Below, piece after piece: positions 1 through 38,618 of a stretch of DNA of 38,618 nucleotides. Each line of letters begins with the position of its first letter. Position 1 is the stretch's first letter. Source of the DNA: Deltaproteobacteria bacterium (GTDB taxonomy: Bacteria; Desulfobacterota; Syntrophia; Syntrophales; UBA2210). A program made the position numbers and the translations under genes. Where the stretch lies: the NCBI GenBank assembly GCA_030603465.1, contig JAUVXT010000001.1:1-38618 (forward strand), in the 5' to 3' direction. The notes under the pieces were generated by a model. That model was not told the DNA's origin, did no database searches, and was given only the letters and a program-made list of their open reading frames with translations.

Positions 1-1330
1 CGAACAGGGGTATTAAAACCGTAGCGAGCGCCCATGCCGTCGCGGTAAAGACATTCTTTGATCCCGGTATGTCCACAAGCCTTTTTAATCTCCATCTGGG
101 AGGGAATATTGTGATATTATAGAGTATGCCGAGGAGGGACATGAGCAACAACAGCATGAAGGGCACAGTTCCCTGCACGAACGAAAGAACCAGCGCCATA
201 ATCAGTGAAAGAACGGCTAAGGTCATATAAGTATCCTTGTGCCTGACATAGGTCTCTTCCCGGAAACTTCCCTTTATTCTCCCAAAGTTTCTATCCTGGA
301 GTCTGTTGATGGTGTGCATTGCATAGACGTAGGTCGCGGCGATCATGACATTGATAATACTAATTCCGATTCCCTGAAACAGCATGCCGACCAGAGACAG
401 GCACCCGGCGCCGATGGCGGAATAGATATCTGTTCTTACCATGAAAATCCAGAGGTTATAGAGGCCTCTCAGCTTTCTTAGTCTTTTCCCATCTTTATAA
501 TGCAAGAGATAGTCAACAACCCCGTCTGTTATCCAGTTGGGTGTGGATGCGCCTGCTGATACGCCTATCTTTTCGTGCTTGCTGAGGTCTATGCTTCTAA
601 GTTCATCCGCCGTTTCAATGTGAAAGGTAGGTGTCCCCTGTTTTTGAGATATAACTGCCAGCCGCTTTGTGTTCGCGCTGTTTTTGCCTCCGACAATGAT
701 GATTCCATCCGTTTCTACGGCCAATTCCCTGATCTCAGCCTGTCTCTTTTCCGTGGAACGACATATGGTATCGAAAACCTCGACGACGGGAAATTTCTTT
801 TTGATTGTGTCTGTTATTTCATCATACTCTTCTAAGTTTTGCGTCGTCTGGGCGACGACGCATACCTTTTCATACGGAGGAAGTTTATCAACCGCCTCTC
901 TGTTTCTGACGACAGTACCCTGATCCGATGAATATCCCATAAGGGCAGTGACTTCCGGATGTTCCCTTTCCCCCACAATTATAATCTTATAACCGGATAA
1001 CGCATGCTTCATTATAATGGACTGCACCCTGGCAACCCTGGGACAGGTGGCGTCAAATATCTCTACGTTTTTCTTTTCCAGTTGTTCTCTTTCCTCGGGG
1101 GATATTCCATGGGCCCTGACAACTACGATACCCTCCTCTATTTCATCGAGTTTATCGACCGGCATCACACCCCTCTTTTTCAAGAGTTCAACCGTCTGCG
1201 GGTTGTGTATTATAGGTCCGTATGTAAATACCTGTTTTTTGCCCCTGTGCCGGGCAACGTCGAGGACCTTATCAACGGCTCTCTTCACACCCATGCAGAA
1301 ACCCGCTGTCTTTGCCAGTTTGACTTCCAT
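1..1330 (-). CDS. ispH: 4-hydroxy-3-methylbut-2-enyl diphosphate reductase (IspH/LytB) with a C-terminal polytopic membrane extension; the 3' end runs off the window
   Basis: The minus-strand frame starts at ATG 1330-1328 (MEVKLAKTAGFCMGVKRAVD...). The three IspH Cys segments (GFCMGV, DATCPRV, DTICRST) are present, plus GGKNSANTKRL and SAGASTPNW. The frame stays open to position 1. It has no stop in the window, so it is absent from the ORF track. The last ~155 codons are hydrophobic helices. Confidence 0.85.
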   Translation of the reverse strand, partial: MEVKLAKTAGFCMGVKRAVDKVLDVARHRGKKQVFTYGPIIHNPQTVELLKKRGVMPVDKLDEIEEGIVVVRAHGISPEEREQLEKKNVEIFDATCPRVARVQSIIMKHALSGYKIIIVGEREHPEVTALMGYSSDQGTVVRNREAVDKLPPYEKVCVVAQTTQNLEEYDEITDTIKKKFPVVEVFDTICRSTEKRQAEIRELAVETDGIIIVGGKNSANTKRLAVISQKQGTPTFHIETADELRSIDLSKHEKIGVSAGASTPNWITDGVVDYLLHYKDGKRLRKLRGLYNLWIFMVRTDIYSAIGAGCLSLVGMLFQGIGISIINVMIAATYVYAMHTINRLQDRNFGRIKGSFREETYVRHKDTYMTLAVLSLIMALVLSFVQGTVPFMLLLLMSLLGILYNITIFPPRWRLKRLVDIPGSKNVFTATAWALATVLIPLF

Positions 1331-1391
1331 AAAACAATTATCCCAAATCTATTTTCGAAATCTTATAATTCAAACGAGAAAATCTGACTTT

Positions 1392-2144
1392 TTACGGGTC
1401 AATCTTTTTCCCATATAGAAAAAATTCCCTGTTTCCGGCAGGACCTGTAATCGGGGATTCATATATTCCCACGACTTTTAGATTCAACTTGCCGGCAAAT
1501 GCAGCAATCTCATCGCACACCTTTTTATGCACCCTCTCATCTCTGACAACCCCCTTCTTCCCGATCTCCTCTCTGCCCGCCTCGAACTGGGGTTTTATCA
1601 ATGCAAGAATGACGGCTTCATTTTTTACAAGATCGGCAACGACGGGGAGCACCAGTTTGAGGGAAATAAAAGAGACATCGATGGTGGCGATATCAATTTC
1701 GTCCGTTATCCCTTCACCGGAAAAGTATCTTATGTTTGTCCTCTCGAAAAGGATGACCCGGGGATCGGACCGGAGCTTCCACGCAATCTGGCCGTAACCG
1801 ACATCTACCGCATATACCCTTTTTGCCCCTTCCTGGAGAAGGCAGTCCGTAAAACCCCCCGTTGAGGTGCCTACATCCATGGCCACCAGATCCCTGACAT
1901 CGATCTGAAATTCCGCGATTGCCCCCTTTAGTTTTATCCCTCCCCTGCTTGCATAAGGGTTATCCTCACCCCTGATCCTGATTTTTGAGTCGCTGCGAAC
2001 CAGCGTTCCCGCCTTACTTACGCTCTCTTCTTCGACAAGGACAGATCCCGACAGTATACGCGCCCTGGCCCTTTCGCGAGACTCGACCATGCCTCGCTCT
2101 ACCAGCAGCCTGTCCAGTCTGATTCTGGGATTTTCAGCTTTCAT
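1392..2144 (-). CDS. tlyA: TlyA-family rRNA 2'-O-methyltransferase (hemolysin A-like)
   Basis: 250-aa ORF. It has an N-terminal S4-like segment (RLDRLLVERGMVESRERARARI) followed by an FtsJ-type AdoMet motif (DVGTSTGGFTDCLLQEGAKRVYAVDVG). It sits downstream of dxs, as in many genomes. Confidence 0.85.
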   Translation of the reverse strand: MKAENPRIRLDRLLVERGMVESRERARARILSGSVLVEEESVSKAGTLVRSDSKIRIRGEDNPYASRGGIKLKGAIAEFQIDVRDLVAMDVGTSTGGFTDCLLQEGAKRVYAVDVGYGQIAWKLRSDPRVILFERTNIRYFSGEGITDEIDIATIDVSFISLKLVLPVVADLVKNEAVILALIKPQFEAGREEIGKKGVVRDERVHKKVCDEIAAFAGKLNLKVVGIYESPITGPAGNREFFLYGKKIDP

Positions 2145-2170
2145 TGGAGTTCCTTGAGGAGTGCCGGGGG

Positions 2171-4060
2171 TTAAAGACTTGTAACTTTTCGGACAGCCCG
2201 GGCAATGCCCTCTTCATCGATGCCATGTTTTTTTCTAAGCTCCGCCTGTGTTGCATGCTCCACAAACTCGCTTCCGATCCCCAACCTCTTGACAGTTATC
2301 CCGGAGATTCCCCTTTCTTCCAGCAATTCAAGGACTGCGCTTCCGAAGCCTCCCATGAGGGCGTTCTCTTCTACTGTCACCATCTTCTTTACGGTCGATG
2401 CGATATCACAGAGAAGTTCGGTATCGAGTGGCTTTATAAAACGGCTGTTGATGACCGTTGCCTCTATCCCCTCCTTTTCCAGCTTTCCGGCTGCTTCCAG
2501 GGCAGGATAGACGGTGGAGCCAATTGCCACTATTGCGATATCTTTCCCCTCTCGAAGGACCTCCCCTTTTCCGATTTCAAGGGTTCTGGGCGCATCTTCG
2601 ATAGGAACACCCACACCCTTACCCCGGGGATACCGTATTGAGACGGGAAAGCCGCAATAAACGGCAGTTTTCAGCATATGCTGGAGCTCATTTTCATCCT
2701 TCGGGGCCATCATGATAATATTCGGAATGGCCCTCAGGAAAGAGTAATCGAAGAGTCCATGATGAGTAGGCCCATCATCACCCACAATTCCTCCGCGATC
2801 CAGGGCAAAAATAACGGGGAGCTTCTGAAGACAGACATCCTGAACGACCTGATCATAGGCCCTCTGCAGGAATGTGGAATAAATGGCAACAACGGGGATG
2901 AATCCCTCGGTAGCCAGACCGGCGGCGAAGGTGACACCGTGCTGTTCGGCTATGCCCACATCGTAAAACCTTTCGGGAAACTCCTCTGCAAACCGATCGA
3001 GGCCGGTTCCCGTGCACATCGAGGCCGTTATGGCGACTATCCTTTCATCTTCCCGGGCCAGCTTCACTGCCGCTTTGCCAAATACTTCAGTGTAAGCCTT
3101 GGGAAAATTATTCTGGGCAATCGCTTTCCCTGTTGCGATGTCGAAAGGACCGATGCCATGAAATCTTGACGGTTCCTCTTCGGCAAATTTATATCCCTTC
3201 CCCTTTTTTGTGATGACGTGAACCAGGATCGGCCTTTCGAGACCCTTGACATTTTTAAAGTTTTTTATCAGAGGATTCAGTTTGTGACCATCGAGGGGAC
3301 CGACATACTGAAAACCCAGTTCCTCGAATAATACACCGGGGACGATGAATGCCTTCAGAGACTCCTCCATCTGTCGCGTAAACTTTACAATCTGTTCCCC
3401 GACGCCGGGGATGGTCTTGAAGAAATTCAGTATCCTTGCCCTGAGTTTTGTCACCTGCTGTCCCGTCATGATCCGGTTCAGGTAAGATGACATGGCTCCC
3501 ACATTGGGCGAGATGGACATCTCATTATCGTTCAGCACAATTATAAGGTCTTTTCCCCTGTCACCGGACCAGTTAAGCCCCTCAAAGGCCATACCTGCCG
3601 TCATGGAACCGTCACCTATTACGGCGATGACCTTACATTTTTCCTTTTTCAGACATCTCGCATCGGCAATACCGGAAGCCGCCGAAATCGATGTGCTGCT
3701 GTGTCCCACGCCAAAGACATCATAGATACTCTCTTCCCGGCGCGGGAAACCACTGACTCCTCCTTTCTCTCTGAGGGTGTGAAAACTGTCTCTTCTGCCG
3801 GTTATGATCTTGTGGGTGTAGGCCTGATGCCCCACATCCCAGACAAGCTTATCATCGGGTGTATTAAACACATAGTGAAGCGCCAGCGTCAGTTCTACCG
3901 TTCCCAGTGAGGATGCGAGATGGCCTCCGTTCTTTGCCACGGTCTCTATAATTTTATTTCTGATTTCCCCTGCAAGGATATTCAATTCTTCAACCTGAAG
4001 TTTTCTCAAATCCTCAGGATTATTTATGTGTTCTAATATTGTAGTGTCTCTCTCTTCCAT
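2171..4060 (-). CDS. dxs: 1-deoxy-D-xylulose-5-phosphate synthase
   Basis: Motifs [14 protein letters not shown] and the TPP-binding [15 protein letters not shown] are present, with full-length similarity to Dxs. The track ORF begins at a TTG (4114). I prefer the ATG at 4060 ([18 protein letters not shown]...), which avoids overlap with ispA. Confidence 0.93.
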
Positions 4061-4097
4061 TACAATCCCATCCCAATATCTGTAAAAATAGGGGCGT

Positions 4098-5003
4098 TTA
4101 TGATTTCCTTTCAATGATGAATTTCGCGATCATCCGCAGAGGATCGGCTTTATCATCAAAGTGAGCGATATTTGACAGGGCCTCATCTATCGATTCCCTG
4201 GCTCTCTTCCTGGAACCATCAAGACCGAGAAGGGCAGGGAAAGTGACCTTATTATGGGCCTTATCGCTTCCCGTATCCTTCCCCAGGAGTTCTTTATCCC
4301 CCTCTATATCTAAAATATCATCTGTTATCTGAAAAGCAAGTCCTATTCCCCTCCCATAGGCAGAAAGGGCCGCCAGATCGGTCTCGGATGCCCCTGTCAG
4401 TATGGCGCCGGCCCTTATTGAAACGGTAAGCAGCGCCTCCGTCTTATGCCTGTGGATATAATTAAGGGTTTCCATGTCCGCATCTTTCCCTTCCGATTCC
4501 AGATCAACCACCTGGCCACCAATCATCCCATAAAAACCTGCCGCCGTGGAGACCTCGCTGATAGTTTTAAGAAGGGCCTCCGGCGCGACTTTGTCTAGGA
4601 TCTCCCCATCCGACATCAGATGAAAGGCCTCTGTAAGGAGCGCGTCTCCCGCGAGGACTGCAATTCCCTCTCCGAATACCTTGTGATTTGTGGGCATCCC
4701 CCTTCTGAAATCATCGTCGTCCATTAATGGAAGATCATCGTGGATCAGAGAATATGTGTGGATCAGTTCAATGGCGCATGCCACCGGGACTACCCTTTCA
4801 ATGTCTCCCCCCACGGTCTCTGCCGCAGCCATGCACAGAACAGGTCTTAACCTCTTTCCACCTGCGAAAACACTATACCGCATTGATTCAAAGATAAGGG
4901 GGGGGAATCTGTCTTCTCCCGGGAGAAACCTGTCCAGCGCATCGTCTACAATCTTTTTCCTCTCCTTAAGATATTCTTTCAGTGATGCCGGTTGTTTACT
5001 CAT
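4098..5003 (-). CDS. ispA: (2E,6E)-farnesyl/geranyl diphosphate synthase
   Basis: It has the first Asp-rich motif [17 protein letters not shown] and the second FQITDDILD. The track start at 5012 is a GTG. The ATG at 5003 overlaps the xseB stop (ATGAGTAA). Confidence 0.9.
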
Positions 5004-5232
5004 CCTCTTCACCCTCTTTTATGAAGGCTTTGACCTCCGGCTCACCATCGGTCTTAATGAGCACCTCTACCTTTCTTTCCGCATCATCCAGTTTTTTGGC
5101 GCAGAAACGGGAGAGATTAATGCCCTCTTCGAAGGCCTTCAGCGAATCGTCCAGGGTCATATCCCCCTCTTCCATCTTTTTTACAATCTCATCCAGCCTC
5201 TCAAGGGCCTTTTCAAATGTCTTTTCTGCCAT
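4996..5232 (-). CDS. xseB: exodeoxyribonuclease VII small subunit
   Basis: 78-aa ORF with FEKALERLDEIVKKMEEGDMTLDDSLKAFEEG, typical of XseB. It lies 4 nt downstream of xseA. Confidence 0.9.
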   Translation of the reverse strand: MAEKTFEKALERLDEIVKKMEEGDMTLDDSLKAFEEGINLSRFCAKKLDDAERKVEVLIKTDGEPEVKAFIKEGEEDE

Positions 5233-5236
5233 TTCT

Positions 5237-6601
5237 TCACTCCTGGGAAATCTTTGTGACCTTTGCCTTGAAACTACCCGATAAAACCTTCACGCCGACA
5301 TGACATCCCTCGGTCAGGGATTTTGCCTCTCTCACAATTGTATTGTCCGGCAATCTTCTGACAATACCGTATCCCCTTTCGAGGACAGAAAGGGGGCTCA
5401 AACCGTTCAGTATCGATATATTCTGTTTTAAAACATTTTTCAGATTATCCACAAGGAAAAGAGCCTTTGTTATCATATTTTCTTTCAGGGTTTCGAGTCT
5501 AAATTTATATTCTCCTATCCTGGCCGCCGGGTTCATGTATAACAGAAGCTTATTCGTGTGAAGAAGGGTGCTTTTCCGGTTCTCGAATCCACGCAGAAGG
5601 CCCTCTTTGAGGGAAAGGCTGCTATCATCCAGGTGTAAACGGAGATCCGCAATCTGTCTCCTCGGGTCCTTCAACCGCGCCCTCAGCGCCTCCGCCTTCT
5701 CTGATAACATATAGCTGATTTTACGTTGATTATTTACCAGCCTGAAATCGAGATTCTCCATCCTTTCAACCAGATCTCTTCGGTTAGGCACTACCAGCTC
5801 GGCGGCGGCCGACGGTGTCGGCGCCCTTAAGTCTGCCACAAAGTCCGCGATGGTGAAATCGATTTCATGACCCACGGCCGATATGATCGGAATCTTTGAC
5901 ACGTGTATGGCCCGTGCCACCCGCTCATCATTGAATGGAAAGAGGTCCTCCAGAGACCCTCCTCCTCTGGTCACAACAATCACATCAATTGCGGGAATGG
6001 CATTCAAGGCCGATATGGCCTCACATATTTCAGGCGGCGCCTCGACTCCCTGGACCCTTACCGGCGCTATGAGGATATCGATGGAGGAAAATCTCCTCTC
6101 CGTAATATTCAGGATATCCCTGATTGCCGCTCCCGTCGATGAGGTGACGACACCGATCCTACAGGGGAGAAAGGGAATTTCCTTTTTTAGAGAAGGATCG
6201 AAAAGTCCTTCCTCGTCGAGCTTCCGTTTGAGCTGTTCGAAGGCTATCTGAAGTGCGCCATATCCTCTCGGTTCGGCGGCGTCAATTATTAACTGATATT
6301 CTCCCCTCACCTGATAAACATTTAATTGTGCCCGGCAGACGATCTCCATGCCATCCTCCAAGTCAAAGCCTATCTTCTGCATCGCCTGCCTGAATATGAC
6401 GGCCCTGATCTGACTGTCCTGATCTTTGAGGGTAAAATAGACGTGTCCCGAACCGGGACGCCGGAGGTTTGAAATCTCGCCGGCAACCCAGAGGATATCG
6501 AAGCTGGTCTCCAAGAGTATTTTTATGTTTGCCGTCAACTCTGTAACGGTAAGGATGTCTTTCATGTCTTTTATATGAGGGCTTTCTTCAGTGTATCCCA
6601 T
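5237..6601 (-). CDS. xseA: exodeoxyribonuclease VII large subunit
   Basis: 454-aa ORF with an N-terminal OB-fold segment (WVAGEISNLRRPGSGHVYFTLKD) and a central catalytic region (VTRGGGSLEDLFPFNDE). The start could instead be the internal Met at 6565. Confidence 0.9.
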   Translation of the reverse strand: MGYTEESPHIKDMKDILTVTELTANIKILLETSFDILWVAGEISNLRRPGSGHVYFTLKDQDSQIRAVIFRQAMQKIGFDLEDGMEIVCRAQLNVYQVRGEYQLIIDAAEPRGYGALQIAFEQLKRKLDEEGLFDPSLKKEIPFLPCRIGVVTSSTGAAIRDILNITERRFSSIDILIAPVRVQGVEAPPEICEAISALNAIPAIDVIVVTRGGGSLEDLFPFNDERVARAIHVSKIPIISAVGHEIDFTIADFVADLRAPTPSAAAELVVPNRRDLVERMENLDFRLVNNQRKISYMLSEKAEALRARLKDPRRQIADLRLHLDDSSLSLKEGLLRGFENRKSTLLHTNKLLLYMNPAARIGEYKFRLETLKENMITKALFLVDNLKNVLKQNISILNGLSPLSVLERGYGIVRRLPDNTIVREAKSLTEGCHVGVKVLSGSFKAKVTKISQE

Positions 6602-6837
6602 CAGAATATCAAAAAATATAGTATTTTATTATAATTAGCAGAGGCATTAATCAGTTGCAACTATTTTTATTACACAAGGTCCATTGGTTATATCAATAAT
6701 TTACACATGAAACACGTATCAATCTTTACTGCCAAAGTGAATCCTTAAGAAGCAGAATTTCTAATGGATTGATCATCTTTTGGAAAAACACACAGCCAGT
6801 GGGTTTCAGGAGGGCGTTTTATTGTACATGGAATTTC

Positions 6838-9800
6838 TCATCGACAACTCCATATTCGATATAAACCATCTGCCCATTGAATAAGAGCCTGTTTTGCAAG
6901 TTCAGGATCACTTAATTCCCGATCCTGATGGGCAATGTATTCATTCCGGAAGGTGTAAATCCTACCTATCATTGTGGGCAGGCCTGTCTGGGACACATCG
7001 GCAAATCGTATACGGACAGACTCGAAGATACCGCCAACCTTCCGCCGCGTTGTACGCACGTAGTCCAGGCTCCAGTGTAGAAGACCGATCGGCATTAATC
7101 CATTCTGATCAATTAAAGTTCTTTCCAAGTTCTTGGCCTGCCGATGGTGGAAGTTGGCCTCGCCGGTTGGCAGATCGGTCAAATCGGGATGAAAAAATTC
7201 ATACTGTCTGGTGCCGTCCGCAGGCACATCATCCTTAAGTTCCCTGAGAATCATGCCCTTGGCCGCCTCATCCATTGGGCCAAGTAGCGGGGTAAAGACA
7301 GGCGCGAACGATATATTCTCTTTATTCTGCAAGAATTGATACAAGGCTACTGCCTGCTGTACCGCCTTCTGGTAGCGAGAAGGCAGTTCTTTAAAATTAT
7401 CCAATGGGATAAAGGCAGAAATGCTAATATCTTCCTTCGGTTCAGGTTCTCCAAAAGGCAGGCTTAATTGCGGATCACTTATCTCTTCCACCAACTGCTT
7501 CAGCGACGGCCGACACATTCGCATGAGAGTTTTCAGCTTGTTGTCACTGAGATTCTCAAAGAGTTTTTGCGGAACATAGATGTATGTCCACTTCTCCCCT
7601 TCCTGTGAAGCCGCGTCGCACCATGCCGCCGCAGCCCTTGCCTTCAAAGGCACGTCTTTATCCTCACGCCCTTTTGTTTCAACCAGGGCATATTCCCTTG
7701 CACTCATCCGGACAATAAAATCCGGCGTGTAGAAAGAAAGTCTCCCCCGCTGGGTCTGGTAATCAATTCGAAGCGCCTGGGGTCCGCCATTTTTGCAGAA
7801 TGCTCTCACATCAGGGGCAAGATCGAGGAACTGGCACATTGCCACCTCCAGATTCCGATTGCATGGAACAAGATTAAAGACGGTGCGTTTGGCCGGAATT
7901 GCCGGGTGATGTTCGGAATGTGTTACCTGATAAGGCTTCCAACTGGAGGCCGAAACGCCTTTGCCCCCGGGTTTGCGTTCTTCCTTGATTGTCGTGCGAG
8001 AAAGTATCAACGGTACAAAAGCAGCCCGGATATGTTCTCGCACATCGCTATCGGCCAGACGGCTTAGAAGGCGAGGATCGAAAAGAGTGACCTTTTCCTT
8101 GAATAGCAGCTCCGTGATGAACGTCTCAAGAAGAGGAGCTATAACCTTATGTGTTCCACGAATGCCGGTGATGTGTTCAAGTTCATCCCGGTAATACGAA
8201 ATGGCGCCGATACCGTTTTCAAGAAGAGGCAGACGGATTTTCATCTTTTCTACAACTTCATTTGTCAGGAGATGGCGGCCCTCATACTGTATCTCATCCG
8301 ATCCCCTGCTGCCGAGGGGTAGCCGAAGATATTTTGAAAATTCTTTACGGATATCTTCAATTGTAAGCCTCTCAAGCGATGGTGTTCTCGTATAGCCTGC
8401 GGATATTGCGGGAAGTGTTACATCGAGTTTTTTTATATCCTTGTTTCCCGTATCGGTAAATATGGTCACAGTACTCTTCGGAACTTTATCAATATCTACG
8501 ACCTCAATGGGGAGGCCTTCCTGACTGAGTTCCTGCTGATAGAGGCTCACAAAGGCGTTGTGCTCGACAACCGTGACAAGTTCCGCAACGCCTTCACTCG
8601 GCGAAGTCATACGTCGCAGGCCCCGGCCAAGAGTTTGTTCCGGCAAAATATTCGCCTTGGAGGTGTAAGGCCGGAGAGGAACAACAGTCGTAACATTGCG
8701 GACATCCCAGCCTTCCCGTAGCATAAGGACGGACACAATACACCGGTAGGGACTTTTCCCCGAATCGAGATCCCGGGAAAGATCGCGCAGTATCCTCAAA
8801 TCTTCTTCGCTGATTTCCTTTTCACTCTCTACAAAGGATGGATACCCTTTATTTCTGCCGCCGATCCACTTGATTTTCCCCTTAAGGTTCGTATGGAGGT
8901 TGATCGTCCTGCCGTTCAATTCGCCAAACAAGGAATCGGTGTTCAGCCTCCTCGTAATCTGATCGGCGGCCTCGGTATCTTCCGTCATAACAAAAAGCAG
9001 AGGGCTCTTGCCGCTTTTTTCCCACTCTTCCCTGGATTTCAGCCAGCGTTGATAACCCATCATCAGGTGCTGCTGGAATCGCTCTGACGCATCGCTGCTG
9101 GGACGTTCGGAAAGACCTTCCCCGCGGCCTATGATGGGAATCTTTACAATTCCGCCGTTTACAGCTTCGCCTAATGGCGCGTCACATATAACATGCTGGA
9201 ATATCTGTCCGTGATTATCTTTTGGTGTCGCCGAAAAATCGAGCTGAGAAACCAGACCCCCTCCGGTCTTTCTCTGAATTTCAGTATGCAGAAAATCAAT
9301 GGCTTCATTCCAAGCTGAGCCGGGATCCCACAGGTGGTGTGCCTCGTCATTCAAAACCATGATACGTTCATGCGCGGTGATCCGCTCACGCAGTGCCCTC
9401 CCCGTATCAAGCGCGTTTCCCCTGGACACTGCCGGTCCCACCCAGTCGTATGTTTCGGCATCCTTCTTTGCTTTTCGTTTGCTGATATCATAGAGACGGT
9501 GAATATTGGTGAGATAGAGGTTTCCCCCGGTGGATGCACCGCTGGTTTCATCCTGGAGAACAACGGACAAGTTCCAGTCGCCGCGCCACGCTACCGGAAT
9601 CAGAGGGTCTTTATCAAAAATAATTCCATTGCCGAAATCTTCTTTCAATCGTTCAAAAACGGTCAGGTTTGGGGCAATGACCACAAAATGCCTGGACATG
9701 GGCGAATCGCTTTCACGAAGGGCATGGAAATAGCTCCATACGATGGCAAGGCTCATGACCTTTGTCTTGCCCGTGCCGGTTGCCAGTTTGAAGGCGTATT

Positions 9801-10239
9801 TTGCCCAGAGATCGTCTTCCGGATTGACACCGAGAGCGGCAGTCTCACGATCGGCACCGCCGAACTCGCAGATGGTACTGGATAGGCTTCTGATCCCCCG
9901 GACTTCATAAAGGTAAATCATTGTCTCGACTGCTTCCCGCTGGCAGTAATAATATCGAAAAGGAATATTCTCGCCTGTCGGTGTCTCGATCATATGATCC
10001 CGTTCGAACCAGTGGTAAAGGAGTTCCCGTGTTGTGTCGGAAGCGCCGGCATAATCGTTTTCGCGCCATGCCTTCACAAATGACCGAAGGTTGTTGGCGA
10101 CAGTGATAGAAGAGGCCCTGCGGCCTTTTGCAATTTCCGCAGGTTTTCCCTCTTCCGATCTGATTCTATGACAATTGGGTTCTTCGTGGGGGGCATAAAG
10201 TGGTTCAAGGGCGGCGGGGTTGATAACAGTGTTTGTCAT
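6838..10239 (-). CDS. res: Type III restriction enzyme Res subunit (SF2 helicase plus PD-(D/E)xK nuclease) with an extra ~210-aa C-terminal domain
   Basis: 1133-aa ORF. It has Walker A LATGTGKTKV, DEAH box LNDEAHHLW and motif VI QTLGRGLRR. The nuclease motif YTPDFIV...ALVETKGRE is at about aa 838-858. The start ATG overlaps the mod stop (ATGA at 10236-10239). Confidence 0.85.
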   Translation of the reverse strand: MTNTVINPAALEPLYAPHEEPNCHRIRSEEGKPAEIAKGRRASSITVANNLRSFVKAWRENDYAGASDTTRELLYHWFERDHMIETPTGENIPFRYYYCQREAVETMIYLYEVRGIRSLSSTICEFGGADRETAALGVNPEDDLWAKYAFKLATGTGKTKVMSLAIVWSYFHALRESDSPMSRHFVVIAPNLTVFERLKEDFGNGIIFDKDPLIPVAWRGDWNLSVVLQDETSGASTGGNLYLTNIHRLYDISKRKAKKDAETYDWVGPAVSRGNALDTGRALRERITAHERIMVLNDEAHHLWDPGSAWNEAIDFLHTEIQRKTGGGLVSQLDFSATPKDNHGQIFQHVICDAPLGEAVNGGIVKIPIIGRGEGLSERPSSDASERFQQHLMMGYQRWLKSREEWEKSGKSPLLFVMTEDTEAADQITRRLNTDSLFGELNGRTINLHTNLKGKIKWIGGRNKGYPSFVESEKEISEEDLRILRDLSRDLDSGKSPYRCIVSVLMLREGWDVRNVTTVVPLRPYTSKANILPEQTLGRGLRRMTSPSEGVAELVTVVEHNAFVSLYQQELSQEGLPIEVVDIDKVPKSTVTIFTDTGNKDIKKLDVTLPAISAGYTRTPSLERLTIEDIRKEFSKYLRLPLGSRGSDEIQYEGRHLLTNEVVEKMKIRLPLLENGIGAISYYRDELEHITGIRGTHKVIAPLLETFITELLFKEKVTLFDPRLLSRLADSDVREHIRAAFVPLILSRTTIKEERKPGGKGVSASSWKPYQVTHSEHHPAIPAKRTVFNLVPCNRNLEVAMCQFLDLAPDVRAFCKNGGPQALRIDYQTQRGRLSFYTPDFIVRMSAREYALVETKGREDKDVPLKARAAAAWCDAASQEGEKWTYIYVPQKLFENLSDNKLKTLMRMCRPSLKQLVEEISDPQLSLPFGEPEPKEDISISAFIPLDNFKELPSRYQKAVQQAVALYQFLQNKENISFAPVFTPLLGPMDEAAKGMILRELKDDVPADGTRQYEFFHPDLTDLPTGEANFHHRQAKNLERTLIDQNGLMPIGLLHWSLDYVRTTRRKVGGIFESVRIRFADVSQTGLPTMIGRIYTFRNEYIAHQDRELSDPELAKQALIQWADGLYRIWSCR

Positions 10240-12140
10240 ATCGTCACCTCCACCGTGATGCTCGTATCGCAGCCGAAGACATCGATAACCTTGACACAGG
10301 CGGTGTAGTTCCCCTTCTTCGCATACTTGTCATATCCGAGGGTGCTGATAGTCTTCAGTGAGCGATCTTTGCGGGTCCGGTAATCCTGCCAGTGATGCTC
10401 GAAGGGTTTGTCCTCATGCCAGTCAAAATCCACCGCCCAGAAGTCTATGAAGTCAAAGCCGCTTTTAATAGCTCTTTCTTTCAGAACTTCAAGTTCTTTA
10501 CTCGGCACCTCTGCAAGACTTGGCAGAAATTTTGTCAGTTTGATATCCACAATACGCTTGCCGCTTTTATCATGATAGACCGGTTCCGCCTCTAAGACAG
10601 CCACTTCAAGAAAAGGCGGCGGGTTTTTGCGGTTCTTTTCCATAATTTCGCGAGGGATGGGAATCAGCTTGATCTTGATACCTTCCGCCGCTTCCAGTTC
10701 ATGGCAGACGAGGCGGAGATCCATTTCAAATTCCCACGCAAGGCAATGTATCTCTTTTGCCCCCGCCTCTTGGGCCGCTTTTACAACGGCACGCAATTCT
10801 TCACGGGTAAATATGCTGTCTATATTGTCGACATGGACGAAGGCCTGCCCTTTTCTCCCATGTAAAAGACCCGTCGCATTGGGTAGCGGTTCCGCCCGGT
10901 AGAACTCCATAACAACGCGCCTGTGTTCCTCATCCGCGCCCTGAAGCCGTTCCTTCTGCCACCACTGGCGCTCGTAACGGCCGAGGTTGTAGACATCGAA
11001 AGACCGGTAGGGTTTATTGTCTTTGTATAGATTTCGCTGAACATCGATGAGACGTTTCCGGCTGGTGTGTATGGCGAAACGACCGAGATCGGCCATGATC
11101 CAGCGGCGGCCAAGTTTTTCCGCCACTGCGCCGGTCGTTCCGCTGCCACAGAAGAAGTCGGCGACGAGATCGCCTTCGTTGGAGGAAGCTTTGATAATAC
11201 GTTCAATCAACGCTTCTGGTTTTTGAGTCGAATAATCGTATCGTTCAGCCGCAACGGGATTGACAGGTGGAATATCATCCCATACGGAATCCACAATATC
11301 ACCAAGGACCTCGTCAAGATAGATAACTCGTGTTCCCCCCTTCGTTGGATTCACGTCATCGCGGTATAGCCTTCCTTCCTTATCCTTCTTGAATCGCTTG
11401 ATATATTCTGATTTGTGAGGCTTGTACTGCGTGTTCCAATTGTGAGCATCAGTCTTGCGGTACGAGAGTATCGTATCGTGTTTCTGAGGAAATTTTTGGG
11501 CGGTGGATCGTTTAAAAGCGAAGTAGGCCCAGACAACCTCGTTCAAGAACATTCCTGCGAACACATCATCAAGAAGTGATCGGATAAAAAAATTGATACG
11601 CCAATCGCAATGAACATAAATACTTCCATTCTCACTCAATAACTCACGCATCAATACCAACCGCTCATACATCATGTGCAGATATGAATCCGTTCCCTTC
11701 CCCCACATGTCGCGGTACGCAACCATCTCCAGAGCGGACTGGTCTTTTCCCACAGTTTCTTTTTCATCACCGATAGGAACATTCATCGTAAAATCCGCCC
11801 CCACATCAAAGGGTGGATCGATATAGACAAGATCTATCTTCCCCTTGAAATCCTTGAGCAGGCTCGCCATTACGAGCTTGTTGTCACCCCAGATGAGCAT
11901 GTTGCGAAAATCATCAAGGCGCTTGTTTTCCCTTTCGAATAATTCAAATTGACCCGATGCAACGGCCTCACTCCGCGGCTGATCCACCGTTTCGATCTTC
12001 TGGAGAGGCATGGCGCTCCCGGCAACATCCACCGCCCGCCGGTTGCCGTACTCGTCGTACTTCCCTTCCCAGATCAACTCTGTCTTCATCTGCGAAAAAG
12101 GATGCGGATTATCCAACCCCCATCGTATATTATCAGCCAT
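10236..12140 (-). CDS. mod: Type III R-M Mod subunit (beta-class N6A/N4C DNA methyltransferase)
   Basis: 634-aa ORF. The catalytic motif DPPF (LVYIDPPFDV) precedes AdoMet motif I (DFFCGSGTTGAVAEKLGRRWIMADL), which is the beta-class order. A GGAGG lies 6 nt upstream of the ATG. The gene is coupled to res. Confidence 0.85.
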   Translation of the reverse strand: MADNIRWGLDNPHPFSQMKTELIWEGKYDEYGNRRAVDVAGSAMPLQKIETVDQPRSEAVASGQFELFERENKRLDDFRNMLIWGDNKLVMASLLKDFKGKIDLVYIDPPFDVGADFTMNVPIGDEKETVGKDQSALEMVAYRDMWGKGTDSYLHMMYERLVLMRELLSENGSIYVHCDWRINFFIRSLLDDVFAGMFLNEVVWAYFAFKRSTAQKFPQKHDTILSYRKTDAHNWNTQYKPHKSEYIKRFKKDKEGRLYRDDVNPTKGGTRVIYLDEVLGDIVDSVWDDIPPVNPVAAERYDYSTQKPEALIERIIKASSNEGDLVADFFCGSGTTGAVAEKLGRRWIMADLGRFAIHTSRKRLIDVQRNLYKDNKPYRSFDVYNLGRYERQWWQKERLQGADEEHRRVVMEFYRAEPLPNATGLLHGRKGQAFVHVDNIDSIFTREELRAVVKAAQEAGAKEIHCLAWEFEMDLRLVCHELEAAEGIKIKLIPIPREIMEKNRKNPPPFLEVAVLEAEPVYHDKSGKRIVDIKLTKFLPSLAEVPSKELEVLKERAIKSGFDFIDFWAVDFDWHEDKPFEHHWQDYRTRKDRSLKTISTLGYDKYAKKGNYTACVKVIDVFGCDTSITVEVTI

Positions 12141-12152
12141 AAAATGCCTCCG

Positions 12153-12281
12153 TTACTCCGTCCTTAGTCGATTTAATCCCCGTTTGTCCTCAAACAACAA
12201 AAACTGGCACTTCTCCGGCAGTGGCTTGCCTTCCTCCAGATACCGATCAATATTCCTTATCTCATTATCCGTCAGTTTCAT
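12153..12281 (-). CDS. 42-codon leader ORF, in frame with mod and separated from it by one TAA
   Basis: Hand translation gives MKLTDNEIRNIDRYLEEGKPLPEKCQFLLFEDKRGLNRLRTE, then TAA (12155-12153), then four sense codons, then the mod ATG at 12140. All are in one frame. It is below the size cut-off of the ORF track. Confidence 0.35.
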   Translation of the reverse strand: MKLTDNEIRNIDRYLEEGKPLPEKCQFLLFEDKRGLNRLRTE

Positions 12282-12394
12282 CTGCTTGCCTTTTTAATGC
12301 ATTCTCTTCTGTTTCTACCAATCGTTTTTGTTCAGCACAGCGAGTGTTAAAAAATGTAACGGCCGCGGTCACAAGCCGCGAGGTTATGCAGTAA

Positions 12395-13231
12395 TTACAA
12401 TATAATATCAGGTGCATATTTACAAAATAGATCCGCACAAGCACACCTACCCCTTGCCAGATAACAGTTACTTTTTGGAATCGACTGTTTCAAAATTAGG
12501 TCCGCCCATTCAGATACCTTTTTCTTTTCGTCTCGATAACTTGGTTCGGCATACTCCATTTGTAATTCGATATGTTTTCGTAAAAAGAAACAGATAAAAT
12601 CAGCTAACTGGATTAATCCAACGTCCTTTGAATCAACAAAATGCGGTACGTCTACGATTTGGCTTAATTTGTCTTGTTTGGGCAATCTGTTGTAGTACGA
12701 ATCTGTCCATTCAGGGGCATCTAATAATAAATCTGTGAAATGTTTTTCTTCCCGAACTTCATTGTCAAAAATTAAAACAAATTTTCCTTTTTGATTAACT
12801 GTTCTGTCTTTTCCTCTTGGTGATCCTTGAAAATACTTTTGTAAAGACAGGGCGATATGCAATGCTAAAAACCGCCATAAAGTTGATATGTCACTGGCCA
12901 CCGATTCATCATTGAACGATTCTCTAAATTTTTCCTTGTCAACTGCACTAAATACTATGGAGTGCTTTCTTGCTCGAAGCCATTTAAAAATCGCGGCAAT
13001 GATTGCTGATCGTTGATTGCCGTTTAAGTCTCTCCATGGACTATTGCCTGAATAAAAATCTCTTGTATGTATTTCTTCTATAGTCCTACCAATGATTTCG
13101 CTTAAGGTTGACAATAAATTATTCCATGCTTCTTTGGTTGGCCGCATCCTATATGAATCAGCTATGACACCGACCATAATCCCTATTGGCTCCTCCGCCG
13201 TACCAGATTCATCTATGTAAATAAATTTCAT
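12395..13231 (-). CDS. DUF3800-like protein
   Basis: 278-aa ORF. It has the N-terminal MKFIYIDESGT (the DESG signature of DUF3800 as I remember it) and a C-terminal SKDVGLIQLADFICFFL. The gene is markedly AT-rich. Two 60-nt lines counted by hand gave 25% and 40% GC. Confidence 0.65.
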   Translation of the reverse strand: MKFIYIDESGTAEEPIGIMVGVIADSYRMRPTKEAWNNLLSTLSEIIGRTIEEIHTRDFYSGNSPWRDLNGNQRSAIIAAIFKWLRARKHSIVFSAVDKEKFRESFNDESVASDISTLWRFLALHIALSLQKYFQGSPRGKDRTVNQKGKFVLIFDNEVREEKHFTDLLLDAPEWTDSYYNRLPKQDKLSQIVDVPHFVDSKDVGLIQLADFICFFLRKHIELQMEYAEPSYRDEKKKVSEWADLILKQSIPKSNCYLARGRCACADLFCKYAPDIIL

Positions 13232-13403
13232 TTTCGTTTAACCTTTTGGGACATAACGCCCCGAAGGAGGGGCCATCGCCCCGCATTATATACGCCAAAA
13301 GCTAATGAGGCTTTGTGAAAAGAGAAATATTTGAGGACCTGTGTAAAAAATAAAACAGTCCCACCTTTTGGCGTTAAATGCATGCGCTGGTTAAACGACC
13401 GAA

Positions 13404-14285
13404 TCATGTGGATATAACTAAAACTTTAACTGATAGTTTGCCATCTGATGTGGTTCGTTCCCCTTCGATATCTGTCTTTAGACCTTCTGGATTCGCAATT
13501 ATATTTTTTGGGTCATAAATAACGCACCATAAATTCTCGCAATTAGGATGACGACGATAATGTTCAATGTCGATGATTAACTCATCTCCGATTTTTTTGC
13601 CGTGTGTCCGATCGCGTGCATATTTGAGTTCAAGTACTAAAGAGTATTTTGGAAGTAAAAAATCCATTCGCGTACTTGAACCTGCATAGCTTGGAGTAAA
13701 CTCTTCGGGCCTTATATCCGCAACCCAAGGCCTAAGTAATGCGTGCAACAGATCTTGTACGTCCCATTCAGAATCAAATGACAGAGGTTGAGCACCCTTA
13801 CGTCTATGTGATAGAGGATGCATAGCTCGCGGAAGGCCACGAAGAAGCACTTGAAGCAACTCCTCTATTGTTGATGGTCGCCTAATTTCCTGTGTTACTG
13901 ATTTAGCAAGTGCGGGCGATATTTCGTCAGGCGAGATTCCTGTTGGCAGAACTCGGCCACCGCGATAATATCGAAATCCATTTTCCTCTAAAGCTTTAAT
14001 AACACGTTCTCGATTTTCCTCCCAGTTAGTACGTTCTTCCGTACCCTCTTGAGGTGGCAAATCCATAAATTCTTCGATAACATTTCCAAGAACGGAGAGG
14101 CTATCTACATTTGGATCATTGCCCGCACGGAACAACCACTCTTTCCATTTAGAACCGTGCGAAAGATCTGGTGGCAGACCGGGTGCTCCTGCAGATTCAA
14201 ATAGCGCGTTTAGGGTCGCATGAGAACCTTGCAAAATATTGCCGACAATAGCGCAAACCACCTTTGGAATTCGTACATTAGCCAT
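13404..14285 (-). CDS. hypothetical protein with a C-terminal PD-(D/E)xK-like nuclease motif
   Basis: 293-aa ORF. The C-terminal half reads EWDVQDLLHALLRPW...IRPEEFTPSYAGSSTRMDFLLPKYSLVLELKYAR...LIIDIEHY...CVIYDP, with D208, E219 and K221 in a D-x(n)-E-x-K arrangement. The N-terminal ~130 aa are unassigned. There is no obvious Shine-Dalgarno sequence. Confidence 0.55.
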   Translation of the reverse strand: MANVRIPKVVCAIVGNILQGSHATLNALFESAGAPGLPPDLSHGSKWKEWLFRAGNDPNVDSLSVLGNVIEEFMDLPPQEGTEERTNWEENRERVIKALEENGFRYYRGGRVLPTGISPDEISPALAKSVTQEIRRPSTIEELLQVLLRGLPRAMHPLSHRRKGAQPLSFDSEWDVQDLLHALLRPWVADIRPEEFTPSYAGSSTRMDFLLPKYSLVLELKYARDRTHGKKIGDELIIDIEHYRRHPNCENLWCVIYDPKNIIANPEGLKTDIEGERTTSDGKLSVKVLVIST

Positions 14286-14333
14286 TTAAGAATCTATGAG
14301 TTTTATGTTTCAGCCGTTTAAATGTTAAGTTAA

Positions 14334-14376
14334 GAGAAATAAATCCAGTAATATTTGATATTAATGGCTCGTTTCT
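14334..14376. repeat. 43-bp perfect direct repeat, copy 1 (contains the palindrome TAATAT-TTG-ATATTA)
   Basis: GAGAAATAAATCCAGTAATATTTGATATTAATGGCTCGTTTCT is identical to 14484-14526. Confidence 0.95.
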
Positions 14377-14483
14377 TGATCGTTGTAATATCCTAATATT
14401 ACATTGTTTTTAATGAAAGAGTAAGGATTTTATATAATCCTAAGCAAGAATTGATTTTCTTTTGCGATTTTTTCACCCCCAAT

Positions 14484-14526
14484 GAGAAATAAATCCAGTA
14501 ATATTTGATATTAATGGCTCGTTTCT
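14484..14526. repeat. 43-bp perfect direct repeat, copy 2
   Basis: Identical to 14334-14376. The copies are offset by 150 bp with a 107-nt spacer. Confidence 0.95.
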
Positions 14527-14551
14527 AATAGCCGTAGAGTTCAGTATTTGT

Positions 14552-14650
14552 CTAATTTATCGAGGATGTCTCCAATCTTGCTTCAGACTCCGTCCTCATC
14601 TGCGAAAATGGATGTGGGTTATCCAGCCCCCAGCGTATCTTGTTATTCAT
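14552..14650 (-). pseudogene. remnant of the 5' end of a second mod gene
   Basis: The ORF reads MNNKIRWGLDNPHPFSQMRTE-SEARLETSSIN-stop. Its first 63 nt match the current mod 5' end (12078-12140) at 51/63 positions. Most differences after codon 4 are synonymous. It has its own GGAG upstream. Confidence 0.6.
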
Positions 14651-14689
14651 AAAGTTTCTCCACTTATGAGGAAATATATCCCTTTAGCT

Positions 14690-15463
14690 TCATATCATGG
14701 AATCTCCCAAATATATCTTTATCCTTTCCCTGTTAGCTCCAAGGCTTGAAAACTGTTTTTCACAGACATCGCTGAAACGTGCGAGCACCTTTCGATTGAT
14801 CTGTTCCTGATCCTCAAAGACGGCAAGAGAACGGAAAGTCGATCCCCACTTTTCAAACTGGAGCAAAGTAATGGTCGCGTCTCTTGTTTTATCATCCGTC
14901 GGCAACGCCTGGACAAAAATCGGTTTGGGCATCCCGTTTATACGGCAATCGATCAAGTACTTGCCTCCCGGATCGTGCAGGGGGTCGTGCCAGTCAAATT
15001 CACGGCGATTTTCCGGCACCGTTTCTTCCATAAACACCCTGAAATCTTCCATAAAAGTCGAACGAACCCGCTCACGTGAAAGGTACGTAACATCGGTTAT
15101 TCTAAGAAGCGCTTGAATAAAGCTATAAAGAGCATCGCCATACCGTTCTTCCTGAATCGGTATAATTAATTCGCCTTCACGGTCGTGGACGCTGAATACC
15201 GACAGCGCATTTGTAATGATTTTTTGTCTGGTTCCTCGTTGAAGGTCTTTCTCGTCCAGATCATATGTCAGGTGCATGTATGTGTGCCCTTCATCTGAAA
15301 GAATCCATTCCCCATTTTCTCTTTTCAAGGTAATCGCCAGATGATCGCCATCCTCAAACATAAAGGGAGTAAAAACTCGAAAACGATTTACACCTTCTGT
15401 CGATATTGTAACTTTGTCGCACACCTTTTCGCGAAAGTTACCTTCAATAATTGCTTTGTCCAT
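14690..15463 (-). CDS. DUF1828/DUF1829-like protein
   Basis: 257-aa ORF. The N-terminal pattern [35 protein letters not shown]...[14 protein letters not shown]...[13 protein letters not shown] matches my memory of DUF1828. The C-terminal half ([21 protein letters not shown]...) resembles DUF1829. The ATG lies 9 nt after a GAGGAGG formed by the end of the upstream gene. Confidence 0.55.
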
Positions 15464-15466
15464 GGT

Positions 15467-15949
15467 TTATACCTCCTCAAATAGGGTCGTCTGAGGATTA
15501 AAAGGAGTCTCAAATCCACACTCGCTAATCATACATGAAACAGCCTTGTTAAAGTCGGAAAACCTGTCCGTTGGTTCAGCGTATGTATCCTCCCTCGCGC
15601 CAAGTTCTTGATACCGTTCTGTGGCCAGATGAATGTGAAAATCGTAAAACATATTTCCCTCAATGGGATTTGTATGTTCGTGACTTTTTCCATTATATCG
15701 CCGTAAACGGAAGAATTGGTTTGAATTTGCCAGCCTGTAACCAAGAATAATCGAGAAATCGAGGGGATTGAAAAGGCTCTGCCGCAGGATTAAGCGAAAG
15801 TCGCTGTCGTCAGAACCTTTAACATCCAACTCACGTTCCTTGTGCCCTCTTTTGGGGTGCACCTGTATCTTTTTTCGATAATCAGCAGGAAGAACTTTCC
15901 GTTCTCTCAATAACAGAGCAACATCCTGGTCCGACAACATAGCGCTCAT
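15467..15949 (-). CDS. hypothetical 160-aa protein (His-rich motifs RRYNGKSHEHTNP and FHIHLATERYQ)
   Basis: The ORF has a good RBS (GGTGAGG, 6 nt upstream). Its stop is 3 nt from the next start, so it forms an operon with 14690-15463. I recognise no family. Confidence 0.55.
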   Translation of the reverse strand: MSAMLSDQDVALLLRERKVLPADYRKKIQVHPKRGHKERELDVKGSDDSDFRLILRQSLFNPLDFSIILGYRLANSNQFFRLRRYNGKSHEHTNPIEGNMFYDFHIHLATERYQELGAREDTYAEPTDRFSDFNKAVSCMISECGFETPFNPQTTLFEEV

Positions 15950-16033
15950 TTATTGCCTCACCCTTTCTTATTTCTTTGAAATCGACAAAATATTTAGCCC
16001 TTTGCCACTTTTCCTTTCATCCTTCACGACTAC

Positions 16034-16042
16034 ATTATACCA
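16034..16042 (-). promoter_or_regulatory. extended -10 promoter element TGGTATAAT
   Basis: The minus strand reads ...CAGTGGTATAATGTAG... about 85 nt upstream of the 160-aa gene start. The -35 is weak (TAGCTT at 17-nt spacing). Confidence 0.3.
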
Positions 16043-16136
16043 CTGAGCTGATGATTAAGCTATCGAAGGTTTCCTTGAATTCGACCGCATCGGATTCGCC
16101 TTCATCAATTATTTTTTCTATCTCAGATCGGTTCAT
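16035..16136 (-). pseudogene. 33-codon fragment resembling the N-terminus of AlbA_2 (Schlafen-like, divergent AAA) proteins
   Basis: The ORF reads MNRSEIEKIIDEGESDAVEFKETFDS, then LIISSVV and a stop. The GES..EFK segment is the typical start of AlbA_2-domain proteins. The rest of such a protein is missing. Confidence 0.4.
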
Positions 16137-16170
16137 CTTTCTCTGGTTTTAAGTTTTCCTTCACTGGTTG

Positions 16171-16207
16171 AAATAAAAAACCCCGCCTCACTCGATGAGA
16201 AACGGGG
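16171..16207 (-). terminator. rho-independent terminator (minus strand)
   Basis: The minus strand reads CCCCG-TTT-CTCA-TCGAG-TGAG-G-CGGGG followed by TTTTTTATTT. This is a two-part stem followed by a U-run. Confidence 0.55.
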
Positions 16208-16460
16208 TCTGTTGGCATGGTTTTTCATTGTTATCCCTCTTCAGGTTTCATAAAAAAATAAAATCACCGGATACAATCCTATTCTCTTTGCTTTGTTGTC
16301 ACCGCTAGTGTATGTAACAAATAAGCTTTTGAAATGTCAATATATTTTTCACAGGACAGGAAGGATGTACCAGAGAGACGCCGGGTTCGTCCAGGGGAGT
16401 GGAAAAACCACTTTTTGCAAAACTGTCAATAATTGAATAGTGTCATATCAACGATACTCT

Positions 16461-16522
16461 GTCATTTCGAAGGAGTCTTCACGACTGAGAAATCTTAGAT
16501 TTCTCCCTGCGGTCGAAATGAC
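16461..16522. repeat. REP-like nested palindrome (GTCATTTCGA...TCGAAATGAC enclosing GAGAAATCT-T-AGATTTCTC)
   Basis: The outer arms are 10 bp (16461-16470 and 16513-16522). The inner arms are a perfect 9-bp pair. The termini resemble those of the element at 36789-36857. Confidence 0.6.
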
Positions 16523-16582
16523 ATTTCTTGATTGACACGACAATAGCATGAAAACCGCATGAGGAGGGCAGAGAAGGTGGAT

Positions 16583-17104
16583 ATGAAGATTTTTGACAAA
16601 ATGGAGTCGTCCGATCTCAGGAATTATCTGGAATTCCTGCTCCGGCACTACCGGGTCATGGACGCCTTCTGGTTCATCTATGTGGCCGAGCGTTTTGACC
16701 AGAAGACAGCCGAGGAGATTAATGAGAAGGTCTGGGGAAGGGTGGCCGGCATGGCCGCAAAGGATCTGAAAAATCGCTTTAATATTACTGAAAAGGGGCT
16801 TGAGGGATTTGTAAAGGCCCAGAGACTATTCCCCTGGTGTGTCCTCGTGGGGTATCAGATTCAGGAGTTTGAAGATGAAGTAATTATCTCCGTGCCCTCC
16901 TGTCCCACACAGGAGGCCAGACTAAACCGCGGATTGGGTGAATATGTCTGCAAGGATATGCACCGTTCCGAATTTACAAATTTTGCCACAGCCATAGACA
17001 GGCGCATCCAAGTTGAGTGTCTCTTTGCGCCCCCCGATCCGCATCCCGACGATATGTTCTGTCAGTGGCGGTTTTCCATTGGAGAGAAATCCGAGGGTGA
17101 ATGA
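16583..17104 (+). CDS. DUF6125-like cytosolic protein
   Basis: The ORF reads [39 protein letters not shown]...[21 protein letters not shown]...[20 protein letters not shown]. The family name is from memory. I chose the ATG at 16583 because of its strong RBS (AGGTGG). The track start is 16559. Confidence 0.55.
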
Positions 17105-17294
17105 ACTGCCACGCCGCAAGCAGCAGTGTATCAAAACGAGTGCTTTATCCTTCCTGTCGCAGCAGGCTGCTGGGAATTAAACCCTGCATGATTTCATGTC
17201 GCACTCCGCGTGATTAGAGTAATCCGTGTAATCTGCGAAATCTGTGGATTAAATCGTGTGAGTTTCCCTACAGAAACCGGCAACCGATTTCACA

Positions 17295-17322
17295 TTGACA
17301 TATCACATTACTTTACTATAGT
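17295..17322 (+). promoter_or_regulatory. sigma70-like promoter TTGACA-N16-TATAGT
   Basis: TTGACA is at 17295-17300 and TATAGT at 17317-17322, about 140 nt upstream of the small ORF at 17460. Confidence 0.45.
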
Positions 17323-17363
17323 TTGGCAATAAAGCTCATTCATTGCCACATATTAGTAAGTTA

Positions 17364-17392
17364 GAATTTGCTTTCTGATAGAAAGCAAATTC
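17364..17392 (+). other. perfect 13-bp stem / 3-nt loop hairpin
   Basis: The sequence is GAATTTGCTTTCT-GAT-AGAAAGCAAATTC. No U-run follows on either strand. It lies in the putative 5' leader of the small ORF. Confidence 0.7.
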
Positions 17393-17459
17393 GTTAACGC
17401 ACTTATCCCGTTTATCGGGGTTAGGGATCAAGTTAACTCACCGGTACCGGGAGATCGTT

Positions 17460-17609
17460 ATGGGTAAAAAGGGAACTCTTTTCTTTGTAATTTTTGGGAT
17501 CTGTGATTCTATCTACGGCGTGATATACCAGGATAAAATCAGTATTTTTGCCGGGATAATAGTGACGATCGGCGCTGTCTGGGTATACTATCGCAAAAAA
17601 AATAACTGA
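17460..17609 (+). CDS. 49-aa predicted two-helix small membrane protein
   Basis: The ORF reads MGKKGTLFFVIFGICDSIYGVIYQDKISIFAGIIVTIGAVWVYYRKKNN. A GGGAG lies 6 nt upstream. It is below the ORF-track cut-off. The antisense track ORF 17433-17627 is less plausible. Confidence 0.4.
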   Translation: MGKKGTLFFVIFGICDSIYGVIYQDKISIFAGIIVTIGAVWVYYRKKNN

Positions 17610-17724
17610 ACTGAACAGCGAGCGCATTCCCCGCTGCTTGCGGCGGGGTTAGCGAGCGAATAAAAAATAAACAATTTCCTTACCAGTCGGAGATTCCCCG
17701 CACTTTGGTGCGGGGAGCTTCAAT
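17606..17724 (+). repeat. double-hairpin intergenic repeat, family A, full copy
   Basis: The sequence is CTGAACTGAACAGCGAGCG-[CCCCGC..GCGGGG hairpin]-TTAGCGAGCGAATAAAA..TTTCCTTACCAGTCGGAGAT-[TCCCCGCAC-TTTG-GTGCGGGGA]-GCTTCAAT. It is highly similar to 32831-32948. Confidence 0.9.
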
Positions 17725-17850
17725 TATTCGGCAATAACGGAAGACACAAAATAACCGGGAGTCCCGCCTGGAAATGTAAACTATTAGGACGCCGGCTGAT
17801 CAACCAACATGAAGAAGAACAGAAAGTTACGTTTAATTTGATTTGAGAGG

Positions 17851-18780
17851 TTGTTGATTGTGAGAATTCGCAAACATGGGAAAGTTATGAATAATCTGTG
17901 GTATCTGGGTCGCGAGGAGTCCGGCGTCTATCTCCTTGAGGGATCGGACAGTTCCATGATAATCAGCGGAGGCGTAAGTTATATACTCCCCGACATCCTC
18001 CGCCAGTTTGAGGAATTCGGTATAGATGAAGGGCGTATCGACAAGCTTTTGATCCTCCATGCCCACTTCGATCATATCGGCGTTGTTCCCTTTTTCAAAA
18101 GGAGGTATCCCGATCTCCAGATCTATGCCTCTCAACGCGCCTGGGAGTTGCTTAATACGGAAAAGGTGATCGACACCGTCAATATGTTCGGTAAACTGAC
18201 GGCAGAAAGGATGGGATACAGTGATGCTATCTCATCCTATGATCTCGACTGGCGGGATGACGTGAAGGGCATAGCAGTTTTCGAAGGCGACATAATAGAT
18301 CTTGGCCTTATGTCGGTCTCCATTATAGAAACGCCGGGGCATTCATCATGTTCCATCGCGGCTTATGTTCCGGAGACACGGGTGCTATTCCCATCAGATG
18401 CCGGTGGGATTCCCTATAAGGACAACATGCTTGTAACTTCCGGAAATTCCGATTATACTCTTTTTCAACAGAGCCTTGAAAAACTGAAGCCCCTGGAAGT
18501 CGACTTCCTTTGCGCGGATCACTACGGATACGTAACCGGTGAGGAGGCACGCACCTTTATCACCGATGCTATCGATGAGGCAAAAAGGTTTCGAAAACTT
18601 ATGGAATCCGTTTACAGGCATACGGGAGACATAGACGCGGCGGCAAAACGAATGGTCGCAGCCACAGTTGCATCGGACCCCGATTATTTCCTCCCCCCCG
18701 AAGTTCTGGAAGGCGTCTACCGGCAGATAATGAAGCACCTTGCAAAGGTGATGGAAAAGGAGGCGTCCATCGCGGGTTGA
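17851..18780 (+). CDS. MBL-fold metallo-hydrolase
   Basis: 309-aa ORF with the HxHxDH motif LILHAHFDHIG, and later TPGHSSCS and CADHYG. The start is ambiguous (TTG 17851, GTG 17860 or ATG 17887). Confidence 0.8.
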   Translation: MLIVRIRKHGKVMNNLWYLGREESGVYLLEGSDSSMIISGGVSYILPDILRQFEEFGIDEGRIDKLLILHAHFDHIGVVPFFKRRYPDLQIYASQRAWELLNTEKVIDTVNMFGKLTAERMGYSDAISSYDLDWRDDVKGIAVFEGDIIDLGLMSVSIIETPGHSSCSIAAYVPETRVLFPSDAGGIPYKDNMLVTSGNSDYTLFQQSLEKLKPLEVDFLCADHYGYVTGEEARTFITDAIDEAKRFRKLMESVYRHTGDIDAAAKRMVAATVASDPDYFLPPEVLEGVYRQIMKHLAKVMEKEASIAG

Positions 18781-18828
18781 ACTGGTCAGCGAGCACATTC
18801 CCCGCTGATTGCGGCGAGTAGCTTCAAT
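18777..18828 (+). repeat. family A repeat, collapsed copy
   Basis: The sequence is TTGAACTGGTCAGCGAGCACATTCCCCGCTGATTGCGGCG-AGTAGCTTCAAT. It has the 5' and 3' ends of family A with the middle deleted. It overlaps the TGA stop of the MBL gene. Confidence 0.75.
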
Positions 18829-18895
18829 TTTTGGTTGAGGAAATCTTTATTCTCAATGTAAAATGCGGCACTGGTGTAGTCATCATCTAAATCTT

Positions 18896-18963
18896 ACCTT
18901 TTTCGCATTTCGGTTGATGAACCGCCGCATAAACATCTTTATTACGAAAGAACCAAATTTTTC
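18896..18963 (+). repeat. intergenic repeat, family C, copy 1
   Basis: ACCTTTTTCGCATTTCGGTTGATGAACCGCCGCATAAACATCTTT..ATTACGAAAGAACCAAAT aligns with 37948-38029. By eye it is ~80% identical, with a ~17-nt indel. Confidence 0.7.
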
Positions 18964-18991
18964 TTGTCCGTCTCGGGAGGATAATTGAAGT

Positions 18992-19363
18992 ATGGTCACA
19001 AATAGATACCCGCTACAACAATTCAGGCATCTGGTATGCCGTGTCGGACAGAAATCACTCGTACCCAGAACCCGCCACTGGGTAGGAAATGACGGGATCT
19101 ACCCCTATTATCATGAGGCCATTCCCCGCAAGGAAGATCCCCTTTATCTCAATCTCTCATGGAAGAGAAAAGATGATGCGCCAGTTGAAAATGTAGGCCT
19201 GTTCAGGATGAGCATAGAGGCACTGCTGTCCAGAGGTTTTATACGGGCCGAAGGCAAAGACAAGGCGCGCCTGCGGATATGTCACATGGAAGATGATCTG
19301 ATATATATCCAGGCAAAGTCCGGCGAACCCGCACTGGCTATCGGCACCCTTTCGGAACTGTGA
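18992..19363 (+). CDS. hypothetical protein (123 aa)
   Basis: The ORF has GGGAGG 10 nt upstream of the ATG. I recognise no motif. The coding call rests on length, the RBS and its position ahead of thrC. Confidence 0.4.
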   Translation: MVTNRYPLQQFRHLVCRVGQKSLVPRTRHWVGNDGIYPYYHEAIPRKEDPLYLNLSWKRKDDAPVENVGLFRMSIEALLSRGFIRAEGKDKARLRICHMEDDLIYIQAKSGEPALAIGTLSEL

Positions 19364-19433
19364 TTGTCGATTCTTGCTATGAATATACAACACAATGTCG
19401 ATACTATGCTCACATTACAAAAGGGTCCAAACC

Positions 19434-20633
19434 ATGAAAAAGACCGATCTTGTATGTACACACTGCGAAAAGATTTTCCTCATAACCGAGGTATATCCCC
19501 GCTGCGATATCTGCAACGAGCCCCTGGAGGTCAAAAAGGCGGCGAAGGGGAGAATAAAAGAGGGGAATACTTTCACTCAGACGATACTCGAAAGATACGA
19601 AGACTTTTTCCCATTTAAAGGGATAGAGGAAGATATCTGTCTTCATGAAGGATTTACACCGCTTATCAACTCTTCCAGTCTTGCAGCAGAGCTGGGGGTC
19701 AAAGAGATTCACCTCAAGAATGAAACGGGAAATCCCACATGGTCCTTCAAGGACAGGGGCACATCGGCCGGCATTCAGCATGCCCTGAAACTGGGATACA
19801 AAAAAATCGGAACCGTGTCATCTGGGAACATGGCCGCCTCCATTGCCGCCTATGGCGCAAAGGCGGGATTGAAAACTTTTATCCTGGTGAGCGCCGATCT
19901 TCCCCCGGAGAAGCTGAACCCCATAGCCATATATAATCCCGCCCTGATACGGGTACAGGGCGATTACGGAAATCTCTACTATGAAAGCCTAAAGATAGGA
20001 CAGAAACAGGGTATCTACTTTATAAATTCAGATGTACCCTTCAGGGTAGAGGGTTCAAAGACCATCGCCTTCGAAATCTGCGAACAGTTGGGTTTTGCCG
20101 TTCCCGACTATGTGGTTGTACCCACCAGTTCGGGGGGCAATCTGAGGGGAATCATCAAAGGATTCGAGGAATTCAGGCTGTGCGGGCTGATAGATAAAAT
20201 TCCCCGAATCATCTGCGCCCAGGCGAGGGGATGCGCCGCCATATACAACGCCCACAGCAACAACCATGAAACGATATCGCGCGTAGAGAACCCGGACACG
20301 ATAGCACATGCCATAGAAAATCCCCTGCCGCCCAGCGGGAACGAGATTCTGAGGAAATTGAGGGCGAACGACTGGATTTCCGTCGCAGTAACCGATGAAG
20401 AGATTATTCGTGCGCAAAAACGTCTTGCCGGTGAGGGCATCTTTGGACAACCCGCCGCGGCAGTTCCCCTGGCGGCGGTGAGACAGCTGGCGGGGAACGG
20501 TGTTATAAAAAGCAGGGACACCATCGTCTTGATCGTAACGGGTGGCGGGTTAAAATATACGGCCGCCTTCGAAAGACATGATTTAAAAGTCGCGGATTGC
20601 AGGATAGAGGAACTGAGTGAGTTTATGAGATAG
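19434..20633 (+). CDS. thrC: threonine synthase-type PLP enzyme with an N-terminal Cys4 zinc ribbon
   Basis: The PLP-lysine motif NPTWSFKDRG is present, along with SSGNMAASIAAYGAKAG and PTSSGGNLRG. The N-terminus has CTHC...CDIC. I chose the ATG at 19434 (MKKTDLVC...). Confidence 0.8.
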   Translation: MKKTDLVCTHCEKIFLITEVYPRCDICNEPLEVKKAAKGRIKEGNTFTQTILERYEDFFPFKGIEEDICLHEGFTPLINSSSLAAELGVKEIHLKNETGNPTWSFKDRGTSAGIQHALKLGYKKIGTVSSGNMAASIAAYGAKAGLKTFILVSADLPPEKLNPIAIYNPALIRVQGDYGNLYYESLKIGQKQGIYFINSDVPFRVEGSKTIAFEICEQLGFAVPDYVVVPTSSGGNLRGIIKGFEEFRLCGLIDKIPRIICAQARGCAAIYNAHSNNHETISRVENPDTIAHAIENPLPPSGNEILRKLRANDWISVAVTDEEIIRAQKRLAGEGIFGQPAAAVPLAAVRQLAGNGVIKSRDTIVLIVTGGGLKYTAAFERHDLKVADCRIEELSEFMR

Positions 20634-20647
20634 GTTGTTTATAACCC

Positions 20648-20902
20648 TTCACGGGTTACAGGTTCACGGTTAAAAAAACAGATGGCAGCGGAAGGTTATC
20701 GTAAAAGTTAGAAAGGATATCTTCTCTTTCGGTGCTTTAGACAGCCTGACTGGTGGCAATAAGCACCTCTGTTTAATGATGAGGTTCAATCTACAAGATT
20801 GAACCAGCGGCAGGCAGTGATTGAACCAGCGACAGATTGGACCAGCGGCAAGTATTCCGGGGAAAGACAGCAAACTGTGAACCGATAACCGTGAACGGTT
20901 AC
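20648..20902. repeat. ~255-bp MITE-like element with imperfect terminal inverted repeats and an internal triple repeat
   Basis: The left end TTCACGGGTTACAGGTTCAC and the reverse complement of the right end TTCACGGTTATCGGTTCAC share 17/20 positions. Inside, GATTGAACCAGCGGCAG, GATTGAACCAGCGACAG and GATTGGACCAGCGGCAAG start at 20797, 20819 and 20835. The hairpin GGTTCAAT-CTACAAG-ATTGAACC is also internal. A short relative lies at 28054-28100. Confidence 0.4.
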
Positions 20903-20906
20903 GTTT

Positions 20907-21680
20907 TCATATCTGCCCCCTCAGCCTCGCCCACAGAATCCCCAGGTATTCATAGACGGCCCGCTCCGATTTCTGCAACGACCCGGCGCTGGGGAAAAAT
21001 TGGCCCGGGCTCAATTCCTTACTTTTTTTTGCCAGATGCCCAGCGGGGGCCGGGATGGGGTCCATTCCCAGTTTCCTGAAGAGAGCCATCGCGCGTGGCA
21101 TGTGCGAGGCGGACGTTACCAGGACGAACCGATTCCCGCCGACGATTTTCTTTATGAAACGGGCCTGATCCTTGGTATCCTTTGAATCGGACTCCATGAT
21201 TATGTCGTCCCCTTTTACACCCAGGACCTGCGCCGAATCGGCCAGGGTTTTCGCCTCGGGTACGGGATCGAATACCGCGCCTCCCGAGAGTATCATCTTA
21301 CTCCCCGGATTTTTTCTGTATACCCGAATCCCCTCTACGAGACGGAGAAGAGATGCCCTGCTTAACTGGCTCGTCACCGGAAGCGAGGGATCGGACGCAT
21401 GCCCCCCACCCAGCACTGCTACATATTTGACCGGATCGGACACGTTCCCGGAAATGGAAGGTGAGTATGCGCCATATCTCTGTTCGAGAGGGGAAATGAT
21501 TTTACTCGATATCTGATCGAAACTCAAAGGGGCGAAGATCAATATCCCCACCGCGACCAGGACCTTTCCCGTTCTCCTCCTCCGTGTAAAAAAGAGTAAA
21601 AATAATCCGGAAAGAGCGAAGAGAAGGCTCAAGGGCACGGGGAATAAGAACGGTGCTGCTATTTTTTTTAATAAAAACAT
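20907..21680 (-). CDS. YdcF/ElyC-family (DUF218) protein
   Basis: 257-aa ORF with an N-terminal TM region, then VAVLGGGH, ILSGGAV and VLVTSASHMPRAMALFRKLGM, typical of DUF218. Confidence 0.75.
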   Translation of the reverse strand: MFLLKKIAAPFLFPVPLSLLFALSGLFLLFFTRRRRTGKVLVAVGILIFAPLSFDQISSKIISPLEQRYGAYSPSISGNVSDPVKYVAVLGGGHASDPSLPVTSQLSRASLLRLVEGIRVYRKNPGSKMILSGGAVFDPVPEAKTLADSAQVLGVKGDDIIMESDSKDTKDQARFIKKIVGGNRFVLVTSASHMPRAMALFRKLGMDPIPAPAGHLAKKSKELSPGQFFPSAGSLQKSERAVYEYLGILWARLRGQI

Positions 21681-21701
21681 TGTCCTCTTCTTCCGTACTG
21701 T

Positions 21702-22073
21702 TTATGTGAATCTATTATTGTCGGATTTTGAAGCCATCTGAACGTCCGGTTTGCCATATCTGGCATCGAATCTTTCATCAGACATGGCTATCAGAATGAT
21801 AAATTCGAATAAAGCGATGATACCGGGGATGAGTGTCCACGAAAAGATCAGGTAGAGGAGCCCCTGAAAAATTCTCCCCAGGTAAAACTTATGGGCGCCT
21901 ATCCCGCCAAGAAGCAGAGCCAACAGTGCCGCGGTGATCCTGCTTTTTTTACCCTTTGTCTTGGGTTTGAGTTGTCTGGTGCCGCAATTCGGGCAGATTT
22001 TGGCGCCGGAGTATATCTCCGCCCCGCATGACTGACAGACCTTGACGAAGTTACAATAAGCTTTATTGACCAT
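21702..22073 (-). CDS. zinc-ribbon plus TM2 domain membrane protein
   Basis: CQSCGAEI...CPNCG is followed by ALLALLLGGIGAHKFYLGRIFQGLLYLIF, a TM2 signature. Confidence 0.75.
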   Translation of the reverse strand: MVNKAYCNFVKVCQSCGAEIYSGAKICPNCGTRQLKPKTKGKKSRITAALLALLLGGIGAHKFYLGRIFQGLLYLIFSWTLIPGIIALFEFIILIAMSDERFDARYGKPDVQMASKSDNNRFT

Positions 22074-22220
22074 GGCCTACTCGCCCTATTAATCTCTGTA
22101 TGTTCTCTGTTGTGAAAGGAAGAAGATATAACACTTCTGATTGTTCAATATAAAGCATTTACAAATACTTTTCAATCGATCAATAAAAGACGAATGGACT
22201 CCCGCAACATTCGCGCTTTG

Positions 22221-23516
22221 TTAACTGAAAAGCGGCGGGATGATGGCTTTTGTCCCCTTTATTCTGGCTGTTACAAGGGCCGCAAGAGAACGAACCGGGT
22301 TTAAGCCGCCCAGTTTCAGCGGATTTACTCCCATATGTTTGCAGAGGCCATGCACTGTTTCGGCGAGATTGTTGCAGCCCCTGCTCATGGTAACATTTTT
22401 CCTGCCCAGACGCTTCAGCAATTCCTGCCCGTAGTCCTGAATGGCGCAGCTTCCCGCGATGTGGACGGGGCCCGCAAGCCCGCGAACGGCTTCCGAGTCT
22501 ATCCCCTTTCCCATGAGTATGGTGAAATCGCCAGAGCCCTCGTGGTCATTGTAGAGGACTTCCACTACGGTCTCCGTGTTTCTTCGGCACCCTTCTTTAC
22601 AGCACCGTTCCCCGCCCCTGAGTATGACAAGTTCCGGGGGAAATTTGTCGAGAAGTTCGCAGGTGAGATTTTGCTTCCTCTCTTCAAACAGGTATTTATT
22701 AACGATAGTGATCCGCTCCAGGTCGCTCTTGCCGATACCCGTCTCTGAAGATAATTTAAGATGTAAAACGTCGTCAATGTTAAAACCCAGAAATGCGGCT
22801 CCGACGGTGTCACAGGCAAGGGCATCTCTGCTTCCAATGAGACAGTTCATCGGAATGATGCATTCCGCGCTGTTTTTCCTGGCGATATAGTGTCCGTGAT
22901 TCGTTGCGATGATACCGTCTATTATTGTGAAGTCCGGCTGTATGTAGCGATAGATGTCGGCGAACTTCTGGTGGAGCCTGAAATTGTGGTCGTCAATCCT
23001 GCTCTCCTGGTGAACGAAGCCGAATTGATTCTTGATGGATAGGGTAATCTGCGACATGGAGTGGGTCTTGAGCTTCGGGACGGATACATAGAGGTTTTGC
23101 CCCTTTTCACAGATCAGTCTTTCATAGACGAAAGATGATATGTCGATGAAGGACTGGAGACCCTCAAGCCACAGGGGAACAGCACCCGTTTCATCAAGAT
23201 ATACGGGAATCGCTCCGGTATCCCTGCACACGCGCTCAATGCCCGTTGCCTTGAAAACGAGGCGTGTAAAATTTCCCTGTGTACAGTTTTCGATGACATA
23301 GACATTCTTCGCTCCGCCTTTTTTGAAGCACAGGATAACCTCTCGAATAACCTCGGGATCTGTATAACTGTATTCCTTGAGGTCAACGGCGTTCACCTTG
23401 AGATAAACATCACCGCTCGACTTCAGGAGAGACCCTGCTCCGCCGAAATGTCTGAAAATGTCTCTGATCGCCGGCTGAATCCCCTCTTTAGTGTCCGCAA
23501 ACAGGACTTCAGTCAT
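22221..23516 (-). CDS. DUF362 domain protein
   Basis: 431-aa ORF with VYLKVNAV, PKLKTHSMSQITLSIKNQFGFV and a Cys-rich C-terminal part (CCKEGC). Confidence 0.7.
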   Translation of the reverse strand: MTEVLFADTKEGIQPAIRDIFRHFGGAGSLLKSSGDVYLKVNAVDLKEYSYTDPEVIREVILCFKKGGAKNVYVIENCTQGNFTRLVFKATGIERVCRDTGAIPVYLDETGAVPLWLEGLQSFIDISSFVYERLICEKGQNLYVSVPKLKTHSMSQITLSIKNQFGFVHQESRIDDHNFRLHQKFADIYRYIQPDFTIIDGIIATNHGHYIARKNSAECIIPMNCLIGSRDALACDTVGAAFLGFNIDDVLHLKLSSETGIGKSDLERITIVNKYLFEERKQNLTCELLDKFPPELVILRGGERCCKEGCRRNTETVVEVLYNDHEGSGDFTILMGKGIDSEAVRGLAGPVHIAGSCAIQDYGQELLKRLGRKNVTMSRGCNNLAETVHGLCKHMGVNPLKLGGLNPVRSLAALVTARIKGTKAIIPPLFS

Positions 23517-23596
23517 TGCAAAACACCTCCAGGATGGAAAAGAAGATAGTCATGGGTTACTGTCAATCAAATTGAAAAAGTGGAATGTCCCTCATC

Positions 23597-26317
23597 TTAT
23601 TTAGCCTTACTCTTCAGTCTCTGGATGAAATAAACTGACGTCAAGAATGCTAATCCAATTATATCGGAATACATTTCCGGATAAAGCAGGCATAAAGCGG
23701 CTATCCCCGTTATTATACGCTCCAGGGGATTCGATATGGTTTTGAAGAACCCTATCACAGTAGCGCCAAGCGCTATGACACCGAGGAAGAGGGTTACAAC
23801 GACACGCCCGAAGAAAATAAAGTCAAAGCTGGCGCTCGGGTCCAGGAGCGTCGGCAGCCATAGAATTATGGGTGCCGATACGATGACAAAAGGCACAATA
23901 AAGCCGGCCGAGGCCAGGCCGAAGGCGGTAACTCCTGTTCGAAAGGGATCAGCCCCCGAGATTCCCGACGCCGCATATGCGGCCAGCGCAACGGGTGGCG
24001 TCACGTCGGCGAGCACGGCATAGTATAGAACAAACATGTGAGAAACCAGGGGATGGATGCCCCACTGGAGAAGCGCCGGCGCCGCTATCATCGACGCGAT
24101 GATGTATTGCGCCGTCGTGGGAATGCCCATTCCGAGGATGAAACAGGCAACGGCCGTAAATAAAAGGGTAAAGAAGAGGGCTGTTGCGTCGCCGCTCATT
24201 ATGTGCAGGACATCGAGAGACATAACCAGGGTGGCGACACCCCGTGCCAGCTCGATAATCGCCGCCGCAAACTTGAGCCCCAGACCTGTGAGGGTGGTTG
24301 CGCCCACAATAAATCCGATACAGGCACAGGCGGCTCCGATGGCAAGGGCATTCTTCGTTCCAAGCTCCAGTGTCTCCATAATATCGGGAATTCTCATCTT
24401 GCTCTCCTCATAGAAAACACCGATTCCTATAATGGCCGCAAGAGACCAGAATGCGCAGAGGAAATAATCGACATTGAGAATATGCAAAAGCACAAGAACG
24501 ATACCCGAGCTTAGACAGATAAGCCAGTTTTTAAGATCTGTTTTCTTCCGCGTATAGGCAAATCCCAGGACAAAGAAAGCTATCCAGATAACCGTTCCGA
24601 TTGTGAAGGGACTGAATGGGTTGTACCGGAAAAGGATGGCGGGCGCCGCCAGGATAACCGTTATCAGGAAGGGCATGGTCCTGCCGTGGATCTGGCCGAT
24701 GGCAACAGAGAAGAAGATTCCCCAGAAGGCTGCCATGAAGGGGCTGCTTCCCGAGATGAGAAGCCAGACTATGATAACCAGAGGGGCGACAAGGGGCCAC
24801 TTTTCCTTCAGTATCTTCGCCGTCTTGGGCAACATCTCCCGGGGGAGGCCCACGAGGCCGCTCTTCTTTGCCTCGAAGTGGACCATCGTCGCGATGGCAA
24901 AGAAGTGGAGAACCGCCGGAACAACTGCGGCGGCGGCAATCTTGATGTAGGGAATTCCAAGGAATTCCGACATGATAAAGGCTGCGGCTCCCATTATGGG
25001 GGGCATCAGCTGTCCGCCCGTGGAGGCTGCGGCCTCGACGGCCCCGGCAAACTGTGGGCGATAGCCTACTTTCCTCATGAGCGGAATGGTGAAGGCCCCC
25101 GTTGTAACCGTGTTGGCAATGGAGCTCCCGCTTATGGAACCCATGAAACCGCTGCTTATGACGGAAACCTTGGCCGGCCCTCCGGCGGACCACCCGGCCA
25201 GCGCCATGGCAAGATCCATGAAGAGTTGTCCCAGGCCTGTCTTCGAGATAAAGATGCCGAACAGGACGAAATGAAAGACGAAGGTGGCGACGACCCCTAG
25301 GGGTATGCCGTAAATGCCCTCCGTTCCCAGAAACATGTGTTCGATGATCCGCTCTATGGAATAGCCCCTGTGGGCGAAGAAGCTGAGTCCCGGAATTTCC
25401 AGAAAGTAGGGTCCCAGATAGCAGTTTATCAAAACGAGGAAGGCTATGATGGGAAGCGGGGAACCGATGCTCCTCCTTGCCCCTTCCATTATAAGCAGGA
25501 AGGCGAAGGCGCCGATTACCAGGTCAACCTTGATAGGCATTCCTGCACGGTAAACGAGGCTGTTGAATTCCAGAAATATAAAGACCGAAAATGCCGATGC
25601 CAGGAGAACAAGAAAAATATCGAAGTAGGGAATATCATCGCTCTTGTAGTTGAAAGAACCTGTGGAGATTATTGCAGTAACAGCCCTTACCCAGTGGATA
25701 ATGAACAGCAAAAGTATGCTGAGGAACGTTGCAAAGAGGAAAATACTCCAGAATAGAAGCGACGTGTTGGGTGCATTGAAGACCTCCTTGAAGTCGATAG
25801 AGTGATAGGCCTGGAATACTCCAAAGAAGAAACCGCCAATCATCGCCGTGAATATGACGAAATCACAGTACATAAAGAGTTTCTTTTCCAGGAACTGGCG
25901 GCGTTTGAAATAGACAATGAATAAAAATGTGATAATTGCGAGAAAAAAAGAAGCTGCCGTTGAAAGTTCCAGGATTTCGCGAAACATGGCAGTAGCTAAA
26001 GAAGATCCGACCAAACCATAGATTATGTCATAGACAAGACACTTCCTGCCCTGGGTATCCGGTTTTCTGATGGAATAGAGAAAATATACGAGGGGAAGGA
26101 CAAAGGCCAGGTGAAAGGCTCTGTGCCTCCACTCCTGAAAGACGCCGAAACCTGCCGTATAGATATGAAATATGGAGAGCACCAGCGTCATAAAGAAGGC
26201 GAGCTTCATCGTGATCCCAGATAGAGTGCGGAATCTGAATTCGGGATCATACTTCGATATTTCTTCTATGTTTTCTGATACGTCTGCCGTATAGACTTCT
26301 TTATTTTCCTTCTCCAT
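23597..26317 (-). CDS. TRAP transporter fused 4TM/12TM permease (TAXI type)
   Basis: This is a 906-aa, very hydrophobic ORF. It follows the TAXI receptor and DUF1850 genes in the canonical order. Confidence 0.9.
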   Translation of the reverse strand: MEKENKEVYTADVSENIEEISKYDPEFRFRTLSGITMKLAFFMTLVLSIFHIYTAGFGVFQEWRHRAFHLAFVLPLVYFLYSIRKPDTQGRKCLVYDIIYGLVGSSLATAMFREILELSTAASFFLAIITFLFIVYFKRRQFLEKKLFMYCDFVIFTAMIGGFFFGVFQAYHSIDFKEVFNAPNTSLLFWSIFLFATFLSILLLFIIHWVRAVTAIISTGSFNYKSDDIPYFDIFLVLLASAFSVFIFLEFNSLVYRAGMPIKVDLVIGAFAFLLIMEGARRSIGSPLPIIAFLVLINCYLGPYFLEIPGLSFFAHRGYSIERIIEHMFLGTEGIYGIPLGVVATFVFHFVLFGIFISKTGLGQLFMDLAMALAGWSAGGPAKVSVISSGFMGSISGSSIANTVTTGAFTIPLMRKVGYRPQFAGAVEAAASTGGQLMPPIMGAAAFIMSEFLGIPYIKIAAAAVVPAVLHFFAIATMVHFEAKKSGLVGLPREMLPKTAKILKEKWPLVAPLVIIVWLLISGSSPFMAAFWGIFFSVAIGQIHGRTMPFLITVILAAPAILFRYNPFSPFTIGTVIWIAFFVLGFAYTRKKTDLKNWLICLSSGIVLVLLHILNVDYFLCAFWSLAAIIGIGVFYEESKMRIPDIMETLELGTKNALAIGAACACIGFIVGATTLTGLGLKFAAAIIELARGVATLVMSLDVLHIMSGDATALFFTLLFTAVACFILGMGIPTTAQYIIASMIAAPALLQWGIHPLVSHMFVLYYAVLADVTPPVALAAYAASGISGADPFRTGVTAFGLASAGFIVPFVIVSAPIILWLPTLLDPSASFDFIFFGRVVVTLFLGVIALGATVIGFFKTISNPLERIITGIAALCLLYPEMYSDIIGLAFLTSVYFIQRLKSKAK

Positions 26318-26329
26318 GCTAGCGCTCCT

Positions 26330-26842
26330 CTATTGTATGGAGTACATTATTCTGTAATAGAGATAATACCAAAGGCGTACCCGTTCTATCGTCATCCTTA
26401 AGAGTGTATTTCCTGCCAGAGAGGCAAGCTTGAATTCGCGGCCATCTCCGAATCTGATGGTGTTGTCGTATCTGGCGTCAACCCACTGGTTGACAGCGGG
26501 AATGACGCGGTGCATGTTCTCTATGATAAAGTGATCCCCCTCGGCACGAAATGTCTCGTCACCGAATGCGGCATAGGGAAGCCCCGTTCGGCTCGACCAA
26601 AACTCCGTGGCGTACGTGACCATATTATAGTCGTCATCTACCTTCAGGTAATCCCATACGGGGCAGCGCTCCACCGAATGCATAAAACCGAGGGAAAATC
26701 GGAAACCTGGCTTTACCCGTTCAAGGTAAAGAACCGTGTCTTCTCGCAGGGCCTTGATTTGAAAAACGTGAACAGGAACGAGTAACACAGATACAAGTAT
26801 AAGGAAGATGAGGAAAGTAGAGACGATGAGCTTTCTGCACAT
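26330..26842 (-). CDS. DUF1850 domain protein
   Basis: 170 aa with an N-terminal TM helix. It sits in the characteristic position between the TAXI receptor and the fused permease. Confidence 0.7.
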   Translation of the reverse strand: MCRKLIVSTFLIFLILVSVLLVPVHVFQIKALREDTVLYLERVKPGFRFSLGFMHSVERCPVWDYLKVDDDYNMVTYATEFWSSRTGLPYAAFGDETFRAEGDHFIIENMHRVIPAVNQWVDARYDNTIRFGDGREFKLASLAGNTLLRMTIERVRLWYYLYYRIMYSIQ

Positions 26843-26879
26843 AATAAAAATTGGGCGCCGGCAATAGCGGCGCCCAATT
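26843..26879 (-). terminator. intra-operon hairpin plus U-tract (partial terminator/attenuator after the receptor gene)
   Basis: The stem is a perfect 11 bp with a 9-nt loop (AATTGGGCGCC-N9-GGCGCCCAATT, 26849-26879). On the minus strand it is followed by TTTATT, directly abutting the DUF1850 ATG. Confidence 0.55.
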
Positions 26880-26914
26880 CTCCTTTCTCTAGATGCGAGT
26901 CAGGACAGCGCTTG

Positions 26915-27937
26915 TTATTTTATCAACCCTTTTTCCTTGTAGAACTTCGCGGCGCCCGGATGAAGCGGAATCGCCATGCCGTCGAGGGCTGAATCCAACG
27001 TTACGTCCTTGCCCTTGGCGTGTACCTTCCCCATGATCTCGGCAGCGCTGGGCGCCTCGGCAGCCTGTCCCTTCGATTTTCTCAGGACGTGTGTCCCCTT
27101 TTCCCAGAGGGCCGTGGTCAGTTCATAGACGACGCTTTCGGGTATCCCGGCATCGACTACCCACTGGGCCATGACGGCGACCGTGTTGACAGGCGCATCC
27201 TGTCCTCTGTAAGTGCCGGCGGGGATGGCGACCTTCGCATAGAAGGGCCATGTGTCGCATATCTTCTTGATAAGTTTGTCGTCAATGCTCAAAATGGCGA
27301 TGTCCGTCTGGGAAGTGAGTTCCATTACGGATGACGTGGGAATACCGGCGGTAATGAACCCGGCGTCGGCCTGGCCGTCTTTCATCCGCTGGGAGATCCC
27401 TGTAAAGCTGAGCCAGTCAAGTTCACCAAAATCCTTAAAGCTCATGCCGGCCGATTTCAGGATATTTTCCGCATCGACTGCCGTTCCGCTGCCTCTGTCA
27501 CCGGGAACGACGCTTCTACCTTTCAGCTCTTTAACGGCCTTGATGCCCGCGCTCTTCAGCGTGACTATCTGAATAACCTCGGGATAGAGAGAAGCGATAC
27601 CGCGCACATTCTTGACGGGATTTCCTTTAAACTGGTCAATACCCGTGTATGCCTGGAAAGCGGTATTGTTCTGCACGAATGCCGACTCTATACCGTGGCT
27701 GCGGATGAGGTTTAGATTTGCAGTCGAGGCATTTCCGGACTGTGCGGTTACGATCAAATCAGGAATCTTGGTTGACAGGGCCTGGGCGAGGGCTCCACCC
27801 AGGGGGTAATAGGTTCCGCCCGTTCCACCGGTAGCCACGGCAAAGAACTTCTTGCCCGCCAAGGCGGGACCGGCAAAAACCATCGATAAAGCCAAAACCG
27901 CTACAATGGAAAGCAAAACATGTTTCTTCTTTAACAT
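26915..27937 (-). CDS. TAXI-family TRAP transporter solute receptor
   Basis: It has a signal peptide and then the TAXI signature ATGGTGGTYYPLGGALAQ. Confidence 0.9.
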   Translation of the reverse strand: MLKKKHVLLSIVAVLALSMVFAGPALAGKKFFAVATGGTGGTYYPLGGALAQALSTKIPDLIVTAQSGNASTANLNLIRSHGIESAFVQNNTAFQAYTGIDQFKGNPVKNVRGIASLYPEVIQIVTLKSAGIKAVKELKGRSVVPGDRGSGTAVDAENILKSAGMSFKDFGELDWLSFTGISQRMKDGQADAGFITAGIPTSSVMELTSQTDIAILSIDDKLIKKICDTWPFYAKVAIPAGTYRGQDAPVNTVAVMAQWVVDAGIPESVVYELTTALWEKGTHVLRKSKGQAAEAPSAAEIMGKVHAKGKDVTLDSALDGMAIPLHPGAAKFYKEKGLIK

Positions 27938-28053
27938 AATCTTCCTCCTATCTGATTTTTTAAATCATATTTCCTTATCCTATCCTAAAGCAATACGTTG
28001 CTTGAACTTTAAAAAAAATGCGAACAATTGTCAATGTTTTTTATTATATCAGA

Positions 28054-28100
28054 TTCACAGCTCACGGTTGGCAGTTTTCCAAACTCGAACAGTGAACCGG
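28054..28100. repeat. short relative of the 20648-20902 element (ends only)
   Basis: TTCACAGCTCACGGTT...CAAACTCGAACAGTGAACCGG resembles the two termini of the 20.6-kb element (TTCAC..GGTTCACGGTT and CAAACTGTGAACCG). Confidence 0.35.
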
Positions 28101-28134
28101 AGCAGTTACTGATAAATAAAGAATTGTACCTTTC

Positions 28135-28218
28135 CTGAACTGAACAGTGAGCGAATAAAATCAATAATTTTCCTTAACCGTCGGAGATTCCCTGCAACTT
28201 GCTGCGGGGAGCTTCAAT
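28135..28218 (+). repeat. family A repeat lacking hairpin 1
   Basis: The sequence is CCTGAACTGAACAGTGAGCG-AATAAAATCAATAATTTTCCTTAACCGTCGGAGAT-[TCCCTGCA-ACTTGC-TGCGGGGA]-GCTTCAAT. Confidence 0.9.
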
Positions 28219-28302
28219 TTAACCCGGCACACAGGATTGATTAAAGTATCGCAAAAGGGTATAAAAGACATCAAAAAGCACGAAGGGTACAAGATGTGAG
28301 AT

Positions 28303-29241
28303 ATGAAACCGAGAATACTCTTTATGGGAACCCCCGCGTTTGCCATACCGTCTCTGAAAATTTTGATAGAGCATGATTACCCCGTTCTCGGGGTGGTTAC
28401 CCAGCCCGACAGACCCAGGGGGCGGGGAAGAAAACTGGTTGCTCCCCCTGTGAAGGATTATGCCGCCACAGCGAACATTCCCGTTTATCAACCCGATCGG
28501 GTGAGGGATGAAACATTTCTGGAAATATTCAGAGATATATCTCCCGCGATGGTGGTACTGGTTGCCTTCGGACAGATACTCCCCAGGGAAATAATTGAAT
28601 TTCCACCCCTGGGCTGTGTCAATGTCCACCCTTCGATGCTTCCAAAATACCGGGGCGCGGCGCCCATGAATTGGGCTATCATACGGGGGGAGGAAAAAAC
28701 GGGTGTCACCATCATGCGTATCGATGAGGGCATGGATTCGGGAGACATATTGCTTCAGGAGGAGACGGCAATTGATGCCGCCGAAACCTTCGACAAAATG
28801 CATGACAGATTATCGGAGATGGGCGCCCAACTTCTCCTGAGGGCCGTGAAAGGAATTGCCGCCGGAACAATCACCAGGACACCGCAGGATTCTTCCCTCG
28901 TTACCATGGCCCCAAAAATTACCCGGGAGACCAGCCGCATCGATTGGAAAGCACCTGCGAGAGAGATCGTAAATCTTATCAGAGGTCTCTCTTCCACCCC
29001 CGGAGCCTATGCCCTTTTTAAGGGGAAAAAACTGAAGATATTCGCCGCTTCGTGGAAAGAAAGTCTCACAACCGGGATACCCGGAGAGTTGTCCGCACTG
29101 AAAAAAGAGGAAAAGATCCGGGTCACGGCGAAAGATGGGTATGTGTATATCGAAGAGTTGCAGCTTGAAGGAAAAAAGAGGATGAAAGCCGGAGATTTTC
29201 TCAGGGGATATCGAGTATATCCGGAGGATCTTCTGGAGTAG
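28303..29241 (+). CDS. fmt: methionyl-tRNA formyltransferase
   Basis: It starts MKPRILFMGTPAFA and contains HPSMLPKYRGAAPMNWAI. It is colinear with Fmt over its full length. Confidence 0.95.
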   Translation: MKPRILFMGTPAFAIPSLKILIEHDYPVLGVVTQPDRPRGRGRKLVAPPVKDYAATANIPVYQPDRVRDETFLEIFRDISPAMVVLVAFGQILPREIIEFPPLGCVNVHPSMLPKYRGAAPMNWAIIRGEEKTGVTIMRIDEGMDSGDILLQEETAIDAAETFDKMHDRLSEMGAQLLLRAVKGIAAGTITRTPQDSSLVTMAPKITRETSRIDWKAPAREIVNLIRGLSSTPGAYALFKGKKLKIFAASWKESLTTGIPGELSALKKEEKIRVTAKDGYVYIEELQLEGKKRMKAGDFLRGYRVYPEDLLE

Positions 29242-29251
29242 AAGGTGGCCA

Positions 29252-30028
29252 ATGAAACACTCCAAAACTACATTTAATCGAAAACGAGCCGGGCTTTGCG
29301 TTATTTTTGCCACAACCCTCATTCTGACCCTCTGCGCAACCTCTGCAGGGGCGGAGGAAAAGAAGCTGTTCCTCGGCTTCAAGGAGGGCAAAGATTCGAA
29401 ATCGATTCCCGCAGGGTGGGAACATATCGGCTACTTTGGAAAGGCAAAAAACCGGATATCCCTTATCAGGGAAGGTAAGCTAACCATCGTCCATATGAAA
29501 AGCCTGAATAGCATATCTGCCCTGATTACAAGTCCGGATGTAGATATTGAGAAACTTCCGGTTATTGCATGGCGATGGAAGGTCGATAGGGCCGTTGGCA
29601 TGGTCAGGGAGCATCGACGGGACAGAAACGACTGTGCGGCGAGAATACGGGTCATCTTTGGCAAGGATAAAGAAAATGATCCCCTCAATCTCCCTGTAGT
29701 CAAAAAGGTCTTTAAAAAGGTGGGGTTCAAGATGCCCAAGATGGAGCCTCCGGGCATCAAGATCGATTATGTATGGGGGAATTACGCGAATAAAGGAGCG
29801 GTCATCGACTATCCCGGCGCACGAAACCATAAGATTGTGATGGTAGAAAAGGGGAACGAGCGGGCGGGAAGATGGATATGGGAAAAGCGGAACCTCCTGG
29901 AAGACTTCCGTAAATTTTTCGGAGGCGAGCCACCCGGCATCTTGGCGATTGCCATTCTTACCGATACCGATCAGACCAATGAAGGGGTAGAGGCACGCTA
30001 CAGTAGTGTCATGCTGATGGGTAAATGA
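29252..30028 (+). CDS. secreted DUF3047-like protein
   Basis: It has a signal peptide (LILTLCATSAGA) and the segments PVIAWRWKVDRAV and DCAARIRVIFG, which I associate with DUF3047. The RBS is AAGGTGG. Confidence 0.5.
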   Translation: MKHSKTTFNRKRAGLCVIFATTLILTLCATSAGAEEKKLFLGFKEGKDSKSIPAGWEHIGYFGKAKNRISLIREGKLTIVHMKSLNSISALITSPDVDIEKLPVIAWRWKVDRAVGMVREHRRDRNDCAARIRVIFGKDKENDPLNLPVVKKVFKKVGFKMPKMEPPGIKIDYVWGNYANKGAVIDYPGARNHKIVMVEKGNERAGRWIWEKRNLLEDFRKFFGGEPPGILAIAILTDTDQTNEGVEARYSSVMLMGK

Positions 30029-31452
30029 AGATGAAAATCATCCACAGAAAAAACCGGCGACCCCAACCCCCTCACCAGAGCGGAGAATCGCTCATGCGCG
30101 GGAATCCCCGGCAATTGGCTACAACAATTCTGGACAGGGTGGATAAGGAACAATCCTTCGCCGAACCGCTTCTGGACTCCCTCCTCTCACAAAACATACT
30201 CTCCAGCATCCAGGACAGAAGACTCCTGACGGAGATTGTGTACGGAACGCTCCGCGTGAGAAACCGTATAGACTGGTTTATTGAATCCATCTACACGGGC
30301 GATTCTAAAAAGATGGAAACGGGCATCAAAAATATACTCCGGGTCGGTCTCTATCAGATCATGTTTACCGACAGGATTCCCGCCTATGCCGCCGTCGATG
30401 AGGCTGTAAAGCTGGCCAGGAAGGCTTATCCGGGGCGGGACGGTCTGGTGAATGCCATCCTTCGAAATGCCATAAGAAAAATGGATACGGTAAAATATCC
30501 CGATTTTGAAGAAGATCCCGCAGCTCATATCTCTGCATTTCATTCCCACCCCGGATGGCTGGTGGATAAATGGATAGAGCAGCTTGGCATTGAGGAGACC
30601 GTCGAATTCTGTAAAAGCAACAACGAAAGACCCCCCCTGACCCTTCGTATAAACAGATTGAAGACAGAAAGGGCAGGCGCAATAAAGGCGCTTCATGAAG
30701 AAGGCTTCACTGCAAGACCGACGGAATATTCCCCCGACGGGATAATTATTTCCAATCCCGAAATACCGGTAAGAGAGATGCCCCTCTATAAAAAGGGATA
30801 TCTCCTTATCCAGGACGAGGCCTCCCAGCTTATCTCCTTTGTCCTTGATCCAAGGCCCGAAGACACAATCCTGGATGTCTGTTCCGGCGCGGGGATAAAG
30901 ACGACCCACATGGCCGGGTTGATGAAAAACAGCGGGAAGATAGTCGCCCTGGATATAAACCGGAGAAAGATTGAAGGGTTAAAGGAATTGTCACGGAGGT
31001 TTGGCGCAACGATTATTGAACCAAAAACCGGTGATGCAACGAAAGATATGGGACCTTCTTACAGGGAACAATTCGACAGGATTCTGGTGGATGTTCCCTG
31101 TTCCGCTCTGGGCACATTGAGAAGAAATCCGGAGATTAAATGGAACAAAACCGCGGGGGATATGGAAAAGTTTCCCCGGCTTCAAAAAAAGATACTTAAT
31201 CGCTGCGCAGATTACCTGAAGCGGGGCGGAATCATGTTATACAGTACATGCACCATAAAAGAGGATGAAAACGAGGAAGTAGTGAAGGATTTTCTCCGCG
31301 CCAATCCCGATTTTACATGCATTCATCCATCCGTTTCTAAAGCGTGGAAGATGACAGACGGGGAAGGGTTTTTCAGGACATTCCCCCACCGCCACGGAAC
31401 GGATGGGTTTTTCGGGGCGCTGTTACTGAAAAAGAAGGAAGGAGAACAATGA
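30025..31452 (+). CDS. rsmB: 16S rRNA (cytosine967-C5)-methyltransferase RsmB/Sun
   Basis: It has a NusB-like N-terminus, DVCSGAGIKTTHMA, DRILVDVPCSALGTLRRNPEIKW and YSTCT. The start shown overlaps the upstream stop (ATGA). An internal Met at 30094 is an alternative start. Confidence 0.9.
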   Translation: MKMKIIHRKNRRPQPPHQSGESLMRGNPRQLATTILDRVDKEQSFAEPLLDSLLSQNILSSIQDRRLLTEIVYGTLRVRNRIDWFIESIYTGDSKKMETGIKNILRVGLYQIMFTDRIPAYAAVDEAVKLARKAYPGRDGLVNAILRNAIRKMDTVKYPDFEEDPAAHISAFHSHPGWLVDKWIEQLGIEETVEFCKSNNERPPLTLRINRLKTERAGAIKALHEEGFTARPTEYSPDGIIISNPEIPVREMPLYKKGYLLIQDEASQLISFVLDPRPEDTILDVCSGAGIKTTHMAGLMKNSGKIVALDINRRKIEGLKELSRRFGATIIEPKTGDATKDMGPSYREQFDRILVDVPCSALGTLRRNPEIKWNKTAGDMEKFPRLQKKILNRCADYLKRGGIMLYSTCTIKEDENEEVVKDFLRANPDFTCIHPSVSKAWKMTDGEGFFRTFPHRHGTDGFFGALLLKKKEGEQ

Positions 31453-32033
31453 TGCCTGAAAAGATACCGACTCGCGAGGATGCCTTAAATCTTTTACATG
31501 AGTATAACAAAAGCGATAGTCTCCGCAAACACGCCTACGCGGTGGAAGGGGTTATGCGCTATATTGCGCGGAAAAAGGGGGAAGATGAGGAAAAATGGGG
31601 GATTATCGGCCTCATTCATGATCTCGATTACGAGAGGTTTCCAGATCAGCACTGCGCCAAAACGAGAGAAATACTCGAGGGACATGGCTGGCCCGCAGAA
31701 TATATTCGCGCGGTCGTTTCTTATGGATGGGGAATATGCTCCGATGTGGAACCCGAGAATACCCTGGGAAAGACCCTCTACGCCATCGACGAACTGACGG
31801 GGCTTGTGGTGGCCAACGCCCTCGTCAGGCCTTCAAGGAGCGTAATGGATATGACGGTTAAGTCGGTGAAGAAAAAATGGAAATCGCCTGCCTTTGCTGC
31901 CGGGGTGGACCGTTCTATCATACAGAAGGGGGCCGAGATGCTGGGAGTGGAACATGGCGAGCTTATTGAAGATACCATAATGGGGATGCGCGAGGTTGCA
32001 GATGAAATTGGTCTGAGGGGAGAAACGGCCTGA
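31449..32033 (+). CDS. HD-domain (HDIG-like) phosphohydrolase
   Basis: It reads MMPEKIPTREDALNLL...HAYAVEGVMRYIA...IGLIHDLDYE. The ATG overlaps the rsmB stop (ATGA). Confidence 0.8.
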   Translation: MMPEKIPTREDALNLLHEYNKSDSLRKHAYAVEGVMRYIARKKGEDEEKWGIIGLIHDLDYERFPDQHCAKTREILEGHGWPAEYIRAVVSYGWGICSDVEPENTLGKTLYAIDELTGLVVANALVRPSRSVMDMTVKSVKKKWKSPAFAAGVDRSIIQKGAEMLGVEHGELIEDTIMGMREVADEIGLRGETA

Positions 32034-32165
32034 TGATCCGATCAGGTGTTTTGGTTAGCAAAATCAGGGGATACGGTGATTGTCATAAATCAGTGTCAGG
32101 AATCATTGTTTTCCCGGAATGCTTGCATCAGTTCTAAAATGACTTTTACGAAAGAGGGGTTTTCT

Positions 32166-32795
32166 ATGTTTTTAAAGCAGTTACAGGTCGGTCATATGAT
32201 GGTATTTTCCTACATTATCGGAGACGAAGCGAGTGGTGAAGGTCTGGTTGTTGATCCCGCTTACGAGACGGATACGATCATTTCGGAAGCAAAAGAGAAT
32301 AACATAAAAATCAGATATATAGTCAATACCCATGGCCATATCGACCATACCGCTGGGAATGCCGATATGAAAGAAAAAACGGGGGCGGAAATTATTATAC
32401 ATGAAGCCGATGCGGGAATGCTGGGGACTTATTCCCTCATAAAGCTACAGATGTTTCAAGCAAGGCAGTCACCCCCGGCCGATATAACGATAAAGGATGG
32501 TGATTCCATTGCCGTCGGCGATGTAGCATTGAAAGTCCTTCATACCCCGGGGCATACACCTGGCGGAATGTCACTCCATTTTCCGGGACATGTAATCACC
32601 GGGGATAGCCTCTTTATTGGCGGTGTAGGAAGGACGGACCTTCCCGGCGGATCGTGGGATGTGCTGTGCAAGTCGATCAGGGAAAAACTGATGACCCTTC
32701 CCGATGATACGGTTGTTCTTCCGGGGCACAACTATGGAGGAACACCAACTTCAACAATTGGTAATGAAAAGAGATATAACCCGCATCTGAAATAG
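32166..32795 (+). CDS. MBL-fold hydrolase (glyoxalase II-like)
   Basis: It reads MFLKQLQVGHMMVFSYIIGDE with NTHGHIDHTAGN, TPGHTPG and LPGHNYG. The RBS GAGGGG lies upstream of the ATG at 32166. Confidence 0.85.
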   Translation: MFLKQLQVGHMMVFSYIIGDEASGEGLVVDPAYETDTIISEAKENNIKIRYIVNTHGHIDHTAGNADMKEKTGAEIIIHEADAGMLGTYSLIKLQMFQARQSPPADITIKDGDSIAVGDVALKVLHTPGHTPGGMSLHFPGHVITGDSLFIGGVGRTDLPGGSWDVLCKSIREKLMTLPDDTVVLPGHNYGGTPTSTIGNEKRYNPHLK

Positions 32796-32830
32796 AGTAT
32801 TTCACTAAATGATTCCTTTTATGGGAGGCG

Positions 32831-32948
32831 TGAACTGAACGGCGAGTGCTAACCCCCGTTGCTTGCGGCGGGGTTAGCGAGCGAATAAAATCAACAATTT
32901 TCCTTACCAGTCGGAGATTCCCCGCAACTTGCTGCGGGGAGCTTCAAT
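32831..32948 (+). repeat. family A repeat, full copy
   Basis: The sequence is GTGAACTGAACGGCGAGTGCT-[AACCCC..GGGGTT]-AGCGAGCGAATAAAATCAACAATTTTCCTTACCAGTCGGAGAT-[TCCCCGCA-ACTTGC-TGCGGGGA]-GCTTCAAT. Confidence 0.9.
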
Positions 32949-32987
32949 ACTTCTCCTTATTTTATGGATGGTTATTCCTTCAGGAGC

Positions 32988-33016
32988 TTGACACGACCAC
33001 AAAGGGTTATTATGTT
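32988..33016 (+). promoter_or_regulatory. sigma70-like promoter TTGACA-N17-TATGTT upstream of dnaJ
   Basis: TTGACA is at 32988-32993 and TATGTT at 33011-33016, 55 nt upstream of the dnaJ ATG. I see no CIRCE element. Confidence 0.4.
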
Positions 33017-33071
33017 ACTTCAAATAGCTCCCCACTGATGACTATCAATGAACAGGAATATGTAAGGACTT

Positions 33072-34127
33072 ATGAAAGAGGATTATTACAAGATTCTCGG
33101 CGTGGACAGGAATACGCAGCCGGAAGAGATAAAGAAGAGTTACAGAAGGCTTGCCTTAAGGTATCATCCTGACAAAAATCCCGGAGACAATGAAGCGGAA
33201 GAGAAATTCAAAGAGGCGGCGGAGGCGTACGAGGTACTGAGTGATTCGGAAAAACGTCAAATATACGACAGATACGGGCATGAAGGCCTCCGGGGAACCG
33301 GATTTCAGGGATTTTCCGGATTCGAAGACATCTTTTCAAGTTTTGGTGATATATTTGAGGATATATTCGGATTTACAGGCGGAAGAAGAACAGGGACGGT
33401 TCCGCGTTCCGGCGCCGATTTTCGTTACGATCTAAAGATTTCATTCATGGATGCCGCATTCGGAACGACCACAGAGATAGAAGTGGAGAAATTTCAAGGA
33501 TGCAGTGGATGTGGGGGCACAGGCGCGGCTCCCGGATCGGAACCTGTCGTATGTCCGGAGTGCAATGGAAGAGGACAGGTTACCAGGGCCACCGGGTTTT
33601 TCAGTATCAGTACAACCTGCTCACGCTGCGGCGGGGCCGGATCGGTCATAGAAAACCCCTGCAAGGCATGTCGTGGGTCGGGGAAAGAAAAGGTAACAAA
33701 ATCAGTCCAGTTGCGAATACCCGCCGGGGTGGAGACCGGTTCACGTCTTAGGCTTAGCGGAGAGGGCGGAGATGGTGAATTCGGGGGTCCCCCGGGAGAT
33801 CTTTACGTTTTTATCTATGTGGACTCGCATGAATTCTTTGAAAGAGAAGGAAACGATATCATCTGCAAGATTCCCATTTCCATGACACAGGCCGCACTGG
33901 GCGCCAGCATTGAGGTGCCCACATTAAATGGCAACGAAAAAATTAAAGTTCCAAACGGCACGCAGAACGGCAAACTCTTCAGACTGAAGGGAAAGGGTAT
34001 CACCCATCTCAGAGGTTTCGGCAGGGGAGATCAGATAGTTCAAACGGTAATTGAGATACCGACCAACCTGAATGGCGGTGAAAAAAAACTCCTCCGGGAA
34101 TTTGCAAAAATGCGCGGGGAATTATAG
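33072..34127 (+). CDS. dnaJ: molecular chaperone DnaJ
   Basis: The J domain has the HPD motif (DYYKILGV...YHPDKNPG). A G/F-rich linker follows. There are four CxxCxGxG zinc-finger repeats. Confidence 0.9.
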
Positions 34128-34458
34128 ATTTTTCCCAACCGTTTCCCCATTCTGTACGCATCTATCATCGAAAAAAGCCAGCATAGAATAATAACGAGGA
34201 CAATAAGTTCAAAATAGAGAGAACCATGATCGGCCAATGAGGCAACCGCCATGTTCGAAATCGCGGCTATGTCTATCTGACCTCTCCGCCTCTGGATACT
34301 TTCGAGAATATCAAACGCCTTAACAATAGCCATACCTGTAATAATGCCAAGACCCCAAGGACAATTAAAATTTAGAATTAATTTTCACTATTTTTAATAT
34401 CGATTTTTTATGCTATTGATGGTGGCATATTAATATCTTAGCGTCGGCGAGGCGATAA

Positions 34459-35486
34459 ATGAAGCACATCAGACTTGGCAAAACCAATCTCGAGGTTTCA
34501 GCGGTGGGGTTTGGCGGGATACCGATAATTCAACTTCCCTTTGAAAAAGGCGTGGCTGTAGTGCGCCATGCTCACAGTCGTGGAGTAACTTTTTTTGATA
34601 CGGCAAACGTCTATGGAGACAGTGAACGGAAGATGGGCCAGGCGTTGGAGCCGGTCAGGGAGAAGGTGGTTCTGGCCACAAAAAGTTTTAAACGAGACGG
34701 TGACAGTATTGCCCGGCATATTACGTACAGCCTGGAAAATTTGAGAACCTCATTCATCGACATATATCAATTCCATGATATTGCAACCGAAGAAACCCTT
34801 AACGAGATACTTGCCGGGGGGGAGCTTACGAGGCGGCAGATAAAGCCAGATCGGAAGGTAAGATACGATTCATCGGATTCAGTTCCCATGAAATCAAGAC
34901 GGCCATCAAGGCCTGCCATACGGGCCTTTTTTCCTCGATTCAATTTCCATTTAACTTTATTGAAGACGACGCGGCCGAAGAGCTGTTCATCACTGCCAGA
35001 GAGCTTGATATGGGAATAATTGCCATGAAACCCCTGGGAGGCGGTCTCCTGGAACGGGCAGACCTGTGTTTCCGTTTTTTGCAGCAGCATCCTTACGTCG
35101 TCCCCATCCCCGGCATATCATCGCCGGATGAGATAGATGAAATCGTTGGATTATACGAATCTCCGAAGATGCTAACAGAAGAAAATTGGAGAGAAATAGA
35201 AGAGATTCGTTCAGACCTGGGAAGAAGATTCTGTCACCGCTGCGGATACTGCATGCCCTGCAAACAGGGTGTTGAAATCCTTGATGGTATGCAGCTGAAA
35301 GCAAGGATGAAAAGGCTTGATCCATCAAAGCTCGTCATCTCGGAAAGGGCAGCAATGGAAAGTATCGAGCATTGCATAGAATGCGGGGAGTGTGTTGAAA
35401 AATGTCCTTACAACCTCTCTATTCCCGATGTGCTGAGAGAGAATCTCGCTTTCTATAAGGATCTTGCCGGTCATAATGATAAATAG
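34459..35486 (+). pseudogene. aldo/keto reductase with a C-terminal 4Fe-4S domain, interrupted by a frameshift in a G7 run
   Basis: ORF 34459-35019 carries AKR-like sequence only up to ...EILAGG. The AKR continuation (GAYEAADKARSEGKIRFIGFSSHE...QFPFNFIE...MGIIAMKPLGGG) is in the frame of ORF 35010-35486, starting at 34821. The Cys clusters are CHRCGYCMPC and CIECGECVEKCP. Confidence 0.8.
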
Positions 35487-35666
35487 ACAGCTCCGAATTT
35501 GGCGATTACGGAGGGAACAGAGTTACGAAAAAGCCGGTATTTGCGGCATGTGCAGGATCTTCAGGACAGTACTCGGGGAAATGTAAAATTTTCCTTGCAG
35601 GGATTGAATGTTTATATAAAGATGCGCATTTTTTAGGAGGGTATCTGTCTTTTGACTGTTTATATA

Positions 35667-35712
35667 ATTGGAGCTCCCCGCAACAAGTTGCAGGGAATCT
35701 CCGACTTTCAAG
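35667..35712 (-). repeat. family A repeat, hairpin-2 module only, inverted orientation
   Basis: The reverse complement reads TGAAAGTCGGAGATTCCCTGCAACTTGTTGCGGGGAGCTCCAAT. Confidence 0.85.
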
Positions 35713-35905
35713 TAACTTAAACTTACAAATGTGTTGTAAGTGGTTTATATTCTTTAATATTTGACAGAAAGAACACATTTGCTAAAAGCGCAAGTTACTT
35801 CCTATTATAATACCGCGAAGTGGCATAGTAGAGCTGTTAAGAAAAAAGAGGAACAGCTAAATTGTTACTGCTGAACCCGATTATCCACTTGAAAGGTGAT
35901 TGATT

Positions 35906-36742
35906 ATGAATATTTTTTATTGTGACGGTAAATTCCTCCCGGCAGACGAGGCGGTCATTCCTGCCACCGATCTGTCCGTTCTGCGCGGTTATGGTGTGTT
36001 CGATTTTCTAAGGACCTATGGAGGCAGGCCCTTCCACCTCGCAGATCATATAAAGCGACTGGGACGCTCGGCTGATCTCCTCGGTATTCCGCTTCCCATG
36101 TCATGCAAGGCCGTTGAAGATCTGGTGCTGGAAACCCTGAAACGGAACAATAATGATGAATCGAGCATACGGATTGTGTTGACGGGTGGCTTGAGTGTTG
36201 ACGGCTTCAACCCCGACGGAAAGCCCAAAGTACTGATCATGGTTACTCCATTGGCGGCAATGCCTGAGGCATGGTACAGAGACGGCGTCAAGATAGTCAC
36301 CATTCCCTACAGTCGATACATGCCCGGCGCAAAGAGCATAAACTACATTCATGCCATACATGCCATGCAGAAAGCCAGGAAAGACGGGGCTATAGAGGCG
36401 CTCTACGTAAAGCCTGACGGCTACGCTACGGAATGTACCACAAGTAACATCTTCGCCTGTATTGACAAAAAGCTGGTGACGCCCGGCAGTACTATTCTGT
36501 CCGGCATTACACGACAGGTTGTTCTCGGCATGGAAGATCTTTCCGGCGAGATTGAGATCCGGGATATAAAACTCGATAATCTTCTTGATGCCGGCGAGGT
36601 GTTTATTGCTGCATCAAACAAAGAGGTCGTTCCTGTTGTCAGTATCGACGACGGAATTATAGGAGACGGCAAACCGGGTGAAATGACCCGCCGGGTAATG
36701 AAACTATTCTCAGAATATACCGGACGCTATGCCGCTGAATAA
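35906..36742 (+). CDS. class IV (branched-chain / D-amino-acid) aminotransferase
   Basis: It contains LRGYGVFDFLRTY, GAKSINYIH (Lys in the K-x-x-NY context) and ECTTSNIF. I chose the ATG at 35906, which lies 8 nt after an AGGTGA. The track start at 35900 is a TTG. Confidence 0.85.
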   Translation: MNIFYCDGKFLPADEAVIPATDLSVLRGYGVFDFLRTYGGRPFHLADHIKRLGRSADLLGIPLPMSCKAVEDLVLETLKRNNNDESSIRIVLTGGLSVDGFNPDGKPKVLIMVTPLAAMPEAWYRDGVKIVTIPYSRYMPGAKSINYIHAIHAMQKARKDGAIEALYVKPDGYATECTTSNIFACIDKKLVTPGSTILSGITRQVVLGMEDLSGEIEIRDIKLDNLLDAGEVFIAASNKEVVPVVSIDDGIIGDGKPGEMTRRVMKLFSEYTGRYAAE

Positions 36743-36788
36743 GTTTTTTTACATGAATTTTGATAATCTCGTAAAAAGTCCCAAAAAC

Positions 36789-36857
36789 GTCATGCCGGAC
36801 TTGATCCGGCATCCAGAACGTATTGAAACTACTGGATTCCGGCTTTCTCCGAAATGA
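36789..36857. repeat. REP-like element made of two inverted ~27-nt modules
   Basis: GTCATGCCGGACTTGATCCGGCATCCAG is followed by 15 nt and then CTGGATTCCGGCTTTCTCCGAAATGA. The reverse complement of module 2 aligns with module 1. Module 1 contains the 8-bp hairpin ATGCCGGA-CTTGA-TCCGGCAT. Confidence 0.65.
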
Positions 36858-36942
36858 AAAAAAACGGCATTTTTGACTTTTTACCGGTGCATCATATTTG
36901 GTACATTGATAAAAACTCACATATTAGATCAAGGGAAGCATA

Positions 36943-37947
36943 ATGGATCTGACGCGATTTCCGAGGAGGCGATACACAGAGGGATACACCCCCATAGAAA
37001 AATTGGCGAGACTTTCAGCGGTTCTCGGCGGTCCTGAGATTTATATCAAGCGGGATGATTTGCTGGGGCTGACGGAAGGAGGGAATAAGACCAGGAAGCT
37101 GGAATTTGTGGTGGCCGATGCCCTGGACAGGGGTTGTGATACACTGATTACCTGTGGCGCCCTACAATCAAACCACTGTCGCTTAACCCTGTCTGCGGCG
37201 GTTAAGGAAGAATTAAAGTGCAGACTGATCATCGAAGAGCGGGTCCCCGGAACCTATAATCCAGGCGCCAGTGGAAACAATTTTCTCTTCAGACTTCTGG
37301 GCGCAGAGAAGATCAAAGTTGTGCCCGGCGGGATCGACGAGGTCGAAGAGATGCAGAAAATGGCTGCTGAGGCAGAATCCGAAGGCCGGAAACCCTATAT
37401 CATTGACGGCAGCAATGCATCCGCACTGAGCGCTCTCGGCTATGTGGCCTGTGCCGAGGAGATTACTGCACAACTATTCGAAAAGGGTATCCATATAGAC
37501 CACATCGTCTGCCCCAGCGGAAGCGGTGGCACCCACGGGGGTTTACTGACCGGTCTTTTGGGAACGAACACCGATATTCCGGTGGCGGGTATAAATGTCA
37601 GAAGATCTAAAGAACTCCAGGAAGAGAAGGTTTCTGACGTCGTCAAGAGGACGGTAAAATTTCTGGACATTAAATCTGATGTTCCGAAAGATATGATTGT
37701 CTGCTTCGACGACTACTATGGCCCGGGGTATTCGCTTCCCAACGATAAGATGATTGAAGCGGTCAAGCTGCTGGCCAGAACAGAGGGCATCCTCATGGAT
37801 CCCGTCTACACGGGGAAGGCCATGGCTGGCCTGATCGATCTGGTAAGGAAGGGCTATTTCAAAAAGAGCGACAAGGTCCTCTTTATCCACACGGGAGGAT
37901 CTCCTGCGCTTTATGCGTATCTCGAAACCTTCCTGCCGGAAAAATAG
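36943..37947 (+). CDS. dcyD: D-cysteine desulfhydrase / ACC deaminase family PLP enzyme
   Basis: It contains TEGGNKTRKLEF (PLP lysine), CGALQSNHCR, PSGSGGTHGG and IHTGG. Confidence 0.8.
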   Translation: MDLTRFPRRRYTEGYTPIEKLARLSAVLGGPEIYIKRDDLLGLTEGGNKTRKLEFVVADALDRGCDTLITCGALQSNHCRLTLSAAVKEELKCRLIIEERVPGTYNPGASGNNFLFRLLGAEKIKVVPGGIDEVEEMQKMAAEAESEGRKPYIIDGSNASALSALGYVACAEEITAQLFEKGIHIDHIVCPSGSGGTHGGLLTGLLGTNTDIPVAGINVRRSKELQEEKVSDVVKRTVKFLDIKSDVPKDMIVCFDDYYGPGYSLPNDKMIEAVKLLARTEGILMDPVYTGKAMAGLIDLVRKGYFKKSDKVLFIHTGGSPALYAYLETFLPEK

Positions 37948-38029
37948 ACCTCTTTCACATTTAAGTTGATGAGCTACCGCATAAACACCTTTTCGCTTGA
38001 ACAATTTTCGTACGAAAAAACCAAATAAC
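37948..38029 (+). repeat. intergenic repeat, family C, copy 2
   Basis: GACCTCTTTCACATTTAAGTTGATGAGCTACCGCATAAACACCTTTTCGCTTGAACAATTTTCGTACGAAAAAACCAAAT aligns with 18896-18963. It contains the 14-bp palindrome TTTTCGTACGAAAA. Confidence 0.7.
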
Positions 38030-38109
38030 ATAAAGAAACTTAGGTCAGCCGGGGTTAAATTGATGCTCCTTCTTCCTGTCTATCGCTGTAATTGCTGCCA
38101 TATACCATA

Positions 38110-38379
38110 TCAGGATATACTGGTGAACCGGGTACGGGACGCGATCCGGTTGTAGATCCACGCAAAGATTGCTCCCCCGATAAGTCCATCGAAAAATCCC
38201 CAGATCAAACCGATAATACTGCCGGAAGGGCTTATTGAGTATCCCCGGTAGAGGCGCCCTATCAGTGTCACCTCTCTTGTTACGCCGTCAAAGGCTATTA
38301 TCCACCACGTCAAAAAAAATATGGCGCATCCCCAGACGAGGGCACATGTAATGGCAAAGGCCTTCAAATTAAGTTTCAT
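38110..38379 (-). CDS. 89-aa small membrane protein
   Basis: It reads MKLNLKAFAITCALVWGCAIFFLTWWIIAF...IGLIWGFFDGLIGGAIFAWIYN. A strong RBS (GGGGAGG) lies 6 nt upstream of the ATG at 38379. The longer track ORF (to 38487) lacks an RBS. Confidence 0.55.
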   Translation of the reverse strand: MKLNLKAFAITCALVWGCAIFFLTWWIIAFDGVTREVTLIGRLYRGYSISPSGSIIGLIWGFFDGLIGGAIFAWIYNRIASRTRFTSIS

Positions 38380-38618
38380 TTTTACCTCCCCTTTCTCATA
38401 TTTATTGCCAAGCAGGCAGGTCAGGGCCTGATTCCGAAATCTCTGCTTCGGCAAAGTATATACTATAATAGAATGTTTCGTAATCACATGTTAATAATAT
38501 CCTCTGCGATTCAGACACTGTAGAGCCCAGATGGCGGATAGGAGTATGGTTCGGGGTGCCATGGTTACAGCACAGTATGGAAAGAGAGTGAACACGGTCT
38601 TCTGACAGAGACAAATAG

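Follow-up and report, generated by a model that had tools for sequence, protein, structure and literature searches.

A candidate AbiJ-like nuclease gene and a DUF3800 gene, likely two independent single-gene modules, beside a Type III restriction-modification operon

Two co-oriented genes in a variable defence island

The window analysed here is the whole stretch of 38,618 nucleotides from a Deltaproteobacteria bacterium (GCA_030603465.1, JAUVXT010000001.1:1-38618), and positions are counted from its first letter. Between xseA and a DUF6125 gene, it carries a strain-specific island of ~9.9 kb (6668-16577). In two related loci (L087 and L088; Dxs identity 89%), a gap of 302 nt separates the DUF6125 gene from xseA, and the synteny of the window with these loci is broken at 6667 and 16578, showing that the island is absent from a close relative. 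All genes and features of the island described below are on the minus strand. The Type III methyltransferase gene mod (10236-12140) was identified by PF01555 (E=1.5e-43) and the PADLOC model MTase_III (E=3.4e-237), and the res gene for the 1133-aa helicase-nuclease subunit (6838-10239) by PF04851 and the PADLOC model REase_III (E=4.5e-28). The island also contains PDC-M24, a two-gene PADLOC candidate system (14690-15949) that consists of M24B (14690-15463; PDC-M24B, E=5.2e-22; DUF1828 in Pfam, E=1e-26) and M24A (15467-15949; PDC-M24A, E=3.5e-4). The phage relatives of the PDC-M24 genes are phrog_5059 and phrog_27326.

Between mod and PDC-M24 lie the two genes that a preliminary description of this sequence had singled out as a candidate defence cassette: gene 1 (13404-14285, 293 aa) and gene 2 (12395-13231, 278 aa). 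Both ORFs are present as described there. Their location next to a Type III restriction-modification (R-M) system was recognized correctly as well: the two genes are inside a genuine variable defence island, which holds this system together with PDC-M24 and is missing from the close relative.

Gene 1 carries a DpnII/MboI-type nuclease domain

The Pfam family PF18742 (REase_DpnII-MboI) matched residues 143-289 of gene 1 (13419-13859) with E=1.3e-43 and 148.5 bits (cut-off 27), covering profile positions 2-146 of 150. The predicted catalytic residues D208 (nt 13662-13664), E219 (13629-13631) and K221 (13623-13625) were invariant in an alignment of 22 gene 1 homologues with 63-85% identity. The nuclease-like D208...E219-x-K221 core proposed earlier is thus supported by both the family match and the conservation of its residues; its codons are at the positions claimed, and the peptide blocks RMDFLLPKYSLVLELKYAR, EWDVQDLLHALLRPW, LIIDIEHY and CVIYDP, which had been named with it, were all found in the translation. 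We regard the nuclease-domain assignment, made by sequence comparison, as strong. In the AlphaFold2 model, strands were predicted at residues 207-211, 216-222, 251-257, 275-279 and 282-291, with pLDDT of only 37-54 over residues 121-210; a Foldseek search of the PDB with this model, in which residues 121-210 are of low confidence, gave zero matches at E<=0.001.

The PADLOC model Aga_Helical-REase matched gene 1 (E=2.8e-26) in the C-terminal part only, and the closest solved relative of the nuclease domain was EcbAgaN (PDB 23wq, E=3.3e-6), the nuclease effector of a long-B Argonaute (BPAN) system (PMC13535254, PMC10620215). The C-terminal PD-(D/E)xK domains of the two proteins are homologous and have the same 11-residue D-to-E spacing (D298/E309-V-K311 in EcbAgaN; PMC13535254), and in both a helical, in gene 1 putatively regulatory, N-terminal domain is followed by the nuclease. 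However, their N-domains are unrelated in sequence, as the alignments span gene 1 residues 128-273 (PADLOC) and 144-229 (PDB), and gene 1 is shorter (293 versus 390 aa). We rejected gene 1 as a BPAN member: no pAgo match was found in the six island proteins, and the other window ORFs scanned were housekeeping.

The gene 1 family is large and comprises over 3,000 clusters when grouped at 90% identity; the best 120 of 3351 matches were all full-length homologues with 65-85% identity. It spans Archaea, Acidobacteriota, Planctomycetota, Myxococcota and Desulfobacterota-like genomes at 60-85% identity. The relatives are situated mostly amid housekeeping or toxin-antitoxin genes and not in obvious defence islands, and no neighbour family recurred around gene 1 in the gene-1 loci. 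PF18742 relatives also exist in phages (phrog_29450).

The N-terminal domain of gene 1 recurs in front of varied effectors

Residues 1-125 of gene 1 (13911-14285) matched no Pfam, NCBIfam or PADLOC model. This N-terminal domain had previously been called unassigned, which is correct, yet it is a recurrent module elsewhere. AlphaFold2 predicted five helices and a beta-hairpin for this mostly alpha-helical domain of ~115-125 aa (pLDDT about 75-93 over residues 1-120). The domain was present in 327 representative clusters, and the REase domain was missing from most of its best 150 matches. Among 46 longer N-domain carriers without the REase domain, Pfam detected Abi_C (the AbiJ HEPN) in 24, TIR in 10 (TIR_2 in 6 and the CAP12-PCTIR TIR in 4), AbiJ_NTD3 in 3, and Pkinase, CHAT, PNP_UDP_1 and HSP70 in 1 each. 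The PADLOC AbiJ model matched 6 of 10 tested N-domain proteins in their C-terminal part, and the HEPN-bearing ones were labelled AbiJ. Residues H22, P39, K46, W50 and G67 were invariant across the architectures. Judged from these comparisons, the N-domain of gene 1 is a portable module that recurs in front of varied effectors. Its position before other conflict effectors, together with the strong nuclease match, agrees with the layout suggested at the outset, a sensor- or adaptor-type domain fused to an effector with a restriction-endonuclease fold.

Pfam includes a model for AbiJ_NTD3, and further models for AbiJ NTD4 and NTD5. The N-domain of gene 1 appears to belong to the AbiJ-NTD class and may be NTD1, NTD2 or a further NTD. 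Fusions of AbiJ-NTDs with REase-fold, TIR and kinase domains have been described before as a class of 'AbiJ-NTD plus variable toxin' (PMC3710099). Like AbiJ (PADLOC PDLC02347; PMC3710099), gene 1 is a single polypeptide in which a mostly helical N-domain of ~100-140 aa is followed by an enzymatic, in AbiJ toxic, domain, and its N-domain is the one that precedes the Abi_C/AbiJ HEPN in 24 of the 46 proteins. In contrast to AbiJ, gene 1 has a DpnII/MboI-type PD-(D/E)xK DNase domain in place of the HEPN RNase, and its N-domain matches neither a Pfam model nor the N-terminal part of the PADLOC AbiJ model. Gene 1 is not an AbiJ of the HEPN kind: Abi_C and AbiJ gave no match at E<=1, and the C-terminus is PF18742. 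Because of the PF18742 domain and the range of partners of its N-domain, gene 1 reads as a candidate for an AbiJ-like single-protein abortive-infection system with a DNase effector.

Gene 2 is a DUF3800 protein with a predicted RNase H-like fold

The signatures YIDESG and LIQLADF, from which gene 2 had been assigned to DUF3800, are both in its translation, and the full-length profile of PF12686 matched it with E=1.6e-13 and 52.1 bits (cut-off 21). The DUF3800 family has been defined by an N-terminal DE and a C-terminal QxxD motif (PMC7736814). In a 21-sequence alignment, D7, E8, D156, Q208 and D211 of gene 2 were at least 90% conserved, with Q208 and D211 invariant. The AlphaFold2 model (pLDDT 81, pTM 0.84) found its best Foldseek matches in the RNase HII structures 2dff and 1eke (probability 1.0); the top three PDB matches were archaeal RNase HII with probability 0.98-1.0, E-values of 5e-3 to 2e-2 and TM of 0.35-0.52. 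The model thus points to an RNase H-like fold, and gene 2 probably encodes an RNase H-like, metal-dependent nucleic-acid hydrolase.

Members of the ~278-aa subfamily of gene 2 keep 60-89% identity across phyla. Enriched among the neighbours are ResIII, N6_N4_Mtase, N6_Mtase, GmrSD, AAA_21, mad2/3/8, AbiLi and AriA, and the family recurs within R-M and defence loci. An RT is encoded near the gene 2 relative of one locus (L023); most gene 2 relatives are without one. Gene 2 shares the Pfam family, the DE and QxxD motifs, an RNase H2-like fold and ties to mobile elements and defence loci with the DUF3800 proteins of type VII retrons, with the Cas12a3/Cas12a2-associated TPR-DUF3800 proteins and with those linked to the RNA motifs I-XI (PMC7736814, PMC10910872, PMC13594972, PMC5737381). 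Nevertheless, we rejected gene 2 as a retron type VII or Cas12a3 accessory, as no RVT, TPR or Cas domain was detected in the island proteins. The RNA motifs DUF3800-I to XI, drum and skipping-rope were not found in the window at the Rfam gathering score, relevant Rfam RNA motifs were missing from 11900-16600 even at E<=10, and DUF3800-associated RNA motifs were found in none of 19 related loci.

The two genes do not occur together in related loci

When both proteins were used as tblastn queries against the first 82 related loci, gene 1 was present in 18 and gene 2 in 64, and no locus contained both; a 19th gene-1 locus, fetched later, was also without a DUF3800 gene. Hence, the two genes were together in 0 of 19 gene-1 and 0 of 64 gene-2 loci. 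There were at least 1.2 kb downstream of gene 1 in 15 of the first 18 gene-1 loci and at least 1.2 kb upstream of gene 2 in 36 gene-2 loci, and the absence of the partner is therefore informative. The closest relatives, at 80-89% identity, of either gene gave the same picture: those of gene 1 (L083, L001, L002) lacked gene 2, and those of gene 2 (L019, L024-L028) lacked gene 1. The DNA homology to the relatives was confined to each ORF plus at most 40 nt.

The GC content was 36.9% for gene 2, 43.5% for gene 1, 49-50% for mod/res and 48.9% for the flanks. Gene 2 is indeed AT-rich compared to mod/res, as had been noted, but the contrast in composition drawn between the two genes does not hold at third codon positions, where their GC (GC3) is equally low (31.9% and 30.6%, versus 52-56% in mod/res). 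Composition thus identifies both genes as foreign and gives no ground for telling one from the other. Consequently, the fallback offered earlier, that these are two independent single-gene modules, is favoured by the lack of co-occurrence, whereas the base-composition argument made for it fails.

Both genes have cassette-like boundaries

The homology boundaries of both genes coincide with RYYYAAC and GTTRRRY-like boxes. On the 5' side of gene 1, the boundary is TTTAAAC at 14316-14322, with a canonical GTTAAAC at the same place in L002; the homology ends at 14322 in comparison to L083 and L001 and at 14321 in comparison to L002. The spacer between the genes (13251-13396) has an R'' box, GTTTAAC (13390-13396), just past the gene 1 stop, and an R'-like box, GTTATGT (13251-13257); the homology of gene 1 reaches its limit at 13390 and that of gene 2 begins at 13257-13260. 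Read from the sequence, this R'' box exactly matches the reverse complement of a G followed by the 5' TTAAAC of the cassette itself. An intact attC hairpin was not found in the spacer, where the predicted fold leaves the boxes unpaired. A short attC-like hairpin lies 3' of gene 2 (12354-12389; R'' GCATAAC at 12383-12389 and R' GTTACAT at 12354-12360), and the homology of gene 2 to its relatives stops at this R'' box (limits 12380-12393). The 36-nt hairpin (-6.3 kcal/mol, z=-1.1) is not significant alone and appears degenerate or truncated.

In L019, its counterpart 3' of the DUF3800 gene spans 61 nt and forms an attC-like hairpin with z=-3.5. L019 also contains a canonical attC-like hairpin at 5075-5208 (score 23.3), and attC-like hairpins were found 3' of a gene 2 relative in L032 (z=-3.0) and of a gene 1 relative in L083 (z=-3.0); the attC-like site of L018 was recognized by eye. 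Moreover, one cassette of L019, SieB, is absent from the window at an attC-like junction, and this is the entire difference between the two at this site. The core boxes were moderately enriched in the relatives (6/14, 10/48 and 17/50, versus 1.0, 4.5 and 9.7 in shuffles), and a crude attC detector reported 22 sites in the loci versus 8 in shuffles. In the window itself, attC-like sites were not above background (0 with a score of at least 10, and 8 with a score of at least 6 versus 7-9 in shuffles). No recombinase domain was found among the window ORFs scanned, and a tblastn search of lead quality, with an approximate IntI1 query, gave no integrase-like ORF in the window or in 83 loci.

Defence cassettes in integrons (BRiCs) and pseudo-attC copies within defence islands are described in recent reports (Kieffer 2025, Darracq 2025, Getz 2025). 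Gene 1 and gene 2 resemble such cassettes in being compact single-ORF units with tight boundaries at RYYYAAC and GTTRRRY boxes, in the canonical attC-like hairpins of several relatives and in the difference of one whole cassette between the window and L019. They differ in the lack of a detected integron integrase and in the background level of attC-like sites in the window. Neither family is among the tested integron defence cassettes in that literature, as far as it is accessible. Unit boundaries at GTT/AAC core sites and the gain or loss of a whole cassette are what was observed, and we infer that each gene is its own small mobile unit of the integron-cassette type that was mobilized by an integron in the past.

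The genes are bracketed by mod relics

The homology to the 5' end of mod that had been reported on both sides of the two genes was confirmed: 12077-12151 and 14587-14661 share 80% identity across their 75 nt. The second copy (direct repeat D2) belongs to a relic of the 5' end of the window-type mod (14552-14661), which comprises a ribosome-binding site and 21 conserved codons (MNNKIRWGLDNPHPFSQMRTE...) and comes directly after the PDC-M24B gene. Another relic (12153-12351) is the 5' end of a different Type III mod of the L019 type; the Mod protein of L019 and that of the window share just 37% identity. The part of this relic at 12179-12351 aligns to the upstream region and the first ~34 codons of the L019 mod (173 nt, 81.5% identity), and a remnant ORF of 42 codons (12153-12281) reads MKLTDNEIRNIDRYLEEGKPLPEKCQFLLFEDKR.... 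Upstream of gene 1 is an AT-rich non-coding region (14323-14586, ~33% GC), which is 78-100% identical to the intergenic stretch 2536-2734 of L019. Within it, a 43-nt sequence is directly repeated without a mismatch (14334-14376 and 14484-14526), each copy holding a palindrome, and the palindrome TGTAATAT-N4-ATATTACA lies at 14384-14403. By sequence, these repeats and palindromes look like operators; a consensus promoter was not found in 14323-14586.

Interpretation and alternative explanations

We consider it likely that gene 1, an Abi-like module, and gene 2, a DUF3800 module, are two independent single-gene modules stacked as cassette-type units. Both are uncharacterised, yet they are members of known protein families. 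The preliminary description had preferred one undescribed two-gene defence system, in which the DUF3800 nuclease would work with the N-domain-REase protein. The genes are co-oriented within a defence island, 172 nt apart and similar in their low GC3 (~31%), and no consensus terminator was found between them. That proposal nevertheless has to be given up as highly improbable: none of the 19 gene-1 and 64 gene-2 loci holds both genes despite flanks of at least 1.2 kb in many of them, the nearest relatives of each gene are without the partner, and the DNA homology stops at each ORF's own boundaries. For gene 1 alone, the nearly end-to-end match to a Pfam family named for DpnII/MboI, a length of 293 aa similar to that of DpnII, and the mod methyltransferase gene 1.3 kb downstream would fit an orphan Type II endonuclease of the DpnII/MboI kind, which would cut unmethylated GATC while host DNA is protected through methylation, either by the adjacent Mod or by a Dam-like enzyme encoded elsewhere. 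Though the nuclease domains are of the same family, PF18742, such a role is very unlikely, as no cognate methyltransferase travels with the gene 1 family: none is annotated adjoining the homologues or among the 25 of 48 neighbour families listed, the window Mod had no tblastn match in the gene-1 loci, and the family maintains 60-85% identity across Archaea and several bacterial phyla without a travelling methylase. Furthermore, its N-domain is common to HEPN, TIR and kinase proteins, which are not restriction enzymes, GATC is not depleted in the window (observed/expected 1.22), and EcbAgaN, the nearest characterised relative, is a non-specific DNase (PMC13535254).

The DUF3800 gene is directly upstream of a Type III mod in the window, and in L019 an 89%-identical DUF3800 gene is upstream of a mod-res pair only 37% and 34% identical to that of the window; therefore, some coupling to R-M may exist, and the protein could be a second-line guard that fires upon inhibition of Mod/Res, like PrrC with EcoprrI. 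The relic of the L019-type mod 5' end that still follows gene 2 in the window, the gene 2 relatives within Type I hsd loci or beside an S subunit, and the ResIII and methylase domains at the head of the gene 2 neighbour list also speak for it. We find this coupling unlikely, however: in most of the ~50 non-redundant gene-2 loci, the two genes to either side include nothing of an R-M system, ResIII and N6_N4_Mtase account for 4/124 and 3/124 gene 2 neighbours, the SieB cassette intervenes between DUF3800 and mod in L019, and unrelated defence genes are commonly embedded in R-M loci. Because the relic shows shared ancestry, the arrangements in the window and L019 are not two independent events. 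One or both genes might instead be selfish stabilising or toxin modules, or serve competition between elements, and not anti-phage defence. Gene 1 relatives adjoin HigB/HigA-like and UPF0175 genes and are also found on plasmids, a domain relative is on many IncX1 conjugative plasmids, and phages carry PF18742 relatives (phrog_29450). On the other hand, there is no conserved antitoxin-like partner, and the partner range of the N-domain (AbiJ HEPN, TIR, CHAT, PNP) is typical of anti-phage effectors, so that a purely selfish role seems improbable.

With two independent modules as the preferred reading, the N-domain of gene 1 might keep the C-terminal DpnII/MboI-type DNase inactive until it meets a phage-derived cue, whereupon the DNase would be released or oligomerised, and DNA degradation would lead to abortive infection. 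Experiments have established the same logic for EcbAgaN, whose homologous nuclease domain is toxic alone and is autoinhibited by the helical N-domain of that protein (PMC13535254). Both genes would have been stacked as compact integron-cassette-type units at the 5' end of the Type III mod-res operon, within the 9.9-kb strain-specific defence island, and their attC sites would have decayed since. More tentatively, gene 1 may represent a large and experimentally unexplored family of nucleases that bring about abortive infection as single proteins and spread as an integron-type cassette. The N-domain would then be a portable phage sensor whose output could be a DNase, a HEPN RNase, a TIR domain, a kinase or a caspase-like (CHAT) domain, and the neighbouring DUF3800 protein might serve as a guard linked to Type III restriction. 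If true, the guard role would be the first function for a family with 11 orphan RNA motifs.

Gene order and base composition

Both open reading frames proposed in the preliminary description, and every peptide block quoted from them, were present in the minus-strand translations: gene 1 (13404-14285, 293 aa), with catalytic codons at 13662-13664 (D208), 13629-13631 (E219) and 13623-13625 (K221), and gene 2 (12395-13231, 278 aa). In minus-strand order, a 160-aa gene (15467-15949) and a 257-aa gene (14690-15463) are followed by a 75-nt duplicate of the mod 5' end (14587-14661), a non-coding, AT-rich stretch of about 265 nt, gene 1, gene 2, and the Type III genes mod (10236-12140) and res (6838-10239). 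The spacers between gene 1 and gene 2 and between gene 2 and mod are 172 and 254 nt long. The mod copy is 80% identical to 12077-12151, confirming that the segment is bracketed by mod-5'-end homology.

The GC content was 36.9% for gene 2 and 43.5% for gene 1, compared with 49-50% for mod and res and 48.9% in flanking DNA; at third positions, it was 31.9% and 30.6% in the two genes and 52-56% in mod and res. Since third-position GC is equally low in gene 1 and gene 2, both are compositionally foreign. Gene 2 is AT-rich as described, but composition does not separate it from gene 1. When 12000-16600 was scanned for promoter consensus sequences, promoter-like sites were fewer than in shuffled sequences, and neither the region upstream of gene 1 nor the gene 1/gene 2 spacer had any.

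Distribution of gene 1 and gene 2

The two adjacent, co-oriented genes had been considered a candidate defence cassette. Among the first 82 related loci, searched by tblastn with both proteins and mostly having flanks long enough to be informative, gene 1 was present in 18 and gene 2 in 64, and no locus carried both. The closest relatives of gene 1 lacked gene 2, and vice versa; in a 19th gene-1 locus (L083), none of the genes called was a DUF3800 gene. No recurrent neighbour family was found around gene 1, the most frequent one (AAA_22) being seen twice. With a co-occurrence of zero among 19 gene-1 and 64 gene-2 loci, it is extremely unlikely that the two genes form one two-gene system, whereas the interpretation of the segment as defence-related was supported.

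Unit boundaries and possible traces of integron cassettes

DNA homology between the window and its relatives comprised each open reading frame plus no more than 40 nt. The limits were 13390-14322 for gene 1 (compared with its closest loci L083, L001 and L002) and about 12380-12393 to 13257-13260 for gene 2 (compared with its closest loci L019 and L024-L028), and they coincided with integron attC core boxes. On the minus strand, an R'' box GTTTAAC (13390-13396) lies just past the gene 1 stop codon, and the gene 1 unit starts with TTTAAAC (14316-14322; GTTAAAC in L002); G plus the TTAAAC of this start is the exact complement of the gene 1 R''. The gene 2 unit, also on the minus strand, starts at its homology limit with G/TTATGT (13257) and ends with an R'' box GCATAAC (12383-12389), followed by GTTACAT (12354-12360).

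The relatives contained clearer sites. A textbook attC-like element, GCATAAC-TAAGAGCGTTTTGTCATTC...GAATGACAAAACGCTCTTA-GTTATGG, is located at 5075-5208 of L019, where the DUF3800 gene is followed on its 3' side by a 61-nt hairpin (z=-3.5). Hairpins in L083 and L032 had z values of about -3, and in L018 sites of the GCCTAAC...GTTAGGC type separate small co-oriented ORFs. What the window lacks relative to L019 is exactly the SieB unit, with the junction at attC-like boxes; this cassette-sized insert between DUF3800 and mod (L019 8784-9534) carries a SieB-domain (superinfection exclusion) gene and has attC-like boxes at both ends. Core boxes were moderately enriched in relatives (6/14, 10/48 and 17/50, versus 1.0, 4.5 and 9.7 in shuffles), and a looser arm-complementarity detector found 22 sites with a score of at least 9 in 491 kb of loci, versus 8 in shuffles.

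A strict attC search, which accepted only sites whose boxes pair in the minimum-free-energy fold, returned almost nothing, relatives included. The looser detector recovered canonical sites in relatives and no attC-like site above background in the window; we therefore do not claim an intact attC there. No integrase-like ORF was found in the window or in 83 related loci with an approximate IntI1 query sequence. Overall, the evidence for cassettes is only moderate. In our reading, gene 1 and gene 2 once were cassettes, or form a decayed array without an integrase, and lie within a defence island, a situation already described for other integron-borne defence genes.

Gene 1 combines a nuclease domain with a widely shared N-terminal domain

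Pfam model PF18742 (REase_DpnII-MboI) matched residues 143-289 of gene 1 almost end to end (E=1.3e-43), and the PADLOC match, to Argonaute-associated 'Helical-REase' models (E=2.8e-26), was limited to the nuclease part. The sole solved relative by sequence was EcbAgaN (PDB 23wq; E=3.3e-6), the nuclease effector of the long-B Argonaute system BPAN. D208, E219 and K221 were invariant in an alignment of 22 full-length homologues, with a D-to-E spacing equal to that in EcbAgaN (D298/E309-V-K311).

The search with gene 1 yielded 3351 clusters at E<=0.001, the best 120 of which were full-length or nearly so and 64-87% identical. Homologues occurred in MAGs labelled Methanobacteriota and Nanoarchaeota (80-83% identity), in Sorangium cellulosum, Acidobacteriota, Phycisphaerae and Polyangiaceae, and on Enterobacter and Pantoea plasmids, where they are mislabelled 'transposase'. 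The assignment allows database labels to be corrected, both this one for full-length homologues and 'malate dehydrogenase' for relatives of the nuclease domain only. The latter label is found in some records of a 263-aa plasmid protein (L085 3725-4516; IncX1, NZ_CP064012.1), whose C-terminal domain is 43.5% identical to the gene 1 nuclease and whose N-terminus differs from that of gene 1. This protein was matched by 306 records, mostly plasmids of Escherichia, Enterobacter or Klebsiella. On the single plasmid inspected, of type IncX1, it adjoins a gene annotated 'Abi family protein'.

No Pfam, NCBIfam or PADLOC model matched residues 1-125 of gene 1. AlphaFold2 predicted five helices and a beta-hairpin for the first ~120 residues (pLDDT about 75-93), and Foldseek of this model against the PDB gave nothing significant (best: Can2, E=0.04, TM about 0.2). 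An exhaustive HMMER search with residues 1-125 retrieved 327 representative clusters, and most of the top 150 lacked the gene 1 nuclease domain. We scanned 46 longer N-domain proteins without this nuclease for Pfam partners: 24 contained Abi_C (AbiJ-type HEPN), six TIR_2, four CAP12/Pycsar TIR and three AbiJ_NTD3, while protein kinase, CHAT, PNP_UDP_1 and an HSP70 fragment were found once each. The HEPN-bearing proteins were labelled AbiJ by PADLOC via their C-terminal parts, and H22, P39, K46, W50 and G67 were invariant across the architectures. These results support the proposed layout of a putative sensor or adaptor domain fused to a predicted effector of the restriction-endonuclease fold.

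In proteins with an AbiJ-NTD, an N-terminal module of some 100-140 aa precedes a HEPN, REase-fold, TIR, kinase or nucleoside-processing domain; such modules were proposed to recognise parts of the invader and to hold the toxic C-terminal domain in check (Anantharaman et al., PMC3710099). The fusions of the gene 1 N-domain follow this pattern, and it may be one of the named NTDs or a further one; AbiJ-NTD1, 2 and 5 were considered, and no Pfam model matched.

Proposed action of gene 1

The nuclease domain of EcbAgaN, the closest one that has been characterised, is toxic on its own, and in the full-length dimer it is autoinhibited by a helical N-terminal domain; upon binding of this N-domain to its partner, EcbAgaN forms an octamer that acts as a non-specific DNase (PMC13535254). 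From the nuclease family and the architectural logic common to EcbAgaN, we infer that gene 1 is probably a single-chain DNase kept autoinhibited by its N-domain; a phage cue acting through this domain would switch on the predicted DNase, and its activation would lead to abortive infection. Gene 1 would work like the AbiJ-class single-protein Abi systems but without a HEPN domain, and like AgaN but without an Argonaute partner and with a different N-domain; it is a member of neither. The name of the Pfam family would also fit a classical DpnII/MboI restriction-modification enzyme. We consider this quite unlikely, since no methylase was annotated beside homologues of gene 1 and GATC is not depleted in the window (observed/expected 1.22).

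Gene 1 represents a variant, so far uncharacterised, within an architecture class that had been predicted. If the autoinhibited DNase works as proposed, it would provide defence compactly, with a single gene encoding 293 aa, and one sensor domain would serve at least five effector chemistries. Because this domain is reused across effectors, gene 1 would be convenient for finding its cue and for comparing the outputs of a single input.

Gene 2 is an ordinary member of the DUF3800 family

The Pfam DUF3800 profile matched gene 2 over its full length. An alignment with 20 relatives delineated a tight subfamily of about 278 aa (61-89% identity), found in MAGs labelled Aminicenantes, Bacteroidales, Flavobacteriaceae and Chloroflexi, with a conserved N-terminal DE pair (D7, E8), D156 and a QxxD motif (Q208, D211). 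The AlphaFold2 model was good (pLDDT 81, pTM 0.84), and its best PDB matches were archaeal RNase HII structures (probability 0.98-1.0), in agreement with the published RNase H-type assignment of DUF3800 (PMC7736814, PMC10910872). Neither DUF3800-associated RNA motifs nor other Rfam families matched the window at gathering score; nothing relevant was found in 11900-16600 at E<=10, and there was no match in 19 related loci. Gene 2 differs from DUF3800 proteins linked to retrons, Cas12 or RNA motifs; it adds a new member to a known but functionally uncharacterised family.

The contexts of its relatives are defence-rich and variable. The order in L019 (89% identity) is UvrD - DUF3800 - SieB - Type III mod-res; in L023, DUF3800 lies within a Type I hsd locus that also encodes Fic, another DUF3800 protein and a reverse transcriptase, and plasmid-borne relatives adjoin a gene for an S subunit or for Shedu. 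Across the 124 neighbours located at most two genes away, the commonest Pfam families were ResIII, N6_N4_Mtase and AAA_21, and the commonest PADLOC models mad2, mad3, AbiLi and AriA; N6_Mtase, GmrSD_N, mad8 and several methylase models also recurred. In L020 (2399-6843), DUF3800 appears to be the third gene of an operon, after PDDEXK_1 and AAA_13 (884 aa), and starts 2 nt past the AAA_13 stop; the arrangement recurs in L021, L022, L029 and L074 and may represent a separate DUF3800 system of several genes. DUF3800, a family tied to retrons, Cas12a3 and many structured RNAs, has long resisted functional assignment, and an RNA-motif-free subfamily at restriction-modification operons offers a tractable way into it.

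The island and its mod relics

Relatives with 89% identical Dxs have only 302 nt between the DUF6125 gene and xseA (7160-7461 in L087), and synteny of the window with them breaks at 6667 and 16578. This indicates that the whole ~9.9-kb island (6668-16577) is an insertion. L086, a relative with 97% identical Dxs, has yet another sequence just upstream of xseA, which suggests that the xseA/DUF6125 junction is an integration hotspot. The 160-aa and 257-aa genes (14690-15949, minus strand) correspond to the PADLOC candidate system PDC-M24 (M24B/DUF1828, E=5e-22; M24A, E=3.5e-4); the pair has phage relatives (phrog_5059, phrog_27326).

The stretch 12179-12351 is 81.5% identical to the mod upstream region and first ~34 codons of L019, and a 42-codon remnant ORF (12153-12281, minus strand) is a relic of this mod type. 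The Mod and Res proteins of the window are only 37% and 34% identical to those of L019. It follows that gene 2 formerly lay upstream of another Type III system and that the body of that system has since been replaced. The two truncated mod 5' ends, of the L019 type (12153-12351) and of the window's own type (14552-14661), both end just before the conserved E-L/V-x-W-x-G-K motif; taken together, the relics at 12179-12351 and 14552-14661 suggest repeated recombination or insertion at this point of Type III mod 5' ends. The locus illustrates how a defence island may be built: cassette-like units would accumulate at the 5' end of a restriction-modification operon, leaving scars in the form of truncated mod starts and attC sites that have decayed.

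Further features of the window were observed. Res (1133 aa) matched only ResIII in Pfam and has a long C-terminal extension (6838-7100) that ends with a HEPN-like Rx5H motif (FRNEYIAHQD); the RNEYIAH region was not matched by an AbiJ-HEPN profile built ad hoc. The AT-rich non-coding block (14323-14586) contains two perfect 43-nt direct repeats, each with a palindrome CCAnTAATAT-N3-ATATTAnTGG, and a perfect palindrome TGTAATAT-N4-ATATTACA at 14384-14403. An intergenic stretch of L019 (2536-2734) is 78-100% identical to this block, and the AATGTAATATTA motif occurs again upstream of an HTH/M78-peptidase gene in L019; the block looks like a set of putative operators for some regulator. A 33-codon ORF (16035-16136, minus strand; MNRSEIEKIIDEGESDAVEFKETFDSLIISSVV, then stop) is similar to the N-terminal part of AlbA_2/Schlafen-like 'putative DNA-binding' proteins and may be a further gene remnant at the island edge. 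CTAG is extremely rare, with five sites in 38.6 kb (4595, 16305, 25297, 26319 and 26889; observed/expected 0.03), and GTAC and ACGT are low as well (about 0.38-0.39).

Follow-up and report, generated by a model that had tools for sequence, protein, structure and literature searches.

A translationally coupled DUF6978-DUF1828 gene pair upstream of a Type III restriction-modification locus, and its relation to the candidate defence system PDC-M24

Introduction

PDC-M24 is a candidate defence system that consists of the cassette FAM_00129>>FAM_00065, found in 153 occurrences and proposed by 'guilt-by-embedding' (Payne et al., bioRxiv 10.1101/2024.01.29.577857). The family of its second protein, FAM_00065, is also paired with another upstream family, FAM_01408 (bioRxiv 10.1101/2024.01.29.577857). 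A canonical pair on the IncP plasmid pRSB223 encodes proteins of 147 aa and 253 aa from genes that overlap by 4 nt, and its first protein, PDC-M24A, matches the PADLOC profile PDLC04538 at 4.9e-52. PADLOC holds at least four profiles for the first protein (PDLC04533, 04536, 04537 and 04538) and two for the second. In the literature, DUF1828 and DUF6978 are named only in passing, in unrelated papers.

An extra defence gene can also reside within a restriction-modification (R-M) operon. The anticodon nuclease PrrC, a single ABC-ATPase/nuclease protein that cleaves tRNA(Lys), is an example: embedded in the EcoprrI Type Ic hsd locus, it provides a second line of defence. In classical toxin-antitoxin (TA) pairs, the toxin is usually better conserved than its partner, and a basic toxin usually contrasts with an acidic antitoxin. 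In the validated defence system DS-6/HipAD, a HipA-like toxin kinase is accompanied by a non-catalytic protein that contains DUF1829 (PMC13092281).

Here a gene pair, A and B, is described from a deltaproteobacterial contig. The window refers to the whole 38,618-nt stretch of DNA that was analysed.

A translationally coupled pair

Gene A (15467-15949, minus strand) is an ORF for a DUF6978-family protein of 160 aa, and gene B (14690-15463, minus strand) is an ORF for a protein of 257 aa with a DUF1828 N-terminal domain and a C-terminal domain of ~110 aa. The stop codon of gene A, TAA at 15467-15469 (minus strand), is separated by a 3-nt gap from the start of gene B; both ORFs and the gap are present as claimed in the preliminary description. 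The junction reads TTT GAG GAG GTA TAA ACC ATG on the minus strand. It places a Shine-Dalgarno (SD) sequence for gene B, GAGGAGG at 15472-15478 (minus strand), within the last codons of gene A, also as claimed, but the spacer to the ATG measures 8 nt rather than the 9 nt given before.

The arrangement is retained among relatives. The A-B gap lies between -11 and +13 nt in 75/75 homologous pairs, a strong SD sequence is found in or just past the final codons of gene A in 57 of the 75, and GGAG is retained even in pairs whose gene A stop codon has shifted. Therefore, the coupling is not due to chance, and the earlier view of an obligate, translationally coupled pair is borne out by adjacency, gap range and SD conservation. 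Coupling implies roughly equimolar synthesis, and the two products probably form a complex. A programmed read-through fusion was considered, given that the genes are in frame here, and was rejected because the frame relation varies among homologous pairs.

Protein A

The window's A does not match Pfam DUF6978 (PF22398) even at E <= 10. Relatives ~70% identical to it pass the gathering threshold of 29.6 bits, with 32.1 and 32.9 bits, and 49 of 74 diverse members of the A family match the profile, the best at 4.4e-40. A is therefore homologous to DUF6978 by transitivity, though its own score falls below the cut-off. A also matches phrog_27326 (2e-27). Its relation to canonical PDC-M24A is marginal: A matches PDLC04538 at E = 3.5e-4 (18.9 bits, residues 4-116), a weak match to phrog_17771 (8.8e-4) is common to both proteins, and an hhalign comparison of the A family with a single canonical PDC-M24A sequence is not significant. 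These matches supersede the initial statement that the 160-aa protein has no recognisable family. There are 2744 homologues of A, mostly of 160 aa. The protein stands alone at ~160 aa across 1127 clusters at 50% identity, with no fusions among the 150 representatives listed.

Both of the histidine motifs that were first noticed by eye are present, as RRYNGKSHEHTNP at residues 83-95 and FHIHLATERYQ at residues 104-114, and they form the most conserved part of the family. No variation is seen among the 74 diverse sequences at K18, R84, N94, H105, H107 and Y113; H92 is shared by 73 of them, and R56, S66, N86, H90, H92, E97, T110, R112 and Q114 each occur in at least 65. An AlphaFold2 model built with 28 close homologues is poor (pLDDT 50.8), and a Foldseek search of the PDB with this poor model found nothing. 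Single-sequence and profile searches found no PDB relatives of A or B. The motifs of several known folds were compared with A. Cupin motif 1, HNH/beta-beta-alpha-Me and GIY-YIG do not fit in spacing or family-wide conservation, nor do HIT, 2H phosphoesterase, HEPN Rx4-6H and barnase-like HY. A His2-Cys2 zinc site was rejected because C139 and C144 are replaced in ~25% of diverse members.

Protein B

B had been described as DUF1828 plus a DUF1829-like domain, and the first half of that assignment stands. B matches Pfam DUF1828 (PF08861) with 93.5 bits and E = 1e-26, where the gathering threshold is 22 bits, and the match spans residues 32-122 of B and the whole length of the profile, 1-91. The second half is not borne out by direct matches: the C-terminal half of B has no Pfam match to DUF1829 (PF08862) at E <= 10, and when the C-terminal halves of the B family are compared by hhalign with relatives that bear DUF1829, E is 0.2. 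The links that connect the C-terminus to DUF1829 are both indirect, and are made by phrog_5059, which covers residues 13-232 of B and 4-248 of a DUF1829-bearing homologue, and by PDLC04540. B matches the PADLOC PDC-M24B profiles PDLC04539 (5.2e-22, residues 16-147) and PDLC04540 (4.1e-17, residues 28-206). It has 4272 homologues, and the family forms thousands of clusters at 90% identity.

An AlphaFold2 model of B, built with 57 sequences from two subfamilies, is confident for the N-terminal domain to about residue 125, and the C-terminal domain has pLDDT <50. In BFVD, the N-terminal domain has matches to stand-alone phage DUF1828 proteins of ~135 aa (E = 1e-6, probability 1.0). A Foldseek search of the PDB with the B model gave nothing significant, with the InvB chaperone and a KA1 domain as the best matches (E > 0.2). 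Assignment of the C-terminal domain to the PD-(D/E)xK or TOPRIM families was rejected, as only D218 is invariant across the subfamilies and hhalign shows no similarity.

Distribution and evolution of the pair

The neighbourhood check proposed in the preliminary description was run, and the pair is conserved across varied contexts. In 78/80 genomic loci, B directly follows A on the same strand, and the other two loci are cut by contig ends. The loci span more than ten bacterial phyla, and the taxa of this branch include uncultivated Desulfobacterota, Nitrospirota, Acidobacteriota, Planctomycetota, Chloroflexota and others. The two proteins co-diverge, with pairwise distances that correlate at r = 0.77, a value reached by 0 of 999 Mantel permutations. 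The DUF6978-DUF1828 cassette is horizontally mobile and appears to be autonomous.

The pair can lose its first gene. In two independent in-frame deletions, P0229 and P0233, A is removed and B is translated from the start of gene A. The P0233 variant is present on contigs from three samples, and locus L095 is an extant (delta-A)B-mod-ATPase-res operon. Frameshifted copies are also found in metagenome-assembled genomes, of A in L038 and of B in L012, with one or two of each, possibly as assembly errors. Given frameshifts in both genes, pseudogene asymmetry was set aside as a discriminator, and pseudogene patterns do not separate the models discussed below.

The window locus

A conserved cassette leader precedes gene A at 15950-16049 (minus strand), as seen by alignment with L001, L002 and L088; homology with the closest loci begins here. 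The leader contains TATAAT at 16034-16039 (minus strand), with TGG before it and an untranslated leader of ~80 nt after it. This putative -10 element may act as part of a promoter; a simple sigma-70 scan called no promoter at the leader. No RNA element was found in the leader or the intergenic regions, either as an Rfam match or as a stable fold.

Downstream of B lies the 5' end of a ghost mod gene (14587-14661, minus strand), which has 80% identity over 75 nt to 12077-12151. The ghost copy has its own ribosome-binding site, GGAG at 14658-14661, and an ATG at 14648-14650 (minus strand), followed by 21 Mod-like codons and then by unrelated sequence and a stop. The ATG lies 39 nt after the B stop, where 40 nt had been given. 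The ghost peptide, MNNKIRWGLDNPHPFSQMRTE, can be set against MADNIRWGLDNPHPFSQMKTE of the live Mod. The junction of B with a mod fragment is kept in L004, a locus of 79% identity. A fixed recombination core, GACRGAGT, was considered for the mod junctions and rejected, as the break points differ, lying after codon 21 in the window and after about codons 36-40 in L004/L011.

Between ghost and live mod a second cassette is inserted. Its first gene (13404-14285, minus strand) encodes a 293-aa protein with a DpnII/MboI-type restriction-endonuclease-like domain (Pfam PF18742, 1.3e-43; PADLOC Aga_Helical-REase, 2.8e-26), and its second (12395-13231, minus strand) encodes a 278-aa DUF3800 protein (Pfam DUF3800, 1.6e-13). 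A DUF3800 gene fragment also lies upstream of A in L003. The insert is followed by a 42-codon N-terminal remnant of another Type III-like Mod (12153-12281, minus strand; tblastn 60.6% over 33 aa, E = 2e-4), which directly abuts the ribosome-binding site of the live mod. The tblastn match of this remnant begins two codons inside a CDS annotated as 'site-specific DNA-methyltransferase', after which a DEAD/DEAH helicase gene follows. The live Type III mod (10236-12140, minus strand; 634 aa) matches Pfam N6_N4_Mtase and, over its full length, PADLOC MTase_III (3.4e-237). The res gene (6838-10239, minus strand; 1133 aa; Pfam ResIII; PADLOC REase_III 4.5e-28) overlaps the mod stop by 4 nt.

The GC content is 0.41-0.43 over 12-16 kb versus 0.475-0.514 across mod-res (7-12 kb), which is counted as support for a foreign origin of the 12-16 kb segment. 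The front end of the Type III locus has been rebuilt at least twice, and the slot just upstream of mod is apparently a site of repeated cassette swapping. This slot has collected at least two cassettes, each with the stump of an earlier mod 5' end. The stumps beside each cassette point to recombination within mod 5' regions as the route of cassette exchange, and the locus illustrates the growth of defence islands.

Proposed function

The preliminary description had offered a separate two-gene defence or TA-like module as one possibility, and such a module is compatible with the data. With moderate confidence, A-B is regarded as a self-contained, mobile two-gene cassette for TA-like defence of the abortive-infection type, with A as the effector and B as its partner. 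The defence role is suggested by genomic context and by the PADLOC listing. The cassette brings its own leader with the conserved -10 element, and B is translated by coupling to A. A would be the catalytic effector, a hydrolase or phosphotransferase centred on His, Arg, Asn and Tyr residues and possibly metal-dependent, with a nucleic acid or nucleotide as its substrate. B would bind A by its DUF1828 domain and hold it silent, and upon infection B would release or activate A.

The choice of A rather than B as the likely effector is favoured by the invariant residues of A, its stand-alone form, the retention of B without A in the delta-A variants and the precedent of DS-6/HipAD. Other observations run against the proposed function. 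A evolves 1.27 times faster than B (dA/dB), the opposite of the usual pattern for a TA toxin. About half of the immediate neighbours are non-defence genes, the searches identified no effector fold, and the link of A to canonical PDC-M24A is weak. The pI is 6.1 for A and 5.2 for B, both mildly acidic, such that the usual contrast of a basic toxin with an acidic antitoxin is lacking. Searches of Pfam, NCBIfam and PADLOC place neither A nor B in a known family of toxins or antitoxins.

In an unlikely alternative, the roles are reversed. B would then be the effector, with its C-terminal domain or an acidic cluster of D40, D57, D124, D140 and D218 as the catalytic site, and A, evolving fast, would activate B as its sensor or regulator. 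B is the larger and better conserved protein, with identities of 63-95% versus 55-90% for A within the same loci (dA/dB = 1.27), and the five aspartates are invariant across two B subfamilies that are only ~20% identical to each other. That PADLOC needs at least four profiles for A and two for B, and that FAM_00065 also pairs with FAM_01408 upstream, would fit this alternative, as would the delta-A variants, which keep B in frame at the head of a mod-ATPase-res operon. However, no nuclease or other effector family was found in B by searches of Pfam, NCBIfam, PDB sequences and PDB folds. If A restrained a toxic B, loss of A should kill, yet delta-A variants persist in several samples. The invariant His, Arg, Asn and Tyr residues of A also resemble an active site more than a sensor surface.

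Genomic contexts and the link to restriction-modification

The contexts of the pair are varied. The genes at -1 of homologous pairs include Type I S subunits (8), SNF2/ResIII helicases with NOV_C (6-8), DUF6079 (5) and Cas1 (1). At +1 and +2 are N6_N4 methylases (5, 3), ResIII (5, 5) and HsdR (3, 3), and also HmaB/DUF1156 (4), GmrSD (2) and SIR2. On annotated contigs A-B is followed by methylases, by PRTase-CE/NADAR/AAA_21-DUF4276 or by AAA_15. Hsp70/GrpE/HrcA, gyrB and metabolic enzymes are examples of the neighbours, about half of the total, that are not defence genes. An N6_N4-type methylase lies within 10 kb in 13/78 loci; in 11 it is downstream on the same strand within ~5 kb, and in the remaining two it is upstream (L013) or on the opposite strand (L067). 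A homologue of the window's mod is nearby in 5/80 loci.

These counts do not support the view that the pair is a dedicated accessory of Type III R-M, as its contexts extend to Type I, Hma, SIR2, ABC-ATPase and housekeeping genes. It shows no specificity for Type III systems, and it settles inside or beside methylation-based immune loci. The four-gene ancestor A-B-mod-res that had been proposed survives in part. The ghost start, the L004 junction, the synteny of L003 with an 82-90%-identical mod-res and the L095 operon indicate that the pair once stood directly before a Type III mod in this lineage, but this is one context among many.

A broader role as an accessory or regulator of methylation-based restriction, by which A-B would control mod/res expression or guard R-M against phage anti-restriction, is considered improbable. 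The pair does recur immediately ahead of DNA methyltransferase genes that share its strand, for example in L003, L025, L082, L093 and L095 and at the ghost mod here, and the 11 loci with a downstream methylase counted above also favour this view. It lies between hsdS and hsdR in ~7-8 loci, no terminator was detected that would separate B from the genes after it, and PrrC in the EcoprrI hsd locus sets a precedent. Nevertheless, the partner systems are mutually unrelated, many loci lack an R-M gene within +/-2 genes, and a homologue of the window's mod is near the pair in only 5/80. The cassette has its own conserved leader and -10 element, one copy is found in an integrase + AEP-TOTE (integrase/primase) island without an R-M system, and no HTH-type DNA-binding domain is detectable in A or B by Pfam.

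A more speculative and likewise improbable reading makes A-B a portable 'guard' of methylation-based immunity that would ride within Type I, Type III, Hma and similar loci. It would sense anti-restriction proteins or infection and unleash A, which could be a previously undescribed small histidine-dependent hydrolase fold without a PDB relative, and the phage DUF1828 proteins could be decoys that jam the B sensor. Least probable of all is a selfish addiction (TA) module that stabilises mobile DNA with no anti-phage benefit, for although the tight two-gene operon, the wide horizontal spread, the presence on an integrative island and an IncP plasmid, and the B-only derivatives would suit it, the pair is rare on plasmids (one distant match in 72,556 records) and in viral contigs (3 of 2.9 million), and its placement is biased to defence loci over generic mobile-element backbones.

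The A-B family is large, unusually well conserved and present in many phyla, and only its position has marked it as a candidate for defence. If the role in defence is true, the pair would be a new two-gene immune system, possibly with a new small catalytic fold. If that role is false, a widespread false candidate would drop out of defence catalogues.

Comparison with known systems

Like Type II TA systems, A-B is a small, coupled two-gene operon that is horizontally mobile and that survives the loss of one partner, as in the delta-A variants. Unlike them, it has a second protein of 257 aa, a large size for an antitoxin, in which no DNA-binding domain is recognisable; both proteins are acidic, and neither matches a toxin or antitoxin family. 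PrrC offers a parallel in position, as an extra gene within an R-M operon that can be compared with A-B between hsdS and hsdR or before mod, but it is related to neither A nor B in sequence or domains.

DS-6/HipAD is also a two-gene, TA-like system, and its non-kinase partner has the DUF1829 domain that is present in canonical PDC-M24B relatives. However, its effector is a HipA-like kinase and the partner carries DUF3037 rather than DUF1828, whereas B does not score as DUF1829 and no kinase is found at A-B.

PDC-M24 is the closest of these systems. B is only ~20% identical to canonical PDC-M24B, and neither Pfam nor hhalign identifies its C-terminal domain as DUF1829. A reaches only E = 3.5e-4 on one of the PDC-M24A profiles, and most of the canonical relatives recovered here derive from Betaproteobacteria-type sources. 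The likenesses are in organisation and in profile matches. In both, a small protein of ~150-160 aa is followed by a DUF1828 protein of ~255 aa, the genes overlap or nearly touch, and the pair is embedded in or beside R-M-type systems. B matches both PDC-M24B profiles, phrog_5059 is near full-length in B and in canonical PDC-M24B, and A and canonical PDC-M24A both match PDLC04538 and phrog_17771, though the matches of A are weak. By these profile relationships, A-B appears to be a divergent branch of the candidate system PDC-M24.

Organization of the Gene Pair

The window contains two minus-strand open reading frames, A (160 aa, 15467-15949) and, 3' of it, B (257 aa, 14690-15463). Only 3 nt separate the stop codon of A from the start codon of B, and the minus strand reads TTT GAG GAG GTA TAA ACC ATG across the junction. 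The preliminary description had correctly found the Shine-Dalgarno sequence of B, GAGGAGG, within the last codons of A as well as the 3-nt gap, although the spacer to the ATG is 8 nt rather than 9. Still on the minus strand, B is followed by a 75-nt copy of the start of a Type III mod gene (14587-14661), genes for a 293-aa protein with a DpnII/MboI-like REase domain (13404-14285) and a 278-aa DUF3800 protein (12395-13231), a 42-codon ORF (12153-12281), the intact mod (10236-12140), res (6838-10239) and, beyond res, xseA. A terminator scan found none between B and the downstream genes. The GC content is 0.41-0.43 at 12-16 kb, vs 0.475-0.514 over mod-res (7-12 kb).

About 100 nt 5' of A are common to the closest loci. 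This shared stretch begins just ahead of a TATAAT at 16034-16039 and may represent the cassette's own promoter and leader; a simple promoter scan called no promoter at that TATAAT. Just 5' of the leader, a 33-codon ORF (MNRSEIEKIIDEGESDAVEFKETFDSL..., 16035-16136, minus strand) overlaps the putative -10 element. We take it to resemble the N-terminus of AlbA_2/Schlafen-type proteins, with weak blastx support (E = 0.07). Roughly 40 nt further upstream is a GC-rich hairpin with a T-run that is similar to an intrinsic terminator (16175-16207, minus strand).

Conservation and Distribution

Homologues of A number 2744 after clustering at 90% and fall into 1127 clusters at 50% identity; the clusters listed have proteins of roughly 155-165 aa that lack fused domains. 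B has 4272 homologues. Scanning one genome for each species gave 226 copies among 185,579 species, and the best 80 of these were examined as loci. They come from Desulfobacterota, Nitrospirota, Acidobacteriota, Planctomycetota, Chloroflexota and Actinomycetota, among others, and also from Bacteroidales, Chlorobium, Spirochaetia, Latescibacterota and Gemmatimonadales. The pair is rare on viral contigs (3 matches) and on plasmids (one distant match).

In 78 of the 80 loci, B comes directly after A on the same strand, and the remaining two are cut by contig ends. The gap between the genes is -11 to +13 nt in all pairs measured (n = 75), and a strong Shine-Dalgarno sequence is present in 57 of the 75, kept at the nucleotide level even when the stop codon of A is shifted. 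Pairwise distances of A and B are correlated (r = 0.77, a value reached by 0 of 999 Mantel permutations), with A diverging at 1.27 times the rate of B. The coupling proposed from the window alone is therefore a conserved property of the pair.

The closest relative of the window pair (L088, 153-7326; 90% identity for A and 95% for B) adjoins genes for a tyrosine integrase and an AEP-TOTE primase along with several unknown genes, and an AAA_15 ATPase gene follows it, which places this copy on an integrative element.

Mod Remnants and Cassette Exchange

The ghost mod start downstream of B is real: 14587-14661 is 80% identical to 12077-12151, and a GGAG with a 7-nt spacer precedes an ATG at 14648-14650, 39 nt past the B stop codon. 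It encodes 21 codons, MNNKIRWGLDNPHPFSQMRTE, for which the matching Mod stretch is MADNIRWGLDNPHPFSQMKTE. In a Bacteroidales MAG (L004, 79% nucleotide identity), a single block of alignment with the window spans both the pair and the mod fragment after B, and mod 5' fragments of about 37-40 codons lie on both sides of the pair (5371-5480 and 6899-7016). Another locus (L011) carries such a fragment upstream of A (3975-4052). These flanking fragments suggest that the cassette moves by recombination within mod 5' regions. A fixed site for the break points was ruled out, given that they fall after codon 21 in the window and after about codons 36-40 in these two loci.

The 42-codon ORF abuts the ribosome-binding site of the live mod. 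Over 33 aa it shares 60.6% identity with a methyltransferase from an Aminobacter plasmid, in an alignment that begins two codons inside the plasmid CDS; a DEAD/DEAH helicase gene comes after this CDS. The ORF is itself the N-terminal remnant of another Type III-like Mod, so the 5' end of mod has undergone more than one replacement. A further locus (L003), with mod-res 82-90% identical to that of the window, has the order DUF3800 fragment, A, B, 85-aa ORF, SIR2/Dsr1-like gene, 1044-aa gene, mod, res. The fragment is of the same DUF3800 gene as that in the window, so these cassettes are shuffled around one mod-res locus. The region immediately 5' of this mod gene is therefore a slot that has received two or more cassettes, with an old mod 5' stump at the end of each. 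The slot supports the earlier proposal that a mod once lay directly after the pair. Such an arrangement still exists in one locus (L095), which has B with A deleted, N6_N4 methylase, AAA_21 ATPase and ResIII.

The 293-aa and DUF3800 genes form a second inserted cassette (12395-14285, minus strand), and the 293-aa protein also resembles the Argonaute-associated 'Helical-REase' of PADLOC. The interval that separates the ghost mod start from the 293-aa gene contains a 43-nt perfect direct repeat (14334-14376 and 14484-14526, 150 nt start to start). Each copy holds a near-palindrome, CCAGTAATAT-TTG-ATATTAATGG, that looks like an operator. No further copies were found elsewhere in the window or in the 93 loci compared.

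Genomic Neighbors

The flanking genes of the 80 loci were scanned with Pfam and PADLOC. Immediately upstream are Type I S subunits (8 loci), SNF2/ResIII helicases with NOV_C (6-8), DUF6079 (5), YhcG (2) and Cas1 (1). The first downstream gene encodes an N6_N4 methylase (5), ResIII (5), an HmaB/DUF1156 methylase (4), HsdR (3), GmrSD (2) or SIR2 (1), and the second ResIII (5), a YgjP-like protein (4), HsdR (3), an N6_N4 methylase (3) or AAA_21 (2). Many of the remaining neighbors are housekeeping genes. Among annotated contigs, one has the pair, UPF0758_N and a large N6_N4/NmeDI_C methylase with PIN and AbiEii genes beside; another has the pair, an HsdM-like methylase, PRTase-CE, NADAR and AAA_21 with DUF4276; and a third has a copy in an integrase and AEP-TOTE island adjoining an AAA_15 gene.

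A role as a partner of Type III restriction-modification, as had been suggested, is not borne out, given that a homologue of the window mod is near the pair in just 5 of the 80 loci and that 13 of 78 have a nearby N6_N4-type methylase. These counts and the range of neighbors argue for an independent cassette that favors methylation-based defense loci rather than a Type III subunit.

Family Assignment

The 160-aa protein, initially assigned to no recognized family, is below the Pfam threshold for DUF6978, but its relatives of about 70% identity match that family, as do 49 of 74 diverse members. A also matches phrog_27326 (2e-27) and, marginally, PDC-M24A of the two-protein PADLOC phage-defense candidate PDC-M24 (3.5e-4). 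B matches DUF1828 (1e-26) and both PDC-M24B profiles (5e-22 and 4e-17), with phrog_5059 covering residues 13-232. PDC-M24 is the cassette FAM_00129>>FAM_00065, seen 153 times and predicted as a candidate by 'guilt-by-embedding' in BREX, DISARM and Type I loci (bioRxiv 10.1101/2024.01.29.577857).

The canonical PDC-M24 on plasmid pRSB223 consists of 147-aa and 253-aa proteins with a 4-nt overlap (4.9e-52 and 2.7e-107), and its B relatives carry DUF1828 and DUF1829. Profile-profile comparison joins the two B families over residues 23-148 (probability 98%) and found no similarity between their C-terminal halves (E = 0.2). Thus the DUF1828 part of the original assignment of B stands, whereas a DUF1829-like C-terminal half is only indirectly supported. 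The cassette class is already catalogued, as a candidate, and from its profile matches the window pair is assigned to a divergent branch of it. We hold with high confidence that the pair belongs to this class as an autonomous mobile cassette. On pRSB223 (IncP, L081 2002-4034), two ORFs with matches to BovA of PADLOC (2.2e-22 and 2.2e-150) lie about 440 nt upstream of the PDC-M24 pair and look like a split BovA gene.

Predicted Structure and Conserved Residues

No PDB relatives of A or B were found by sequence or fold search. The predicted model of A is poor (pLDDT 50.8), suggesting a helix at the N-terminus, then a meander of five strands and a tail of strand-helix-strand-helix form. Residues K18, R84, N94, H105, H107 and Y113 are invariant among 74 diverse A sequences, R56, S66, N86, G87, H90, H92, E97, T110, R112 and Q114 are nearly so, and the two cysteines are not conserved, a pattern that looks like an active site.

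The N-domain of B (residues 1-125) is modeled at pLDDT 70-90, except for a low-confidence loop at 67-76, with the predicted topology alpha-beta4-alpha2-beta2-alpha; the C-domain is below 50. The N-domain model has matches among the phage DUF1828 proteins of BFVD (E = 1e-6, TM up to 0.78), including stand-alone proteins of about 130-140 aa (A0A6G5XW07, A0A6G5XWC1, A0A6G5YFV2 and M4Q3E7), and its resemblance to KilA-N in the BFVD structure search is insignificant. Halorubrum virus Humcor1 has a full-length DUF1828 protein. Residues D40, D57, T61, Q117, D124, D140 and D218 are invariant over the two B subfamilies.

Proposed Function

Two independent in-frame deletions remove A such that B is still translated from the A start, joining B to the initial 8 or 20 codons of A (L095 1215-2000 and L098 259-1101; P0233 and P0229). 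One of these variants is on contigs from three samples, where it heads an operon of N6_N4 methylase, AAA_21 and ResIII. Therefore, B is tolerated without A. The preferred reading is a toxin-antitoxin-like defense module, in which A would be the effector and B the partner that binds A and senses. An anti-phage role for the pair is somewhat favored, and the assignment of A as effector is tentative. A serious rival is the reverse assignment, with B as the effector, which would fit the better conservation of B than of A. For the preferred module, with A as effector, a precedent is the validated DS-6/HipAD system, in which a DUF1829-bearing protein partners a toxin kinase (PMC13092281).
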